DNA of 61,903 nt, filler included. It is 22 parts of 22 records of this genome, joined end to end, with 100 filler letters (N's around TTAATTAATTAA, not from the genome) between each part and the next. Parts side by side here need not be neighbours in the genome. Positions count along the whole stretch, not along the records: positions 36,066 to 40,244 come from SRR16133337_88144; 21 more parts are not named here. One strand, given 5' to 3'. The stretch's first letter is position 1, and the number at the start of each line of letters is the position of its first letter. Of the stretch, positions 1 through 61,903 are shown piece after piece. The notes beneath the pieces are model-generated. The model did no database searches and was not told the origin of the DNA. It worked only from the letters and a program-made list of their open reading frames with translations. The position numbers were made by a program, and so were the translations under genes.

Positions 1-260
1 AATTAGTGGGTTTTGTCACTTTGTTGTTCTTACACAATAAAAATATTGCAATGACACCAAACTCATCCCACTAATTACTTCTCCGAAACTCACCCCACTA
101 ATTGAATTAATGGGTTGTGAGCACAAATAATTAGTGGTGTGAGATTGGGAAAATAATTAGTGGGATGAAGGCATAATGATTTTACTCGCAAAAAACATTA
201 AGTGGAATTATTTTTTACCCCACTAATTATTTTCTTTACACCATTAAATGAATTAGTGGG
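1..260. repeat. Cluster of AATTAGTGGG decamers in both orientations upstream of the Helitron ORF
   Basis: Exact copies at 1, 155 and 251 (+) and at 67, 94 and 219 (as CCCACTAATT); one-mismatch copies at 105 and 129. Confidence 0.85.
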
Positions 261-351
261 TTTTAGTAGTTGTGTTATTGCTGCAAATATTCAACAAAAA
301 AAGTATTATTCTCGCAACACAGGAGTTCTTTACACAACTGCAAGCTTAGAC

Positions 352-3300
352 ATGGACAGGCAGATGATTGTAGATCAGTCCCGATGTGATATTTGTGGAG
401 AAACACTTTCAAACACCCAAAACTTGGTAAGGCACAAGCGCTTGAAGCACACAGAATCAGCGCGTTTTGAATGCAATATTTGCCATAAAACTTTGAGGAC
501 GAAAGGGTCTTTGCATCAACACACAGAAAATAAGCATACCAAAGGAGGGGCGTTCCTGTGTGACATTTGTAAAGAAACTTTGAAGACGAAGAAATCTCTG
601 AAACAGCACAAAAAGAACAAGCATACCAAAGGAGAGGCATTCGTGTGTGACATTTGCAATAAAACCTTGAAGACGAAGGGATCCTTGAAACAGCACAAAA
701 AGAACAAACACACCAAAGGGAAGGCGTTTGCGTGTGAAATCTGCAATAAACTTTTGAAAACAGCCCAAACGTTGGAGCAGCACAGAAAGAACTTACACCG
801 GGAAAATGAAATATGCAAAGTGAAGTGCAATGTGTGTGGAAGATGGTTTTCTGATATATCGAAGATGCAGAAGCATCAGCAGTCCAGCGTTTGTAGAAAA
901 CCAGTTTGTGATACGTGTGGGAAACAATATGCGTCGCTAGGTGCGTTGTGCAATCATAGAAAAATCCATTTTGAAGATGACGGAAAATTCAAATGTGAAA
1001 AATGTGACATTTTCTTTTCAAGCAAACGAGAGTTGACTTGGCATCAACACAAAAACCATGGACTGCCTTTAAAAGGAGCTCAGTGTGACAAATGTTTTAC
1101 AAATTTCCGTGATGTATATCGACTCAAACGACATGACATGCATCACAATATTTTGTCGGGTCAGAGACCCGAATGTGAGAACGATTGTGATGAGGATGTG
1201 TATGATTTGCAAAATAATAGCGCTGGCTATCCAATGGATGTTCAAGTTTTGATATCAGAAAGAGCGCTGTTGAGAGGAAACGGGAGGGGGCGCATTCATA
1301 GCAAGCAGCACTTTTTCGTAACATGCGGAGTGTGTGGACGAACAAAATATAAGCCAGACCGGAACTATTGGGCTAACATTCCTGAATGTGAGACCTTGAA
1401 AGACACTTTGAAACATATTCCTTTGCGAAATCTTTATCCGGGAGTAGATCTGACAAATGTACGTGTGAAAAGATCAAAGAAAAAGGGGAAAATTGATAAA
1501 TTATCTGTATGCAATGGAGAGCACGGGCCAGAAATCAATTTACTTCGGCTAAGCACAATGAAGAAAAATATCATCCCTTGGCCGAAAGAAGCAGTTGCTT
1601 TAGTTGAACCATTCGAAACAGCACAGGTTGCGTTGGGGAGAATTTGCCGCAGAAATGAAAAACCTGCTCGTCCTGGAATTGATTTCAAGATTGCGCAAGG
1701 CGATATCACACACATGAGTAGGGATTGGGATTCCATCGGGGGACTGTTTGGCGTTTTGACCAGCACAGTGGGGACTAGATTCACACATTTACTCTCTAAA
1801 AATGCAATAGAATTCTTACATTGGGCGCAAAAAAATAATTATTTGTATATTGATATTTCACAAGAAGTATTGGAGCGGTTTAACGATGTGGAACCTGGTA
1901 TTGATGTTGGGGGGCCGATTCCAATTGCCACAAGGGATATAGAAGCTGTGCCACTGTACGATGGTGATTCAACTGTGCAAGCTCGGGCAGTGGCAAGTGG
2001 AAGTGAGGATGTTGGAATTTACGTTCCGACATTGGAATCTGATTTGAAGGAAGCCATGCTAGATGAAACACCAGAAAATATTGGTGAAGTGCTTAGAAAA
2101 GCTGCATTTAATGAGGACAATTGGAGAAACCACGCAAACGAAGTTATCGATTTACGATCGAAATCACCAAATTTAGAACATTATTTATTCCCAAAACTCT
2201 TCCCATTTGGAATTGGTGGATTTTGTGACGCTGGAATCGGTGCTTCTAAATACTGTAAACTACGCCTGGAAGCACCCCGGGATATGCCATACTTTCGTGA
2301 ATCGACAAATTGGGTTCTGTGGACTTTTGCGCGCAGATTCAAGGAACGAATTGCAGACTTTAATTTTCATGTGAGCACTTCCGGTGGGAAAACTGTAGCA
2401 CAATTATTAGATAAAGACAGTGGAGTCGATCTGGATCGTCATGTTGTCGTTCCACGAAACATTGGTGGGACAGCGCCATATTTCTATTCTGAATACCAAA
2501 AGTTACACGCAACAAGCTTACGTCCTGATGTGGGGATAGCTACATATTTTTTGACCGCAACACAATCTTTTCGGAACGATGACCTCAAGGCATTACTCTT
2601 AGACCACCTTAATGCAATCACAGAGCCTTGCAAACGAGCCTATGACACCCTGCAATATTACCTTTGGCAAATTGAGCAAATTAAAAAACAAAAAGATAAA
2701 TTATTTGGAGAACCAAACAATCCAGTCAAATTAATGTGGATCAGGCACGAAGCACAACCACAACGAGGTGCTATCCATGCACATATCAATATATTCCTAA
2801 CAAAACAATTGGATCCTTGCGATCCAGGAAAAGCGACAGTTCTAATCCCGTCAGAAGATGATAACTATCAAATACGAGAATTTGTGCGCGCACACCAACA
2901 ACACGACTGCACAAAAAGCACAAAATGTAACTCACCGTCGTCATGTCACTGGGAATTTCCAAAGGAATCATTTCAAGGCGAGATGGCAACGGTAACATAT
3001 GATGGGACACCAACAGAACAAAAACGTGAATTCGGAACAGTTGATGATGTAAGTGGGAAATTTATCTATCCAAGTGACTCTCTCTTTGAAGGCAATACAG
3101 TTGCATATGGTGAAGATCTTATCGATGTACTGAAAGGACACCACAATCTTGAACGTGTCACGAAAATGGGGTATCTGGAGTATCAGACAAAATATGCAGT
3201 AAAAAGTCGCGATGTGATTGGACTAAAATTGCTCAGCAAACGGCGAGGATTCAAAAGCTATGTCGAACGAAGAATCACATCTGAGCAAGAAGCAATATTC

Positions 3301-5369
3301 TGGTTGCTTGGACGTTCTTACGTACAATACGAGCCACGAAGTGAAAAACCAATTTACATTCCAACATTTTTGGAGAAAGACAGATTTCGTCGTATTAAAA
3401 GAAAGTCTCAACTTGAAGAAATACAGAAAAATAATGATTCGTCAGATGACTATTTATATCCTGGCATGTGGGAACATTACCTCCAGAGACATGACGACTT
3501 AAAGGGCCTGACATTTTATGACTTTTGCGCTGAATGGAAAGTCGACTACGCAGCAAAACACAACCGAAACACAAAAGATACATCCTTTAACAATGAAAAT
3601 AAACTTCAGTCATTCAAAAACAAATCTGGATATGTGATATCAAAACGAGGGGGGAAACGTCCACTATATGATACATTTTTGACTCCACTCGACGGTGAAA
3701 AGTTCTATAAACAATTGTTACTGAAACGACATCCTATTTGGATCGCCACAGATGACGACGATGAAACAGAACAGAAAACATTTTTCCACGAGGAGAACAC
3801 AAATCGCACGTTTCAGATGGAATGTTTTCTTCGCGAAGTGATAACGGATCCGAAACACGACGTGGATTCCCTAGCAATCTTGGAGGATGCAAAAACACGA
3901 GGACTATCGCCGATGCAAGTGAGGAGAATATGTACACAAATGAAGGTTTGTGGGATTTGCGACAACACAATTGAAGAAGCTGTGAAAGCAACATACGGAG
4001 ACGTATCGGTACTGAAAGATGTTCCACAGTTTGAAAGTATTGAAGATACGATTGAGCAAAACTTGATGAACGAAAATTTTGATGAGTTTGATGGACAAGT
4101 TCTCGACCCCGTGTATGAACAAATGTTGCAACAAAGAATGAATGACTTTGAGTGTAATTGGAAGAAATGTACTGATGATCAGAGGAGGATCATTAATACA
4201 GTTTGTGGCCGAAGGGAAATTGAATGTATTCTTGGGAGTGCGGGAACAGGAAAAAGCTTTACATGTAGAATGATTCGAGATAAACTATTGCGAGATTCGA
4301 AAGGAAAAGAACTTGTTATAATGTCTGCTACAACGGGAATTGCAGCATTAGAAATTGCTGGATCCACCATACATCGCGTTTGTGGGTTTGTGGGAGAAAA
4401 TTTTTCTTGCAAGCTCTCTGTAGGGTCTTCGAGATATTTGGATTTGCAAATAGCAACAACAGTGATTGTCGATGAAGTAAGTATGATGACAGGACGGATG
4501 CTGGAGGGAATTCTGAAAGCTCTCAAATTCGTAGCAAGAACACAAAATGATAAAAGACATAGAACTGGTGGAAAACGTCTTATTCTAGTGGGCGATTTTT
4601 TCCAGTTACCACCAGTCATTTCTTCCAAAGCACAACGAAAACGTAGACGAGATAAACAACAGTATGATATGGAATTATGGCGTTACGAATGGTTCAGTGA
4701 TAAGTCTTTTGCGCATTGCTGGGAACTCAGAGATATTAAAAGGCAATCTAACAAACGTTTCATGGAGTTCTTGCAAAGAATAAGAACAGAAAATCCCACT
4801 GAAGACGATATGGAATATTTGAAAGCCAGGACTTGTGGTGGATGTGATGAATGCTGGGATTTCATTGGCAAGACTGGCCTCGCACTGGTCGCTCATAGAA
4901 AAACTCGTGACGCAATCAACAATAAAAAATACCAAGACATGAAAGAAAAAAGAGGTGAAGACTTTATTGAACAATCATACACTGCACATGATTATTTTGG
5001 GGGGAGACGAGTGGAGTCAAGCCGTACAAGTTCTAGAATGTCCAAGGATGAACGAGCAATGCCATATAAATTGAACATAGCAGTTGATATGCCGGTTATT
5101 TGTATGCTGAATGTCAATGCTGAAGAGTTCCAGATGAATGGTGCTTTAGGTGACGTGACTGAAGTTTTCAGAAACTGTGTTCGTGTAAAGCTGAGGAAAA
5201 CTGGAAACACTGTTACATTCAAAAGAGAGAAGCAATATGTTTCTGTTGGTGGAAATCAATACATTCGATATCAAATTCCAGTGCTTCCAGCATGGGCGGT
5301 TACGGCGCATAAATCCCAAGGACAAACATTAGAACACGTTCGTGTAACATTGTCGAAAGAACTGTGGGC
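352..5369 (+). CDS. Helitron/Helentron-type Rep-helicase: N-terminal zinc-finger array, HUH Rep domain, PIF1-family helicase; 3' end cut by contig end
   Basis: First ATG at 352 (the ORF track starts at GTG 202). Nine CxxC..H zinc fingers (385-1146). Rep motif 1 TYFLTAT, motif 2 EAQPQRGAIHAH, motif 3 YQTKY. PIF1 motifs GSAGTGKS, SATTGIAA, TIH, IVDEVSM, LVGDFFQLPPV, KRQ, QIPVLPAWAVTAHKSQGQTL. Runs into the N linker. Confidence 0.9.
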
Positions 5370-5469
5370 NNNNNNNNNNNNNNNNNNNNNNNNNNNNNNN
5401 NNNNNNNNNNNNNTTAATTAATTAANNNNNNNNNNNNNNNNNNNNNNNNNNNNNNNNNNNNNNNNNNNN
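5370..5469. other. Artificial contig linker (Ns plus TTAATTAATTAA); 21 such linkers split the window into 22 contigs
   Basis: Same 100-nt pattern at 5370, 7651, 10531, 12944, 15148, 17666, 20043, 23363, 25817, 28217, 30335, 32867, 35966, 40245, 43180, 45623, 48156, 50557, 53418, 55533 and 57789. Confidence 0.98.
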
Positions 5470-5522
5470 TTCACCATCTGCAAGACTGCAAGACAAATAG
5501 ACAATAACTGAAAGCTTACAGC
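5470..5522 (+). repeat. Bacterial dispersed repeat family A (TCACCATCTGCAAGAC..., modular 7-8 bp units)
   Basis: Matches the reverse complement of 48077-48121 and 61873-61891; related to 7751-7780 and 10484-10530. All copies lie at or near contig ends. Confidence 0.75.
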
Positions 5523-5543
5523 TTATAACCTAAAATAAAAGAA

Positions 5544-7604
5544 ATGAATCCATTATTACAAAAATTCAACAACCCGTATGCTACGGTTCCTTTTTCTAAA
5601 ATAAAAAAGGAGCATTACAAACCCGCCTTTAAAAAAGGTATTAAAATGGCAAAAGAGGAAATAGATCAAATTGTTGACAATCCTAAAAATCCAACATTTG
5701 AAAACACAACGGTTGCTCTAGAAAATTCGGGAGAGTTGTTGGAAAGAATTTCAAGTATTTTTTTCAACTTAAACGCTGCTGAAACGAATGATGAAATGCA
5801 ACAAATTGCCCAAGAGGTTTCTCCATGGCTTTCCGAATTCTCAAATGACATTCGATTAAATAAAGATTTGTTTCAAAAAGTGAAAGCAGTATACGATTCC
5901 AGAGCTACTTTAGGTTTGAATCCTGAAGAAACGATGCTTCTTGAAAAACAATACAAAGGTTTTTCCCGAAACGGGGCAAATTTAAACGAAAAAGATAAAA
6001 CTGCTTTGAGAGAGATGGATATAAAACTTTCCAAATTAGCTTTGCAATTTGGAGAGCATGTCTTGGCAGAAACCAAGGGCTATGAATTGCAAATCACAGA
6101 AGCATCTCAATTAATAGGATTGCCAGACGGGGCTATTGAAATGGCCAAACAAACCGCCACTCAAAAAGAAAAAGAAGGCTGGATCTTTACTTTAGACTCT
6201 CCTAGTTATATGCCTTTTATGACCTATTTAGAGGATAGAACTCTCAGAAAAGAAATAGCAATTGCTTTTGGAAAAAGAGCCTTTCAAGGAAACGAATATG
6301 ACAACCAAGAGTTGGTTTTAGAGATGGTAAAATTACGTTACCAAAGAGCTCGTTTATTAGGGTATGCAACGCATGCACACTTTATTTTGGAGGAACGCAT
6401 GGCAGAAAATCCAGAAACGGTTTTAAATTTTTCAAACGAATTGTTGCAAAAAGTAAAACCGATCGCCCAAAAAGAATTCGAGTCTTTAACTATTTTTGCC
6501 CAAAAAGAGGGAATCGATTCTTTGCAAAAATGGGATGGTTCTTATTATTCTGAAAAGTTAAAAAAGGAATTGTTTGATTTTGATGAAGAAGCTTTGAGAC
6601 CTTATTTTAAATTAGAAAATGTAGTAGAGGGTGTTTTTACCGTAGCCCATCGATTATTTGGATTGTCTTTTGAAGAGGTCTTTGATATCGACACGTATCA
6701 TAAAGAGGTAAAAACGTATAAAGTAACGGATGAACAAAATAAATACATCGCTATTTTTTATGCAGATTTTTTCCCCAGACCAGGAAAAAGAAATGGTGCT
6801 TGGATGACTTCTTATAAAAGTCAATCTATTAAAAACGGGATTCATAGCAGACCTCATATTTCGAATGTTTGTAATTTTACAAAACCAACGGCTACCCAAC
6901 CTTCTTTATTAACCTTTCAGGAGGTTAAAACTTTGTTTCATGAATTTGGACATGGATTGCATGGAATGCTTGCCAATACCACCTATGCTAGTTTATCTGG
7001 AACTAACGTACCTTGGGATTTTGTGGAATTGCCAAGTCAGATTTTTGAAAACTGGTGTTATGAAGAAGCCGTTTTAAAATTGTTTGCCAAACATTATCAA
7101 ACGGGAGAAGTGATTCCGATGGATTTGATAAAAAAAATAAAAAAAGCAGCTCATTTTTTAGAAGGGATGCAAACGTTACGTCAGTTGAGTTTTGGTTTGT
7201 TAGATATGAGCTGGCATGGAGGAGATCCAACGGAAATTTACCAGGTAAAAGATTTTGAAAGGACTTGTTTTGCAGGTACGCAATTGTATCCAGAAGTAGC
7301 AGAAAATTGTATGAGTACTTCTTTTTCTCATATTTTTCAAGGAGGTTATTCTGCAGGATATTATTCCTACAAATGGGCAGAAGTTTTGGATGCCGACGCT
7401 TTTGAGTATTTTAAAGAAGAAGGTATTTTTAATAGAGAAATCGGGGAAAAGTTTAAAAATACGATTTTATCTCAGGGAGGAACTCAAAAGCCAATGGACT
7501 TATATATACAATTTAGGGGTCAAAAGCCAAATTCGGATGCATTGTTAAAAAGGGCGAGATTGTTAGAACATACCCCAAATAATTTGGTTTTTAATACGAA
7601 ATAA
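5544..7604 (+). CDS. dcp: M3 family metallopeptidase (peptidyl-dipeptidase Dcp / oligopeptidase A-like)
   Basis: N-terminus MNPLL; KRNGAWM; zinc motif HEFGH; WDFVELPSQ; FSHIFQGGYSAGYYSYKWAEVLDAD; 686 aa. Confidence 0.92.
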   Translation: MNPLLQKFNNPYATVPFSKIKKEHYKPAFKKGIKMAKEEIDQIVDNPKNPTFENTTVALENSGELLERISSIFFNLNAAETNDEMQQIAQEVSPWLSEFSNDIRLNKDLFQKVKAVYDSRATLGLNPEETMLLEKQYKGFSRNGANLNEKDKTALREMDIKLSKLALQFGEHVLAETKGYELQITEASQLIGLPDGAIEMAKQTATQKEKEGWIFTLDSPSYMPFMTYLEDRTLRKEIAIAFGKRAFQGNEYDNQELVLEMVKLRYQRARLLGYATHAHFILEERMAENPETVLNFSNELLQKVKPIAQKEFESLTIFAQKEGIDSLQKWDGSYYSEKLKKELFDFDEEALRPYFKLENVVEGVFTVAHRLFGLSFEEVFDIDTYHKEVKTYKVTDEQNKYIAIFYADFFPRPGKRNGAWMTSYKSQSIKNGIHSRPHISNVCNFTKPTATQPSLLTFQEVKTLFHEFGHGLHGMLANTTYASLSGTNVPWDFVELPSQIFENWCYEEAVLKLFAKHYQTGEVIPMDLIKKIKKAAHFLEGMQTLRQLSFGLLDMSWHGGDPTEIYQVKDFERTCFAGTQLYPEVAENCMSTSFSHIFQGGYSAGYYSYKWAEVLDADAFEYFKEEGIFNREIGEKFKNTILSQGGTQKPMDLYIQFRGQKPNSDALLKRARLLEHTPNNLVFNTK

Positions 7605-7803
7605 TAGGCTCTATACTCAGAGGCTTGCTATTTTTGTTGGGAACAAGGCANNNNNNNNNNNNNNNNNNNNNNNNNNNNNNNNNNNNNNNNNNNNTTAATT
7701 AATTAANNNNNNNNNNNNNNNNNNNNNNNNNNNNNNNNNNNNNNNNNNNNGTATCACCAATCTGCAAGACTGCATGACAATAATGCAGATAGCCTACCTA
7801 TCC

Positions 7804-8625
7804 CTAGAGTGAACTTTTCTTCTTATTTAGAAACATAGAATAGAGACCGATTACGATCAACGGGATACTTAGCAACTGTCCTGTATTTAAAGCCCAATCT
7901 CCTCTTTCATCAATTTGAGCTTCTTTTAAAAATTCAATGGCAAAGCGAACAGACCATAAACTCGCAAAAAAGAATCCAAATAAATAACCTAACTGTTCTT
8001 TTTTATTGGTTTTCCAGTACAGATGCCATAAGATGAAGAAAATAATTAAATAGCTAAATGCTTCATACAACTGTGTGGGATGTCTTGGAAAATTTTCTCC
8101 TAATTTTTTGAATATAATTCCAAAATTACTTCCTGTTGGCTTTCCAATAATTTCAGAATTCATTAAATTTCCAATACGAATAAAAAAGCTAGCCAAAGCT
8201 ATAACAATGCTTACTCTATCGAGTATAAAAAAGAACGGTTTTTTAAGAATCTTTTTACTATATAAATACAAAGCGGTAGCAATTCCAATAGCGGCACCAT
8301 GACTTGCGAGACCTGCAAAACCTGTAAATTCAAATTCTGGAGTAAAACGAAAGGGTAACAATATTTCTGCCAAATGATTTTTAAAATATGCCCAATCATA
8401 AAAAAATACGTGTCCCAAACGGGCTCCTAAAACCGTTGCTAAAATGGTATACACAAATAGTTTGTCTAACTTTTCTAAAGAAATCCCATCTTTGATAAAT
8501 ATTTTTTTCATCAATGCCAAGCCCAAACCAAATCCTAAGACAAACATCAAACTGTAATAGCGAATGGTAAAAAACCCTAGATTGATTCCTAAAGGAGGAT
8601 CCCATGTAATGGATAAATAGTTCAT
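7804..8625 (-). CDS. lgt: Prolipoprotein diacylglyceryl transferase
   Basis: Multiple hydrophobic segments; GARLGH, GLASHG, RIGNLMNSEIIG, RHPTQLYE, RFAIEF, GQLLSIP motifs. Confidence 0.96.
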   Translation of the reverse strand: MNYLSITWDPPLGINLGFFTIRYYSLMFVLGFGLGLALMKKIFIKDGISLEKLDKLFVYTILATVLGARLGHVFFYDWAYFKNHLAEILLPFRFTPEFEFTGFAGLASHGAAIGIATALYLYSKKILKKPFFFILDRVSIVIALASFFIRIGNLMNSEIIGKPTGSNFGIIFKKLGENFPRHPTQLYEAFSYLIIFFILWHLYWKTNKKEQLGYLFGFFFASLWSVRFAIEFLKEAQIDERGDWALNTGQLLSIPLIVIGLYSMFLNKKKSSL

Positions 8626-8687
8626 TTATTTTTATTGTTGAGTTGTTGAATATAGGTTTCTTTTGACTTTCCAATAATGATTGCCTT

Positions 8688-8921
8688 TTAGGGAACAGGA
8701 TCAGAACCTTTATTTCCCCAAGGATGGCAACTAAATATTCTTTTTATTGCCAATCTGCCTCCTTTTAACAATCCATATTTTTGAAGTGCTTCCATAGTAT
8801 AATGAGAACAGGTTGGTAAATACCTACAGGTTGATGGTGTATAGGGCGAAATCAATATTTGATACAAACGCACCAAAAGAACTAATGGAAAAATGGCTAT
8901 TTGTTTTGAGTATCGTTTCAA
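8688..8921 (-). CDS. yidD: Membrane protein insertion efficiency factor
   Basis: [30 protein letters not shown] signature; its start overlaps the cysS stop (ATGA). Confidence 0.96.
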
Positions 8922-10390
8922 CTTACAGAAAATATCGTTCCTTCTTTCCCGTCTTTTAATTGAATCCCTAAACGCGATAATCCATCACGAATTTGATCTG
9001 ACAAGGCCCAGTTTTTATGCTCTCTTGCTTCTTTTCTTAACTGAATTAACAATTCAACAGCTCCATTTAATTTTCCAGAATTGTGGTGATTGGCTTCGTC
9101 AACCAGTCCTAGCACCTCAAAAACAAAAGAATTGAATGTCTTTGTAAAGCATTCTAAATCTTGTTTGGAGATCGTTTCTTTTCCGTTGTTTATTAAATTT
9201 ATATACTTAACTCCCTCAAACAACTGTGCTATTAAAATAGGACTGTTAAAATCGTCATTCATCGCTGCATAACAAGAAGATTTCCATTTCGAAATCTCCA
9301 CAGAAGAAACCTTAGAAGGTTTTAAGTCTTGTAAGATCCGTACTCCTTGCATTAGTTTTTGAAACCCTTTTTCTGAAGCTTCCAATGCAATACTAGAAAA
9401 ATCTAGGTGACTTCTATAATGTGCTTGTAACATAAAGAAACGAGTTACACTTGGTGTAAAGGCTTTTTCTAAAAGGTTATTATTTCCTGAAAATATTTCT
9501 TCGGGTAAAATATTATTGCCTGTAGATTTTGCCATTTTTTGCCCATCTAAGGTCAGCATATTCGCATGCATCCAATAGTTTACAGGATTTTTTCCATGAC
9601 TACATTTCGCTTGTGCAATTTCACATTCATGATGTGGAAATTTCAAATCCATGCCTCCTCCATGAATATCAAATTGATCGCCCAAGTATTTTGTACTCAT
9701 CGCTGTACATTCTAAATGCCAACCTGGAAAACCAACACTCCAAGGGGAAGACCAGTGCATTATATGTTCTGGACTTGCTTTTTTCCACAAAGCAAAATCT
9801 TGAGGGTTTTTCTTTTCAGATTGTCCGTCTAACATACGTGTATTATGAATAGAATCTTCCATATTTCTGCCAGATAAGATTCCATAATTTTCAGATTTGT
9901 TGTATTTTAAAACATCAAAATAAACAGAACCCTTTACAACGTATGCCAAACCTTTGTTTAAAATATTTTGGATCATTTCTATTTGCTCTAAAATATGTCC
10001 CGTTGCAGTAGGTTCTATACTGGGCGGTAAATTGTTGAATTTATGTAAAATTTCATGAAAATCAACGGTATAGCGTTGCACCACTTCCATGGGTTCTATT
10101 TGTTCTATACGTGCTTTTTTAACAATTCTATCTTCACCAGCATTATTTTCTAAATGACCTGCATCTGTAATATTCCGTACATAGCGGACTTTATAACCCA
10201 AATGTCTTAAATATCGAAATATTAAGTCAAAAGAGACAAAGGTTCTTACATTTCCTAAATGTACCTTGTTGTAAACTGTAGGCCCACATACATACATTCC
10301 TACAGAACCTTCATTAATGGGAGTGAAAATTTCTTTTTTTTTGCTTAACGAATTGTAAATTTTAAGCGGGTTTTCTTTGTATAAACTCAT
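8918..10390 (-). CDS. cysS: Cysteine--tRNA ligase
   Basis: [55 protein letters not shown]. Confidence 0.98.
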
Positions 10391-10651
10391 TTTGTACTTA
10401 GGGTCTTTAAAGAGCGTAAAGATAAAAACTATTGGGATATTAGAAAATATATCCGTAATTGTTTATTGAGGGTCGTTTTTGGTGGATTGGTGATACGGTC
10501 TTTTTTGTCATGCAGTCGGGTTGTCTTGCGNNNNNNNNNNNNNNNNNNNNNNNNNNNNNNNNNNNNNNNNNNNNTTAATTAATTAANNNNNNNNNNNNNN
10601 NNNNNNNNNNNNNNNNNNNNNNNNNNNNNNGTTGTAGATAGATAATCGACG

Positions 10652-11415
10652 ATGAAAACTACAACGAGCCTTCTTCTGATCGTGGTGTTTTGCTTCGGTG
10701 CTTATGGTGAGTTTCCGATCGAGTGGCGCAAAAAAGAAAATGATGTTTTTGAAATTGAATTCCAAAAGTTGACGGCAGGAAAATGTTCCCTTCGTTCAAG
10801 CCAAACGTTCAAGCCAAACCGTTTTTGCTTTTCTCTCCTTTTTTATTTGTCGCATTTTTCTACCCCGAAAAACGCAAAAAAATGTTTCTGGCTGTTTTGT
10901 TTTGTGCTTATTTTCTACTTTTTTTATTTCACCCACTTTTGTTTTGTGTTTTAGGATTGGACAACGTTCATGATAACAAATCATCAAGTCCTCCACCATC
11001 ACCTCCAAGTCCACCACCTTCTCCTCCTAGTCCTCCACCATCACCACCTAGCCCACCTCCATCACCACCTAGTCCATCACCACCTTCTCCTCCTAGTCCT
11101 TCTCCACCATCACCACCAAGTCCTAGTCCAAGTCCAAGCCCAAGCCCAAGTCCTTCTCCAAGTTCAAGTTCATCAAGTTCATCTGATAGCGGAACAGGCG
11201 ATGGTAAGTATTTGTGATCTTATTAATTTTGTGATCTTATTTGACGATTCTTTTCAAAGTTCGGCTTGTTTTCACATCGAATTGAAAAAAATGTGAAAAA
11301 TGAACTTCGTCTATTTTCTTTTTCAGACACTGGCGACGGTGGATCATACGATGATGGCGACAGAGACTCCACTGATGGCGGTGGATCACGTGGCGGTCCT
11401 AGGAATGGAAATTAA
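10652..11415 (+). CDS. Spliced eukaryotic gene for a small secreted Ser/Pro-rich (extensin/HRGP-like) protein, about 130 aa; exons 10652-10706, 10955-11203, 11327-11415
   Basis: Signal peptide MKTTTSLLLIVVFCFGAYG. GTGAGT and GTAAGT donors and pyrimidine-rich TAG/CAG acceptors, both introns phase 1 and frame-consistent. (SPPP/SPP)n then (SP)n tract, Gly/Asp-rich tail, TAA at 11413-11415. Confidence 0.8.
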
Positions 11416-13514
11416 GTCGAAATGTTCAAAAAGAAAGTGTAACTTAGCTAAAACGGGTATGTATTTTTTCACTCTGTTTTTCAAAAATATTTTCTAAATT
11501 CTCTTGAAAAAAAATTAACAACAACACATCCGGTTGACGTTTTTAGGTATCGAACAATGGGATCGCGTGCTGAATTGCTGCCGAGAAACACCATCATTTG
11601 GTAATTCACGCTATTTTTGCACTTTTGTTTGATCCAAGGCACATGTGTTATTTTTTGTGATTGGATATTAAACAACTGTGTGGAATAGTAATTATTCCCA
11701 AACATAACGGTCGTTTCAATTTTCAAAAAAGCCGGCTATTTTTCGTACTTGCTTTGCAAAGAGTTTTTTTGGTGCAAATTTTTGTTTTGAGAGATGGGGT
11801 GTTTTTTAAAAGCTTGGTTCAGCTGGTTAAGCTCTGACAACTGCGTACGGAGACTCGTCATTTTTGGGGTGTTGTTCTGTGTTCGCCTGTTTGAGCAGAA
11901 ACTTAGCACACTCCGAAATGTTTCAAACGTCGTTGAAAAATTGGTAAAAATTCTGATATTTGAAAGGTGGTTGGCTTTTGCTCTTGTCAAACTACAGTGC
12001 AAAACAAAAATTCACTTTTGTCAAAAATTCACTTTGGTCAAAAATTTGAAACAAGTGTGAAAAATGCGGACACTTTGAAAGGGGTGATTTTTTGAGCACC
12101 GAAAGTTTACTTGTTCTTGTTTACTCGTTTACTCGTTGGGAAAGATTTCATGAAAATGCGTTTTCGGGTTTTTGTGCATATTTTTTTCTGTGAAAAGCAA
12201 TAATCCGATCCTTCCACACCCTTTCGAAGCTCGAAAAATTCTTGGGTGTTCCTGTGAAAAAGTGTTTAAGCTTGTTGGTGGATTGATGCCACGCACGCAC
12301 CCTTTTTGTCGTTTTCAGGAGTGAAACATTTTGGTTAAACAGCAAAATGTTGACCCGGCATTTGTTGTATTTCTTTTTTTTACAAAATATCGCGAAATGA
12401 TTTTCTTTAAACTTTTCTCCTTGTTGCATGTGAAATTAATATGCAACGAGCAGTTTTCAAACGAACGTGTTTTTTCTAAATGGGAGTTTTGGGGCATCGG
12501 CACGGAATCATGTGTTTATTCTAACTCCTTACGTTGAAAACACAATTTTACTTTTCGAAAAGCAAATTGTTTTGATTTTACTAATTATTTGTGTGCTTGC
12601 GTTTTAGAAAGGAGATAATTTCGAAGTACACCCCTTTATAAGTACCTTCGCAAGAATCTGTGCTGTGCTGCATCTTGTTTTATAGTAGTAAAAGACTCTC
12701 TCCTTTCCGAATGTTGTCTGGAGTTTGTGTGATTGTTTTAGAAATCGAAAATTTTATTTTTGGTACACAAAAAAGTTCTCTGGGATTGTTGTAAAAATCT
12801 TGGGGTGTTATGGAATTTTATGTGAAATTGCATTTGTTCGATATTTTTGCCTTCGCCATGACGCGATAAATCCTTTGCAAGAACTCTGTGCGAGGGAAAA
12901 AAAAATGCACTTGGGAAATTGGTTTTGGCAAAATTCAAACTGTNNNNNNNNNNNNNNNNNNNNNNNNNNNNNNNNNNNNNNNNNNNNTTAATTAATTAAN
13001 NNNNNNNNNNNNNNNNNNNNNNNNNNNNNNNNNNNNNNNNNNNAAATTCTCTTGACACGTGATTTCTTGAAAACGAAAAAATTTGACTTTTCGGAAAATG
13101 GACTGGGGCACAGAACAGCCAACCAGATAGTTTTAAAAAAATAGTCGTTGCGACTGTTCAAATTAGCTGTTGTCCTCTCTCTATTTCCCGGCTAAGATCA
13201 CCATGTACACTTCGCTGTTCATGGTACCGGTGTGTGTGTTATGGAGTAGTGAGTGGTGTGGTTGTGGTGGGATGGGGGCGTGTTCTACATTCGACCAGAA
13301 GTCTTTCCATGTTTTCTTCCTGGAAACAAAAAAAAAATCTGCGGTAAAAATGAAGAGGAGATGCAACGGCAACCAACTCGGTGGTTTTTAAAACCATCAG
13401 GTTGGCTGCTTTGGGGATCTCTCTCCATTTTTTCGAAAAGCCAAAATTTGCAGGAAATGTAGTTTGTTTTTGAATGAAATATTAAAAACTAATCCCAGAG
13501 TTTTTTCTTCGTTT

Positions 13515-14072
13515 CTAGTTGTCAGGAAGAAATAACGAGCCAAGAGAATTGCTCATATTATGTAAAACAAACCCTCTTTTATGAAAAAATGTATCCACTG
13601 TTTGTATTGTTCTGTAAACTACGGAGGCCATCTGCTTAACACGTCCCGCCATTGTTGGTAAAAAAAATATCAACAAAAGCACTTTTTCATTTTGAATAAT
13701 TCTACGCCGATCATTGAGAGGCGGGGTCTCTATTGTTTCCGTGCCAAGGTGGCAAACAGGTGTGGAAAAAATCATCTCTAAAAGAGCATCATGAACAACA
13801 ATTTCTGTTTGTTTGTTTTTTCCACTCAGCCAACGCACCTTTTGCGAGTCTTCAGCAAAAATTTGGTTTTGTTCAATTCGCGAAGAGTGCTTCTCTGTTG
13901 TTGCTAAATTTCTATTTTCGCCTTCCAACATTTCGAACAGGGTCTCAAGACGCTCGTTCTCTTGTGGAACAGAGCCTACTCCGCCAGCTGCTGCTGCGCC
14001 AGCTTTCGCTCCTCCACCAAAGTTGACCAAACACATAAATAAAAGGACGGTTGAAATTATTTTCCTTGCCAT
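13515..14072 (-). CDS. Probable first exon of a eukaryotic secreted protein of unknown function; 3' boundary uncertain
   Basis: ATG followed by a hydrophobic signal-like segment (KIISTVLLFMCLVNFGGG) and an Ala/Gly-rich linker; possible GT donor near 13838. Confidence 0.35.
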   Translation of the reverse strand: MARKIISTVLLFMCLVNFGGGAKAGAAAAGGVGSVPQENERLETLFEMLEGENRNLATTEKHSSRIEQNQIFAEDSQKVRWLSGKNKQTEIVVHDALLEMIFSTPVCHLGTETIETPPLNDRRRIIQNEKVLLLIFFLPTMAGRVKQMASVVYRTIQTVDTFFHKRGFVLHNMSNSLGSLFLPDN

Positions 14073-17000
14073 GTTTTTGTATTGTCTTAACCCTCAAGTT
14101 AAATTTGAGTTGCACGATTATTGATATGGTAGGATATGGACTTGTGTCTCTAAACTTGACTTCAGAGATATGTTTAAATTTATATGACTTCACTTTTTCT
14201 GTACATTGTAATTAATACATATAGATTTTATATATATTGCTCTCTCACTACCTGTTACCACAATGACCGGACAAAGCAAAATCCTTGACCTGCTGCCAAA
14301 CGAATATGGCTATGTAAGAAGCAAGCTTTAGTACCTTCGGAGGAACGAACCAGTGATAATCTGTTTCTCTACACTCCAATTTTTTTCTTGAACATTTGAT
14401 TGTGGGATTTTTTTCCTTACTATTTGTTGTGGGCTATCAGACAATGCATTTGGTTTTTTGACGAACGGATCTACGTTTTCGAGTTCTAACTGTTGTGCAA
14501 TTTTTCGAGGAAACCTTTTGCCTGTGAACAGTTATTGTGCAATTGAAGAAATGTATTGAAACTATGACACAGAAGGCAACGCCTTTTATCTACATAGCAA
14601 CAAAAATACCAACAACAAATATATAGCGTAAGCGGTGAGAAATTAGCTGTGAAAACCCCAAAAATAAATTGGGTTTGTGGGTGAGGATGTAGACAATTCA
14701 ACACAGCATTGGAAATTTTGCTTGGCCCTGATAAATCCTTGTAAAAAAATCAAGATACACTCTCTTCGCTTCGCGTAGTGAATATCCACTTTGTCAAGAG
14801 CAAATAAATTTCGCTTAAGGGCGTTCCATTTCCCCCCCATTGTTCCGAGCCAACAAACCGCATGAAACAAGTCAGGTTCTCGCTCAGTTTATGCTATATT
14901 ACCTCCCTGCAAGGCAGCAACCTCACCCACCAGCTGGGTCCGGAACCCTCTCTCCATGAAAGGCAGCATATGTCATATCAATGAATACCCACTCCTCTTC
15001 AAGGATATTTTTTGTTCCGAAAGTGGTGTGCGGGGTAGTGTGAGGGGAGGGGAGGAGTGTATGTGGTGTTTATGTTGCGTAAATTGAGTGATTAAAATTT
15101 CACTTCGAAAAATGAATATTTTCGTTTGGGGGTGTATGCTTGTCCATNNNNNNNNNNNNNNNNNNNNNNNNNNNNNNNNNNNNNNNNNNNNTTAATTAAT
15201 TAANNNNNNNNNNNNNNNNNNNNNNNNNNNNNNNNNNNNNNNNNNNNTAAGAATCCAACACCCCAATGAAAATTTTCGTATTTGTCGATTTATACGTACG
15301 ATTCGAGCTCAGAATCGGCAACATCGAGTTCCTTGAGTCCCTTTCTTGCATTATTGATTCGCGCAGTCCATTGCGAATCGTTAATATTTCGCGCCACGTG
15401 ATCAAAAAGTGAGTCGATCACTTCGCTTGTACAAATACCGGATTTCTTTGTCAAATGATCGACTTTATCAATCAAGTTTAAATCTAATATACAAAATAAT
15501 CCAACGTTTGTTTTATAAACAAGAACCAAAATTCAAGAAATGGATAGGCAAATTGAAAAGCTACATTTCATACAAACACATTTTCAAGAAACGAAATTCA
15601 AAAAATAATTTTGGAAACACGGCACGATTTTCAATAGAACTTTTAAAACATTTGCGCTTGAGTAAATTAAAACAATTGGCTACCAGATTCTACGGTATAG
15701 TTGCCCCGGAATTATACAAGGTTTTGGGGAAATAAAACATTGCTTATTCCCCGTGAACAGGAGTGCAATTTGCACCTCGAGGTAGTAAAATACAAAATCC
15801 AATCCCTGGAGACGTATATCTGGAAACACCAACATCTTGAGCATTATGTGCCGTTAACCTATTTACACGAACAAAAGCCCACACTAAAACAGCAAAACTA
15901 TGTTGGTCCGTATGTCCCATAGTTACATGCGTGTTTACGACACAAATTCAAATTCAAAATGTTACATACATCATGGAAGGAATAGTAATAGTCATTTCGA
16001 CCGTCAATTTCTTAACCCGAACCAAAATCCTGTCAAAAACAGTTTTTGCCGATCTCATTTTAGTTTTGGAGAAAGTACGTTAAAAAAATTAACATGGGTG
16101 AAATGTAACTTCTAAAAGAACAACTGTGGAAATAGAAGCAACTTTGTGCCGTTTCATACGTTTCCAAACATTTTGAGATACCCTGTTAGTGTAGGGGCAT
16201 TACCAACATGTACAATCAATATTGCTTTAAACAAAACCTCGCAAACGACTTAAGATGGAACTCCGACACCACAAAATTAATTAAAATTAGATAGACTTTT
16301 CAGGAGGGGTGTGGGAGTAGTATGATGAGAGTGGAGCTAGATGCGAGTGAGTTTGTGTAAACAGCAACAACAAAGATCCTATATCCTTCTAACACTTTAG
16401 AATGTCGCCATGAATTCATAATGTAACATTAGTTCTGCAGGGAAAAAAATCATATTTATCATCAATCAACAAAAACTAATACTTTAAATTAAAGCCCAGT
16501 ACACCAATAAAAAAACTATGTCGGAGACAAAATACAGTCTTGGATTCGAAACGAATCCACTACATCATGCACACAAGCGTAGAAAAACGCAACGGAAACG
16601 TACCTGTTTGCTGTGCACAAAATTTGAGAACTGGAAGAAAAATGACTTTCATCGTGTGAATCGAACTGTTTGGCTAAAAACATTTGCACAAAAACGTGTA
16701 AACTCATAGTTCGGAAACGAGTCATTCTTTGCACAAATACACATGCAAAAAAATACGGTCAGGTTTTGTACTTACAATTTTCTCATGACTTCTGCTGTCA
16801 GTTTCTCTTATCGCGTGTAACCGAATTTTCACATATTTATCAAGGTGAGGTTCGCATTTTCCAATTGCATTATTTTCGTCGAGTTCTTTGATCAAACGCT
16901 GAAGCGTGTTGTCACAACGAAATGAACTTGTGTCCTTTGCAAGTTTTCCTGGCACAAACAAATATAATATTTTATACAAATGACGTTCACTATCTGTCTG

Positions 17001-20000
17001 TAGATTTTTAGACAGAAGACCGTGCGATGAATGCACCTACGAAATTATAAGACATTGAATTTCTCAATATTTGCGTGGTTTCTTGTGATTTGACGAACTT
17101 TCAAGTTTAAGGAATTCGCCAAATAACAAAAACATCCTTCAAATTATCTTGATGTCCCATAATTATACCACTTAGGTGTTTTATTTGACACAGTTTCGAT
17201 ACTGATAAAGTAGGCGCCAAGACGATAGGCAACAAAATGTTATTTCACATTATCTTTGCTTTAAAAACTGAAAAACACACACGAAAGTTCACAAAAATAA
17301 CCGTTGAGAAGACGAACAACTGTATCTGGGGAACTAAAGAAAGCTGATAGCTTCGAAAAATATCCAAAAATTTGTCAACACATACGCCACTCTCGGACTT
17401 TTGTTTTAAAAAAAGATTACATTTCGTTTACTTGTTCTTTTTATATTATTGCGATGTTACGGGACGATGGAGAAGGAGTAGGAGAAACAAAAGTTGACAA
17501 AATGTTATTCTCGTGCAGCTCTGTGTAATTGCGGTGGTGTGTGGCGATTTTCATCAAATAGACTTTTCATCAAAATTCAAAATCTTTTGATTTTCATTTC
17601 CGTGTCATCAAATAATGCGTTTTGGGCATGCTGGGTGGAGAATGTGGCATATGGAGTGGTGTTTTNNNNNNNNNNNNNNNNNNNNNNNNNNNNNNNNNNN
17701 NNNNNNNNNTTAATTAATTAANNNNNNNNNNNNNNNNNNNNNNNNNNNNNNNNNNNNNNNNNNNNAAATTTCTGTTAAATCAACCCCACCATCATTCCAA
17801 CATAGAAAATTAAGGAAATTGAATAATCGATGAAGGAAATTGAATAATTCATGAAATAATACACCCACTCATTCACACCCTTTCAAAATTAAATATTGAG
17901 ACCATTGAACGGAAGTACAGGGGAACGGGGAAGTGTGCGCTGTTCATCGGTCCACATTGTATCACAAGTCTTACCGTCAGTGATCGAAATCTCCCATAAT
18001 ACTGCAGTCCCTCTGGGACAGTGTCCGCCATTTTTACATCCTTCTTCTCCTCTGTTATCCATTCCAGACAGCTTATATTCAGCAAATCGACCTGTTCCCA
18101 CATTGAATCGTCTTGCAAATGTTTTTCCACATAGTATTGTGTGCATGCTCCACGAGGCACTGTTACACCAGGTAGAATTTCCAAATCTTCGTTCTCTTTC
18201 GTGTCCTATTGACATGATCGCATATTATAATTTTTTAATCATTTGACGATTGCACTGGATTTTGTCTGTTCGCAATTCAATAACGATAATCTTTGTGAAA
18301 ATTCAAAATTATATTTGTTTTATAACAAATGAGTGACACCACAAAAAATTTAGATGATAATGATGCACATTAATAAACTAATTTTTTTCAATTTCAAAAA
18401 TTTGGTTGGCAAAACAACGTCATACATCTCGTTTATTTTTGAGAAATATGGATAGATTTCTTAATTTCAAAGAAAAAATTCACTTTAATATGGAAACCCG
18501 CTCTTCCATTGTCAAAATCAATTCAGATTTTTCATAGACGTTTTGTAAAAATTATATTTTGAGGTAACGAGAAGTGCTCGAACTTACTAAAATGTTTTAA
18601 AGGACCTCACCCATTGTTTTTTTCAATTCCTTATAGTTTCTTGTTCGAGAAAAAGAAATGCATTGAAGAAAAAATATGATATTAGTAAATCTTGAGTCAT
18701 TACCACCCATGAAAATCACAAAAAATGTAAGTTTTTCCAAAATTCGAAACTTAAAAAGGAACAGTGTTTGTTGATTTGAATATTAAAAAACATGTATTTT
18801 TTCTTCATTGTTTTAATAATTTTGTTTACGAGTTTTTGTATTTACCTTGTTGAAGTCTTGGGTCATTGATTTCACAAATTCCTCCCGTTGTTTCAAATTT
18901 AATTCTGCTTTGAAGGTCGCAATTTGTGTTTTTGTTGCAAATTGTTTGGATTTTTGATATTTCTTCAGTCGCTTCTCCATGACTCCATACGCTTTCTCCG
19001 TCAATTTTCCACGTACAATGACATCTCTTAGTATCTCCTATGTACAAAATATATTGATGGCAATATGTTTTGACTAAACAATATTATTGTTTCGCATGTA
19101 TTTTGCGAACATATTTTGTAAATTGAAAGTCAGTCTTTCAAAAGTAACAACACTGAAGTGTGGGAGAACACCATTGACCAATTTTAATAGACTTATACAA
19201 ACAGAAAACCCCAGAAAATAAACAAAATCTCATTGAAAAATTGCACTTATTTTTAGCGCATGGCATGAAAAACTCTAATGCTACAAACGCTAGTGTTTCC
19301 AACCTGTCAAAAATATCTATGACTGCCGAATTAAAGACATCAAACTTCACTCAATAGAAACAAAAAACGTTGTAAAACTTCGTTTGCTTGTTTTGTTGTA
19401 TGGAACAAGAGCGTCAGGGAAATTTTTATGTGTTGAATGCATGGATTACAAAATCTTCTAATATTTTGAAGATAAAAACTTGCAATAATTTTCATGCACT
19501 TATTGTTTTGTTGTAGATTTATTGCAGCAAATTCATCCACCTACTGGTAAGAAAACAACTGTACATCTGCGTATGGTAAATATATCTTTGTTTCTTGATT
19601 GTGCTGCTATAAAATAAGCGCGTTTTATTTACCTTGTTCTGCAAACAAATATCCGCTATCAATCCCTTCCATCCAGTTAAAGGATTTGAGTCCAAAGGTT
19701 GTCCAGCTACTGATATCGCCGCAGCTATTAGTTCTCGCCTGCTCTTCCATTTCATAAAATATGATTGTTGTGGTGTTTTCTCCTCCGAGTTTGTCGATAC
19801 ATAACCAGGAACATAAATTTGTTGTGCCCCCGGGAGTGTCAAGAAAGTCTTTTTCCTTTTCCTGATTCTCTCTGATGTCTCGAGATCTTTCGTCAACTGA
19901 TTGTTCCTCCGTTTTAAAGTTATAATTTCTTTCTGCGCTTGGATGAGATTTTTGTTCGTTTGTTTGCTCGCTGACTAATACAACACATGTTTTAGATGAT

Positions 20001-20142
20001 GTCATACAAGGAAGAGTTGATGACGGCAAGGTACTGTTTTAANNNNNNNNNNNNNNNNNNNNNNNNNNNNNNNNNNNNNNNNNNNNTTAATTAATTAANN
20101 NNNNNNNNNNNNNNNNNNNNNNNNNNNNNNNNNNNNNNNNNN

Positions 20143-20162
20143 GACGTGTGCTCTTCCGATCT
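20143..20162 (+). other. Illumina TruSeq adapter contamination
   Basis: GACGTGTGCTCTTCCGATCT at the very start of the contig. Confidence 0.95.
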
Positions 20163-20326
20163 CAAAAAAGTTGACAGCCCAATTCTTACAGATCTAGAGT
20201 ATTTAAAAATTGAACTTATTGAGAAACAGAAAAAAAATAAAATCTCAATTTTTGGAAATATTAAATATTATTGATTAAATTTATTACATCTTTTTCAATA
20301 GCATAAAAAGATCATAGCAAATTCAG

Positions 20327-20356
20327 AGAACCAACATCAGTTGGTTCTTTTTTTTT
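20327..20356 (+). terminator. Intrinsic terminator of an upstream, truncated gene
   Basis: Stem AGAACCAAC, loop ATCA, stem GTTGGTTCT, then a T run. Confidence 0.75.
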
Positions 20357-20469
20357 CTATATTTGGATAAATTTAATAAACAGAATCAAAAGGTCTGTCC
20401 GTATTCACAAGCCCGTAAACGTTACCTTTTGTAATTATATAACTCGTTGGCATTCATTAAAAAAATACT

Positions 20470-21942
20470 ATGGACAAAAATGAATTAGATAAATTAATAA
20501 CCTACTTAGAAGAAAATACTAGAGCAGATAAGGTGTCAGGTATAGAATTTATTGATCCTAGAAATTTTAAAAACAAAGTCCGTGGTAAGCAGAATTACGT
20601 GATTTTTGGTAGACGTGGTGCAGGAAAAAGCACATTATTAAAGACATTGTATACAGATGATACTTCCTCTACTGTTTATGTTAACCTAGAGGATTACAAA
20701 GATATTACTTTTCCTAATATTATTATAAAAGTCCTCTGTGCATTTTATAAGGAAATTAATTCAACACTAGCTAAAAATATATCCTTTTGGAAAAAAAGGA
20801 ATTCTCGTTCAACTAAAAAATTAATTAAACAGATAGCTAACCAGATTAAAGTACTAGATGAAAAACTTGTAGCTCCAGACCAGTACGAAGAAAGAAAAAA
20901 ACATCTCTCAAAAAAATTGTATTCAGACGAATTAGGTGCTAATTCAAAACCTGTTTCTTTAAAATCCTCATTTTCATCATCAAGCGAATTTGAACTTGAA
21001 CATTCATGGGAAAGAGACAAACTAAATGAGTTAAAAACCTCAATCGACACCAACAAAACTTTAATTAATCAAATAATTAAATTCAACGATACCCAATTGG
21101 TATTGATCTTAGATGATTTTTACTTTATTCCAAAGAATGTGCAACCATTTTTATTAGATTACTTCCATCGGTTATCCAAATCAAATAATTTTTATTTAAA
21201 AATTGGAACAATAAAACATCGTTCACATCTATACTTCCAAAGTAATCTAAGTTATATTGGAATGGAGTTAAATGCAGATGTTTATGATATTGACCTAGAT
21301 TATACATTAGATAAATGGAATGAATTAAAGAAGTTTAAACGTGAGTTACTAGAAAAAGCAATAAATTCATCGGGTGCAAATTTTAATATTAATTCAATTT
21401 TCAATGAACAAAGCTTTAGTCAATTATGTATTGCTTCGGGTGGTGTGCCTAGAGACTTTTTAGTGTTATTTATCAAATGTTGTCAATTAATTAATAATAA
21501 AAAATCTAGAATAATTGTTCCAGATGTTCGAGAAATTGCAATTCAAAATTTTGTCAATAAAAAGAATGCTCTTGAGAAAGATTCTTTAGATGACAGTAAT
21601 ATTCTTGAAGTATATATAAATTATCTTCGTGATACAATATTCAAATTAAAACGAACAAATGTATTCTTAATTGAAAATGATAGTTTAAATAAAGAAGAAG
21701 ATATCAAGCAAGTAATTAGAGAATTAGTCGATTTAAGGTTTTTACATATTATTGACAATAATACTAGTGCAGCTCCTTCCGACGGTAAAAGATATTCAGC
21801 ATATTTACTTGATGTGAGTCTTTATGATAATGGTCGTCCAAGAAATTTTAAAGAGGTAGAACCCGACATTCAAACAAATAGACAAGGAGTTCGTGGAGCT
21901 CCAAGAATTACTACAACAAAACTTCTAGAATTAAAGCCTTAA
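20470..21942 (+). CDS. Stand-alone P-loop NTPase (AAA+/ORC-Cdc6- or STAND-like), 490 aa
   Basis: Walker A IFGRRGAGKSTLL, Walker B LILDDFY, downstream ASGGVPRDFL (GxPR) motif; very AT-rich coding sequence. Confidence 0.8.
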   Translation: MDKNELDKLITYLEENTRADKVSGIEFIDPRNFKNKVRGKQNYVIFGRRGAGKSTLLKTLYTDDTSSTVYVNLEDYKDITFPNIIIKVLCAFYKEINSTLAKNISFWKKRNSRSTKKLIKQIANQIKVLDEKLVAPDQYEERKKHLSKKLYSDELGANSKPVSLKSSFSSSSEFELEHSWERDKLNELKTSIDTNKTLINQIIKFNDTQLVLILDDFYFIPKNVQPFLLDYFHRLSKSNNFYLKIGTIKHRSHLYFQSNLSYIGMELNADVYDIDLDYTLDKWNELKKFKRELLEKAINSSGANFNINSIFNEQSFSQLCIASGGVPRDFLVLFIKCCQLINNKKSRIIVPDVREIAIQNFVNKKNALEKDSLDDSNILEVYINYLRDTIFKLKRTNVFLIENDSLNKEEDIKQVIRELVDLRFLHIIDNNTSAAPSDGKRYSAYLLDVSLYDNGRPRNFKEVEPDIQTNRQGVRGAPRITTTKLLELKP

Positions 21943-22688
21943 AAAAGGCACAAATAAAAAAAGCAAAGTCAAAATAAAGCTTACTCAAACGTTAGCTACT
22001 TACGGCAGTTCGGGTTAAGCAGTCTCGCTCCTACGTCGCTCGGTCGTGCCTCCTTTTTATGGGGCTCGCCCTCATGGGCAAAAAAACCAAGTCTTACAGT
22101 TTTATTTAATTTATAGTTTAATTTAACAGCAGTACAAAAAACTTTCCCGCTTTTGGTTTTTTTGCCCACTCGCGGGGCGTTGCCCCCTTGTTTTACAAGC
22201 ATCCCCCCTTGCCTGCGCCTGCAACGGCAAGCTATTTTTTTCAAAAGGTTAATAAAAAAAACAACACACCAAACCAAGTTGATTAGAAAGACCAACAAAA
22301 ACAACCGTTTGGCTTTGTTGTTTTTTTATAAATGATGAACTCAAAAAAATAGCGTGCATGGTAAGTTTTTGCATATCTTTTTTTTACCTAAAAAAAAGAA
22401 ACAAAAAAAAGGTCAGGGTCGCCCTGGAGCGAAAAAAAAAAGAAAAAACCGTGCCAAAATATTGAAAAGTATTTAAATAAAATACTGTAATACAGCTGTT
22501 TCTGTTGTTTTTATTTCGTAAATTAGAGGATGTGTTTAACTAAAAAAAAATCCAGCAGTTGTAAAAAGCGAATTGATTAATTTAGAAGTTTCATTAAAAA
22601 ATGCTAATTATCGGGAGTCCTTAAAATCCATGTATTGTTGGTGTAAATTTATATACGTAAATAAGTTTTAAAATGGTATTTTTGGAGG

Positions 22689-22991
22689 ATGGAAATAGTT
22701 TGGACTGAAACTTCAATTTACACATTCGAAGAAATAATCGAATACGTAAACAATAAGTGGAGTACAAAAGAATCAGAGGCTTTTTATAAAAAAACCATGG
22801 AAGTTATAGAAAGTATAAGTATTTATCATAAAATTGGCAAAAGATATATGGGGACTAGCATATATCGACAGTTTTTAATATCTAAACAGACCTACTTATT
22901 TTATAGCATCCGTAGAGATGTGATTTACATAAATCTATTTTGGAATAATTCTCAAGACCCAAACAGGTTAAGAAAAATACTTGGCTACTAA
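22689..22991 (+). CDS. RelE/ParE superfamily toxin
   Basis: 100 aa; MEIVWT..I..Y....W start, IG..Y, ISKQTYLFYSI, and C-terminal FWNNSQDP, typical of Bacteroidota ParE-like toxins. Confidence 0.8.
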   Translation: MEIVWTETSIYTFEEIIEYVNNKWSTKESEAFYKKTMEVIESISIYHKIGKRYMGTSIYRQFLISKQTYLFYSIRRDVIYINLFWNNSQDPNRLRKILGY

Positions 22992-23267
22992 TTTGTCTTT
23001 TACTTCATCATGAGCCTCTACCCTACCCTCTTTGATGTCTTTTTCACTTTTTTTTAAATATCTCAGAATCATCTGATCTGGAAACAATAATTCCGTAAGT
23101 AAAGTAACCTCTGAGGAAGAGAAGCTGTGTTCTCTTAATTTTCTGTAATAGGTAGCTTCGGACACTTTTAATTGTTTCATGAAATATTCAGATTTAAAGT
23201 GTGCTTTTTTAATCAAAAGAGGCAAGTTTAAAAGGTGTTTGTTATATTTTTCAACTATATCAATCAT
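22968..23267 (-). CDS. HTH-containing putative antitoxin
   Basis: HTH-like segment QLKVSEATYYRKL; C-terminal SEKDIKEGRVEAHDEV resembles the D...GR..HEEV tail of addiction-module antitoxins. Confidence 0.65.
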   Translation of the reverse strand: MIDIVEKYNKHLLNLPLLIKKAHFKSEYFMKQLKVSEATYYRKLREHSFSSSEVTLLTELLFPDQMILRYLKKSEKDIKEGRVEAHDEVKDKLVAKYFS

Positions 23268-23296
23268 AATTTATTTATTTTTATTTAAATTTACGA

Positions 23297-23304
23297 CAAA
23301 TATA
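23297..23304 (-). promoter_or_regulatory. Bacteroidota -7 promoter element for the putative antitoxin
   Basis: TATATTTG on the minus strand matches TAnnTTTG, about 30 nt before the ATG. Confidence 0.6.
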
Positions 23305-23462
23305 GTGAAAATAAAAACAATTATTACTTTAATTTATATTATGTTAAATAGGAATTTTTAAANNNNNNNNNNNNNNNNNNNNNNNNNNNNNNNNNNNNNN
23401 NNNNNNTTAATTAATTAANNNNNNNNNNNNNNNNNNNNNNNNNNNNNNNNNNNNNNNNNNNN

Positions 23463-24756
23463 GGACACCAAAGAAAACCCAGAGTATTTGGGTTTTCTTG
23501 GTTTTTGCCTTAATCTTCTTTAAATGATAATGTTCTTTTTCTTTTCCAAAACTCCCCTCTAATCTAGGAGCCCTTTCTTTGGTAATTATTTTGGCTAATT
23601 GTATTTGTTGTTTTCTGTGTTTTGATGGTTTTCCTTTAGGTTTAAAGTCAGTTTGTATTTTATTAGAAGTAGCGAAGATTCGATTTTTATTGGTTGCATA
23701 AATTGCATCCGCTCCTAGAGTTTTTACTTTTGTTTTTGTGAGTCCTTGTGCTTTATAAATCGTGTTTTTAAATTGAGTTCCCTCATTAAAATTATCAAAA
23801 CTAATATGTTGAATAAAATTAATTCCATTTATTTGAAGTTTGTTAACTTTTACACCGAACTCCACTGCTTTAGTTTCTTTCCCTCTTACTATAGGGCGAA
23901 GATAATCCTTGTCGATACTTACGATTCTGTTTTTTGGCTTTTCGCCCTTAGTAAATAGAAACTCTTGTTGTCTACTTATTTTTTTAATGGTTGTTCTTCG
24001 TTTGTAATAATTTGAAGGCATCTCTAAATTATATTGTTTTTCTAAATGGTCTAACTCCTTATTTATTTTTTTAACTAAATATAATAACGCTCTGGTTAAT
24101 GGTCTACCTCTTTTGTTGGTTTTTCTTCGCATTTTACTATAACTGATATAGCGTTTTTTCCATTTTAAATATTTGGTGCGTGGTAATTTTAACTTTAATT
24201 CTTTACAGATTATTTTCATTTGATGATGACTCCAATGAACGGATTCCCAAAGTAATTTTTGATCTGTTGGAAAACGAACCTCGCTCTCATAGCAGGTAGC
24301 ATCAGTAAAAATACATTGTTGCTCTTTTATGTAATTAGACCAATGATTAAATAATGTTTTTTCAACTTTCTCTATATTCAAAGTCATGGATAATTCACAT
24401 CGTATTTGACTCACTATTTTATAATTTGTCAAGCGATGATGACCTAAATGAAGATCACAAAAAAATTGATAATCAATATTGGCGTTAAGTTGCTCTATTA
24501 ATCTTTTGTCGGAACAGCAAGCATAATGTTTTAAAAACATCAAGGCTAATTTACCTTTGGGACTAAAATAATTCTTAGTGCCTTTGATAGACTCTTTAAG
24601 GTTAAAAACCAATTCCAACTCATTCCAAGGAATAGCGGTATAGATTTTTCCTAAATCACTTGATAAAAATTGAGTGAAATAAATATCAAAATTTTCTGAG
24701 GAATTTAAAAATGAAAATTCGTGTTGGAAGTTGGAAATTCTTCGTATTTTAGACAT
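23463..24756 (-). CDS. DDE transposase (IS5-like), 3' truncated
   Basis: SDKRLIEQLN.NIDYQFFC, DATCYES..RFPTD, RIVS...RPIVRGK...VEFG.K, ADAIY, LEGSFG..K motifs. Confidence 0.88.
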
Positions 24757-24874
24757 ACTTGATAATTTAAAACCCCGTTTTTTGAGTACTCGGCTCGTTT
24801 TAGGGGTTTTTGTTTATCTAAAATACAAATTATTCGACTGAATATAAAGTAATTGAAATACTTCTGAAAGTGCC
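23463..24874 (-). mobile_element. Insertion sequence, probably IS5 family; right end missing at the contig break
   Basis: Contains the transposase below. Candidate left end GGCACTTTCAGAAG on the minus strand begins 3 nt after the stop of the LuxE-like gene; boundary tentative. Confidence 0.6.
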
Positions 24875-24877
24875 AAG

Positions 24878-25816
24878 TTAAGTTACCAATAAATTACAAC
24901 CTCGAATATCAGCATTGTCAAAACGTCCTAAAATTTCAAAGGAAGCATTTTCCTGAATTCTTCCTAAATCTTGGGTAGCAAGAAACGAACAAGAATTGCG
25001 ATTTGCCAAATCTATGACATTGATTCCTCCCACTTTTCCTACGGGCAAAAAATTCAAAGGATCTTCTGTATCACGAATCAGAATTTGCATCCAGGGCGGT
25101 GTCTCAAAAGTTCCATTTCCTCTGGAATACGCCTGACTTAACAATTCTGTCATTCCATATTCTGAATGAATCTCAGAAATGCCAAACCCTTTTTTTAAAA
25201 TTTCGTGTAGTTCTTCTCGTATCATTTCTTTTCGTTTTCCCTTCATACCCCCTGTTTCCATAACGGTAATATGTTTTAAAGAAAACGGGTATTTTTCAAT
25301 CAAATCCAACAAAGCAAAAGAAACACCTATAAGTAATGTTTTTTTGCCTTGCTCTTCTAATCGCAACAACATTTCTTTTAACCCTTCTAAATCCTGTAAA
25401 TAGAATCCACTTTCTGGCTGTCCTGACTTCCGAATAAAATCTTCTACCATATATATTAACGAAGAATCTTCTCTTTCTAAGTAAGAAGGTAACAATGCCA
25501 ATACTACATACTGCTTTATTGCTCCATAAAAATGAGCAAAGCCTTTTCTATAACTTTTTTTGTATAAAGAAAGATCCGTGACATGATGTTTGCTTTGTTC
25601 CATTCCTGTAGTTCCACTACTTAAAAAAGTTTGAACGATTGGATTTTCATTTGAAAGGATACGATGCGATTTAAAAAATGAAATAGGCAAGAACGGGATT
25701 TCTTCTAAGGAATTGACTGAAGAAATAGCAATATTCAAATAGGATATAAACTGTTTATAAACAGCATTGTTTTGGGCTTGAAATCGAAATATTTCTAAAG
25801 CCAAAGAATTGAATTC
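24878..25816 (-). CDS. LuxE/PaaK-like acyl-protein synthetase (acyl transferase), 5' truncated
   Basis: IPFLPISFFK, FLSSGTTG, METGGMKG, HSEYGMTELLSQAY, ATQDLG, ILGRFDNADIRGC. Confidence 0.85.
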   Translation of the reverse strand, partial: EFNSLALEIFRFQAQNNAVYKQFISYLNIAISSVNSLEEIPFLPISFFKSHRILSNENPIVQTFLSSGTTGMEQSKHHVTDLSLYKKSYRKGFAHFYGAIKQYVVLALLPSYLEREDSSLIYMVEDFIRKSGQPESGFYLQDLEGLKEMLLRLEEQGKKTLLIGVSFALLDLIEKYPFSLKHITVMETGGMKGKRKEMIREELHEILKKGFGISEIHSEYGMTELLSQAYSRGNGTFETPPWMQILIRDTEDPLNFLPVGKVGGINVIDLANRNSCSFLATQDLGRIQENASFEILGRFDNADIRGCNLLVT

Positions 25817-28800
25817 NNNNNNNNNNNNNNNNNNNNNNNNNNNNNNNNNNNNNNNNNNNNTTAATTAATTAANNNNNNNNNNNNNNNNNNNNNNNNNNNN
25901 NNNNNNNNNNNNNNNNACTCTTTTCCCGAAAACATCACGTTCCCAAAATATTTCGTTACAATGTTTAGGTAGAAATGTAATACATTACCTATGACACACG
26001 CTGATTTCAATTAAATACAAGACAATATACGTACTGTTCCAGAATCAATAAATGATCTCAACAAACCAGTTTTCCATGATAAAGTTTCAACCTTCAAATA
26101 CTCGCTAACTTCACGTGATTGAAGATTTTTGAGATCTGATATATTAGTGAATCCTCCACTTATAGCAAAAATATCTACACAACCAAACCAAGCAAACAAG
26201 TTATTCAAACTCGAAAATAATTGCGATGCTCGCGGAGTACTTCAAATTAATTTTGTATAGGTACAAAATACATCATTGAATAATCACTCACCCCCACACC
26301 AAAAGTTCTGGTTTTGAAAGTTTTCCAAGTAAATTTCAAAAGCATTTTACAAACAAAAATCCTGCACAATTCACATGTTTCAAAAACCTCAACACCCCAA
26401 AATTGTCACCACTGGAAAGTCAGAAGGTAAATTGAAGACACAATCTTATAGCAACAATTGACTTGGATTTGATGGTTTTTGTGTGCACAATTTATTTATC
26501 CTAACAATTGTAACTTTTCCACAAATTCAATAATTGTATACTAAAAAATTGAAAGAAAGTTTTTTATGTGCAATGTGAACAAAAATAAAAGAAGAAAAAT
26601 CTCCGAACTTACCAGCTACGGTTCCCTTTCCAGATGAAAACTATGAATATATTCTCCAATCTACTGTTGAAGAAACGGACATCCGTAAGTTTCAACACCA
26701 ACCACAAGTAGGACCATCTTAACAAAAAACGAGAGGACATCTTTCGGTGATATCTCTTCTTTCGCGCTAAATTTTGCATTTAGTGCTACCTGATCGCTTT
26801 TTAGATATTTGCAAATCTCGAGAAAAGTTATTCCAGATGTAACTTCTGTTGAAATATAAACTCTCAACAAAGATGCCTTAAAACACGTAAAATAGAAAAC
26901 AATTACAAAAAAAGAAAAATAACATTAAAATCTGTGAAAAAAATAAAAAGCCTGGCAAACCACACATGCGGCGATTCCGACATGTACATGTAAGTCCCTC
27001 TAAAAGGAACTCCTAGAATAAAGGGAGGAAACAGAACGAATGTGGGACGGTGGTGGTGGTGGTGGGTGTGTGACAGAAGCGAATGATAAAATGTAATGGG
27101 AGCCTAAATGTAGGAGGTATTTTGCACTACTATACAGTACAAGAAAGCTTTTTGCTTCAGATGCGGTAGGAGGGTGGAATAAATTTTAGACAACACAAAG
27201 CAATCACCGATAGAAAGTGTTCACACACACGGGGGTGCAAATTTTGTTTTTGTTAGCGATGAAACTTTTAGTATTACACAATTGGAAAAATCACTTGCTG
27301 ATCCAATACAAACTCACCTCTCCAACCAAACCAACAGAAAGATGATATTTTTTCAAATTGTAATTATACACAAAATTTCAAGAAGGACACTTACGTTCTT
27401 TACTCTCCAAAGATTACTCGACGCATTGAGCGATGTTAAATTATCCACGCAATGAATGTCCACACAAACATTGACACGAGATCTCAAAAATGTATTTCGA
27501 TATTTTTCAGGAGCATACGCAGATTTCTCGTAGCAATGATTGAGTGCCCTAAAACAGTACAAATTGACTTTAGAAAGTCACCACAAGCTTGAAACAAACC
27601 ACAAAGCTTGAAACAAATCAAACAAACATTTGGGGCCTGAGTGTTCCAAAACGTGCGAACAAAATCAGACCCCGATTATATATATGTGTGTGTTGTTATT
27701 AATAGCATGAACGCATGAATTGGCTGTCATTGTACTCTTTAACTCACGAAGGAATGTATAGGAACAAAGTCGCAGAAGAGGACAGTGGTGTGAACATTCG
27801 TTTGCGCTTGGGATCGATGGTGAGTTTTGAATCTTCGTTTGGTATTCTTTTGAAATATGAAATGGCAACTAATCACATTACGAAGGAACCAAAGAACGTC
27901 ACGTGGCAGCTTTTGTTAAAGTCAGCAATCAAAGTGTATGGATTACGACAAGGGATTGGAGATAAAAAAACCGATGCATAAAGGATATAAGCGAGGATTT
28001 ACTGATGCCGATATGTGCGTTTTTTGTGGTGAAAAAACAGAAGAATCATGTTTGTTTTGCAATCTTGAATTCACAAAAGATGTGTCAGAATGTGCAACTA
28101 GAGGAAAACTTTCAAATCTTGCGAAAAATATTTATGCGTCAGCTAGTGGTTTTAATGTTATTGATTTTATAAATGGTGGTGATGGATAAATTATTTTGTT
28201 TAAGTTTGTCTCATTGNNNNNNNNNNNNNNNNNNNNNNNNNNNNNNNNNNNNNNNNNNNNTTAATTAATTAANNNNNNNNNNNNNNNNNNNNNNNNNNNN
28301 NNNNNNNNNNNNNNNNTCAAACTTTAAGACTGAATTTGTTTCTAAAGGGTATTTCTCGTGAAAAACTTTGGCAATGAAAACAATGTCTAAATGTACAACT
28401 TGCAAACTTTTGGCCAATGATTCAGAAAAATTGTACCTTTTTGGGGTCAGTTTTTTCATGACTTATAAAACATATTTTGAAAAGCAATATGACGATATGA
28501 AAACAATATTTGAAAGTAAAGCACCTAAATGTGTATTTCGTCTGCCCCATATGTGCCCAAAATCTTTTTGTCACTTTTTGCAGGGGTCATGATTTAGCTA
28601 TTAATTATAATTTGTCCTGCACACTTACGAAACATAAAATACTAATACTTATGCTGGTGTTTGTTTTGTTTGACATTCGACAACGTATAATTATGTTTGC
28701 GAGTGTTGTCTACAGGAAATTGAATTGTTCTTCAAACTCACACATTCTTACATTCCGGTTAGAGTGTCATCCATTTGAAATTTTTGTCAAGTTGTGCCCA

Positions 28801-31043
28801 CCTCCCACCACATACCTTCAAATCGAACATTTTGTCATTTGACAAGTTTTCCTCAAGTACACCCTTGAAAGGGTGGAGAGGCCTTGGTGGGCGTGTGTAT
28901 ACGCAAAGTGAGAGCGGTGCTTTGCTTTGATACTAATTGTACCGCGAATCTTAGAAACTATTACCCATATCATTTTTTGGCATATGTTGGTGTTACTACA
29001 TTTAAGTCGCTTTCGCATATTGAATTACATGGTTGAAATTATTTTTGCATTTGTGTATTTTGTACTGGTTTATTATTTTATTTGTGTGATTTCGGGCTAT
29101 TTCTTCGCCTTGAATGTGATTGTAAACTCCGTATTTTCTAATTATAAATGGACGAATTTCAATAGTGTATTAAAAAGGAATCAAATAGAATTCAGTTTTT
29201 TGATTGTTCATTCTGTAACCCCCCACCCACCACTCACACCCGTATGTGTCACATATTTTCGAGTCAGATGTCTTTCACTTTAGATCCGAAACACACTTTA
29301 TGGCGATATATCGACCTACTATCCCTACACCATTATCGTCATATTCTACCTCCCGCACACATGAACACACTTTCTCTTTACACAACCAAAAAAAAAGCAA
29401 AAATATTCCTTGCAGGGCGAATATGAAGTTGGTACTGATTTTCAGTAATTTAGCCTGCATGACTAGAAAATGCCATCATTAATGACGCTTACTATACTCT
29501 GATGAGCCATACGCTCTACTCAACTAGTATTCACCCCACACATCACAATGCACCACCACCACCACGACTCAGGGACAAGTTATGATTCTCCAGTCGTTGA
29601 CCCTAACTGTTTCGTTGATGTAGAAATAAATTGTTTCGTGGGACGAGTGCCTACGACTTGCAAAATAACAGTATTGTTAGATAAGTTCGGTGTTTAACGT
29701 GTTTGGACTACAGTAGTAGAACATTCGAGTGGTTTGCAGAAACAAAAATGGTAATCGCCTCATATTTGAGACCATCGTATCACCTAAAGCTTTTCTCGAC
29801 ACCCAAACACAAAAAGTCAAGTCTTTACAGAGACAACCAATTTGAATTCAAAAATCACAGAAAATATATTTCCTCAGATGGGGATTTTACTCCATTAGCA
29901 CAATTATTTTATAAAACGAATGTACAACTTTATGTTTTTAGGATATGGCGAGGCAATTTATATTGATCTTGTCCATGGAGAATTTTGTACATTCCAAGAA
30001 TGTCCGGGTTATGCCTCGTGGCTCGCAGTTGACGGAGTTGACCAAACAATTCTTCATGGATTCTCAGATACACTCGATCCTTATTTCATTGAAAATGCAA
30101 ACGTCATTCCTGACATACTCACCGATTTTGAGGCTTCTTCGTGGACTATGGATGGACCTGATGACCCAAGAGGATCGAGTTATAATGGTCTTGCAAGGGA
30201 GATTATTCAAAATATGGAGGTATGTAAATATTCACCATTTAATATGAAAATGTTCGTTTGGTGTCTTAGGTCGAACTATGTTTTACATGTTTATACGAGC
30301 GAACGCTTATCGAAGAATTTGTATATTTTAAACANNNNNNNNNNNNNNNNNNNNNNNNNNNNNNNNNNNNNNNNNNNNTTAATTAATTAANNNNNNNNNN
30401 NNNNNNNNNNNNNNNNNNNNNNNNNNNNNNNNNNTGATGTTGTGTACACGAAAAATTACAATAAAATTAACTTTAGGAGTCATTCCCCACAAACAAATGT
30501 GAGTATCAGACTGAAACCCTGAGTACTATTTTGGATTTCATTCCACAACACGCCCATGTCGCAATCCTTCACATCCAGTAGGAAAAAACAACATTTGTTT
30601 TTGTAAAATTGTTGTCTTCAATTTTTGTACAATACACAATTACAAATCAACTGTGTTTCATTAAAAAGATCACAGAGGAAAAAACTGATGTGTAATCTTT
30701 GAAAAGTGAAATCCACCCCTACCGTTGCAACATTTTTCCATTATTTCTTGGAAACCATGTCAGATCTTTGTTCGACACTTTACTTTATTTGATATATTAT
30801 TTTTAATTAACCAAGTCAGTTCTGCTAGCCAAAGTGGGTAACATACATTTACAGGGGAATTATTTTATAAAAATACTTAGGCTTGAACGCTTTTTTCGGA
30901 CTTCCAAATGGTCCACACAAAACCTTTACAACTAAAAATCCCAAAAAAATATAAAAAACATGAATACATCGAACATGGAAAATTTTCTGGAACACACAAT
31001 CAAATATTTCAACCTAACACACCAAAAACTTTAAAAAACTTAC

Positions 31044-31271
31044 ATTACGATGAGAAACACGTCTTTCCCTTTCACGTGGTCTAAAAGCAGTACTAGGTGA
31101 AGAATCGTCATGAGCAGGAGGTTCTTGATATCGTCTCATTAGCGCTTTACCAAGACGTATACGTTTACTTATCCAATAATCATAAACAAGTGGGACGTAA
31201 TTACCGAACATATTATGTTTATTTGCAAGCGCTTCTGCCTCTTTTTTTGGAAAAATCGATTTGCAATCGAC
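31044..31271 (-). CDS. Internal exon of an Enhancer of polycomb-like gene
   Basis: TTTTAG acceptor, GTAAGT donor, 228 nt in frame; VYDYWISKR...LMRRYQEPP..D..P..AFRPRE matches the conserved EPC block. Confidence 0.75.
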
Positions 31272-33693
31272 CTAAAAACACATTACAAACATACACAACT
31301 TTTGTGATTCAGATAGTAAAATATAACAGCGAGATCAAAACCCAATTCCAAAAACGTTCAGCTTGTCAAAATCTCACACATTCCAAGGCAAATGTTATAC
31401 AACACCGAATAAAAGTCTTACAAAGGCAGTAACGAGAGAGAATCAAATAAGTGTTACCCACAAAACTTTAAAAAAAAACTCGGGTTCATTAATTTGTGTT
31501 TTTAATACTCATCCTAAAAGCTCTGAACTTTTTACTTTTCGTTTGCATTTTCACACAAAAAGTGAATCTCAGTCCAAAAATGCAGTGTGCAAATTTTAGA
31601 CCCAAAAAACATACTTCACCTATCGTAGATAATTACAACATTCATATACACAGAATAACTATTTTAGCTTCGTCACGGTGTTCTTATAAAAAATATTTGT
31701 CACTTCGATGAAAACGAATCTTCACGTGAATAAAAAAAGTGAGTAATAGTCTGGTTCAAATTTTTTTTTAAAGCGAATGTATTTGTTTTGTAATTACATA
31801 CCGGTGCAGAGTGTGTTGAACGCTGAAAATCGCCCCTGGGCTTTCGCTTCATTGCCTAAAACAACAAAAATAGACAACAAAAATTATTACCGCTCTCAAA
31901 GACCCCTTTAGCTACAGTAAAGTACCAGCCATAAGACATATATTTTTTTACCACAGTACTCAACCGTGTTGATGCAAATAATGTTCATATATACGCAACG
32001 ATTTCCTCTACCCACACACACACTCATCACCCCCTATCCACCCTTTGTAAGGGGAATTCCAATTTGTTGTCAAAAAAATACGTGCATATTTCGGAAATTG
32101 AAAACAAACATACAAACGTCTTTTGCAATGAAATTCATGAAATGAGATTTTTTGCACGGGTCAATCATGGCCATTTTTCATTTTCAAAGCATGTATTTTC
32201 GAAAAAAGGGAAGATTATACATGATTTTTCCATGTGTTAATCATTGTATGTGTGTGCCAACAGTTAACTAGCCAACGTTTTGTGATTCTCTCCCCAAGTG
32301 TTAGCATTACCAAAGGCGTCTTTTCTCTTGTTGTACAACAAAATTATAAACTACAGGGGCTAACGGAGAAAGAACCCCACTCCCCTTCGAAAATTCTCGT
32401 TTCTTTGAAAAACATGCGGGTAGCACCTCTTGGATTTTTTCAAAAACGCCACCCTTTTATTTGAAAATCTAGTTACCGGGATAGCAAGATTAAAAAATAT
32501 CTTGTAAACTGTTATCCGTTCCCATCTTTAGTCTTATGAAAGATGCTTTACAGTAGCTTCGCACTCACCAAAGTTAACAAAAAAAAGTTTCTAATTGCCA
32601 AAAAGCTCCAAGCAAAAGTACGGATGGTAAGTCTAAAAAATCTAAAAATGCTGATACTCATACCCATGAACTTCCACACCGAGATAAAGGAAATTTTTGA
32701 TTACAAGCAGCCTAGTAAAAAGCAATATAAAACACATATATGTGAACTACATGAAACACACCCACACAATCCTGAACACACTGCACGTTAAAATCACAAA
32801 AGAAATTATACAACACAAAGAAATGGAAAAGTAACCTACATGAAAAATTATTTTTGGGGTGTAGGCNNNNNNNNNNNNNNNNNNNNNNNNNNNNNNNNNN
32901 NNNNNNNNNNTTAATTAATTAANNNNNNNNNNNNNNNNNNNNNNNNNNNNNNNNNNNNNNNNNNNNACCCTTAAATGTCTGACCCCCCACCACCCCCACC
33001 CACCCTTAAAAATTCTGACCACACCCCTTATATAAGGGGGTGGAGGGTCGATAACACTGTTCAACCGTTGCGTCACACAGCTTGGCTACACAGTGAAGTG
33101 TTAATGAACAGATTTTTGTTTGAAAAAATGTTTTTTCAGCTTTTGAATGATTTCAAGTTTTCTCAAAATATGCTGAAGGCATAAAACTGCAAACGAAGCT
33201 TAAAAGCACGAATTCCACCGCATTCAAAGTGATGCTACAATGTTTGTTGGTATTGCCAAGTTGAATAAAGCTTTTTAATTAAAGGGAGACTATATCATAC
33301 CTGACCCTACTCTCCAAGGTGAAGGTGTGGACTTAACACCTCACTCAGTAATTTGAGTGGCAAAAAGCCAAAACTGTAAAGGGTCTCTAGGATAAGGTTT
33401 GAAATAGTCTCTCTTTAAAAATTGAATTGCGCTTTTCAAGAAAAATTAATCAACAACGGTCATCAGTCTCCTTGAAAAACAAAGAAAAAATTTCTAGAAA
33501 CCACAACATACAGTACATTTCACTGTAACCCCCTCCCTCAAACATTTTTGTTGGTTGAAGATCTCTGAAAGCCTCCACCCTTAGTCCAAAAAGTAAGAGG
33601 TGTTTTACTATGGGAGGGAGGGAGGGAGAGGGTGGAGGGGTGGCGGTACAGTGAAATGAACTGTAATATTTAAGTCATAAATTCTATGCTTAC

Positions 33694-34051
33694 CTGCGTT
33701 TGGGTAGAAATATGCAGAAACCTGCTCTCCTTGCTTTCTCTCCGCCAAAACGTGTTCGGAAGTTCTGAACAAGTTGGGGGCAACCTGAAAGGCCGTCCCG
33801 TAAGTACTTGAGTCCCAATCATCCCCATAAATGAGTTCCACATGTCCCGCAGCAGCACTCACAACTGAAGAGACTTCTGTCAATTGCACGACATGAGCCT
33901 TTTCTGCGTCGGTTAAATCTTGTGGAGAATCACGAAATCCAACAGTGCATTTTCCTCTGTCCTCAAAACATTTCATCGCAAAGCCTGCCGGCATCTCGTC
34001 AGTAGTTTTCCAGTTGGGTTTGAAGAAACCATGTTTATAAATTCTTGCCAT
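33694..34051 (-). CDS. Exon encoding the start of a trypsin-like serine peptidase domain
   Basis: CAG acceptor and GTAAGC donor; YGTAFQVAPNLFRTSEHVL resembles GTGF.V..N...T..HV around the catalytic His. Confidence 0.5.
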
Positions 34052-36157
34052 CTGAGAAACACAGAGTAACAAACAGTATCAGAAGTGTGTTTCCTTATCG
34101 AGATGCCACAAAATGCGTTTTTCCTATCCATTAAATGCAATGCAACAAGTACAGCAAGTAACATGTCCATTTTCCCCTGTTACAATAAAATTGACAGCTG
34201 ACTGCAGATTCAAAAAAAATTAAGTGTCATTACGGAAGCGAATTAAAAAAAAATCTTAACAATACATGAACCCCTTGTGCGGAAGAGAGAGGCTGTCATT
34301 TTTTGAAAAAAAGCCAAGTCCGCACCACTTCCGTCTTATCACAAGCCGGAAATTTGGCTTTAAAGAGCACAAATAGCCACAGGGGCGAGGCGTCCGATGA
34401 CTTTGTGCAAACCGTAGTTTGGGGGGAATTGCTAGGATATTGATTGATGAAATTTCGCGTGGGTGTTGCAGTGTTTATCAGCTATCCATATCCGGTGCTA
34501 TTTTTTCAAGCAGAAAAAGTGCACGCGCGAAGGCATGAAACTTATTTTTTGCCTCATGTATAGGTGAGAGTGCCTCATTTGGCTGAATTTTTTTGGCCGG
34601 TAACAACACTTATTGCATGCGAAATACCTACGATGGTAGTTCAAAAAAATGGGACATCTGCCAACAGATTTTTGAATTTCAGGCAAAACGATTGTGGTCG
34701 CAGCAACTGTGAATTGTTACAATTTTAGTCAGACCGCTTTCAGAGATCTCCCGCATTGGAATGCATTGGGGATTTGGCTCGCGCCAGTCACCAGAGAATA
34801 GATGTGGTTACCTACCTTAAATTCAGTGTTGCTGACGGGCACGAAGCTTGGTGGTTTGGGGGCCGGCGATTAAAGTTGAAAGTTACCCAAATTAAGTCTT
34901 TGTGCTTTGATTGAAAAACCAAAGCATCTTCATTTGGTTGTCATAGGTAAAGATAGAAATTTTGCAACCTAGACCCGTGCACACCAATCAAGAAAAGCTA
35001 AGTCTACAATGGTAATCTCTTACTTAATCGACAGTAATCCTAGTAGAATGTCTCCAAAATGCGTAAGCATTTTGTTTGGGCTCACTGAAAATTTTTATCC
35101 CAAAAATGGGCTTACTTTCGGATAGTAAGTCGCGTTTGCACATCGGAGTTCTCTCACGGAAAGCGAGCAAATTTCGAGTTGCTCAATTGTCCACATTTTG
35201 TAACAATACGTTTAACAGTGGCACGTGCAATCAACTTTGGAGCATAGCAAACACTGAGTAGATTGCATACCGATGTGTCATTTTTTACACCAGCAAAACG
35301 ATGCACGGAGGATGTGTGGCACGTGTCAAATTTTTGATGTAAGTGACATGCTGAAATGATTTCCGACATAAACCTGGAATGTTCTGATTTATCCTGAAAA
35401 AGAATCCAAGATGCAACACTTCGAAATTATTATTAATTATTATTTCGCCGGATAAGGCACACCAAAGAGTTTTGCACGTGTGGAAATTGAAAGTGGCACG
35501 TTTACGAATATTGATTGCACGTCCGCGGCCTGTTCAATATGCAAGTTGAAATTGGAAGCATACTCGGCAAAATGTGGCACGTGCAAGAAACGTTGGTACG
35601 TCGTGAAAACCAAGGCAAAAGATAAATTTCACGTGCCAATTATTTTGAATTTGTTTTTGTCTAGACAACAGAAACCTGCACTTTTGATAATTTTTGTTTA
35701 TTTGTTTATTGGTTAAGTTTTACTGAACAGGGCGTTGTCGAAGTCAATGCTTGTCTGACCTCACCTCAGTATGATTTTTTGTGAGGTGGAAACGGATTGT
35801 TGTGGATCGTGTGAGAACCCCGTGAGTTTTTGTCTGAACCAATTGTAATGATGTTTGCTGGGAAATGGGAAACCGTGTTTAACTCATAATAAACTTTGAA
35901 TTTAGTGAATTAATATTGGGTTGAATTTCGAGTATTAATGGTTTTAATGAATATTTCATATGATANNNNNNNNNNNNNNNNNNNNNNNNNNNNNNNNNNN
36001 NNNNNNNNNTTAATTAATTAANNNNNNNNNNNNNNNNNNNNNNNNNNNNNNNNNNNNNNNNNNNNGAAAATGCCAATAAGAAATTAAAGGATGAAGTTTT
36101 GGATTTTAAGAAACGAGTTAATTATGGAACAGGGAAACGGGATTAAAATATTACGTT

Positions 36158-36601
36158 CTACTCTCCTATTGTTTTAACCAAAATTTTATGAGGCCGTTTT
36201 GCCAACGCTACATTTGGGTAAAAACGTACTCTTTCTATTTTACATAAATTTGTGGATATTTTAATTTCCCAATTAGATAAATTTGGTATTAAACTTACTT
36301 CGCTATTTATAAAAATAAAACTATCAGACTGCGATAAATCTTTTGTTGGAATTAAATAAACAACCTTTAGTTCTTTATCTATTATTAAGACTAAAGCGAT
36401 AAATAAATTATCTTTTAATTCGCCTAAATCTTGTTTTGCAATTTTAATACTGCGTTGTGTAGTATCTAAATCCATAGATTCTACATAAATTTCGTTAGTA
36501 CCTATTAAAAAATCAACTCCTTCCCTCCCATCGGTTTTTACTAATAACTGTAAACCTATATTTTCTAATTCTGATTTTATATATTCTACCATAAAAATCA
36601 T
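36158..36601 (-). CDS. Small PD-(D/E)xK-like (DUF4365-like) protein coupled to the CBASS effector gene
   Basis: Start overlaps the effector stop (ATGA, 36598-36601). D..EGVDFLI...EIYVES..NLFIALVLI...VYLIP...W.I pattern; the expected Lys of the Q/ExK motif is Glu. Confidence 0.5.
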   Translation of the reverse strand: MIFMVEYIKSELENIGLQLLVKTDGREGVDFLIGTNEIYVESMDLDTTQRSIKIAKQDLGELKDNLFIALVLIIDKELKVVYLIPTKDLSQSDSFIFINSEVSLIPNLSNWEIKISTNLCKIERVRFYPNVALAKRPHKILVKTIGE

Positions 36602-37752
36602 TTAGAATGTAGGTCTCCATTTAATTCAATAGACTTTTGAAATGATTTAGTTCTAAAGTCATGGTCGTAAATTAACCAAGGCATATCTGCCTTTGGCATT
36701 CTTGCACGACCAAATTCTACTGAGCAAGAAATTGGCATTACTGGAAATATATGCAAAGGTGTTTTATTTCCGTGTTTATGTTTTATTTCAGCCATCAAAA
36801 GACGAACCGCTTCTCTAAACATCGATAGTTGAGTTTTCGATTTCATAAAATCATTATTAGGTTTTGTAATTGTGATTTCCCAAATATTAACATCATCACC
36901 AAGAACACTAAATACTCTATCTTTCGAAACGTAGTCACTCAGAGAAATAACTAAAGCAGGGATATTACTAAAATCATTAGGACGATTTATTATGAGCTCA
37001 AAATTTTTGGAGAAATTTCTCCATTTCCAATTAGCTGGTTCTCTATGTAATTGAAATGTTTCTACTTTAATTTTATCTGTAAATAATGCTCCTAATTGTA
37101 TTAATAAAGGTTGTGGAGCGAGACAGAACAAAGAAAATGATTTGCACTCATCTTGTTCTATTATTGGAATTATTTTTTGGTTATAAGCTCTAAGTAAGTT
37201 TGATGATTCTGCAAGCCAATATTCATTGCTACTATCTTTTAAATTTGATGTCATTGAAAGAATTTGCGGTCTTTCAGTTGCGGGATAACTATCTGGAAAC
37301 ATAGCTTCAACACAACTTGTATTAGTAATTAAAGATTTTTCGGAACCAATATTAGCTCCATACATTATCACGTGAGATTTTTTTTCAGGTTGAATTCCAG
37401 TAACGATTTCAATTCTCTGTTCGTGCTCATTTTTCCAAGTAATTAATAATTCTGCAGAATATCTTACTCCTTTCTCATCTTGGTCAATTTTTTTATGACA
37501 TCCGTGACACATTAACATAAGGTTGCTTATGTCATTTAAACCTGTTGTATTTAATTTAAATGGTCCCCAACCTCTTGGTCCTTTTTCAGAAAATGAATAG
37601 ATATGTGCTTTTTGTGCTAGATTTACAGTTTCATTGGTTATTGCTGACTTATATAGTAAGTTGTTACAACCACTAAATTGACATCTTCCTCCTGCTCTTG
37701 CCCATAGTTCTCTTTCTGTTATATTTTTTATATGTCGTGTTACTTCTTTCAC
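36598..37752 (-). CDS. cap5: CBASS effector, HNH endonuclease plus SAVED domain (Cap5-type)
   Basis: LWARAGGRCQFSGC, AHIYSFSEKGPR and NLMLMCHGCHKKID (HNH); FCLAPQPLLIQLG, FQLHREP..W.W and LHIFPVMPISCSVEFGRARMPKAD (SAVED). Confidence 0.9.
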   Translation of the reverse strand: MKEVTRHIKNITERELWARAGGRCQFSGCNNLLYKSAITNETVNLAQKAHIYSFSEKGPRGWGPFKLNTTGLNDISNLMLMCHGCHKKIDQDEKGVRYSAELLITWKNEHEQRIEIVTGIQPEKKSHVIMYGANIGSEKSLITNTSCVEAMFPDSYPATERPQILSMTSNLKDSSNEYWLAESSNLLRAYNQKIIPIIEQDECKSFSLFCLAPQPLLIQLGALFTDKIKVETFQLHREPANWKWRNFSKNFELIINRPNDFSNIPALVISLSDYVSKDRVFSVLGDDVNIWEITITKPNNDFMKSKTQLSMFREAVRLLMAEIKHKHGNKTPLHIFPVMPISCSVEFGRARMPKADMPWLIYDHDFRTKSFQKSIELNGDLHSK

Positions 37753-37785
37753 AGTAATTAAGTATAATTATTTAATAACTTATAA

Positions 37786-38259
37786 TTAGTCATTTTGTTT
37801 CTTTTCTTCGAAATTACCGTATTCATCGTGACCTCCTCCTAACCATTTTCCTGATATTAGCCATAATTCATAAAACTCTAACCATTCACTTGCCCACGGA
37901 ATAATTGTAGAAGATATAAGTTTCTCTTTTGTCCATTGTCTTTTTTTCCAAGAGTATAAGCATAATTTTTGTTCTGTATGAGAATAAACGTGGGGTAATT
38001 TTTTTCTATTTTTTGCAACTTCAAGTTTTTCATTGACAACAAAAACAGATACTCCTGAAAATTTATCAAAACATATTTTTATATCGTAAGATTTGCTAAT
38101 TATTGTCGGTTGTAACTTGATTATAATTTCGAAATAGTTTCCTTTCTGTTTTATTATCTGTAAATCGGGGAACATTTCTTTAATTTTATCAAGCTGCTTA
38201 GAAACAGAAAACCCTTTCTTTTTGGCTTGTTTAGAACTTTTTATATAAGAACTCCCCAT
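37786..38259 (-). CDS. Stand-alone prokaryotic E2 (ubiquitin-conjugating-like) protein of type II (short) CBASS
   Basis: 157 aa; LPHVY....KLCLY (His plus catalytic Cys) and TIIPWASEWL.FYELWL..G.W.GGGH; lies between the CD-NTase and the effector. Confidence 0.78.
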   Translation of the reverse strand: MGSSYIKSSKQAKKKGFSVSKQLDKIKEMFPDLQIIKQKGNYFEIIIKLQPTIISKSYDIKICFDKFSGVSVFVVNEKLEVAKNRKKLPHVYSHTEQKLCLYSWKKRQWTKEKLISSTIIPWASEWLEFYELWLISGKWLGGGHDEYGNFEEKKQND

Positions 38260-38260
38260 T

Positions 38261-39505
38261 TTATATCAATCCTTCGAAATCGTGTTTTTTAATTTTTGAC
38301 CCAACAGATGTAGTCCCCAATAATCCACTTCCTAATTCCATATTACGTTTTCCCGTTTCAGTCAAGATTCGATTTCTTTCACCATAATTAACAAAGGCAT
38401 TTTCAGTTAAAGATTCACCAAATTGTGAGGACATTGATTTTTGAAGATTATTTAACCCAATACCTTCACTATTAATTATAGATGCTATATCTTCTTCTAG
38501 TTTATCTAACCATTGATAAAAGTATTTACGCTTTAAATCTTCTTCAATCCATTTATCAGCAAAATTTTCAACTTCATTAACAGGGTTTTCTACCCACTTC
38601 TCATATTTCATAGTTTGATTATTCCATTTTTCTTTAATTTCACTCCTCATTTGTCCTACTATATTAATTAAGCCATCCAAAATGTTATCTTCTCTATTAT
38701 AAGTTCTTGCGGCTAATGTTGTAATAATTATAGAAATCGGTTTATGATCCAAATTAAATTCACTTTCTTCTGAAAACAAAATATCTCTATGTCTCTTAAG
38801 AATTTGAACAATTCTTTGTAATGGCAATTTTTCTTTTTCAAAATCTCTAATTGGTTGAACTGCTTCATTTAAGGAGAACATTCGTTTAGAACTAACAATA
38901 GCTCTACTAAAAAACCATTTTGCATAACCAAAAGGATTACTTTTCAACCATAAAAGATGGTTAGTAACTGTAGTATACCCTAGTTCTTCCTTATCTGTAA
39001 TCCTAATTGCCAACTCATCTGTATTTTGCAACTCTGAATTTGAAAATGCTTTTTCAAAAAGAAGATTATAGTTTGAATCAACGACACAAGGCAAAATATC
39101 CATATGATAATTAGAATCTTCTGCATAGATAAGAGTCCAACACCTTCTACCTTCTGGCTTCTTAATCATTTTCTCATAGGTTTTATTATCTTTAATTTGA
39201 TCCCCTACTATTTGCTTTAAATCAAATTGAGTCCAATCGACATTTTTGTTAGTTAGTTGACAAACCAAATCTACATCCAATTTACTTCCTTCAATTACTG
39301 GTTTTACCATCGTACCAAGCATAAAAGAACCTTGTGGTATGATTTCCAGTTTATATGGAATCAATTGAGAGTTTTCCTTAGTTAATTGCTCAGCAACAGC
39401 TCGGTAACTTTTTACGGCAGATTCATACTGAGTTTTGGTAATATCTAATTCACCTCCTAATAATTCTAATATATTGTTTAAAGTTTCTTTATGTCTTGTA
39501 TTCAT
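38261..39505 (-). CDS. cGAS/DncV-like nucleotidyltransferase (CD-NTase, CdnG-like)
   Basis: LDIT..QY..A..SY, PQGSFMLGT..KP....LDVDLVC, RRCWTL.Y...YHMDILP, SNP.GYA.WF, LQR.VQILKRHRD, KPISIIITTLAA, NPVN..ENFADKW; C-terminus HDFEGLI. Confidence 0.93.
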   Translation of the reverse strand: MNTRHKETLNNILELLGGELDITKTQYESAVKSYRAVAEQLTKENSQLIPYKLEIIPQGSFMLGTMVKPVIEGSKLDVDLVCQLTNKNVDWTQFDLKQIVGDQIKDNKTYEKMIKKPEGRRCWTLIYAEDSNYHMDILPCVVDSNYNLLFEKAFSNSELQNTDELAIRITDKEELGYTTVTNHLLWLKSNPFGYAKWFFSRAIVSSKRMFSLNEAVQPIRDFEKEKLPLQRIVQILKRHRDILFSEESEFNLDHKPISIIITTLAARTYNREDNILDGLINIVGQMRSEIKEKWNNQTMKYEKWVENPVNEVENFADKWIEEDLKRKYFYQWLDKLEEDIASIINSEGIGLNNLQKSMSSQFGESLTENAFVNYGERNRILTETGKRNMELGSGLLGTTSVGSKIKKHDFEGLI

Positions 39506-39515
39506 ATCATATATT

Positions 39516-40115
39516 TTATAATGAAATTATATTTTCAACAACTCCTTGAATTCTAAAATCATTAGTCAGAATTATTGGTTGATGTTTTGGGTTAGAGGAA
39601 TGAGGCTTTAAAACAATAGTATCTCCATTATTTATAAATTCTTTCACAGTAGCATCATCATCTACTAATGCCAATACTAAATCTCCACTTTCAGCAACTT
39701 GTTGTTGTTTAATTAACAGTAAATCTCCACTATTAATTCCCTTTTTGTTCATTGAATCACCAAAAACCCTTAAAAGAAAATAATTAACAGATTTTCGAAT
39801 TAACTTGGTAGATACAGGTATTTGAGCTTCAATATTTTCTTCCGCAAAAATCGGGAGCCCACAAGAAACAGAACCAACTAATGGAATTTCTACAGTATCA
39901 CTAATGTTCGATTCCTTAGCGACAAATTGATTAGAATCTAATAATTCTCTTGCTTCAACTTGCAATAGATTTGCTATTTCATAAAGAATTTCAAGACTAG
40001 GTTGCCTTCGATTTTGCACATAAGAATTTACCATATTATAACTCTTGTTGAGCTTTTCAGCTAACCAAGTCTGCTTTACGCCTTTTAGTTCCAATATTTC
40101 TTTAATACGATTCAT
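39516..40115 (-). CDS. XRE-family HTH fused to an S24 (LexA/UmuD/CI-like) autopeptidase
   Basis: MNRIKE.LE.KG.KQTWLAEKL.KSYNMVNSYVQNRRQPSLE HTH; IPLVGSVSCG.P cleavage loop; LRVFGDSM (Ser) and ATVK (Lys) dyad; ends 10 nt before the CD-NTase start. Confidence 0.9.
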   Translation of the reverse strand: MNRIKEILELKGVKQTWLAEKLNKSYNMVNSYVQNRRQPSLEILYEIANLLQVEARELLDSNQFVAKESNISDTVEIPLVGSVSCGLPIFAEENIEAQIPVSTKLIRKSVNYFLLRVFGDSMNKKGINSGDLLLIKQQQVAESGDLVLALVDDDATVKEFINNGDTIVLKPHSSNPKHQPIILTNDFRIQGVVENIISL

Positions 40116-40139
40116 AAACAAACAATTGATTTTCAGTTA

Positions 40140-40198
40140 CAAATATAAATTTAACATTTTAATTATCTCATAATATGATATAATTATTGTTAACAATA
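40140..40198 (-). promoter_or_regulatory. Promoter and candidate operator of the CBASS operon
   Basis: TATATTTG -7 element (40140-40147, minus). 25-bp near-perfect palindrome AATTATCTCATAATATGATATAATT (40161-40185). Perfect 14-bp palindrome TATTGTTAACAATA (40185-40198). Confidence 0.6.
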
Positions 40199-40355
40199 TA
40201 AACTACTTATAAACAAAAATTAATTTAGAAATTGAATTTCGTATNNNNNNNNNNNNNNNNNNNNNNNNNNNNNNNNNNNNNNNNNNNNTTAATTAATTAA
40301 NNNNNNNNNNNNNNNNNNNNNNNNNNNNNNNNNNNNNNNNNNNNAAGAGGGGCAT

Positions 40356-40386
40356 AAAAATTCGGGGTTCTAACCAGGTGGAGTAT
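40356..40386 (+). repeat. Bacterial dispersed repeat family B (AAATTCGGGTTTCTAACCAGGCGGAGTATA)
   Basis: Variant copies at 41849, 43154 (rc), 45723, 57889 and 61034 (rc); partial copies near 46797 and 59390. Confidence 0.8.
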
Positions 40387-40408
40387 CGTTGTAGAAAACT
40401 TGAACTTT

Positions 40409-41740
40409 ATGAAAAAAACAAATGCTCCAAAAATATTTGTACTTGACACTTCAGTCCTTTTATTTGACCATAACGCCATAAATTGTTTTGAAGACAATGA
40501 TGTCGTAATTCCAATTACTGTTTTGGAAGAACTAGACAATTTTAAAATTGGAAATGAAACTAAAAACTTTGAAGCTAGGGCTGTTATTCGTTTTTTAGAT
40601 AAAATGTCAGACAATGGAGGGCTTAATGAATGGATTTCACTAGGAAAAAACAGAGGGCGATTAAAAATTGTAATGGTTACGGAAACCTTGAAGACAGATG
40701 CTGAAACCATTTATGGAAAAGATAAAAATGATCATAAAATTATCAATGTTTCCTTGTGGATGCAACAAGTCCAAAAAGATACTAAAGTTACGCTTGTTAC
40801 AAAAGATATCAATCTAAGAATAAAATCCAAAGCTATAGGATTGTTGGCAGAAGATTATCTAACGGGTAAGGTTCAAAACATCCAAAATATCTCGAAAGGA
40901 ATTGTCGACTTAGATGATTTGGACCCTACCCTTATTAAAAATTTATACAATCATGGAAAAATTGATGAAAAAGGACTTTTAAAAGAAGCCAAAATGGCTA
41001 ATGGCTATTACATTTTTAACAAATCTACAAATTCTATATTAGCACGTTATAACAGCAATACAGATCAGATTGAGCGTGTTGAGAAGAGTTATGCCTATGG
41101 GATCAAACCTAAAAATGCAGAACAAACTTTTGCGTTAGATGCTTTGTTAAATCCTGATATCAGACTAATTGCTTTACAGGGAGTTGCAGGTACTGGAAAA
41201 ACATTACTTGCACTGGCCGCTGCTTTAGAACAAAAAAATTTATATGATCAAATTATATTGGCGCGTCCAATTATACCTTTAAGCAACAGAGATATCGGTT
41301 TTTTACCAGGAGGGGCAAATGAAAAAATTTCTCCTTATATGCAACCTCTCTGGGACAATCTTAAATTTATCAAATCACAATTCCGTGAAAATGAGCGGAA
41401 GAGAAAAGCATTAGAAGAAATGGAAAATAGGGGCTATCTGTCTTTAACTGCTTTGGCTTTTATTAGAGGTAGAAGTTTAAGTAATATTATTTTTATCATT
41501 GATGAAGCCCAAAATCTAACCCCCCATGAAATAAAAACCATTATTACAAGAGCTGGAGAGGGAACAAAAATCATTTTTACTGGAGATATTCATCAGATTG
41601 ATACTCCGTATATGGATGAACAAAGCAATGGACTCTCCTACTTAATTGACAAATTAAAAGGCCAACCTTTATTTGCACATATAAAATTAGCAAAAGGAGA
41701 ACGTTCAGAATTGGCAAATTTAGCCAACAGTCTTTTGTGA
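40409..41740 (+). CDS. PIN domain plus PhoH-family ATPase (PhoH2/YlaK-like)
   Basis: FVLDTSVLL, VLEELD and ND..I..LVTKDINLRIK (PIN); GVAGTGKT, DIGFLPG, FIRGRSL, IIDEAQN, TRAG and GDIHQID (PhoH). Confidence 0.93.
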   Translation: MKKTNAPKIFVLDTSVLLFDHNAINCFEDNDVVIPITVLEELDNFKIGNETKNFEARAVIRFLDKMSDNGGLNEWISLGKNRGRLKIVMVTETLKTDAETIYGKDKNDHKIINVSLWMQQVQKDTKVTLVTKDINLRIKSKAIGLLAEDYLTGKVQNIQNISKGIVDLDDLDPTLIKNLYNHGKIDEKGLLKEAKMANGYYIFNKSTNSILARYNSNTDQIERVEKSYAYGIKPKNAEQTFALDALLNPDIRLIALQGVAGTGKTLLALAAALEQKNLYDQIILARPIIPLSNRDIGFLPGGANEKISPYMQPLWDNLKFIKSQFRENERKRKALEEMENRGYLSLTALAFIRGRSLSNIIFIIDEAQNLTPHEIKTIITRAGEGTKIIFTGDIHQIDTPYMDEQSNGLSYLIDKLKGQPLFAHIKLAKGERSELANLANSLL

Positions 41741-41848
41741 AAATCTAACACAAGCTCCTTTAGAATTGTTTTTATTTACCTGATTGTTAAGTTATTATTT
41801 CTTAAATTAATGACATTGCTCTAAAGCTAGAAGCAAAAAAAGGACTCT

Positions 41849-41880
41849 AAAAATTCGGGTTTCTAAGGAGGCGGAGTATA
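41849..41880 (+). repeat. Repeat family B copy
   Basis: AAAAATTCGGGTTTCTAAGGAGGCGGAGTATA. Confidence 0.8.
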
Positions 41881-41906
41881 TCTATTATTTTTGTTTAAAA
41901 CATTTC

Positions 41907-41937
41907 TTTGTAAGCAAGTGTAATTATAATATCTTTG
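41907..41937 (+). promoter_or_regulatory. Bacteroidota primary-sigma promoter of dnaN
   Basis: TTTG (-33) at 41907, 19-nt spacer, TATCTTTG (-7) at 41930. Confidence 0.7.
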
Positions 41938-42027
41938 CCTGTTGTCTTTTTATTTTTATAAAAACAATTAGAAAGGGGATTTAGGAACAACGTAACGGAC
42001 ATAATCTTTGGAATAAAAAAATATACC

Positions 42028-43146
42028 ATGAAATTTATCACATCAAGTTCTCAATTATTAAAACAACTTCAAATTTTAGGAGGGGTTATCAGCAACAACA
42101 ATACCTTGCCTATTTTGGATAATTTTTTATTTGAATTAAACCAGAACGAACTTAGAATTTCTGCTTCTGATTTAGAGACTACAATTACAAGTACTATTGA
42201 TGTTGAATCTGACTCTAATGGGACTGTAGCAATTTCTGCAAGGTTGTTATTAGATACTTTAAAAACGTTTCCGAATCAACCTTTGACGTTTAAAATAGAA
42301 GAGAATAATACGGTTGAAATAAGTTCTGACCAAGGAAAATACAACATGGCTTATTTTAATGGTGATGAGTTTCCTAAAACCGTTTCTTTAGAAGCACCAA
42401 ATTCTACTGTAATCCCAGCAAGTATTTTAGAAACGGCTATTTCAAAAACTATTTTTGCTACAGGAAATGATGATTTAAGACCTGTAATGAATGGCGTTTT
42501 TTTTCAATTTAGCTCTGAAAGTCTAACTTTTGTAGCAACGGATGCTCATAAATTAGTAAAATACACAAGAACAGATATCACTGCAAACGAATTAGCCGAA
42601 TTCATCATGCCTAAAAAACCCTTAAACCTTTTAAAAGGAATTTTAGGGTTTCATGACACTGATGTCACTCTTGAATATAACAATACAAATGCAAAATTTG
42701 TATTTGACAACTTCCTCTTAATTTGCCGTTTGATTGACGGTAAATATCCAAATTATGAGGCGGTAATTCCAAAAGAAAACCCTAATAAATTAACTGTAGA
42801 TAGAGCTTCTTTTTTAAATTCTACAAAACGGGTTTCTATCTTCTCCAACAAAACAACTCATCAAATTCGTTTGAAAATGGCTGGAACAGAATTGAATATT
42901 TCTGCAGAAGATATTGATTATGCGAATAAAGCAGATGAACGTTTGAATTGTGATTATCAAGGAGACGATATGGAAATTGGTTTTAATTCACGTTTCTTAA
43001 CGGAAATGTTGAGTAACTTAACTTCTGAAGAAGTATTGATTGAAATGTCTTTACCTAACAGAGCTGGAATTCTTACTCCTATTGATGGAAATGAGTCTGG
43101 AGAGCAAATTATAATGTTAGTAATGCCTGTGATGTTGAACGGCTAA
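42028..43146 (+). CDS. dnaN: DNA polymerase III beta subunit
   Basis: TLPILDN, ASDLE, RPVMNGV, VATDAHKL, RLIDGKYPNY, IGFN, LVMPV; 372 aa. Confidence 0.98.
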   Translation: MKFITSSSQLLKQLQILGGVISNNNTLPILDNFLFELNQNELRISASDLETTITSTIDVESDSNGTVAISARLLLDTLKTFPNQPLTFKIEENNTVEISSDQGKYNMAYFNGDEFPKTVSLEAPNSTVIPASILETAISKTIFATGNDDLRPVMNGVFFQFSSESLTFVATDAHKLVKYTRTDITANELAEFIMPKKPLNLLKGILGFHDTDVTLEYNNTNAKFVFDNFLLICRLIDGKYPNYEAVIPKENPNKLTVDRASFLNSTKRVSIFSNKTTHQIRLKMAGTELNISAEDIDYANKADERLNCDYQGDDMEIGFNSRFLTEMLSNLTSEEVLIEMSLPNRAGILTPIDGNESGEQIIMLVMPVMLNG

Positions 43147-43153
43147 ACTAATA

Positions 43154-43179
43154 TATACTCCGCCCAGTTAGAAACCCGA
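43154..43179 (-). repeat. Repeat family B copy at contig end
   Basis: TATACTCCGCCCAGTTAGAAACCCGA. Confidence 0.8.
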
Positions 43180-43279
43180 NNNNNNNNNNNNNNNNNNNNN
43201 NNNNNNNNNNNNNNNNNNNNNNNTTAATTAATTAANNNNNNNNNNNNNNNNNNNNNNNNNNNNNNNNNNNNNNNNNNNN

Positions 43280-43777
43280 TCGGATATCCGTTTAGTTATC
43301 GGATATCCGGATTTATTTTCGAAATAGATTAATATCTACTGTACTCTGTAGAGTGTAGGTGCACTGCGACTCTGAGCCGTTGATGCGAACGAAATGTTCC
43401 CAGACAGGACTTCTTCTTTTTCGTTTTCCTGCATCAAGAACTGCTTCATTTTTCCCGCTCCCAGGTTTTTTGTCATCACTTTTTTCCGACATTTTACAAT
43501 ATTGTGGTTGAATGACTGTTTGGGATTTTTTTAGGTTGTGTGATACACTTTAAAGTGACTGCAGTCAAACTGCAAAAGGCTGCGGTCATATTTTACAGCT
43601 CTTAAAATCGGAGTTTATAAAGTACAATTTTATGCCTGGAAATCGAGATATTGGTTCGGATATCCGGATAATTATCCGGATATTAGCAACCCCTTATTAT
43701 CCGGATACCTTATCGGATATCCGGATAATTATCCGGATAGCAAAAACGGTCTTATCGGATATCCGTTAACATCCCTA
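43280..43777 (-). mobile_element. Internally deleted, non-autonomous hAT (Ac-like) DNA transposon
   Basis: Terminus TAGGGATGTTAAC on the minus strand at 43777. CGGATATCCG/ATCCGGAT subterminal repeats at 43280-43311 and 43657-43765. Frameshifted transposase start (ATG 43492) with a BED-finger remnant RRSPVWEHF...SQC. Confidence 0.7.
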
Positions 43778-43782
43778 CTAAC

Positions 43783-44595
43783 AGGCACTGACTGCGCACA
43801 ATATCCACCATGTGCTTATAAACACGAATCCAAAAATCCTTTTCAATTATGGGAAATGAAAAAAATTTTAAGTCAATGGCAGTACAATCAGAATACACAA
43901 CAAAAGTTCGGAGATTTTATAATGAAATCACACTTTTTTCTATGTATTTTGCGATTTTGCGATATTACGTCATAGCAACATTTTCTGCGTCATTGCGAAA
44001 AATGAAGTATTTTGGACACTCTTGGCTGATAAAACACGCGTAAATGTGATATAATTTGTAAAAGTAACCAAGACAATTTGGGTGAGGCATTATGATGTGT
44101 TTTTTTTTCTCGAGGAAGCAATATTACGTCATAGTCGCAGTTTATGCATCATAATTACGAAATATCGCACGTTTGAGCATTTGTTTTGCAGTTACAACAC
44201 TAAATTTGATAAAATTTTGTGAAAAAGCAACCAAACATATTTCAAATGAGGCCTTAAAACACACCGAAAACTTTCAGATAACCAGTGAAAATTGATAAAA
44301 TACTTAGTTCCAAGGAAACAAAGTTTTCCAGTTTTCTTTTCAATTCACGGACATCTTAAGTTTTAGAAAATATATGTGGTTTACAGTAGATAAAAAGTTA
44401 TAGCCTCGTTACAAACGGCATTGCAGTGTTTTTCATAGACTTAAACTCTAAAAGGCACCGATTGCGCATAATATCCACCATGTGCTTATGTGCATGATTT
44501 CGAAAACAGCTTTCAATTATGGGAAATGATAAAAATTTCGGAGTCAATTTAGACGGCAGTATGATCTGAATACATAAATAAGTCCGGAGATTTTA
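43783..44595 (+). repeat. Diverged direct repeat of about 140 bp (43783-43919 and 44452-44595)
   Basis: Shared blocks AATATCCACCATGTGCTTAT, TTTCAATTATGGGAAATGA and CGGAGATTTTA. Confidence 0.75.
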
Positions 44596-44699
44596 AAGGT
44601 GTCACATAACATGCCTAGCGTGACAATACGCATTTTTCTCATTTTGTTTGAAATTTTTTGAGTTTTGTATCGAAATCATATTCTTTTTGCGATTTGCAG

Positions 44700-45166
44700 A
44701 CGAATTTTTCTTGAAAATTCTTTCAGCGAAGGCCTTCCCTGGAAAAGCCAGAAAGTATTTTCATTGTGAATTGTTTCAGGGAAGGCCTTCCCTGGAGAAT
44801 CCTTAACGAATTTTCCTTGAACATTCTTTCAGGGAAGGCCTTCCCTGGAAAATCCTTAAGGAATTTTCAATAAAAATGCTTTGAGGGATGGCCTTCCCTG
44901 TAAAATCCATAACGAATTTTCATTGTAAATTCTTTCAGAGAAAGTCATCCCTGGAAAATCCATAACGAATTTTCCTTGCAAATTCTTGCAGGTAAGGCCT
45001 TCCATGGAAGATCCATAACGAATTTTCCTTGAAAATTCTTTCAGGGAAGGCCTCCCCTCGAAAATTCGGCCAAAATCCTTCACGAATTTTCCTAGAAAAT
45101 TCTTTCAGAAAATGCCTTCCCTGGAAAACCCTTAACGAATTTTAATTGAAAATTCTTTCAGGGAAG
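44700..45166. repeat. Minisatellite, about 9 tandem copies of a ~53-bp unit with a palindromic core
   Basis: Unit ACGAATTTTCCTTGAAAATTCTTTCAGGGAAGGCCTTCCCTGGAAAATCCTTA; the core CAGGGAAGGCCTTCCCTG is a perfect 18-bp palindrome. Confidence 0.9.
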
Positions 45167-45722
45167 AATACAGGGCATCTTGCGTGTATAACTAAGTTTT
45201 TGATTGTAAACAAGTTATAATATTCATAATTTTTACAAGTCTTTCCAAAAAAGGGCGATTTTTTTTAAGTGCCATGATGTTTTTGCGCATCACTATGTAT
45301 CATTCACAATCACGAAAACACGTGTACAGTGTTCTGACTTGTATAGCTTTGCATTGTGTCAAAAGTGTTTCAAAAAAATTAGTCCAAAATTCACTACAGT
45401 TTTTTAAAGGTGTTGTGGCGTGTTGCGGTTTGCATTTTAGATTCTGCAGGTCGTTCGAGTTAGTTGAGAGTTTTGAAAAAATTTCAAAATTTTTTCAAAA
45501 ACGTTTTTGACTCTACAAGGGGCAAGACTAAAAACAGTCAAAAATGAAAAATCAAAAACGTTTTTTTAAATTTTTTTTGAAAAATATCTTTTTTTCTTCT
45601 CGTTTCATTTTTGAATTTTTTTNNNNNNNNNNNNNNNNNNNNNNNNNNNNNNNNNNNNNNNNNNNNTTAATTAATTAANNNNNNNNNNNNNNNNNNNNNN
45701 NNNNNNNNNNNNNNNNNNNNNN

Positions 45723-45748
45723 TCGGGTTTCTAACCAGGCGGAGTATA
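45723..45748 (+). repeat. Repeat family B copy supplying the last codons and stop of the adjacent gene
   Basis: TCGGGTTTCTAACCAGGCGGAGTATA; the reverse strand reads Y-T-P-P-G-stop. Confidence 0.8.
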
Positions 45749-46501
45749 TGCAAACTTACGAGTTATTAATGTTATAAAACGCTCTTCGTATGCTTCTTTT
45801 CCATTCCAATCATAATCTGGTTTTACCATTTTTAAAACGAATTTTTTTGCTTCTTTTTCTGATTTAAAAGAATTTAATTGAGAAACAACTCTGTTAAAAT
45901 CTTCCTGATTCCCTTCAAATAAATGTTTTACAAAAGCAATTCTATCATTCAATCCGATTTGCAAATGATTGTGAACTAAAGTATCATTTAATGATTTTTT
46001 CGATTTTTCTACACGAACCGCATTTTCAAAAATATCTGTGGAAACATCTACAGGAATCGTGTCTTTCAGCTCTTCTTTTAAGGTATATTTTGAGGTCTCT
46101 TTTTCTTTGACTATGGCACTTCCTTTTTCTGTTGAAAAGCTTCTTTTCAAAACAGGTTCTTTGAAATCTTCTTCCTTTATTTTAGATTCTTTCTTTTCTT
46201 TAGGCTTCGTCTCCATAATTTTAACTTTTTCTTCCCGTTCAATTGGTGCTTCCGTAGTTAAATCAGAAATTGTTTCTTCTACAATAATCGCTTCTGCCTT
46301 TTCAATTTTAGTTAAAATCGCTTCTTTCGTTTCAGAAGCTGTAGGAGTGGTTTCGAGATAGCGATCCACAAATGCCAAAACAGAAAGTTTCTCATAGACC
46401 TCTTTTGCTTTCTCTTTTAAAGCGATTACATCCTCTTTATTTTTCAGTTGTAGGATCTCATGAGCAATACTCACTAATTCAGATTCTATTTTTTTGTGCA
46501 T
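45731..46501 (-). CDS. Conserved Flavobacteriaceae-type hypothetical protein
   Basis: MHKKIESELVSIAH.IL start; SLND..IGLNDRIAFVKHLF.G..EDFNRVVSQLN..KPDY.W C-terminal block; low-complexity middle. Confidence 0.75.
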   Translation of the reverse strand: MHKKIESELVSIAHEILQLKNKEDVIALKEKAKEVYEKLSVLAFVDRYLETTPTASETKEAILTKIEKAEAIIVEETISDLTTEAPIEREEKVKIMETKPKEKKESKIKEEDFKEPVLKRSFSTEKGSAIVKEKETSKYTLKEELKDTIPVDVSTDIFENAVRVEKSKKSLNDTLVHNHLQIGLNDRIAFVKHLFEGNQEDFNRVVSQLNSFKSEKEAKKFVLKMVKPDYDWNGKEAYEERFITLITRKFAYTPPG

Positions 46502-46607
46502 AATTTGATGGATTTAAAATACCAATAACTCTATTTATTTTTATAAATTTGCGGGAAGAGAATTGAAAAGTCTTAATCCGCAATTATTCAGGTTCTAAAA
46601 TTACAAA

Positions 46608-46774
46608 ATGTTTCTTGAAAATACGGTAAATCATACAGAACAATTTGGGTGGATAGAAATTATTAAGTAGTTCTATTTTTTCAGGAAAAACAGATAATAC
46701 TTGGAAAAATGGAAGCGTATGAGCCTTTAAGTAGAGTTGTATATCACAAAGAAAGCCATAAGGATAAATCATAG
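46608..46774 (+). pseudogene. tdk: Thymidine kinase remnant (frameshifts plus large internal deletion)
   Basis: MFLENTVNHTEQFGWIEII then stop; shifted frame SSIFSGKTD (degenerate CGSMFSGKTE P-loop); another frame ILGKMEAYEPLSR..Y.K (TK C-terminal block). -7 element TAAATTTG at 46544; lies upstream of alr. Confidence 0.85.
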
Positions 46775-46888
46775 GCTGGCTTTGTAATTCTTAGCTTTAG
46801 CGGAGTATATGTTCCTCCCCAAAAAAGCGAGAATGTTCTGATCTATTTAAGAAAAGAATTCTCTTAACCCTAAAATGATTTCTGGAAA

Positions 46889-48007
46889 ATGAGCAATACC
46901 CACGTTAGTGTTTTAGAACTTGACTTAAATGCACTAAAACACAACATCGTTTATTTTAGAAACAAGCTAGATTCCGACACCAAATTATTAGCCGTTGTGA
47001 AAGCGTTTTCATATGGACATGATGCTGTTGAAATCGCTAAATTCTTAGAAAAAAACAAGATCGATTATTTAGCGGTTGCTTATGTTGATGAAGGAATTTC
47101 TTTAAGAAATGCTGGGGTTACTTTACCTATTTTGGTATTGCACCCACAGGTTCCAAATTTTGAAACTTTGGTTGCCTATCATTTAGAACCTGTTATTTAT
47201 TCCATACGCACACTTGAAACTTTTTTAAAAATTACTTCTGATAAAAACCTAGAAAACTATCCGATCCATTTAGAATTCAATACGGGTTTATATCGTTTAG
47301 GTTTTAGTACAACGGAAATTCCTAAAATTTTAGAGACTATTAACCATAAAACAGGTGTAAAAGTACAATCTATATTTTCTCATTTGGTCGCAAGTGAGGA
47401 GGCAAATGAATTAAATTTTTCCAAAAATCAAATCCAAAAATTTCGTCAAATTGCAGATACAATTTTAAAACATCTTCATTACAAACCTCTTTTACACATG
47501 ACCAATACTTCTGGAATTATAAATTATCCTGAAGCACATTTCGATATGGTTCGACTGGGTATAGGCATGTATGGTTTTGGAAACGATGCTTATGAAACTT
47601 CACAGTTAAAGAACGTAGGATCCTTAAAATCCATTATTTCTCAAATTCATGAAATAAAAGCTGGAGAATCTCTAGGTTACAACAGAGCTTTTGTCGCTTC
47701 TAAAACAACAAAAACAGCAACCATTCCTATAGGTCACGCTGACGGTATTAACAGAAAACTCGGAAATGAAGTTGGTTTTGTATCCATTCAAAATATCAAA
47801 TGTGCCATTATAGGAAACGTTTGTATGGATATGATGATGGTAAATATAACGGGTGTAAATTGCAAAGAAGGAGATGAAGTTGTTATTTTTGACAATCAAG
47901 AAACCTTGAATGAATTGGCTTTAAAATTGGATACAATATCCTATGAAGTTCTAACAGGGATTTCTCAACGAATTCCTAGGAAAATTATTTCGAATACTCA
48001 AGATTAA
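46889..48007 (+). CDS. alr: Alanine racemase
   Basis: AVVKAFSYGH (PLP Lys), AVAYVDEG..LR, HLEFNTGL.RLG, MVRLGIGMYG, IGHADG, IGNVCMDM, TISYEV. Confidence 0.96.
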   Translation: MSNTHVSVLELDLNALKHNIVYFRNKLDSDTKLLAVVKAFSYGHDAVEIAKFLEKNKIDYLAVAYVDEGISLRNAGVTLPILVLHPQVPNFETLVAYHLEPVIYSIRTLETFLKITSDKNLENYPIHLEFNTGLYRLGFSTTEIPKILETINHKTGVKVQSIFSHLVASEEANELNFSKNQIQKFRQIADTILKHLHYKPLLHMTNTSGIINYPEAHFDMVRLGIGMYGFGNDAYETSQLKNVGSLKSIISQIHEIKAGESLGYNRAFVASKTTKTATIPIGHADGINRKLGNEVGFVSIQNIKCAIIGNVCMDMMMVNITGVNCKEGDEVVIFDNQETLNELALKLDTISYEVLTGISQRIPRKIISNTQD

Positions 48008-48076
48008 TTATTTTTCAAAACCCTTTAAAGTATTCAATTCAAATTCCTTTTTGGAAAATTTAGCCCTTTTGTTTTT

Positions 48077-48130
48077 GGCTGTAAGCTTTTAGCTATTGTG
48101 TATTTGTCTTGCAGATGGTGAAACAGTGAA
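48077..48130 (-). repeat. Repeat family A copy
   Basis: The reverse complement TTCACCATCTGCAAGACAAATACACAATAGCTAAAAGCTTACAGC matches 5470-5522. Confidence 0.8.
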
Positions 48131-48300
48131 TCGGTAATTTCTTGTTTCTTTCTTTNNNNNNNNNNNNNNNNNNNNNNNNNNNNNNNNNNNNNNNNNNNNT
48201 TAATTAATTAANNNNNNNNNNNNNNNNNNNNNNNNNNNNNNNNNNNNNNNNNNNNCCGCTAAAGCTCCGCTCCAAAAATCATGTTGTTTGGGGAAGAGTC

Positions 48301-50484
48301 ATGTTTGTGCGCAGAAGCCACATTCTTTGTCGTGCGCGGTTGACGAACCTCAACGATCGAGTTTTATATCGCTCGAAGTTCCGATCTGAGCCTCCACGTT
48401 CAGTTGAGGTGAGTTGCATTGCAGGAAAATTCCAACTAGGTTATCGATGTTGAACTCTTTTAATTGGTGATCCCTCATTTTGTGTTGAGACCACTACTTG
48501 TGAAACAAAAGTGGACAATTCCTGTAGAGTGGCTTTCGTGTAAAGTTGTGTTTCGCTTTTGTGGTTCGAATAGAAACAAAACATACCGAGAGGAATTTCA
48601 CTGTTCCTTTTCCTGGTTTTTCTCGGTATTTTCATGTATTTTCGGTTTTCTCCGAGCCGACTTGTAGAGAAAATGCCCCATATTCGACACACACACACCC
48701 CTCGCACTTCCCGTTGGCAACACGCTTCTACCCCACTGCTCCGCTTACCTACAGGACAATGAAAGTTCTCTTGGGACTTTTTGTCAGTGGAAAAATCCTC
48801 CACAAGTTTTCCCCCAGGTTAGGAGTTTGGCATGGTTTTCAAAACACAGCATTTTGAGAGGATTCAGGGCACTTAGCACTTTTTGAGTGCGTAGATGGTA
48901 TTTTTATGAGCTTTTACATTGTGGTGAATCTTTTCAATCATAGAGCAAGTGGTGTTGTGATTTTGCACCCTTGGTCGCATTCTATACAATACAAACCGGT
49001 AGTAGTTCAACCAAGCAGACTTACAAATGCAGTCTAACCACTCAAAAATAATTTTTCAAATACGTTCTGCGTGTTCTCACTCCGCAAAAAACAAAGAAGG
49101 AAGGTAAACATGAAGTAAAGGCTTTTGTGAAAGTGGTTAAGTTCTCCACTTAACCGGTAGAAGCGTGTGCGTGTATGTGTATGTATGTGTGTGTCGCCAC
49201 CCAAAAATAGTTTTCCGAGCTTACATCGAGTTTTCATTCACAATTTTATGACGTGTTTGGTGTTTTAGGTGGATTTGAAAATCCACACTGGTTGTGCGCC
49301 AGAAGTTGTGGTCCACTCTCCTACAGTGAAGAAGCTCGGACTGGGCTCGTGTGGAGAAATGCAAATCCGGAGAATTGGTGAGGAAAAATCGGGTGCATCT
49401 CTGACTAAGGGAGAACGATGGGATCAAGCTTATTTAGAACTTTTAGATGGTACATATTTTTCCTGCCTCCATTTTCCTGTACACGTGAAATTTTCCTTGA
49501 GTGTGGGGGTCAGGAGATTTGCCTGATCACAGTTACCCAAATTTACAGTTGTGTGGAATTATTGCTCAATTTGCATTGCATGACATTTCCGTCACTTTTC
49601 GCACTTGGTGAATAAAAAATTGTTTTGGTACTTCCTTCCGAAAAATGACCACCCTCCCCTAGTCACCACCCAAATCCGAGGGTGGGAGAGGGGGATGGTC
49701 GTTGCTAAGGGGTGTGGGGTGTGGGGGGGGGTGTGTGTACTCTGAAATCTTCTGTATTGTAATACACAAGTACAGATAAATTCGAAGCAACCCTCCACCC
49801 ATAACAAAACCTACCTCCCATAACAAAACCCACCCCAGGGGCAAAAGTTTTTTAGGTGGAGGGGTTTTAGTGTTGGTAAGAAACTAGGTGTGTTCAAAGC
49901 AACCCACTTCCCCTCCCACCCATAGCAAAACCCCCTCCCCACACATTGAGGAAATGATTTTCCCTGGAGGAGATTGCACTGTCACCAACACAATTGTAGG
50001 ATATGTTACAACTGTTTTGCATTTGTAACGCGGCAAATGGTATTTATATTAGCTCTCGCAATCTGCTACCTGCATTACAAGCAGGTGTTCACATTTTTTT
50101 ACAATTTCGCATCCAATCGCACTTTGTGAAGTACGACACAAAATTCATGAAACCAGGCCAATTCACAAAGGCGTTCTAACCACCCAAAAATAATTTTTCT
50201 TATTGATCGTATTAGATTGTTACAAAATCTTTTAGTAGTTATTGGCTTGTTTGTATTGCTATTCCACAGTTGCTTTAAATTAATGTGAGGTTTTTTATTT
50301 TGTAGTGGATTTCCCGCGCAAAGAAACCATTGTGGAAGTGATCTCGACTGGAATTCCAGATGATATTGATGGATTGATTGGATGTATTCCTCTTGAAAAG
50401 CTCGATTTACATGTTGATGTGCTTGGTGAAAAATTGATTCCGAATCCAGTCCATGGTTCGATCGATATCGTGGATATCATTTAA
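48301..50484 (+). CDS. Spliced eukaryotic homolog of prokaryotic clan AA (retropepsin-like) aspartic protease, catalytic Asp replaced by His; exons 48301-48408, 49269-49449, 50306-50484 (155 aa)
   Basis: GT-AG introns in consistent phases (0 and 1). Joined protein ...ARLTNLND...RSVEVDLKIHTGCA..VV...VKKLGL...GLIGCIPLEKLDLHVD....LIPNP.H follows the pattern ..LTN..D...RSVEV.ALVDTGA...LGL...LLG.IPLE.LDL.VD....L.PNP. Start codon uncertain because the frame is open to the contig start. Confidence 0.7.
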
Positions 50485-52480
50485 AGACATTCATAACAGC
50501 TCATAGCAGACTTGTGTGTGGATGCTAACTTGAGGGGCTCATTACCTATTTTTAATNNNNNNNNNNNNNNNNNNNNNNNNNNNNNNNNNNNNNNNNNNNN
50601 TTAATTAATTAANNNNNNNNNNNNNNNNNNNNNNNNNNNNNNNNNNNNNNNNNNNNATATGCGTACTATATTGTGATCTTGCCTGAATTCGAGCACGGAA
50701 CTGCAAATATATTGACAAATACACTCAGTTGGTGCGAAAATCATAAAAATAATTGAATTTTCGAAAAATTGATTTTGTGACAAATCCACAAAAACATTTT
50801 GGTCTCATCACCTTTTCAATATCACCAATGGTACCTCTTTTGAAACAAAAAGTTTTTGGATACAACACCCAGGATCGAAGGTGGTTTTTGAATGAACGAA
50901 ATTTTGAAAATAAAATACCCCTGAAGAAATCGACCCTCCTAAATCACAAGGGAAAAAACTAATTCACATTTTTCTTTGATGAGACTTATAAAGAAAATTC
51001 CCACAATCTCAAAGAAATTCATTTAAAATTAACGAAATAAATGTTTCATTTTTAGGGATAATGAAATTCTTGACGATATGCTTGTTCATGCAAGTAAGTG
51101 TACTGTGGTTTAATCGCACAACTAATGTTGTAATTGATTGTTGGTCTAACCTACAGTGATGGACGAAAGCCCGTTTTCGAAATTCATTTTCAGAGAGAAT
51201 TGTTTTAGACGAACTCTTGAGCGATTTGAACGATCTTTTTTGATTTTGTTGGCTGCCTAAAGATGCGAATTTCTGCAAAAATAGTTTTCCCCCAAACTTT
51301 GTTACATACGTCATTACATGTCTTCTGCAGTAGATTTAGTGTGAAAAAGGAACCAAAGGTGCCTATAATCGAGTCACAAGATTGTCATTACAGAAACTAA
51401 ACCAACAGCGCCATTGCCATACCTTGTGTTGAAAACATGCAACAAAAAGGATCGTCAATTGAAAGAACAGCAAACGAAGAATCGCCAAACCGAAAAGAAA
51501 TAGAGGTGTTGAATCACCACAAAAATAATAGAGTGCCTGCATTTGACCGCACAGAATCGCCCGAGCTGAATCCGTATCCTTCCCTCCCTTTTTCAAGTTG
51601 CTTGAGATCCAGGATAATTTGCCCTTCCCTTGATTTCTGTGGAGCGGGTACAAGTTGAGTCCCGTATTTTCGTGGCTATTTTTTGCGCCATTTCCAGAGA
51701 TATTTTTACCTAAACCTAAATAGTGTTATTTTATTTCGTTCTCATTCAATAAATATCCACTAAGCATGCTCAATAAATTGCGCACAAACTCAAACATTTT
51801 TATAATAGAAGGGGCTTGTATTCATTTCAAGGGGGATTTTAGCTGAGCGCAAGTGCATTAGCCGCGATAGATGGTCCAGCTTTATCACTAGAATTTGAGG
51901 CGCACTGGTACCAGCATGTAGAGACAATGTTCCAAAGAAGAAATCGATTTCTTCCCGCTGACTTGTTGATGAGAAATACAGAGTTGGGGAAGAATTCAGT
52001 TTGCGCGCCATAATATCAAACCAACTACTACCGCATCTTCATCGTAAACTGAAAGAAATACCCTTTAAATAATGTACACAATATGAATTTGAATATTCTT
52101 TACAAAAAACAACTTTCAAAAGCTGATAAAAAGTTTTATTGAAGTAATGTTTTAGGGTGTGTGTGTGTGAGCGTGTGGTGTATGTGTGTAGTAGGAGGCT
52201 GGAAGGGTTGTGTTTTCTTGTGTGTGGTGGTATGCGGGGGTGGTGTGTGGTGTGTGTGGAGAGGAGCGGGAGTGTAGAGGGTGGTGGGTGGTGCAAAATA
52301 GTAAACGACCACTGTTATATGCTTCCTCATTAACTTTGACAAGTTTTGTGAAGTTTTGCAGGTGAGTAACTACATCAATAACGCAATATAATTAAAAACG
52401 TTATACAATATTGGGCTCATTAGAAAATCCAAAAGCACTTTGAACCGTACCCTAACACAAACAATTTTTCATATTTTTAG

Positions 52481-52669
52481 TGAACCAATTTGGCCGAGCA
52501 TTGGCGATGGATAACACAAATAGAGACACTGCAGACGCTCTTGAATACCAAGATCGAATATTAGAACGTATTCCCGCAGGGAGAAATTTCACACCACTTA
52601 TGATGTGGTATCTTACTGACGATACGACACCTGAAATGATTGTTGAGGCGTATGAATCTGGTGATATAG
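52481..52669 (+). CDS. Exon of a type II (E. coli PyrC/URA4-like) dihydroorotase, possibly degenerate
   Basis: TTTTTAG acceptor, GTATGA donor; FGRALAM.N...A..Y.DRIL..IPAG.NFTPLM..YLTD.T.PE aligns to PyrC YGRAIVMPNL...[26 protein letters not shown]. Confidence 0.7.
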
Positions 52670-53517
52670 GTATGAATCTATATAGAAAAAAAATTGCTGC
52701 GAGGGAAACTTCCATGTTTCTCTGCAATAAGACAAGATCACAACATGCAATTTTGGATTCTTTTCAGCATGAAAAACAGTTTGTTCCATAATTTTTCGAG
52801 ATTATTTTTAAAAGATTTTTTTTCGTGATAGAATCCAAAACGACCAGAGGTCTATTTGTTGATGCTATTTGGCTTTCTAGAGGCACTTGTCGCGTACAAC
52901 TAAATAATGCACGGTATTTAATTTTTAGGAAACTTCTGACACTCGTTTTGTATCTCTAAAATTATGTATATTTTCTTTCAAAAATCTAATATTGAGATCG
53001 CCTGGGTGTGCACCACCCCATACACCACACCCATCCACTAAAAAAAGTATTGGAACTCGAAATTAGACTTTAAATCAGGATTGCAGAGAGTGTGTGAGGT
53101 TGAAGTGTAGGTGCGGTGAGGGGTGGTGTGAGCGATCCATCGAGTAGGGAGGTTGCCGCCTTACAGTGAGGGAGTATGTCGGGCCTGGCCGGACAGGAGG
53201 TTGCAACCTCCTTCATGATAATTATAGTAATTACATGAAGAGAGGGTTGCGACTCAACTAGGAGGGAAACGGTGTGGTATCAACCGGAAATTGTTGACTC
53301 TTTACAATTTCATAAATGTACTATACGAAGCCATAAAGCAGGAACGTATCTTATTAATTAAAAATGAAACAAATTGGGGTGATGTATTAAATCTGTTAAG
53401 GTAGGAGACTGTCTAAGNNNNNNNNNNNNNNNNNNNNNNNNNNNNNNNNNNNNNNNNNNNNTTAATTAATTAANNNNNNNNNNNNNNNNNNNNNNNNNNN
53501 NNNNNNNNNNNNNNNNN

Positions 53518-54841
53518 TCTGAAATTGCCATGTTGTATGCATCAATAGCAAATTTCGGGCAACGTTCGGCGATGAACTGAAGTCTTCTAACCTAAATGTA
53601 AAAAAAGTTTGACAAATTAAAATTTTATTGTGGGTATGGGAAACTTGTCTGTTTTTCAGATTGTTTATGGATTCAGATTTGTCGCGTTTTTCAATTTTGG
53701 AACTTGCTTCTGGTAGAAAAAATAATTTTTTGAAAAATTTAAAACATCAAACACGTGCATGTACAAAATTCGTCATTACAATGAAAAAGAATAACGTAAT
53801 ATAAAAATTAAGTTGGACGTAAAACAGGCAAAACGCAGTTGCCCGCTCACCATAAATGATTTTTTTTAAAATAATGTAAGGAAGTTCGTGGTTGTTTGGA
53901 GTAATCTTATAACAATTGTATACCGTGGATTCAAATATATATTTTCAGTAAAGTCAAAAGGATGTGAAGAACCAACAGCAATTTTTGAGGTGATATGCAA
54001 CAAATTGGATGTGTATCTCACTTGCAAAATGATATTTCTACCACCAAACCACCCACACAGCTCCAAAAGAACCCCACCTACCCCCTTTTCTACCAAACAC
54101 CAGCCAATCAACTCTCCACTCCTTATGGATACAACATGGCCGACTAAAATCAAGGTGTAGTTCATATGTTTTTTGATGCGTACACTCGATAAGTATTTTG
54201 CCGCTCAATAACAAAACACTGTAACTGTAACTAAATTGGGGTGGTGAAAGTCGCGAATTTGGGGTCCTTACGCTGTGCAGAAGCGTATAATTTTTCAGGT
54301 GACAAACAGCGTAAAAAAAGAATTCCAAAGAAGAAGGGGGAAGTATAAGTCTTATATGGTGTTGCCTGATAGTATGATATATACGTCTTTATTTTTTGAA
54401 AATGTTAATGAAGTTCCACAAACCCCAAAAACATAAAAACATAAAATGAAAAATAACAAAACTGCGAACTACATTCCTTCTAGAATGCCTAAATTAATTT
54501 TGTGACATTTCATTTCACGATACGCTACAGGTGTCCACAATTGAATTGAACCCGAAAATATAAAAAATCTTTTTGCAAAAATTCACACCATCACGAACCT
54601 TAGTGGCTCCAGTGTACCGCGCTGCATAAGTGCTTAGATCGAATGTTGGGTTATCTACAACTTCCACATGTTTCTTTCGACTTTTGTCATCACCAGAAAT
54701 ATCGCTCATTCTCTTACGACGATCACCATCTGATGACGAAGACGTTAACCCTCGTCCACCTCCAGCGTCAACACTCCCTCCACCTAAAGACGACGAGGAT
54801 GGTGCTTGCTTCTCTTCACTCATTTTTTCGTCCAATACCAT
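53518..54841 (-). CDS. CSN1: COP9 signalosome subunit 1, first exons (54599-54841 and 53518-53591), truncated by contig end
   Basis: VVDNPTFDLSTYAARYTGATK|VRRLQFIAERCP..AIDAYNMAI matches GPS1/CSN1 VENPSLDLEQYAASYSG..RIERLQFIADHCP; phase-0 GT-AG intron 53592-54598. Confidence 0.85.
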
Positions 54842-56019
54842 CAAGGGACTTGTGCTCAAATTCTTCTGCCAAAGGACAGATTAGATTAGTTTTAGAACAC
54901 TGCGAAAGAAGACCGTGTGGACCTTCTTCAAAAGACAATGGAATTTGGAATTACTCAGCAAAGTCCCACCGCAATAAATAGGAAAGATGCCAAAATTTTT
55001 ATGTACTCATCCAATAAATTTTCTAAAATGTTGGATTCCATTTTTAATTAGAAAATTTTTGAGGGTAGAAATTTTGAACTTTTGCTATCAGTTTTGAGTT
55101 CCGTTTTGTAAATCGCATCAGAGATAGGGAAATTGAGGGTGCACTTTTTTGCAACATTTGAGAGAAAAACTGTTAGCGGACTTAATTTTAAAGTCCCTTG
55201 TGATTTTGCCTTTATTGTTTTTGAAATGGCACTGTAGTGAAATGGCGAGTTATTGTGGGGTTACTTTTGGTGGCACTTTGAACATCAGCCCCGTTCGCAT
55301 TATTCTTTTTCAGCTACTTCTATTTACACAAATTTCTAAACAACAATCCGGTAAGCAGGACCTTCTGTTTCGGTATAAAGTGAAATTTCACTTCCCTTTC
55401 TTTGGTTGGAGACGGTGGTAGGGGCGAGCGGGGTTGCATCTTTTTTGTGGGATTTAGGTAGCCTTTCGTAGTCACTCACACTTTTTCGTGTTTTGTCTCA
55501 CATCCGTTCTACCAAAGTTTTAGGTCAAAAGCNNNNNNNNNNNNNNNNNNNNNNNNNNNNNNNNNNNNNNNNNNNNTTAATTAATTAANNNNNNNNNNNN
55601 NNNNNNNNNNNNNNNNNNNNNNNNNNNNNNNNACACACAATATTCATGAAGTTTTGGTCGTTGCAAAAAAATAATATGTCAAATCTAAGCGACTAATATT
55701 CGAACAATTCTTATTAGTGCCACTACGGTAACAACGTGTGAAGCATAAAAATGAAAAATTAGTATAACAAAACACAAAAATGATGACATTGGAACGCAAC
55801 AATTATTTTGGCATTGTCTTTCACTGGGAAATTCTCTTGTAGTAGCTGCTCATCCACTTCCACCCGACACTCAAATGTTTGGGGTAAAAAATGCTTGGGC
55901 CTTTGTCAAAGAGAAATACACCACGGTACAAAATATTATTGTCCAATTTGACACAAGAAATTATAAAAACGCTTTAAAATGTACAAAACTAATACGTAAT
56001 ATGATAGCATGTCACATAC

Positions 56020-56835
56020 CTTGAATCAGTGTATGCATCTTGCATCCACCTGATATCTTGTATTATTTCAGGATCCTGCGAACGTGACTGGATGGGGAAA
56101 AGTTTTGCGCTCCACAGCGATCTATCATCTCCTTGATGCCTTTTATGACCCCATAACAAATTAGGGCCACACTTAAAAGTACTAAAAAACTTTTCCCATG
56201 GAACATTCAGAAATGACGCTCCTAAAATCAACGACAGATGCAGTAGAATTTACGGGCAGGGAAAAATGCAACTTAATTACTAGAAATTAAAGTCAACACC
56301 AAACATTTTTAAGGTTTTTTTCTGCTGCAAAACGAAATGCATTTTTCAGTTCTATAACATTCCTGTTCAAATAATTGTTCTAGATTGTTGTTTTTGCGAA
56401 GGCTGGAAAGAGACATACATGTTGCAAAAATAAACTTTTCGCACGCTTTTTTTCGGTTTAATCCTGCAAATTCCTTTTGTTAGAGCAAACAAAAATATTC
56501 TTTAAAAAACAATTGTAAAAATCAGAGTTTTATTAATTAATATATTATATCAATTAAACAATTTATATATTTTAACCAGATCTTGACAAAAAAATGTAAA
56601 ACCGAGTTTTTTGATTCGTTTTAAATTTTAAAATGTCCTCCCATAGGTGCAGTGAAAGAAATGTTTTATTCGTTAATCGAGAATCATCGAAAGAGAGTGA
56701 GTGCTTTCAATGTTCCACAAGGTTTTAACTTACTTGGGCTCTCGTAATGTTCTTTAACAGGGTCATGTAATCCAACGAGAGTTGTAACAAATAGTTCACT
56801 ATCTTTCTCCGTTTTTATCTTCGAGTCGTCTTTGT
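56020..56835 (-). CDS. Two internal exons (56734-56835, 56020-56221) of an L-fucokinase / fucose-1-phosphate guanylyltransferase-like gene
   Basis: Frame-consistent GT-AG intron; LVGLHDPVK...SFLNVPW..FF.....LW......RSLWSAKLFP resembles FCSK/FKGP (GLHD.K, T.LNVPW, LW.AKLFP). Confidence 0.7.
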
Positions 56836-57888
56836 CTAACGAATGGCATGAAGGGAAATAGCAAAATAATTGAATTTCTTAAAAAACAACACCCCAAAAA
56901 GAACGTCAACATTTCCATAGAATTTTGGCAGTCACAAAGACGTCATTTCCACAACTTCTTTTATGGAAATTGAAAAATACTGTATTCCCTGAAATGGACG
57001 TTGGATAAAGGTCTGAAAAGTTGAACACACGGCAAACTCGAAAACTCCATCCATCACCAACCGATTATTCCCCCATTTTGTTTTTTGTATAGTGATACAT
57101 ACACGAAAAGAATGTTGCAGTTAATTAGAAAATTTATTGAGTTATTGAAGCTTGCAGGAAAAAAAGAATTAAACTTAGGTTTTTCTATGTATCACTCCTG
57201 CAATACTTTGAACGAATAAAATTTGTTTTTTAAAAAAACAAAAAAACAATGGGATGTGTAGTGAGGAGAATTTTTATTTTTTGAAAAATTAGAATACTAA
57301 TAACAGGAATTTGTAATTTCAACAAAATGTACGACATCTTGTGTCTTTTTGGATAGCATTTCATATGCGTGTGAAACACCGCACCACATAAATGTCGAAA
57401 CTAAAGTTCAATCAAACTACATATCCTTGAAAGGGCGTATTTAAAATGTATTTTGATTGTGCTGTACTGCAGCTAAATTCGACGTTTTTTTTAATTATTT
57501 TTTTCAAGGGATCATGAAATTGCCTTACCAAAAACAGCTCTAAACTCCAATACCGTTAGGCTAGTAAGGTTATCGGAAAACGTGGTCCGGACAATTATAC
57601 AATATTTCTTAAAAACTTTTAAGCGTGACTTAATACTTTCCTCACAAAACAAGCTTCGAGTTTGTAAACAAGAAAAAGAAATTGTTCGTGCTCATTAGTG
57701 GCTTTGTGGTTATATTCTGCGCCAAAGATTTTATAACACTACAAAATGCATCTATGTGTTGGCACTTACTTAGCCAGTGTCTATTTGANNNNNNNNNNNN
57801 NNNNNNNNNNNNNNNNNNNNNNNNNNNNNNNNTTAATTAATTAANNNNNNNNNNNNNNNNNNNNNNNNNNNNNNNNNNNNNNNNNNNN

Positions 57889-57918
57889 AAATTTTCGGGT
57901 TTCTAACCAGGTGGAGTA
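57889..57918 (+). repeat. Repeat family B copy at contig start
   Basis: AAATTTTCGGGTTTCTAACCAGGTGGAGTA. Confidence 0.8.
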
Positions 57919-57923
57919 GCCTT

Positions 57924-59327
57924 TTATGGATTCCAAGTATCCGTTCTAAAAGAGGAAGCAGGCAATCCTTCGGTATTAAACAAACTTCCTTCAGCACAGT
58001 TGGTAAAGGCATATCGAACGGCAACTGGATTTTTGACCTTTTTTGAACTTACGGTTACAATCCCTTTTGCTCTCCCTATTCTAGCTTGTGCAGGATAAAA
58101 TACTTTATCTTCTCCAGCAATTTCAAACCCTGTTAATTTTTCCCCAAAACTGCTAATTCCATTCAGAGCGAAGTCAAAAGTAAGTTCTACCTTTCCATCT
58201 GTAAGAATTTTCATGTTTTTATAAACAGGTCCAGAATATTCGACCCCCAATACTTTATAATCTTTAGCCAATGCCCAATAAGCTAATCTGTTACCTACAA
58301 TTTTCTTTTCTCTAGGGTGTATATACTTGCAATCTCCAATATCTAGTGTAACTGCCATACCTGTATTTTCCAAAGTTTGCATCGTTTTCAATTGTGCTTC
58401 TCTTAAAAAAGCAGTATTAACAGATTTTTCGTAGTCATAAGGAGCAATTTGAACAAAGTAAAAAGGAAAATTTCCCTGATTCCATTTGTTTCTCCAAGAA
58501 GTAATCATCGCATTCATCAAAGAAGTATATATTTCAGGATTGTTTTTATTAGATTCTCCCTGATACCAGATAGCTCCTTTGATGGTATAACCAATTAAAG
58601 GGTGAATCATCGCATTATAAAGGACAGTGGGGGTACGTTGTATTCCTTTTTTGGGGATTTTTGTAGGCATTGTTATTGTTTTAAATGAAGACAACGTTTC
58701 TTTATCTGTCCAAGCTTCTGCTTTTGAACCCCCCCAACAAGTAACAATAAGTCCTACGGGCACCTTTAAGATACTTTCCATTTTTTTCCCAAAGAAATAA
58801 GCTGTCGCACTAAAATCTGGAACTGTTGTAGGGGCTGCTATTTTCCAATTTCCTTTGATTTCATCTAAAGGGATCAAGCTAGAATTTCTAGGAGCTTTAA
58901 ACATTCGAATGTTCGTATTTTTAGAATTTAAGATAGCCTCTTGACTTCCGTTTATAGGTTGGTTATTAAATCCTTTTAAAGGCATCTCCATATTCGATTG
59001 TCCAGAACACAACCATACCTCACCAATCATCACATCTTTTAAGGTAATTTTTGTAGTTCCTTTAATTGTAATTGTATAGCCCCCCCCTGCTGTAGGAGTT
59101 TGAATTTTTAGTTTCCAATTTCCATTTTGATCCGTTTTTACTTTTGCTTTTTCTCCCCAACTTCCAAGCACTTTGATGGTAGTTTTTGATTTGTCTTTCC
59201 CCCAAATAAAAACTTTTTCATTTTGTTGTAAAACCATATGGTCACTAAAAAAGGATGCCAATTGAGTTTGAGAAAAACTAAGAGAGGTAAAACCTATGAG
59301 TAGGAGTAGAATTAATTTTTTGAACAT
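57924..59327 (-). CDS. Sialate O-acetylesterase (SASA / SGNH family), secreted
   Basis: Signal peptide; FSDHMVLQQ, GEVWLCSGQSNME, WGGS..EAW, LYNAMIHPL, IWYQGESN, IHP..K..VG.RLA, GLPASSFRTD. Confidence 0.92.
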   Translation of the reverse strand: MFKKLILLLLIGFTSLSFSQTQLASFFSDHMVLQQNEKVFIWGKDKSKTTIKVLGSWGEKAKVKTDQNGNWKLKIQTPTAGGGYTITIKGTTKITLKDVMIGEVWLCSGQSNMEMPLKGFNNQPINGSQEAILNSKNTNIRMFKAPRNSSLIPLDEIKGNWKIAAPTTVPDFSATAYFFGKKMESILKVPVGLIVTCWGGSKAEAWTDKETLSSFKTITMPTKIPKKGIQRTPTVLYNAMIHPLIGYTIKGAIWYQGESNKNNPEIYTSLMNAMITSWRNKWNQGNFPFYFVQIAPYDYEKSVNTAFLREAQLKTMQTLENTGMAVTLDIGDCKYIHPREKKIVGNRLAYWALAKDYKVLGVEYSGPVYKNMKILTDGKVELTFDFALNGISSFGEKLTGFEIAGEDKVFYPAQARIGRAKGIVTVSSKKVKNPVAVRYAFTNCAEGSLFNTEGLPASSFRTDTWNP

Positions 59328-59407
59328 GGTAAATTATGATTGATAAAGTTTAAATTTATTGGCGAATATACATTTTTAAAGAACATCTATAAAAACCCGA
59401 AAATTTA

Positions 59408-60445
59408 TTACCGATTTATTCCTTGTTCAGAAAGCCACTTTTGATATTTTCGTGCATTTTTGTTGTGCTGTCTCAAACTTTTGGCAAAAGCATGGCTTCC
59501 CTTTTTTTCAGGACTCGCACACATATAAAAATAATCATGTTGCACAGGGTTTAAAACGGCATCAATAGAAGAAATATCTGGCATAGAAATAAGTCCAGGA
59601 GGAATTCCAATATATTTATAGGTATTGTAAGGAGAATCTATTTTTAAATCATTATTTAAAACACGTTGGATATTTATCTCTTCTCCATATTGTTTCTTAT
59701 GGGCAAAAATAATCGTTGGATCTGCTTGTAAAGCCCATTTATTGCGGTAACGATTTAAGTACAATCCTGCTATAATTGGTCGTTCTTGTATCGTAGAGGT
59801 TTCTTTTTGTACTATGGAAGCCAATACCATAACTTCTTCAATATTTAACTGTTGTTTCTGTGCTTTTGAAATTCTATGAGCATTCCAAAAAGAAAGATAT
59901 TCTTTAAACATTCTGTTTCTAAAAGCTTCTGCATTGGTATTCCAATACAGTTGATAACTGTTAGGGATATACATTCCAATAGCGGTTGCTTTGGTAAAAC
60001 CATTTTTTTCTAAAAAAGAGCTTTCTGTAAAAGCTTTCAATAAAGAAATAGAATCGGCTTCTATTTGTTGAGAAACCCTCCCTGCTAACAATTCCAAACG
60101 ATGTTGGTTGTTAAAGGTTAGTTTTACGGGGACTTGTTTTCCTCTTCTCAATAAATTGACCAATTCATTAGAGTGCATTCCTTTTTCTAAAAAATACTTA
60201 CCCCCTCGAATATTTTTTGAGTACTTTTTTTGATGGGCAACCCATTTAAAAGCAACGGTGTCTTTCAGTAAAGGAGCCATTATTTTCACCAAAGAATCCA
60301 TGGAAGTTTTTGAAGGAATGTGGAGATAGGAATCTTTTACAACATTTTTGCCGTAAATTTTATAATAATAATGGGATGCTGTAATTGAGGAAATTAAAAT
60401 AAGGATTACTGCAATTCCACCAAATATTTTTGTTTTGTTTTGCAT
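59408..60445 (-). CDS. mltG: Endolytic transglycosylase
   Basis: N-terminal membrane anchor; LASIVQKET, IAGLYLNR, LQADPT, IDSPYNTY..GIPPG.I, AVLNP, H.FAK....H. Confidence 0.95.
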   Translation of the reverse strand: MQNKTKIFGGIAVILILISSITASHYYYKIYGKNVVKDSYLHIPSKTSMDSLVKIMAPLLKDTVAFKWVAHQKKYSKNIRGGKYFLEKGMHSNELVNLLRRGKQVPVKLTFNNQHRLELLAGRVSQQIEADSISLLKAFTESSFLEKNGFTKATAIGMYIPNSYQLYWNTNAEAFRNRMFKEYLSFWNAHRISKAQKQQLNIEEVMVLASIVQKETSTIQERPIIAGLYLNRYRNKWALQADPTIIFAHKKQYGEEINIQRVLNNDLKIDSPYNTYKYIGIPPGLISMPDISSIDAVLNPVQHDYFYMCASPEKKGSHAFAKSLRQHNKNARKYQKWLSEQGINR

Positions 60446-60448
60446 AAA

Positions 60449-60982
60449 CTATTTTTCTATTGTATGAATCCGTTGGTAGATAGCTTCATCTTTATAGGTT
60501 TGATTGCTAAAAATCCAATCTTTTTTAATCCCTACAAGGGTAAATTTGAATTTTTCGAACAAGGCAATGCTTATGGTATTGTCCGTCGTAATATTTGCGT
60601 ACAATTGATGTACATTTAGATAGTGAAATGCATAGGAAATAAGCAAATGCAGTGCTTCAGAAGCAACCCCTTTTTCTCTATGTTTTTGAGTGACTAAAAT
60701 CCCAATTCCGGCTCTTTTGTTTAGAGGGTCAAAATCAAATAAATCAATCATTCCAAGTGGATCACACTCCTTTTTAGATTCTATGACCAAACGCAACTGT
60801 TTGGTTTTATAAATATCCATAGAAGCATTTTCTAAATATTGCTTTAAAATGAATTTTGAAAAAGGAGTTTGTGTACAACTTATTTCCCAATGTTCTTCAT
60901 TGTTTTCTGAATCGTATAGAAATTGAAGATCTTCAGGCTCTAAAGCACGCAGATTTATATGTTTCCCTTTTAAGGTTTTCAT
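60449..60982 (-). CDS. GNAT family N-acetyltransferase (RimJ/RimL/SpeG-like)
   Basis: LRALEPEDL, GMIDLFDFDP...RAGIGI, R.KG.A, N..S..LFEK; ATG at 60982. Confidence 0.9.
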   Translation of the reverse strand: MKTLKGKHINLRALEPEDLQFLYDSENNEEHWEISCTQTPFSKFILKQYLENASMDIYKTKQLRLVIESKKECDPLGMIDLFDFDPLNKRAGIGILVTQKHREKGVASEALHLLISYAFHYLNVHQLYANITTDNTISIALFEKFKFTLVGIKKDWIFSNQTYKDEAIYQRIHTIEK

Positions 60983-61009
60983 TTGCTGTTCTAAGTTTAA
61001 AAGATTCAA

Positions 61010-61057
61010 CCCTTCGACTAGCTCAGGGCAGGTTATACTCCGCCCGGTTAGAAATTC
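61010..61057. repeat. REP-like hairpin CCCTTCGACTAGCTCAGGG next to a repeat family B copy that overlaps the dapF stop
   Basis: 61010-61032 is a GC-rich imperfect hairpin; 61034-61057 is TATACTCCGCCCGGTTAGAAATTC. Confidence 0.7.
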
Positions 61058-61827
61058 AAAACTCCTTTATAAACAAATTTTGCAGATCCTTTTAAGAGCA
61101 CTTCTTTAAAAGTATGGTTTCTCTTTTTAAAAGAGACTTCCAATTCACCTCCTTCAACCAGTAATTTTATGCTATTTGATGAGGTGTATTTTTGTTCGTA
61201 CATGGCTATCGCTACTGCTGTAACACCTGTACCACAAGCCAAGGTTTCGTTTTCAACTCCTCTTTCGTAGGTACGGACTCTAAATGTGGTAGCATCTATA
61301 GGTTCTACAAAATTAACATTGGTACCTTCTTTAAAATAAGGAGCCCCATTGCGAATCTTTTTTCCATTTGTATAAACATCGTATGCTTCAATGTTTTCAA
61401 CCAATTGTACGTGGTGTGGAGAACCTGTATTTAAAAAGGCATATTCTGAGTTGATTTTAATAGAGTTTACATCCATCATTTGTAGATTGACCAAACCATT
61501 TTCAAGAGTCGCATGGTGCAATCCATCAATAGCATCAAAAGTAGCTTTGTTTTCAATCATTCCCAAATGATGTGCAAAAGCAACCAAACATCTACCTCCA
61601 TTTCCACACATGCTACCTTCGTTGCCATCCGCATTGTAATATACCATTGTAAAATCATAGGTATCAGATGGATTTAATAAAATAATCCCGTCTGCTCCAA
61701 TACCAAAATGTCTATGACATAAACGATGAACAAGCTTTGTATCGTTTTGAGGAAAATGTAAGTCACGATTGTCGATCATTATAAAATCATTTCCTGTTCC
61801 TTGGTATTTGTAAAAAGAGAGTTCCAT
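61048..61827 (-). CDS. dapF: Diaminopimelate epimerase
   Basis: KYQGTGNDF, LCHRHFGIGADG, NADG..GSMCGNGGRC, TGSPHHV, NVNF, RTYERGVE.ETLACGTG. Confidence 0.97.
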   Translation of the reverse strand: MELSFYKYQGTGNDFIMIDNRDLHFPQNDTKLVHRLCHRHFGIGADGIILLNPSDTYDFTMVYYNADGNEGSMCGNGGRCLVAFAHHLGMIENKATFDAIDGLHHATLENGLVNLQMMDVNSIKINSEYAFLNTGSPHHVQLVENIEAYDVYTNGKKIRNGAPYFKEGTNVNFVEPIDATTFRVRTYERGVENETLACGTGVTAVAIAMYEQKYTSSNSIKLLVEGGELEVSFKKRNHTFKEVLLKGSAKFVYKGVLNF

Positions 61828-61872
61828 TTCCTGTTTTAAATCTTACGCAAAGTTAGTAAATAATCTTATTAA

Positions 61873-61903
61873 CTTGTCTTGCAGATGGTGATACAGTGAT
61901 GCC
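61873..61903 (-). repeat. Repeat family A copy at window end
   Basis: Reverse complement GGCATCACTGTATCACCATCTGCAAGACAAG. Confidence 0.7.

Follow-up and report, generated by a model that had tools for sequence, protein, structure and literature searches.

A putative self-cleaving HTH-S24 repressor heads a short type II CBASS locus and recurs ahead of other defence operons in Flavobacteriaceae

The window, that is, the whole 62-kb stretch of DNA analysed, is a chain of short contigs linked by N44-TTAATTAATTAA-N44 spacers, and the locus described here comes from a small marine-bacterial fragment within it. A single contig carries the whole locus, with 129 nt 5' of the regulator, 92 nt 3' of the fifth gene and nothing beyond, so that further 5' genes of the unit are possible. 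The PhoH and DnaN genes found nearby in the window belong to other contigs and are therefore without synteny value for the locus. Its features are as follows:

36066-40244, no strand: single 4.2-kb contig with the whole locus, between N44-TTAATTAATTAA-N44 linkers at 35966-36065 and 40245-40344
40140-40216, minus strand: promoter and proposed operator region, in a layout common to relatives
39516-40115, minus strand: putative XRE-HTH/S24 repressor, 199 aa (Pfam HTH_3 and Peptidase_S24, TIGR00498, alignment to LexA C-terminal domains)
38261-39505, minus strand: CdnG-like CD-NTase, 414 aa (PADLOC cyclase, E 1.2e-121; PDB matches)
37786-38259, minus strand: stand-alone CBASS E2, 157 aa (PADLOC E2, E 1.8e-46)
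36598-37752, minus strand: Cap5-type HNH-SAVED effector, 384 aa (Pfam, PADLOC, PDB)
36158-36601, minus strand: g5, small Hjc-like PD-(D/E)xK-fold gene, 147 aa (fold match of a homologue's model)
36143-36247, core of about 53 nt at 36143-36195, minus strand: conserved non-coding-type DNA element (blastn)

The five minus-strand ORFs follow one another in the order listed, with intergenic gaps of 10, 1, 33 and -4 nt, and the ORF coordinates confirm the tight same-strand spacing that a sequence-only reading of this DNA had described. PADLOC and HMM searches, which that reading had proposed for each gene, assigned genes 1 to 4 to families. The CD-NTase, which starts 10 nt past the regulator stop codon, carries the SMODS and DncV-like NTase domains of Pfam, is an oligonucleotide cyclase for PADLOC, and matches the PDB chains 9woo_A (E 4.5e-51) and 8hsb_A, the Serratia SmCdnG (E 1e-32, mostly in the C-terminal half). 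The E2 matches the partner chain 8hsb_B (E 3.9e-11) with its LCL-motif cysteine aligned, while the effector combines SAVED (E 5.5e-44) and HNH_2 domains, is recognised by PADLOC as an endonuclease effector (E 2.5e-145) and matches the Cap5 chain 7rwk_A (E 8.4e-65). These matches to the Serratia CdnG-E2 pair and to Cap5 structures support the earlier call of an E2-only system and the assignment of the contig to a short type II CBASS of CdnG, E2 and Cap5.

The last gene, g5, overlaps cap5 by 4 nt, and searches of Pfam, PADLOC and NCBIfam left it without a family. The PD-(D/E)xK fold guessed for it earlier stands at the level of fold, for the model of a 71%-identical homologue, and not at that of a sequence family: the AlphaFold model of this homologue (P0140, pLDDT 90.2) matches best the resolvase Hjc (2wcw_A, Z 10.6, rmsd 2.7 over 106 residues), with further matches to DpnI, PvuII and NhoI. 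Homologues of g5 are usually about 135 aa long, and its residues 119-147 are unlike those of every homologue aligned; in the window, these last codons come from the conserved element, a mark of where these defence operons end. This element, for which Rfam and tRNA searches gave no match, was found by blastn in 27 places in 20 loci (81-94% identity), always in the orientation of the operon; 5 genomes have a single strict copy each. Nor is g5 specific to CBASS, since its homologues also trail Pycsar, TIR and Wadjet cassettes.

The regulator ORF spans 39516-40121, the ATG at 40115 being the most likely true start. The protein consists of an XRE-type HTH (residues 4-60; HTH_3, E 1.4e-9) and a LexA-type S24 self-cleaving domain (residues 80-195; Peptidase_S24, E 1e-29), the latter matching the LexA C-terminal domain structures 6a2q (E 4.6e-18) and 1jhh (E 2.2e-16). 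C85-G86, S121 and K158 are invariant across 17 aligned homologues and line up with the cleavage-site glycine, the GDSM serine and the VK lysine of 6a2q and 6a2r (6a2s reads GDAM at the GDSM position), so the Ser/Lys dyad and Cys-Gly bond noticed at first sight are borne out. The PADLOC capH model gave a weak match to the HTH (E 3.5e-5).

Upstream of the regulator lie two TTGTT(T/A)A boxes (40216-40206 and 40196-40186), a 17-nt imperfect palindrome, ATATCA-TATTA-TGAGAT (40181-40165), which we propose as the operator, and TATATTTG (40147-40140), which we take, by the -33/-7 promoter consensus, to be a Bacteroidota-type -7 box, with the ATG 25 nt downstream. The same layout precedes the regulator in all 16 full-length genome relatives and in 5 close metagenome relatives, and an operator of the type ATCTCA-N5-TGAGAT is found upstream of 17/17 XRE-type members examined. 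Each of the four CBASS-linked genomes checked (G001-G004) has just one perfect copy of the palindrome, in the promoter of the regulator itself. Genome-wide, matches with at most one mismatch were no commoner than those of a reversed-pattern control, which counts against our main reading (below) but also argues for a local role; weaker sites are still possible. A related palindrome (at most one mismatch) was present upstream of 25 of 64 genes for stand-alone HTH homologues, as against 0 of 63 control stretches; these proteins, of 63-71 aa and 67-81% identical over the HTH domain, stand at the front of operons such as RM and BREX at about 39 of the 45 scanned loci. These patterns suggest that the repressor binds DNA at the ATATCA-N5-TGAGAT palindrome. 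On the operon strand just one other -7-like box is seen, within the CD-NTase gene, and the regulator is presumably co-transcribed with the CBASS genes.

Is this arrangement peculiar to CBASS? In a survey of 401 evenly sampled Flavobacteriaceae genomes (E<=1e-40), the regulator family was present in 14, and in 8 of these a cyclic-nucleotide defence operon lies directly downstream of it: Pycsar in one, and CBASS in the other 7, with at least 4 architectures among them. CBASS follows the regulator in 5 of 16 full-length genome loci; among 17 full-length metagenome loci, defence-type genes follow it in 12, of which 8 are CBASS or Pycsar. S24 regulators are also conserved beside homologous CD-NTases, so that the lack of such conservation, which the sequence-only reading had named as a refutation, is not what the survey shows: at L115 both the regulator and the CD-NTase are 96% identical to those of the window, at L006 a CBASS 78-82% identical follows a regulator 62% identical, and at L110 the S24 repressor that heads a CBASS 78-81% identical has a LexA winged helix instead. 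This repressor belongs with a sister set of defence-heading regulators (PF01726) whose S24 domains are 60-63% identical to that of the window. The regulator family is thus recurrently linked to CBASS, Pycsar and other defence operons, and the HTH-S24-CBASS arrangement of the sequence-only reading, although real, was drawn too narrowly. In several relatives a small ORF, encoding a DUF2188 protein or a 43-aa basic peptide, separates regulator and cargo; it is absent from the window locus.

That regulators 82-96% identical head cargo as unlike as CBASS, Pycsar and TIR could also mean that the regulator is the CI- or ImmR-like switch of a mobile island or recombination slot, in which defence cassettes are interchangeable and their expression incidental. 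The cassettes are bounded by g5 and the 3' element, copies of which flank them on either side at 4 loci; L130 is immediately preceded by a tRNA-Leu gene, and L115 opens with a truncated tRNA-like 3' end; and the architecture resembles that of a phage CI repressor, the lambda repressor being among the structure matches listed for the regulator (E 4.9e-4). However, in the annotated flanks (ORFs of the 16 genome loci out to about 3.3 kb on the upstream and 5.4 kb on the downstream side, and in comparable spans of 12 further loci) integrases, recombinases and phage structural genes were all absent, the sole transposase seen being at L144, and the regulator is coupled directly and tightly to the first cargo gene. 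We consider this explanation unlikely, and it would in any case be compatible with DNA-damage control of the cargo.

A second alternative is that the HTH-S24 protein is simply the housekeeping SOS LexA of the host, with CBASS having landed beside it or the site being an insertion hotspot, and with no regulatory meaning. Several observations are in its favour, count against our main reading, or both. Close homologues are labelled 'transcriptional repressor LexA' in the sources, and the regulator scores 115.3 bits with TIGR00498 (lexA), albeit limited to residues 72-198, exceeding the NCBI equivalog cut-off of 110.95. Its nearest named relatives (71-81% identical) flank a radical-SAM/DUF4130 DNA-repair pair and not defence genes, followed in one case by imuB-dnaE2 and in another by recA; recA or imuB-dnaE2 also follows 5 of 58 winged-helix-type S24 loci. 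The S24 tree places the window in a clade of 14 with 99% support, 8 of its members being repair-linked; the defence-linked sub-clade has only 82% support. The regulator is the single S24 gene in the 62-kb window, with no second LexA in view, and G004, whose S24 proteins are the CBASS-linked regulator and a UmuD-like protein, had no detectable longer HTH-S24 protein. In contrast, G001, G002 and G003 each encode, beside the CBASS-linked regulator, a longer HTH_3-S24 protein (254-298 aa), which corresponds to the proteins known as non-canonical LexA, as far as the available text of that work (PMC8565304) describes it. That of G003 lies beside a radical-SAM/DUF4130 pair and carries three GGA-N5-TCC boxes, a match to the Flavobacteriaceae SOS motif given there. 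With the family in just 14 of 401 genomes, these longer proteins in G001-G003 and SOS boxes on that of G003, we read the window regulator family as accessory and local, and not as the core or master SOS LexA. The perfect operator found once per genome, the same-strand defence cargo of unrelated types lying 0-230 nt downstream in most members, and the adjacency of the family to SMODS in 6 of the 44 SMODS-positive genomes, when survey arithmetic predicts only about 1.5 genomes to hold both by chance, likewise make a housekeeping LexA very improbable.

We therefore favour, as the probable explanation, a local autorepressor that is inactivated by RecA-ssDNA, raising CBASS expression. A repressor dimer on ATATCA-N5-TGAGAT, just upstream of the -7 box, would hold its own gene and the four following genes low. 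RecA-ssDNA filaments arising from phage replication or DNA damage would stimulate cleavage of Cys85-Gly86 by Ser121/Lys158, parting the DNA-binding domain from the dimerisation domain; repression would be lost, the CBASS proteins would rise, and the CD-NTase, E2 and Cap5 would then act as in characterised systems. Both repression and RecA dependence are inferred. Repressors of this kind stand ahead of many different defence operons in relatives, so that DNA damage probably switches these defences on. The inactivating signal might instead come from a phage protein, from another protease, as with some CI-like or LexA-like proteins, or from the second messenger of CBASS itself: LexA-like proteins independent of RecA exist, such as IrvR of Streptococcus mutans (PMC7101444, in the part of the source available), and the small ORFs found with many relatives are possible co-factors. 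Against this, the closest matches of the regulator's S24 domain are C-terminal domains of bona fide LexA (E about 1e-17 to 1e-18), with cleavage site and dyad kept, and in several loci recA or imuB-dnaE2 adjoins S24 domains 60-63% identical to it, so that we hold a signal other than RecA to be most unlikely.

A literature search found no paper on a single-chain HTH-S24 repressor heading CBASS, and the locus can be compared with known systems as follows: (i) It shares with the CdnG-E2 CBASS of Serratia marcescens (8hsb, 8yjy, 9kkb; Cap5 7rwk, 8fm1) the CD-NTase, stand-alone E2 and HNH-SAVED effector, by sequence, the similarity to the CdnG-E2 pair being modest. (ii) Its S24 domain aligns to the C-terminal domains of canonical LexA, and its Cys-Gly cleavage bond is that reported for UmuD (PMC8565304, available text), whereas its DNA-binding domain is an XRE HTH_3 and that of LexA a winged helix. 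(iii) With the non-canonical LexA of Bacteroidetes (Sanchez-Osuna et al., NAR 2021, PMC8565304, as described in the available text) it shares HTH_3 plus S24, the cleavage residues, palindromic dyad-N5-dyad operators and, as we propose, autoregulation. However, the window family is of about 200 aa with a LexA/UmuD-like S24 of about 100 bits in Pfam, whereas the second HTH-S24 proteins (G001-G003 and G005) are of 254-298 aa and score 33-50 bits; its operator is ATCTCA-N5-TGAGAT and not GGA-N5-TCC or CTAA-N5-TTAG; and both kinds coexist in 3 of the 4 CBASS-linked genomes checked. The comparison is with that paper's description of its proteins, and the window family may be among its 'unclassified' or diverged homologues. 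(iv) The three known classes of CBASS regulator are all described, in the parts of the sources available, as DNA-damage responsive: CapW (PMC9122588, PMC11662680), CapH/CapP (bioRxiv 10.1101/2022.04.27.489752) and CapK/CapS (PMC13373217). CapH is likewise an XRE-type HTH repressor whose gene comes first in CBASS and further immune operons, and is inactivated by proteolysis after DNA damage, as we propose here; but the window regulator carries its putative protease, an S24 Ser-Lys domain, within its own chain, the contig has no CapP-type metallopeptidase gene, and the expected trigger is a RecA filament instead of CapP-bound ssDNA. CapW/BrxR and CapK/CapS are also head-of-operon repressors of diverse defences, relieved after DNA damage, yet their folds and chemistry (WYL ssDNA binding and phosphorylation, respectively) are unrelated, and Pfam finds neither a WYL nor a kinase gene at the window locus. 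If our reading is true, these repressors would add a fourth class to the defence regulators CapW, CapH/CapP and CapK/CapS.

The window is made up of 22 contigs, most of them 2-4 kb long, joined by 21 linkers of the form N44-TTAATTAATTAA-N44 (for example at 5370-5469, 35966-36065 and 40245-40344), and for any finding in the window gene order across a linker carries no information. The operon analyzed here stands alone on its own contig (36066-40244). It consists of five minus-strand ORFs, separated by gaps of 10, 1, 33 and -4 nt, the values already given in the sequence-only reading; the order HTH-S24, CD-NTase, single E2 and HNH-SAVED claimed there was borne out by Pfam and PADLOC matches:

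39516-40115, minus strand: gene 1, the regulator, 199 aa from the ATG that its homologues use, HTH_3 plus Peptidase_S24
38261-39505, minus strand: gene 2, CD-NTase
37786-38259, minus strand: gene 3, CBASS E2
36598-37752, minus strand: gene 4, HNH-SAVED effector
36158-36601, minus strand: gene 5, matching no family in Pfam, PADLOC or NCBIfam

The CD-NTase is an SMODS/DncV-like nucleotidyltransferase (Pfam SMODS, E 4.5e-11; PADLOC cyclase, E 1.2e-121) whose sequence matches both 9woo_A, a cGAMP synthase of solved structure (E 4.5e-51), and 8hsb_A, the CdnG of Serratia (E 1e-32). The E2 (PADLOC E2, E 1.8e-46) aligns to the CdnG-bound E2 chain 8hsb_B and conserves the Cys of the LCL motif, and neither a ThiF (E1) nor a JAB domain was found among the five genes of the contig. 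The effector carries SAVED (E 5.5e-44) and HNH_2, and matches the Cap5 structure 7rwk_A (E 8.4e-65). The locus has the CD-NTase, the stand-alone E2 and the SAVED-nuclease effector that define type II (short, E2-only) CBASS and, given the matches to CdnG, to the CdnG-bound E2 and to Cap5, we class the cargo as a CBASS of this type with the composition CdnG-E2-Cap5.

Solved LexA structures align, through their C-terminal domains, with residues 86-197 of the regulator: G86 occupies the position at which the post-cleavage fragment begins, S121 is aligned to the GDSM serine (alanine in the 6a2s chain) and K158 to the VK lysine. C85, G86, S121 and K158 are invariant in an alignment of 17 homologues, and the Cys-Gly bond and Ser/Lys dyad already noticed from the sequence are conserved at LexA-equivalent positions. 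The N-terminus is an XRE-type HTH (HTH_3/HTH_26). The NCBI lexA model TIGR00498 is narrowly passed (115.3 against a cut-off of 110.95 bits), over residues 72-198 only, which explains why sources name the homologues 'LexA'. Among the matches listed, the named full-length homologues come from Flavobacteriaceae and other Bacteroidota, the exceptions being one MAG labelled Chlorobiota and one match without a taxon.

Is this protein the housekeeping LexA of its host, with a CBASS merely beside it? Some relatives do keep the company expected of one: the regulators of loci L001-L005 and of genomes G088, G023 and G317 (71-81% identical) each adjoin, back to back, a radical-SAM/DUF4130 pair, a kind of operon placed among the SOS genes in the accessible text of PMC8565304, and imuB-dnaE2 and recA lie behind the regulators of L004 and L016, respectively. 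However, the family was detected in 14 of 401 evenly sampled Flavobacteriaceae genomes (E<=1e-40), and three of the four CBASS-linked genomes checked (G001, G002 and G003) also encode a longer HTH_3-S24 protein (254-298 aa, S24 33-50 bits), although none was detected in the fourth, G004, whose second S24 protein is only UmuD-like. In G003 the longer protein adjoins radical-SAM/DUF4130 and has three GGA-N5-TCC boxes upstream, the motif attributed to the Flavobacteriaceae SOS regulon in the same accessible text. On sequence grounds, this rarity, the second HTH_3-S24 protein of G001-G003 and the boxes of G003 indicate that the window regulator is a member of a separate, accessory family; we consider it improbable that it is the housekeeping LexA.

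The members of this family have a common promoter layout. All 17 XRE-type members examined have two TTGTT(A/T)A boxes and a 17-nt ATCTCA-N5-TGAGAT-type palindrome upstream of the start, with a TAnnTTTG box, which we take to be the Bacteroidota -7 element, ~20 nt beyond the palindrome. In the window these are:

40216-40206 and 40196-40186, minus strand: TTGTT(A/T)A boxes
40181-40165, minus strand: candidate operator, ATATCA-TATTA-TGAGAT
40147-40140, minus strand: TAnnTTTG (-7) box

Each of G001-G004 has a single perfect palindrome, at the promoter of the regulator, and matches with at most one mismatch show no excess (2-10 per strand versus 0-17 for a reversed-pattern control); these counts in relatives are consistent with local autoregulation rather than with a regulon. 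The window contig has no second operator on its operon strand, where the only other -7-like box lies inside the CD-NTase gene, at 39273. The published SOS motifs GGA-N5-TCC as well as CTAA-N5-TTAG were rejected as the operator, being absent from the 129 nt upstream in the window and from the 220 nt upstream of L001-L016. A sigma-70 promoter and terminator scan, whose consensus is unfit for Bacteroidota, gave 24 promoter-like and 1 terminator-like matches, no more than in shuffled sequences.

A CBASS is the next same-strand unit in 7 of the 14 positive genomes:

G003 and G337: DUF2188, NUDIX, CD-NTase, E2
G057: CD-NTase, E2, HNH-SAVED, 78-81% identical to those of the window
G144: 353-aa gene, STING-domain effector, gene 5 homologue
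G354: patatin, CD-NTase, E2
G002: patatin, CD-NTase-E2 fusion, gene 5 homologue
G069: CD-NTase, E1/JAB protein, DUF6602, gene 5 homologue

The other seven have Pycsar (G315), the repair pair (G088, G023, G317) or other or no partners (G201, G340, G347). Among the matches listed, five of the 16 full-length species-representative loci continue with CBASS, one of these five being a type III HORMA/TRIP13 system 10 nt from the regulator (L012); six have repair genes and one more has recQ upstream, with convergent unrelated genes (2), a contig end (1) and an uncharacterised gene (1) at the rest. Defence-type genes follow 12 of 17 full-length metagenome relatives:

L115, L118, L119, L124, L130: CBASS or parts of it
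L116, L122, L123: Pycsar
L117, L127: TIR
L120: ubiquitin-like E1 set
L131: GMT-wHTH/DUF5131/Abi_alpha set

The remaining five show convergent genes (2), a contig end (2) or an uncharacterised downstream gene (1). Counted from the cargo, SMODS genes are present in 44 of the 401 genomes, and in 6 of these 44 an SMODS gene adjoins the regulator family.

A multiubiquitin, DUF6791-ThiF (E1-like) and DUF6527 set, which appears to be another ubiquitin-like defence cassette in the same slot, was also seen beside or behind S24 regulators (L010:4068-5907, L120:8838-10696). In L130 a tRNA-Leu gene (L130:646-733) precedes the regulator by ~150 nt, and L115, the contig nearest to that of the window, starts with a truncated tRNA-like 3' end and a hairpin (1-120), which hints that some regulator units occupy tRNA-side island sites.

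The phylogeny of the S24 domain (95 rows and 128 columns, with many unresolved forks; six identical copies and the partial L135 were left out) groups the window regulator with those of L115, L118 and L119 (CBASS), L116 (Pycsar) and L117 (TIR) with 82% SH-aLRT. This group is nested in a clade of 14 (support 99%), and the 8 remaining members of that clade are repair-linked. The CBASS label requires 14 changes on this tree, at least 5 of them forced by well-supported branches; these forced changes indicate that cargo and regulator have had different histories. The CBASS genes of the window are 78-82% identical to those of L006 and L110, whereas the L006 regulator is only 62% identical to that of the window and the L110 regulator has a different DNA-binding domain.

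The S24 domain occurs with two kinds of DNA-binding domain. In six sampled genomes an S24 domain 60-63% identical to that of the window is joined to a LexA winged helix (PF01726), and five of these six regulators head CBASS or Pycsar. A metagenome scan gave 63 loci with a partial match to the query, mostly to the S24 domain; an ORF was called in 58, several of these rows being identical copies, and Pfam found PF01726 in 53, while three of the other five (L135, L166, L173) have no N-terminal part. Downstream of the 58 lie:

Defence-type genes, 14: CBASS 4, TIR or Thoeris 6, restriction-modification 2, NACHT-like 1, 900-aa DUF4365 protein 1
recA or imuB-dnaE2: 5
DUF2188 first: 5
GIY-YIG: 4
Transposase: 1
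ORFs without a family: 9
No same-strand neighbour, or contig end: 20

A true LexA winged helix (PF01726) combined with S24 is present in proteins of Flavobacteriaceae genomes (L109-L114, L132-L194), and most of those in sampled genomes head defence operons, not repair genes; according to the accessible text of PMC8565304, LexA homologues had not been identified in the phylum.

The other 64 loci listed match mainly the HTH of the regulator (first 59-116 residues, 49-81% identity). Their ORFs are of 60-79 aa, and the 19 printed products (63-71 aa) are stand-alone XRE proteins. These small proteins (L017-L080, e.g. L017:7001-7213, L042:7001-7192, L056:7001-7207), up to 81% identical to the window HTH and widespread in Bacteroidota, are placed as a controller protein would be: their genes stand directly before type I, ISP and IIG restriction-modification, BREX, DUF6079 and other defence operons. 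A same-strand gene follows directly in 58 of the 64 loci. Pfam was run on 77 of 110 downstream ORFs, representing 45 loci, and ~39 of these loci proved to carry families of restriction-modification, BREX, helicase-nuclease or ATPase type. TCTCA-N5-TGAGA, with at most one mismatch, precedes the gene within 120 nt at 25 of the 64 loci, versus 0 of 63 controls inside downstream genes. With stand-alone relatives before defence operons and a related palindrome, the window regulator has the look of a defence-operon 'head' HTH to which a LexA-type cleavage domain has been added.

Many S24 regulators are separated from their cargo by a small gene, either DUF2188 (73-83 aa; L011:7646-7867, L107:7646-7867, L143:3475-3717, L152:8380-8631, L191:2995-3225) or a conserved basic peptide of ~43 aa inside a seeming 140-nt gap (L006:7643-7783, L110:7391-7529). 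Their products could be co-factors of the switch; neither gene is present at the window locus.

Gene 5, at the other end of the operon, had been called PD-(D/E)xK-like. The fold stands through a homologue, P0140, which shares 71% identity with the query over 78% of its length and whose model, from a deeper alignment, reaches pLDDT 90.2, compared with 49.7 for the AlphaFold model of the window protein from a shallow one. The P0140 model matches archaeal Hjc 2wcw_A (Z 10.6, rmsd 2.7 over 106 residues) and also D212, I-Ssp6803I, NhoI, PvuII and DpnI (PD-(D/E)xK restriction or homing enzymes), and is predicted to have the restriction-endonuclease-like alpha-beta-beta-beta-alpha-beta core. Among the candidate catalytic residues of the alignment, E27, K53 and K56 are invariant and E11, D30, D44 and D46 nearly so. 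No Pfam nuclease family matches any of 25 members, and the weak leads from the ESM Atlas are DpnI (0.90) and PDDEXK_16 (0.89). DUF4365, a name that some sources use, was rejected, with no match in the 25 members and a profile comparison probability of 0.5% against the DUF4365 N-terminus of the L132 protein. Homologues are ~135 aa long, and beyond residue 118 the window copy departs from every one of them; with its C-terminus replaced, it may be impaired.

Gene 5 homologues occur in 25 of the 401 genomes, four of which carry two separate copies 11-27 kb apart, and they stand behind defence cassettes of several kinds. The gene was rejected as a fixed partner of the regulator: it adjoins the S24 family in only 3 of the 25, and is also found at the end of a Wadjet-like operon (L197) or paired with a 68-73-aa HTH gene (L195, L196):

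L195:3849-4262, L195:15359-15769 and L197:11107-11517: gene 5 copies

The DNA encoding the odd tail of the window copy is itself a conserved element (36143-36247, minus strand; core ~53 nt) that, at 81-94% identity, closes the operons of 20 loci, whether CBASS, Pycsar, TIR or Wadjet-like. It is always operon-oriented and in some loci brackets a cassette at both ends; a strict search of five genomes gave a single copy in each:

L010:6118-6170 and L010:10775-10856: 3' element copies
L110:10436-10488 and L110:13701-13752: 3' element copies
L117:3352-3400 and L117:7467-7576: 3' element copies
L197:11580: 3' element copy

Rfam and ARAGORN gave nothing on the contig or around the element in related loci. 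Candidate roles for it are recombination site, terminator-like signal and small RNA.

We tentatively propose, at a confidence a little short of even, that LexA-type self-cleaving S24 repressors, whether their DNA-binding domain is an XRE HTH or a LexA winged helix, constitute in Bacteroidota a widespread, undescribed one-protein DNA-damage switch, which would head CBASS, Pycsar, Thoeris/TIR, restriction-modification and NLR-like operons, reading the RecA filament directly, and would mark the 5' edge of a cassette slot whose ~53-nt 3' element, often with an Hjc-like nuclease gene, may drive the exchange of defence cargo between genomes. In the proposed mechanism the regulator would bind the operator, repress the operon and undergo RecA-stimulated cleavage. 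The comparative evidence supports the earlier suggestion that a single-chain HTH-S24 repressor could tie CBASS to RecA and DNA damage. CBASS-type abortive infection kills the host, so the silencing of the system and the timing of its priming matter. If the proposal is true, a single-chain LexA-like repressor ties the expression of CBASS, Pycsar, Thoeris-like and restriction systems to the RecA filament, the oldest damage sensor of the cell. The label 'LexA' that annotation pipelines give these proteins hides their probable role in defence and also obscures that the SOS regulator published for Bacteroidota is another protein of the same genomes.

To our knowledge, none of the routes of the three known classes of CBASS regulator uses classical RecA/LexA chemistry. 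All three are DNA-damage responsive, according to the accessible text of PMC9122588, PMC13373217 and bioRxiv 10.1101/2022.04.27.489752. The literature covered, limited in extent and including the accessible text of the CapW, CapH/CapP and CapK/CapS papers, does not describe regulation of CBASS by an S24 or LexA-like protein. The window regulator can be set against known systems as follows: (i) CapH/CapP has a separate CapP metallopeptidase gene, whereas there is none among the five genes of the contig, which starts 129 nt upstream of the regulator. (ii) LexA has a winged-helix DNA-binding domain (PF01726) that is absent from the window regulator, but both have the cleavage bond and the Ser-Lys dyad of the S24 domain. 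(iii) The non-canonical LexA of Bacteroidetes, as described in the accessible text of PMC8565304, has the same HTH_3 plus S24 architecture, confined to Bacteroidota, as the window regulator, but different operator motifs in its own promoter.
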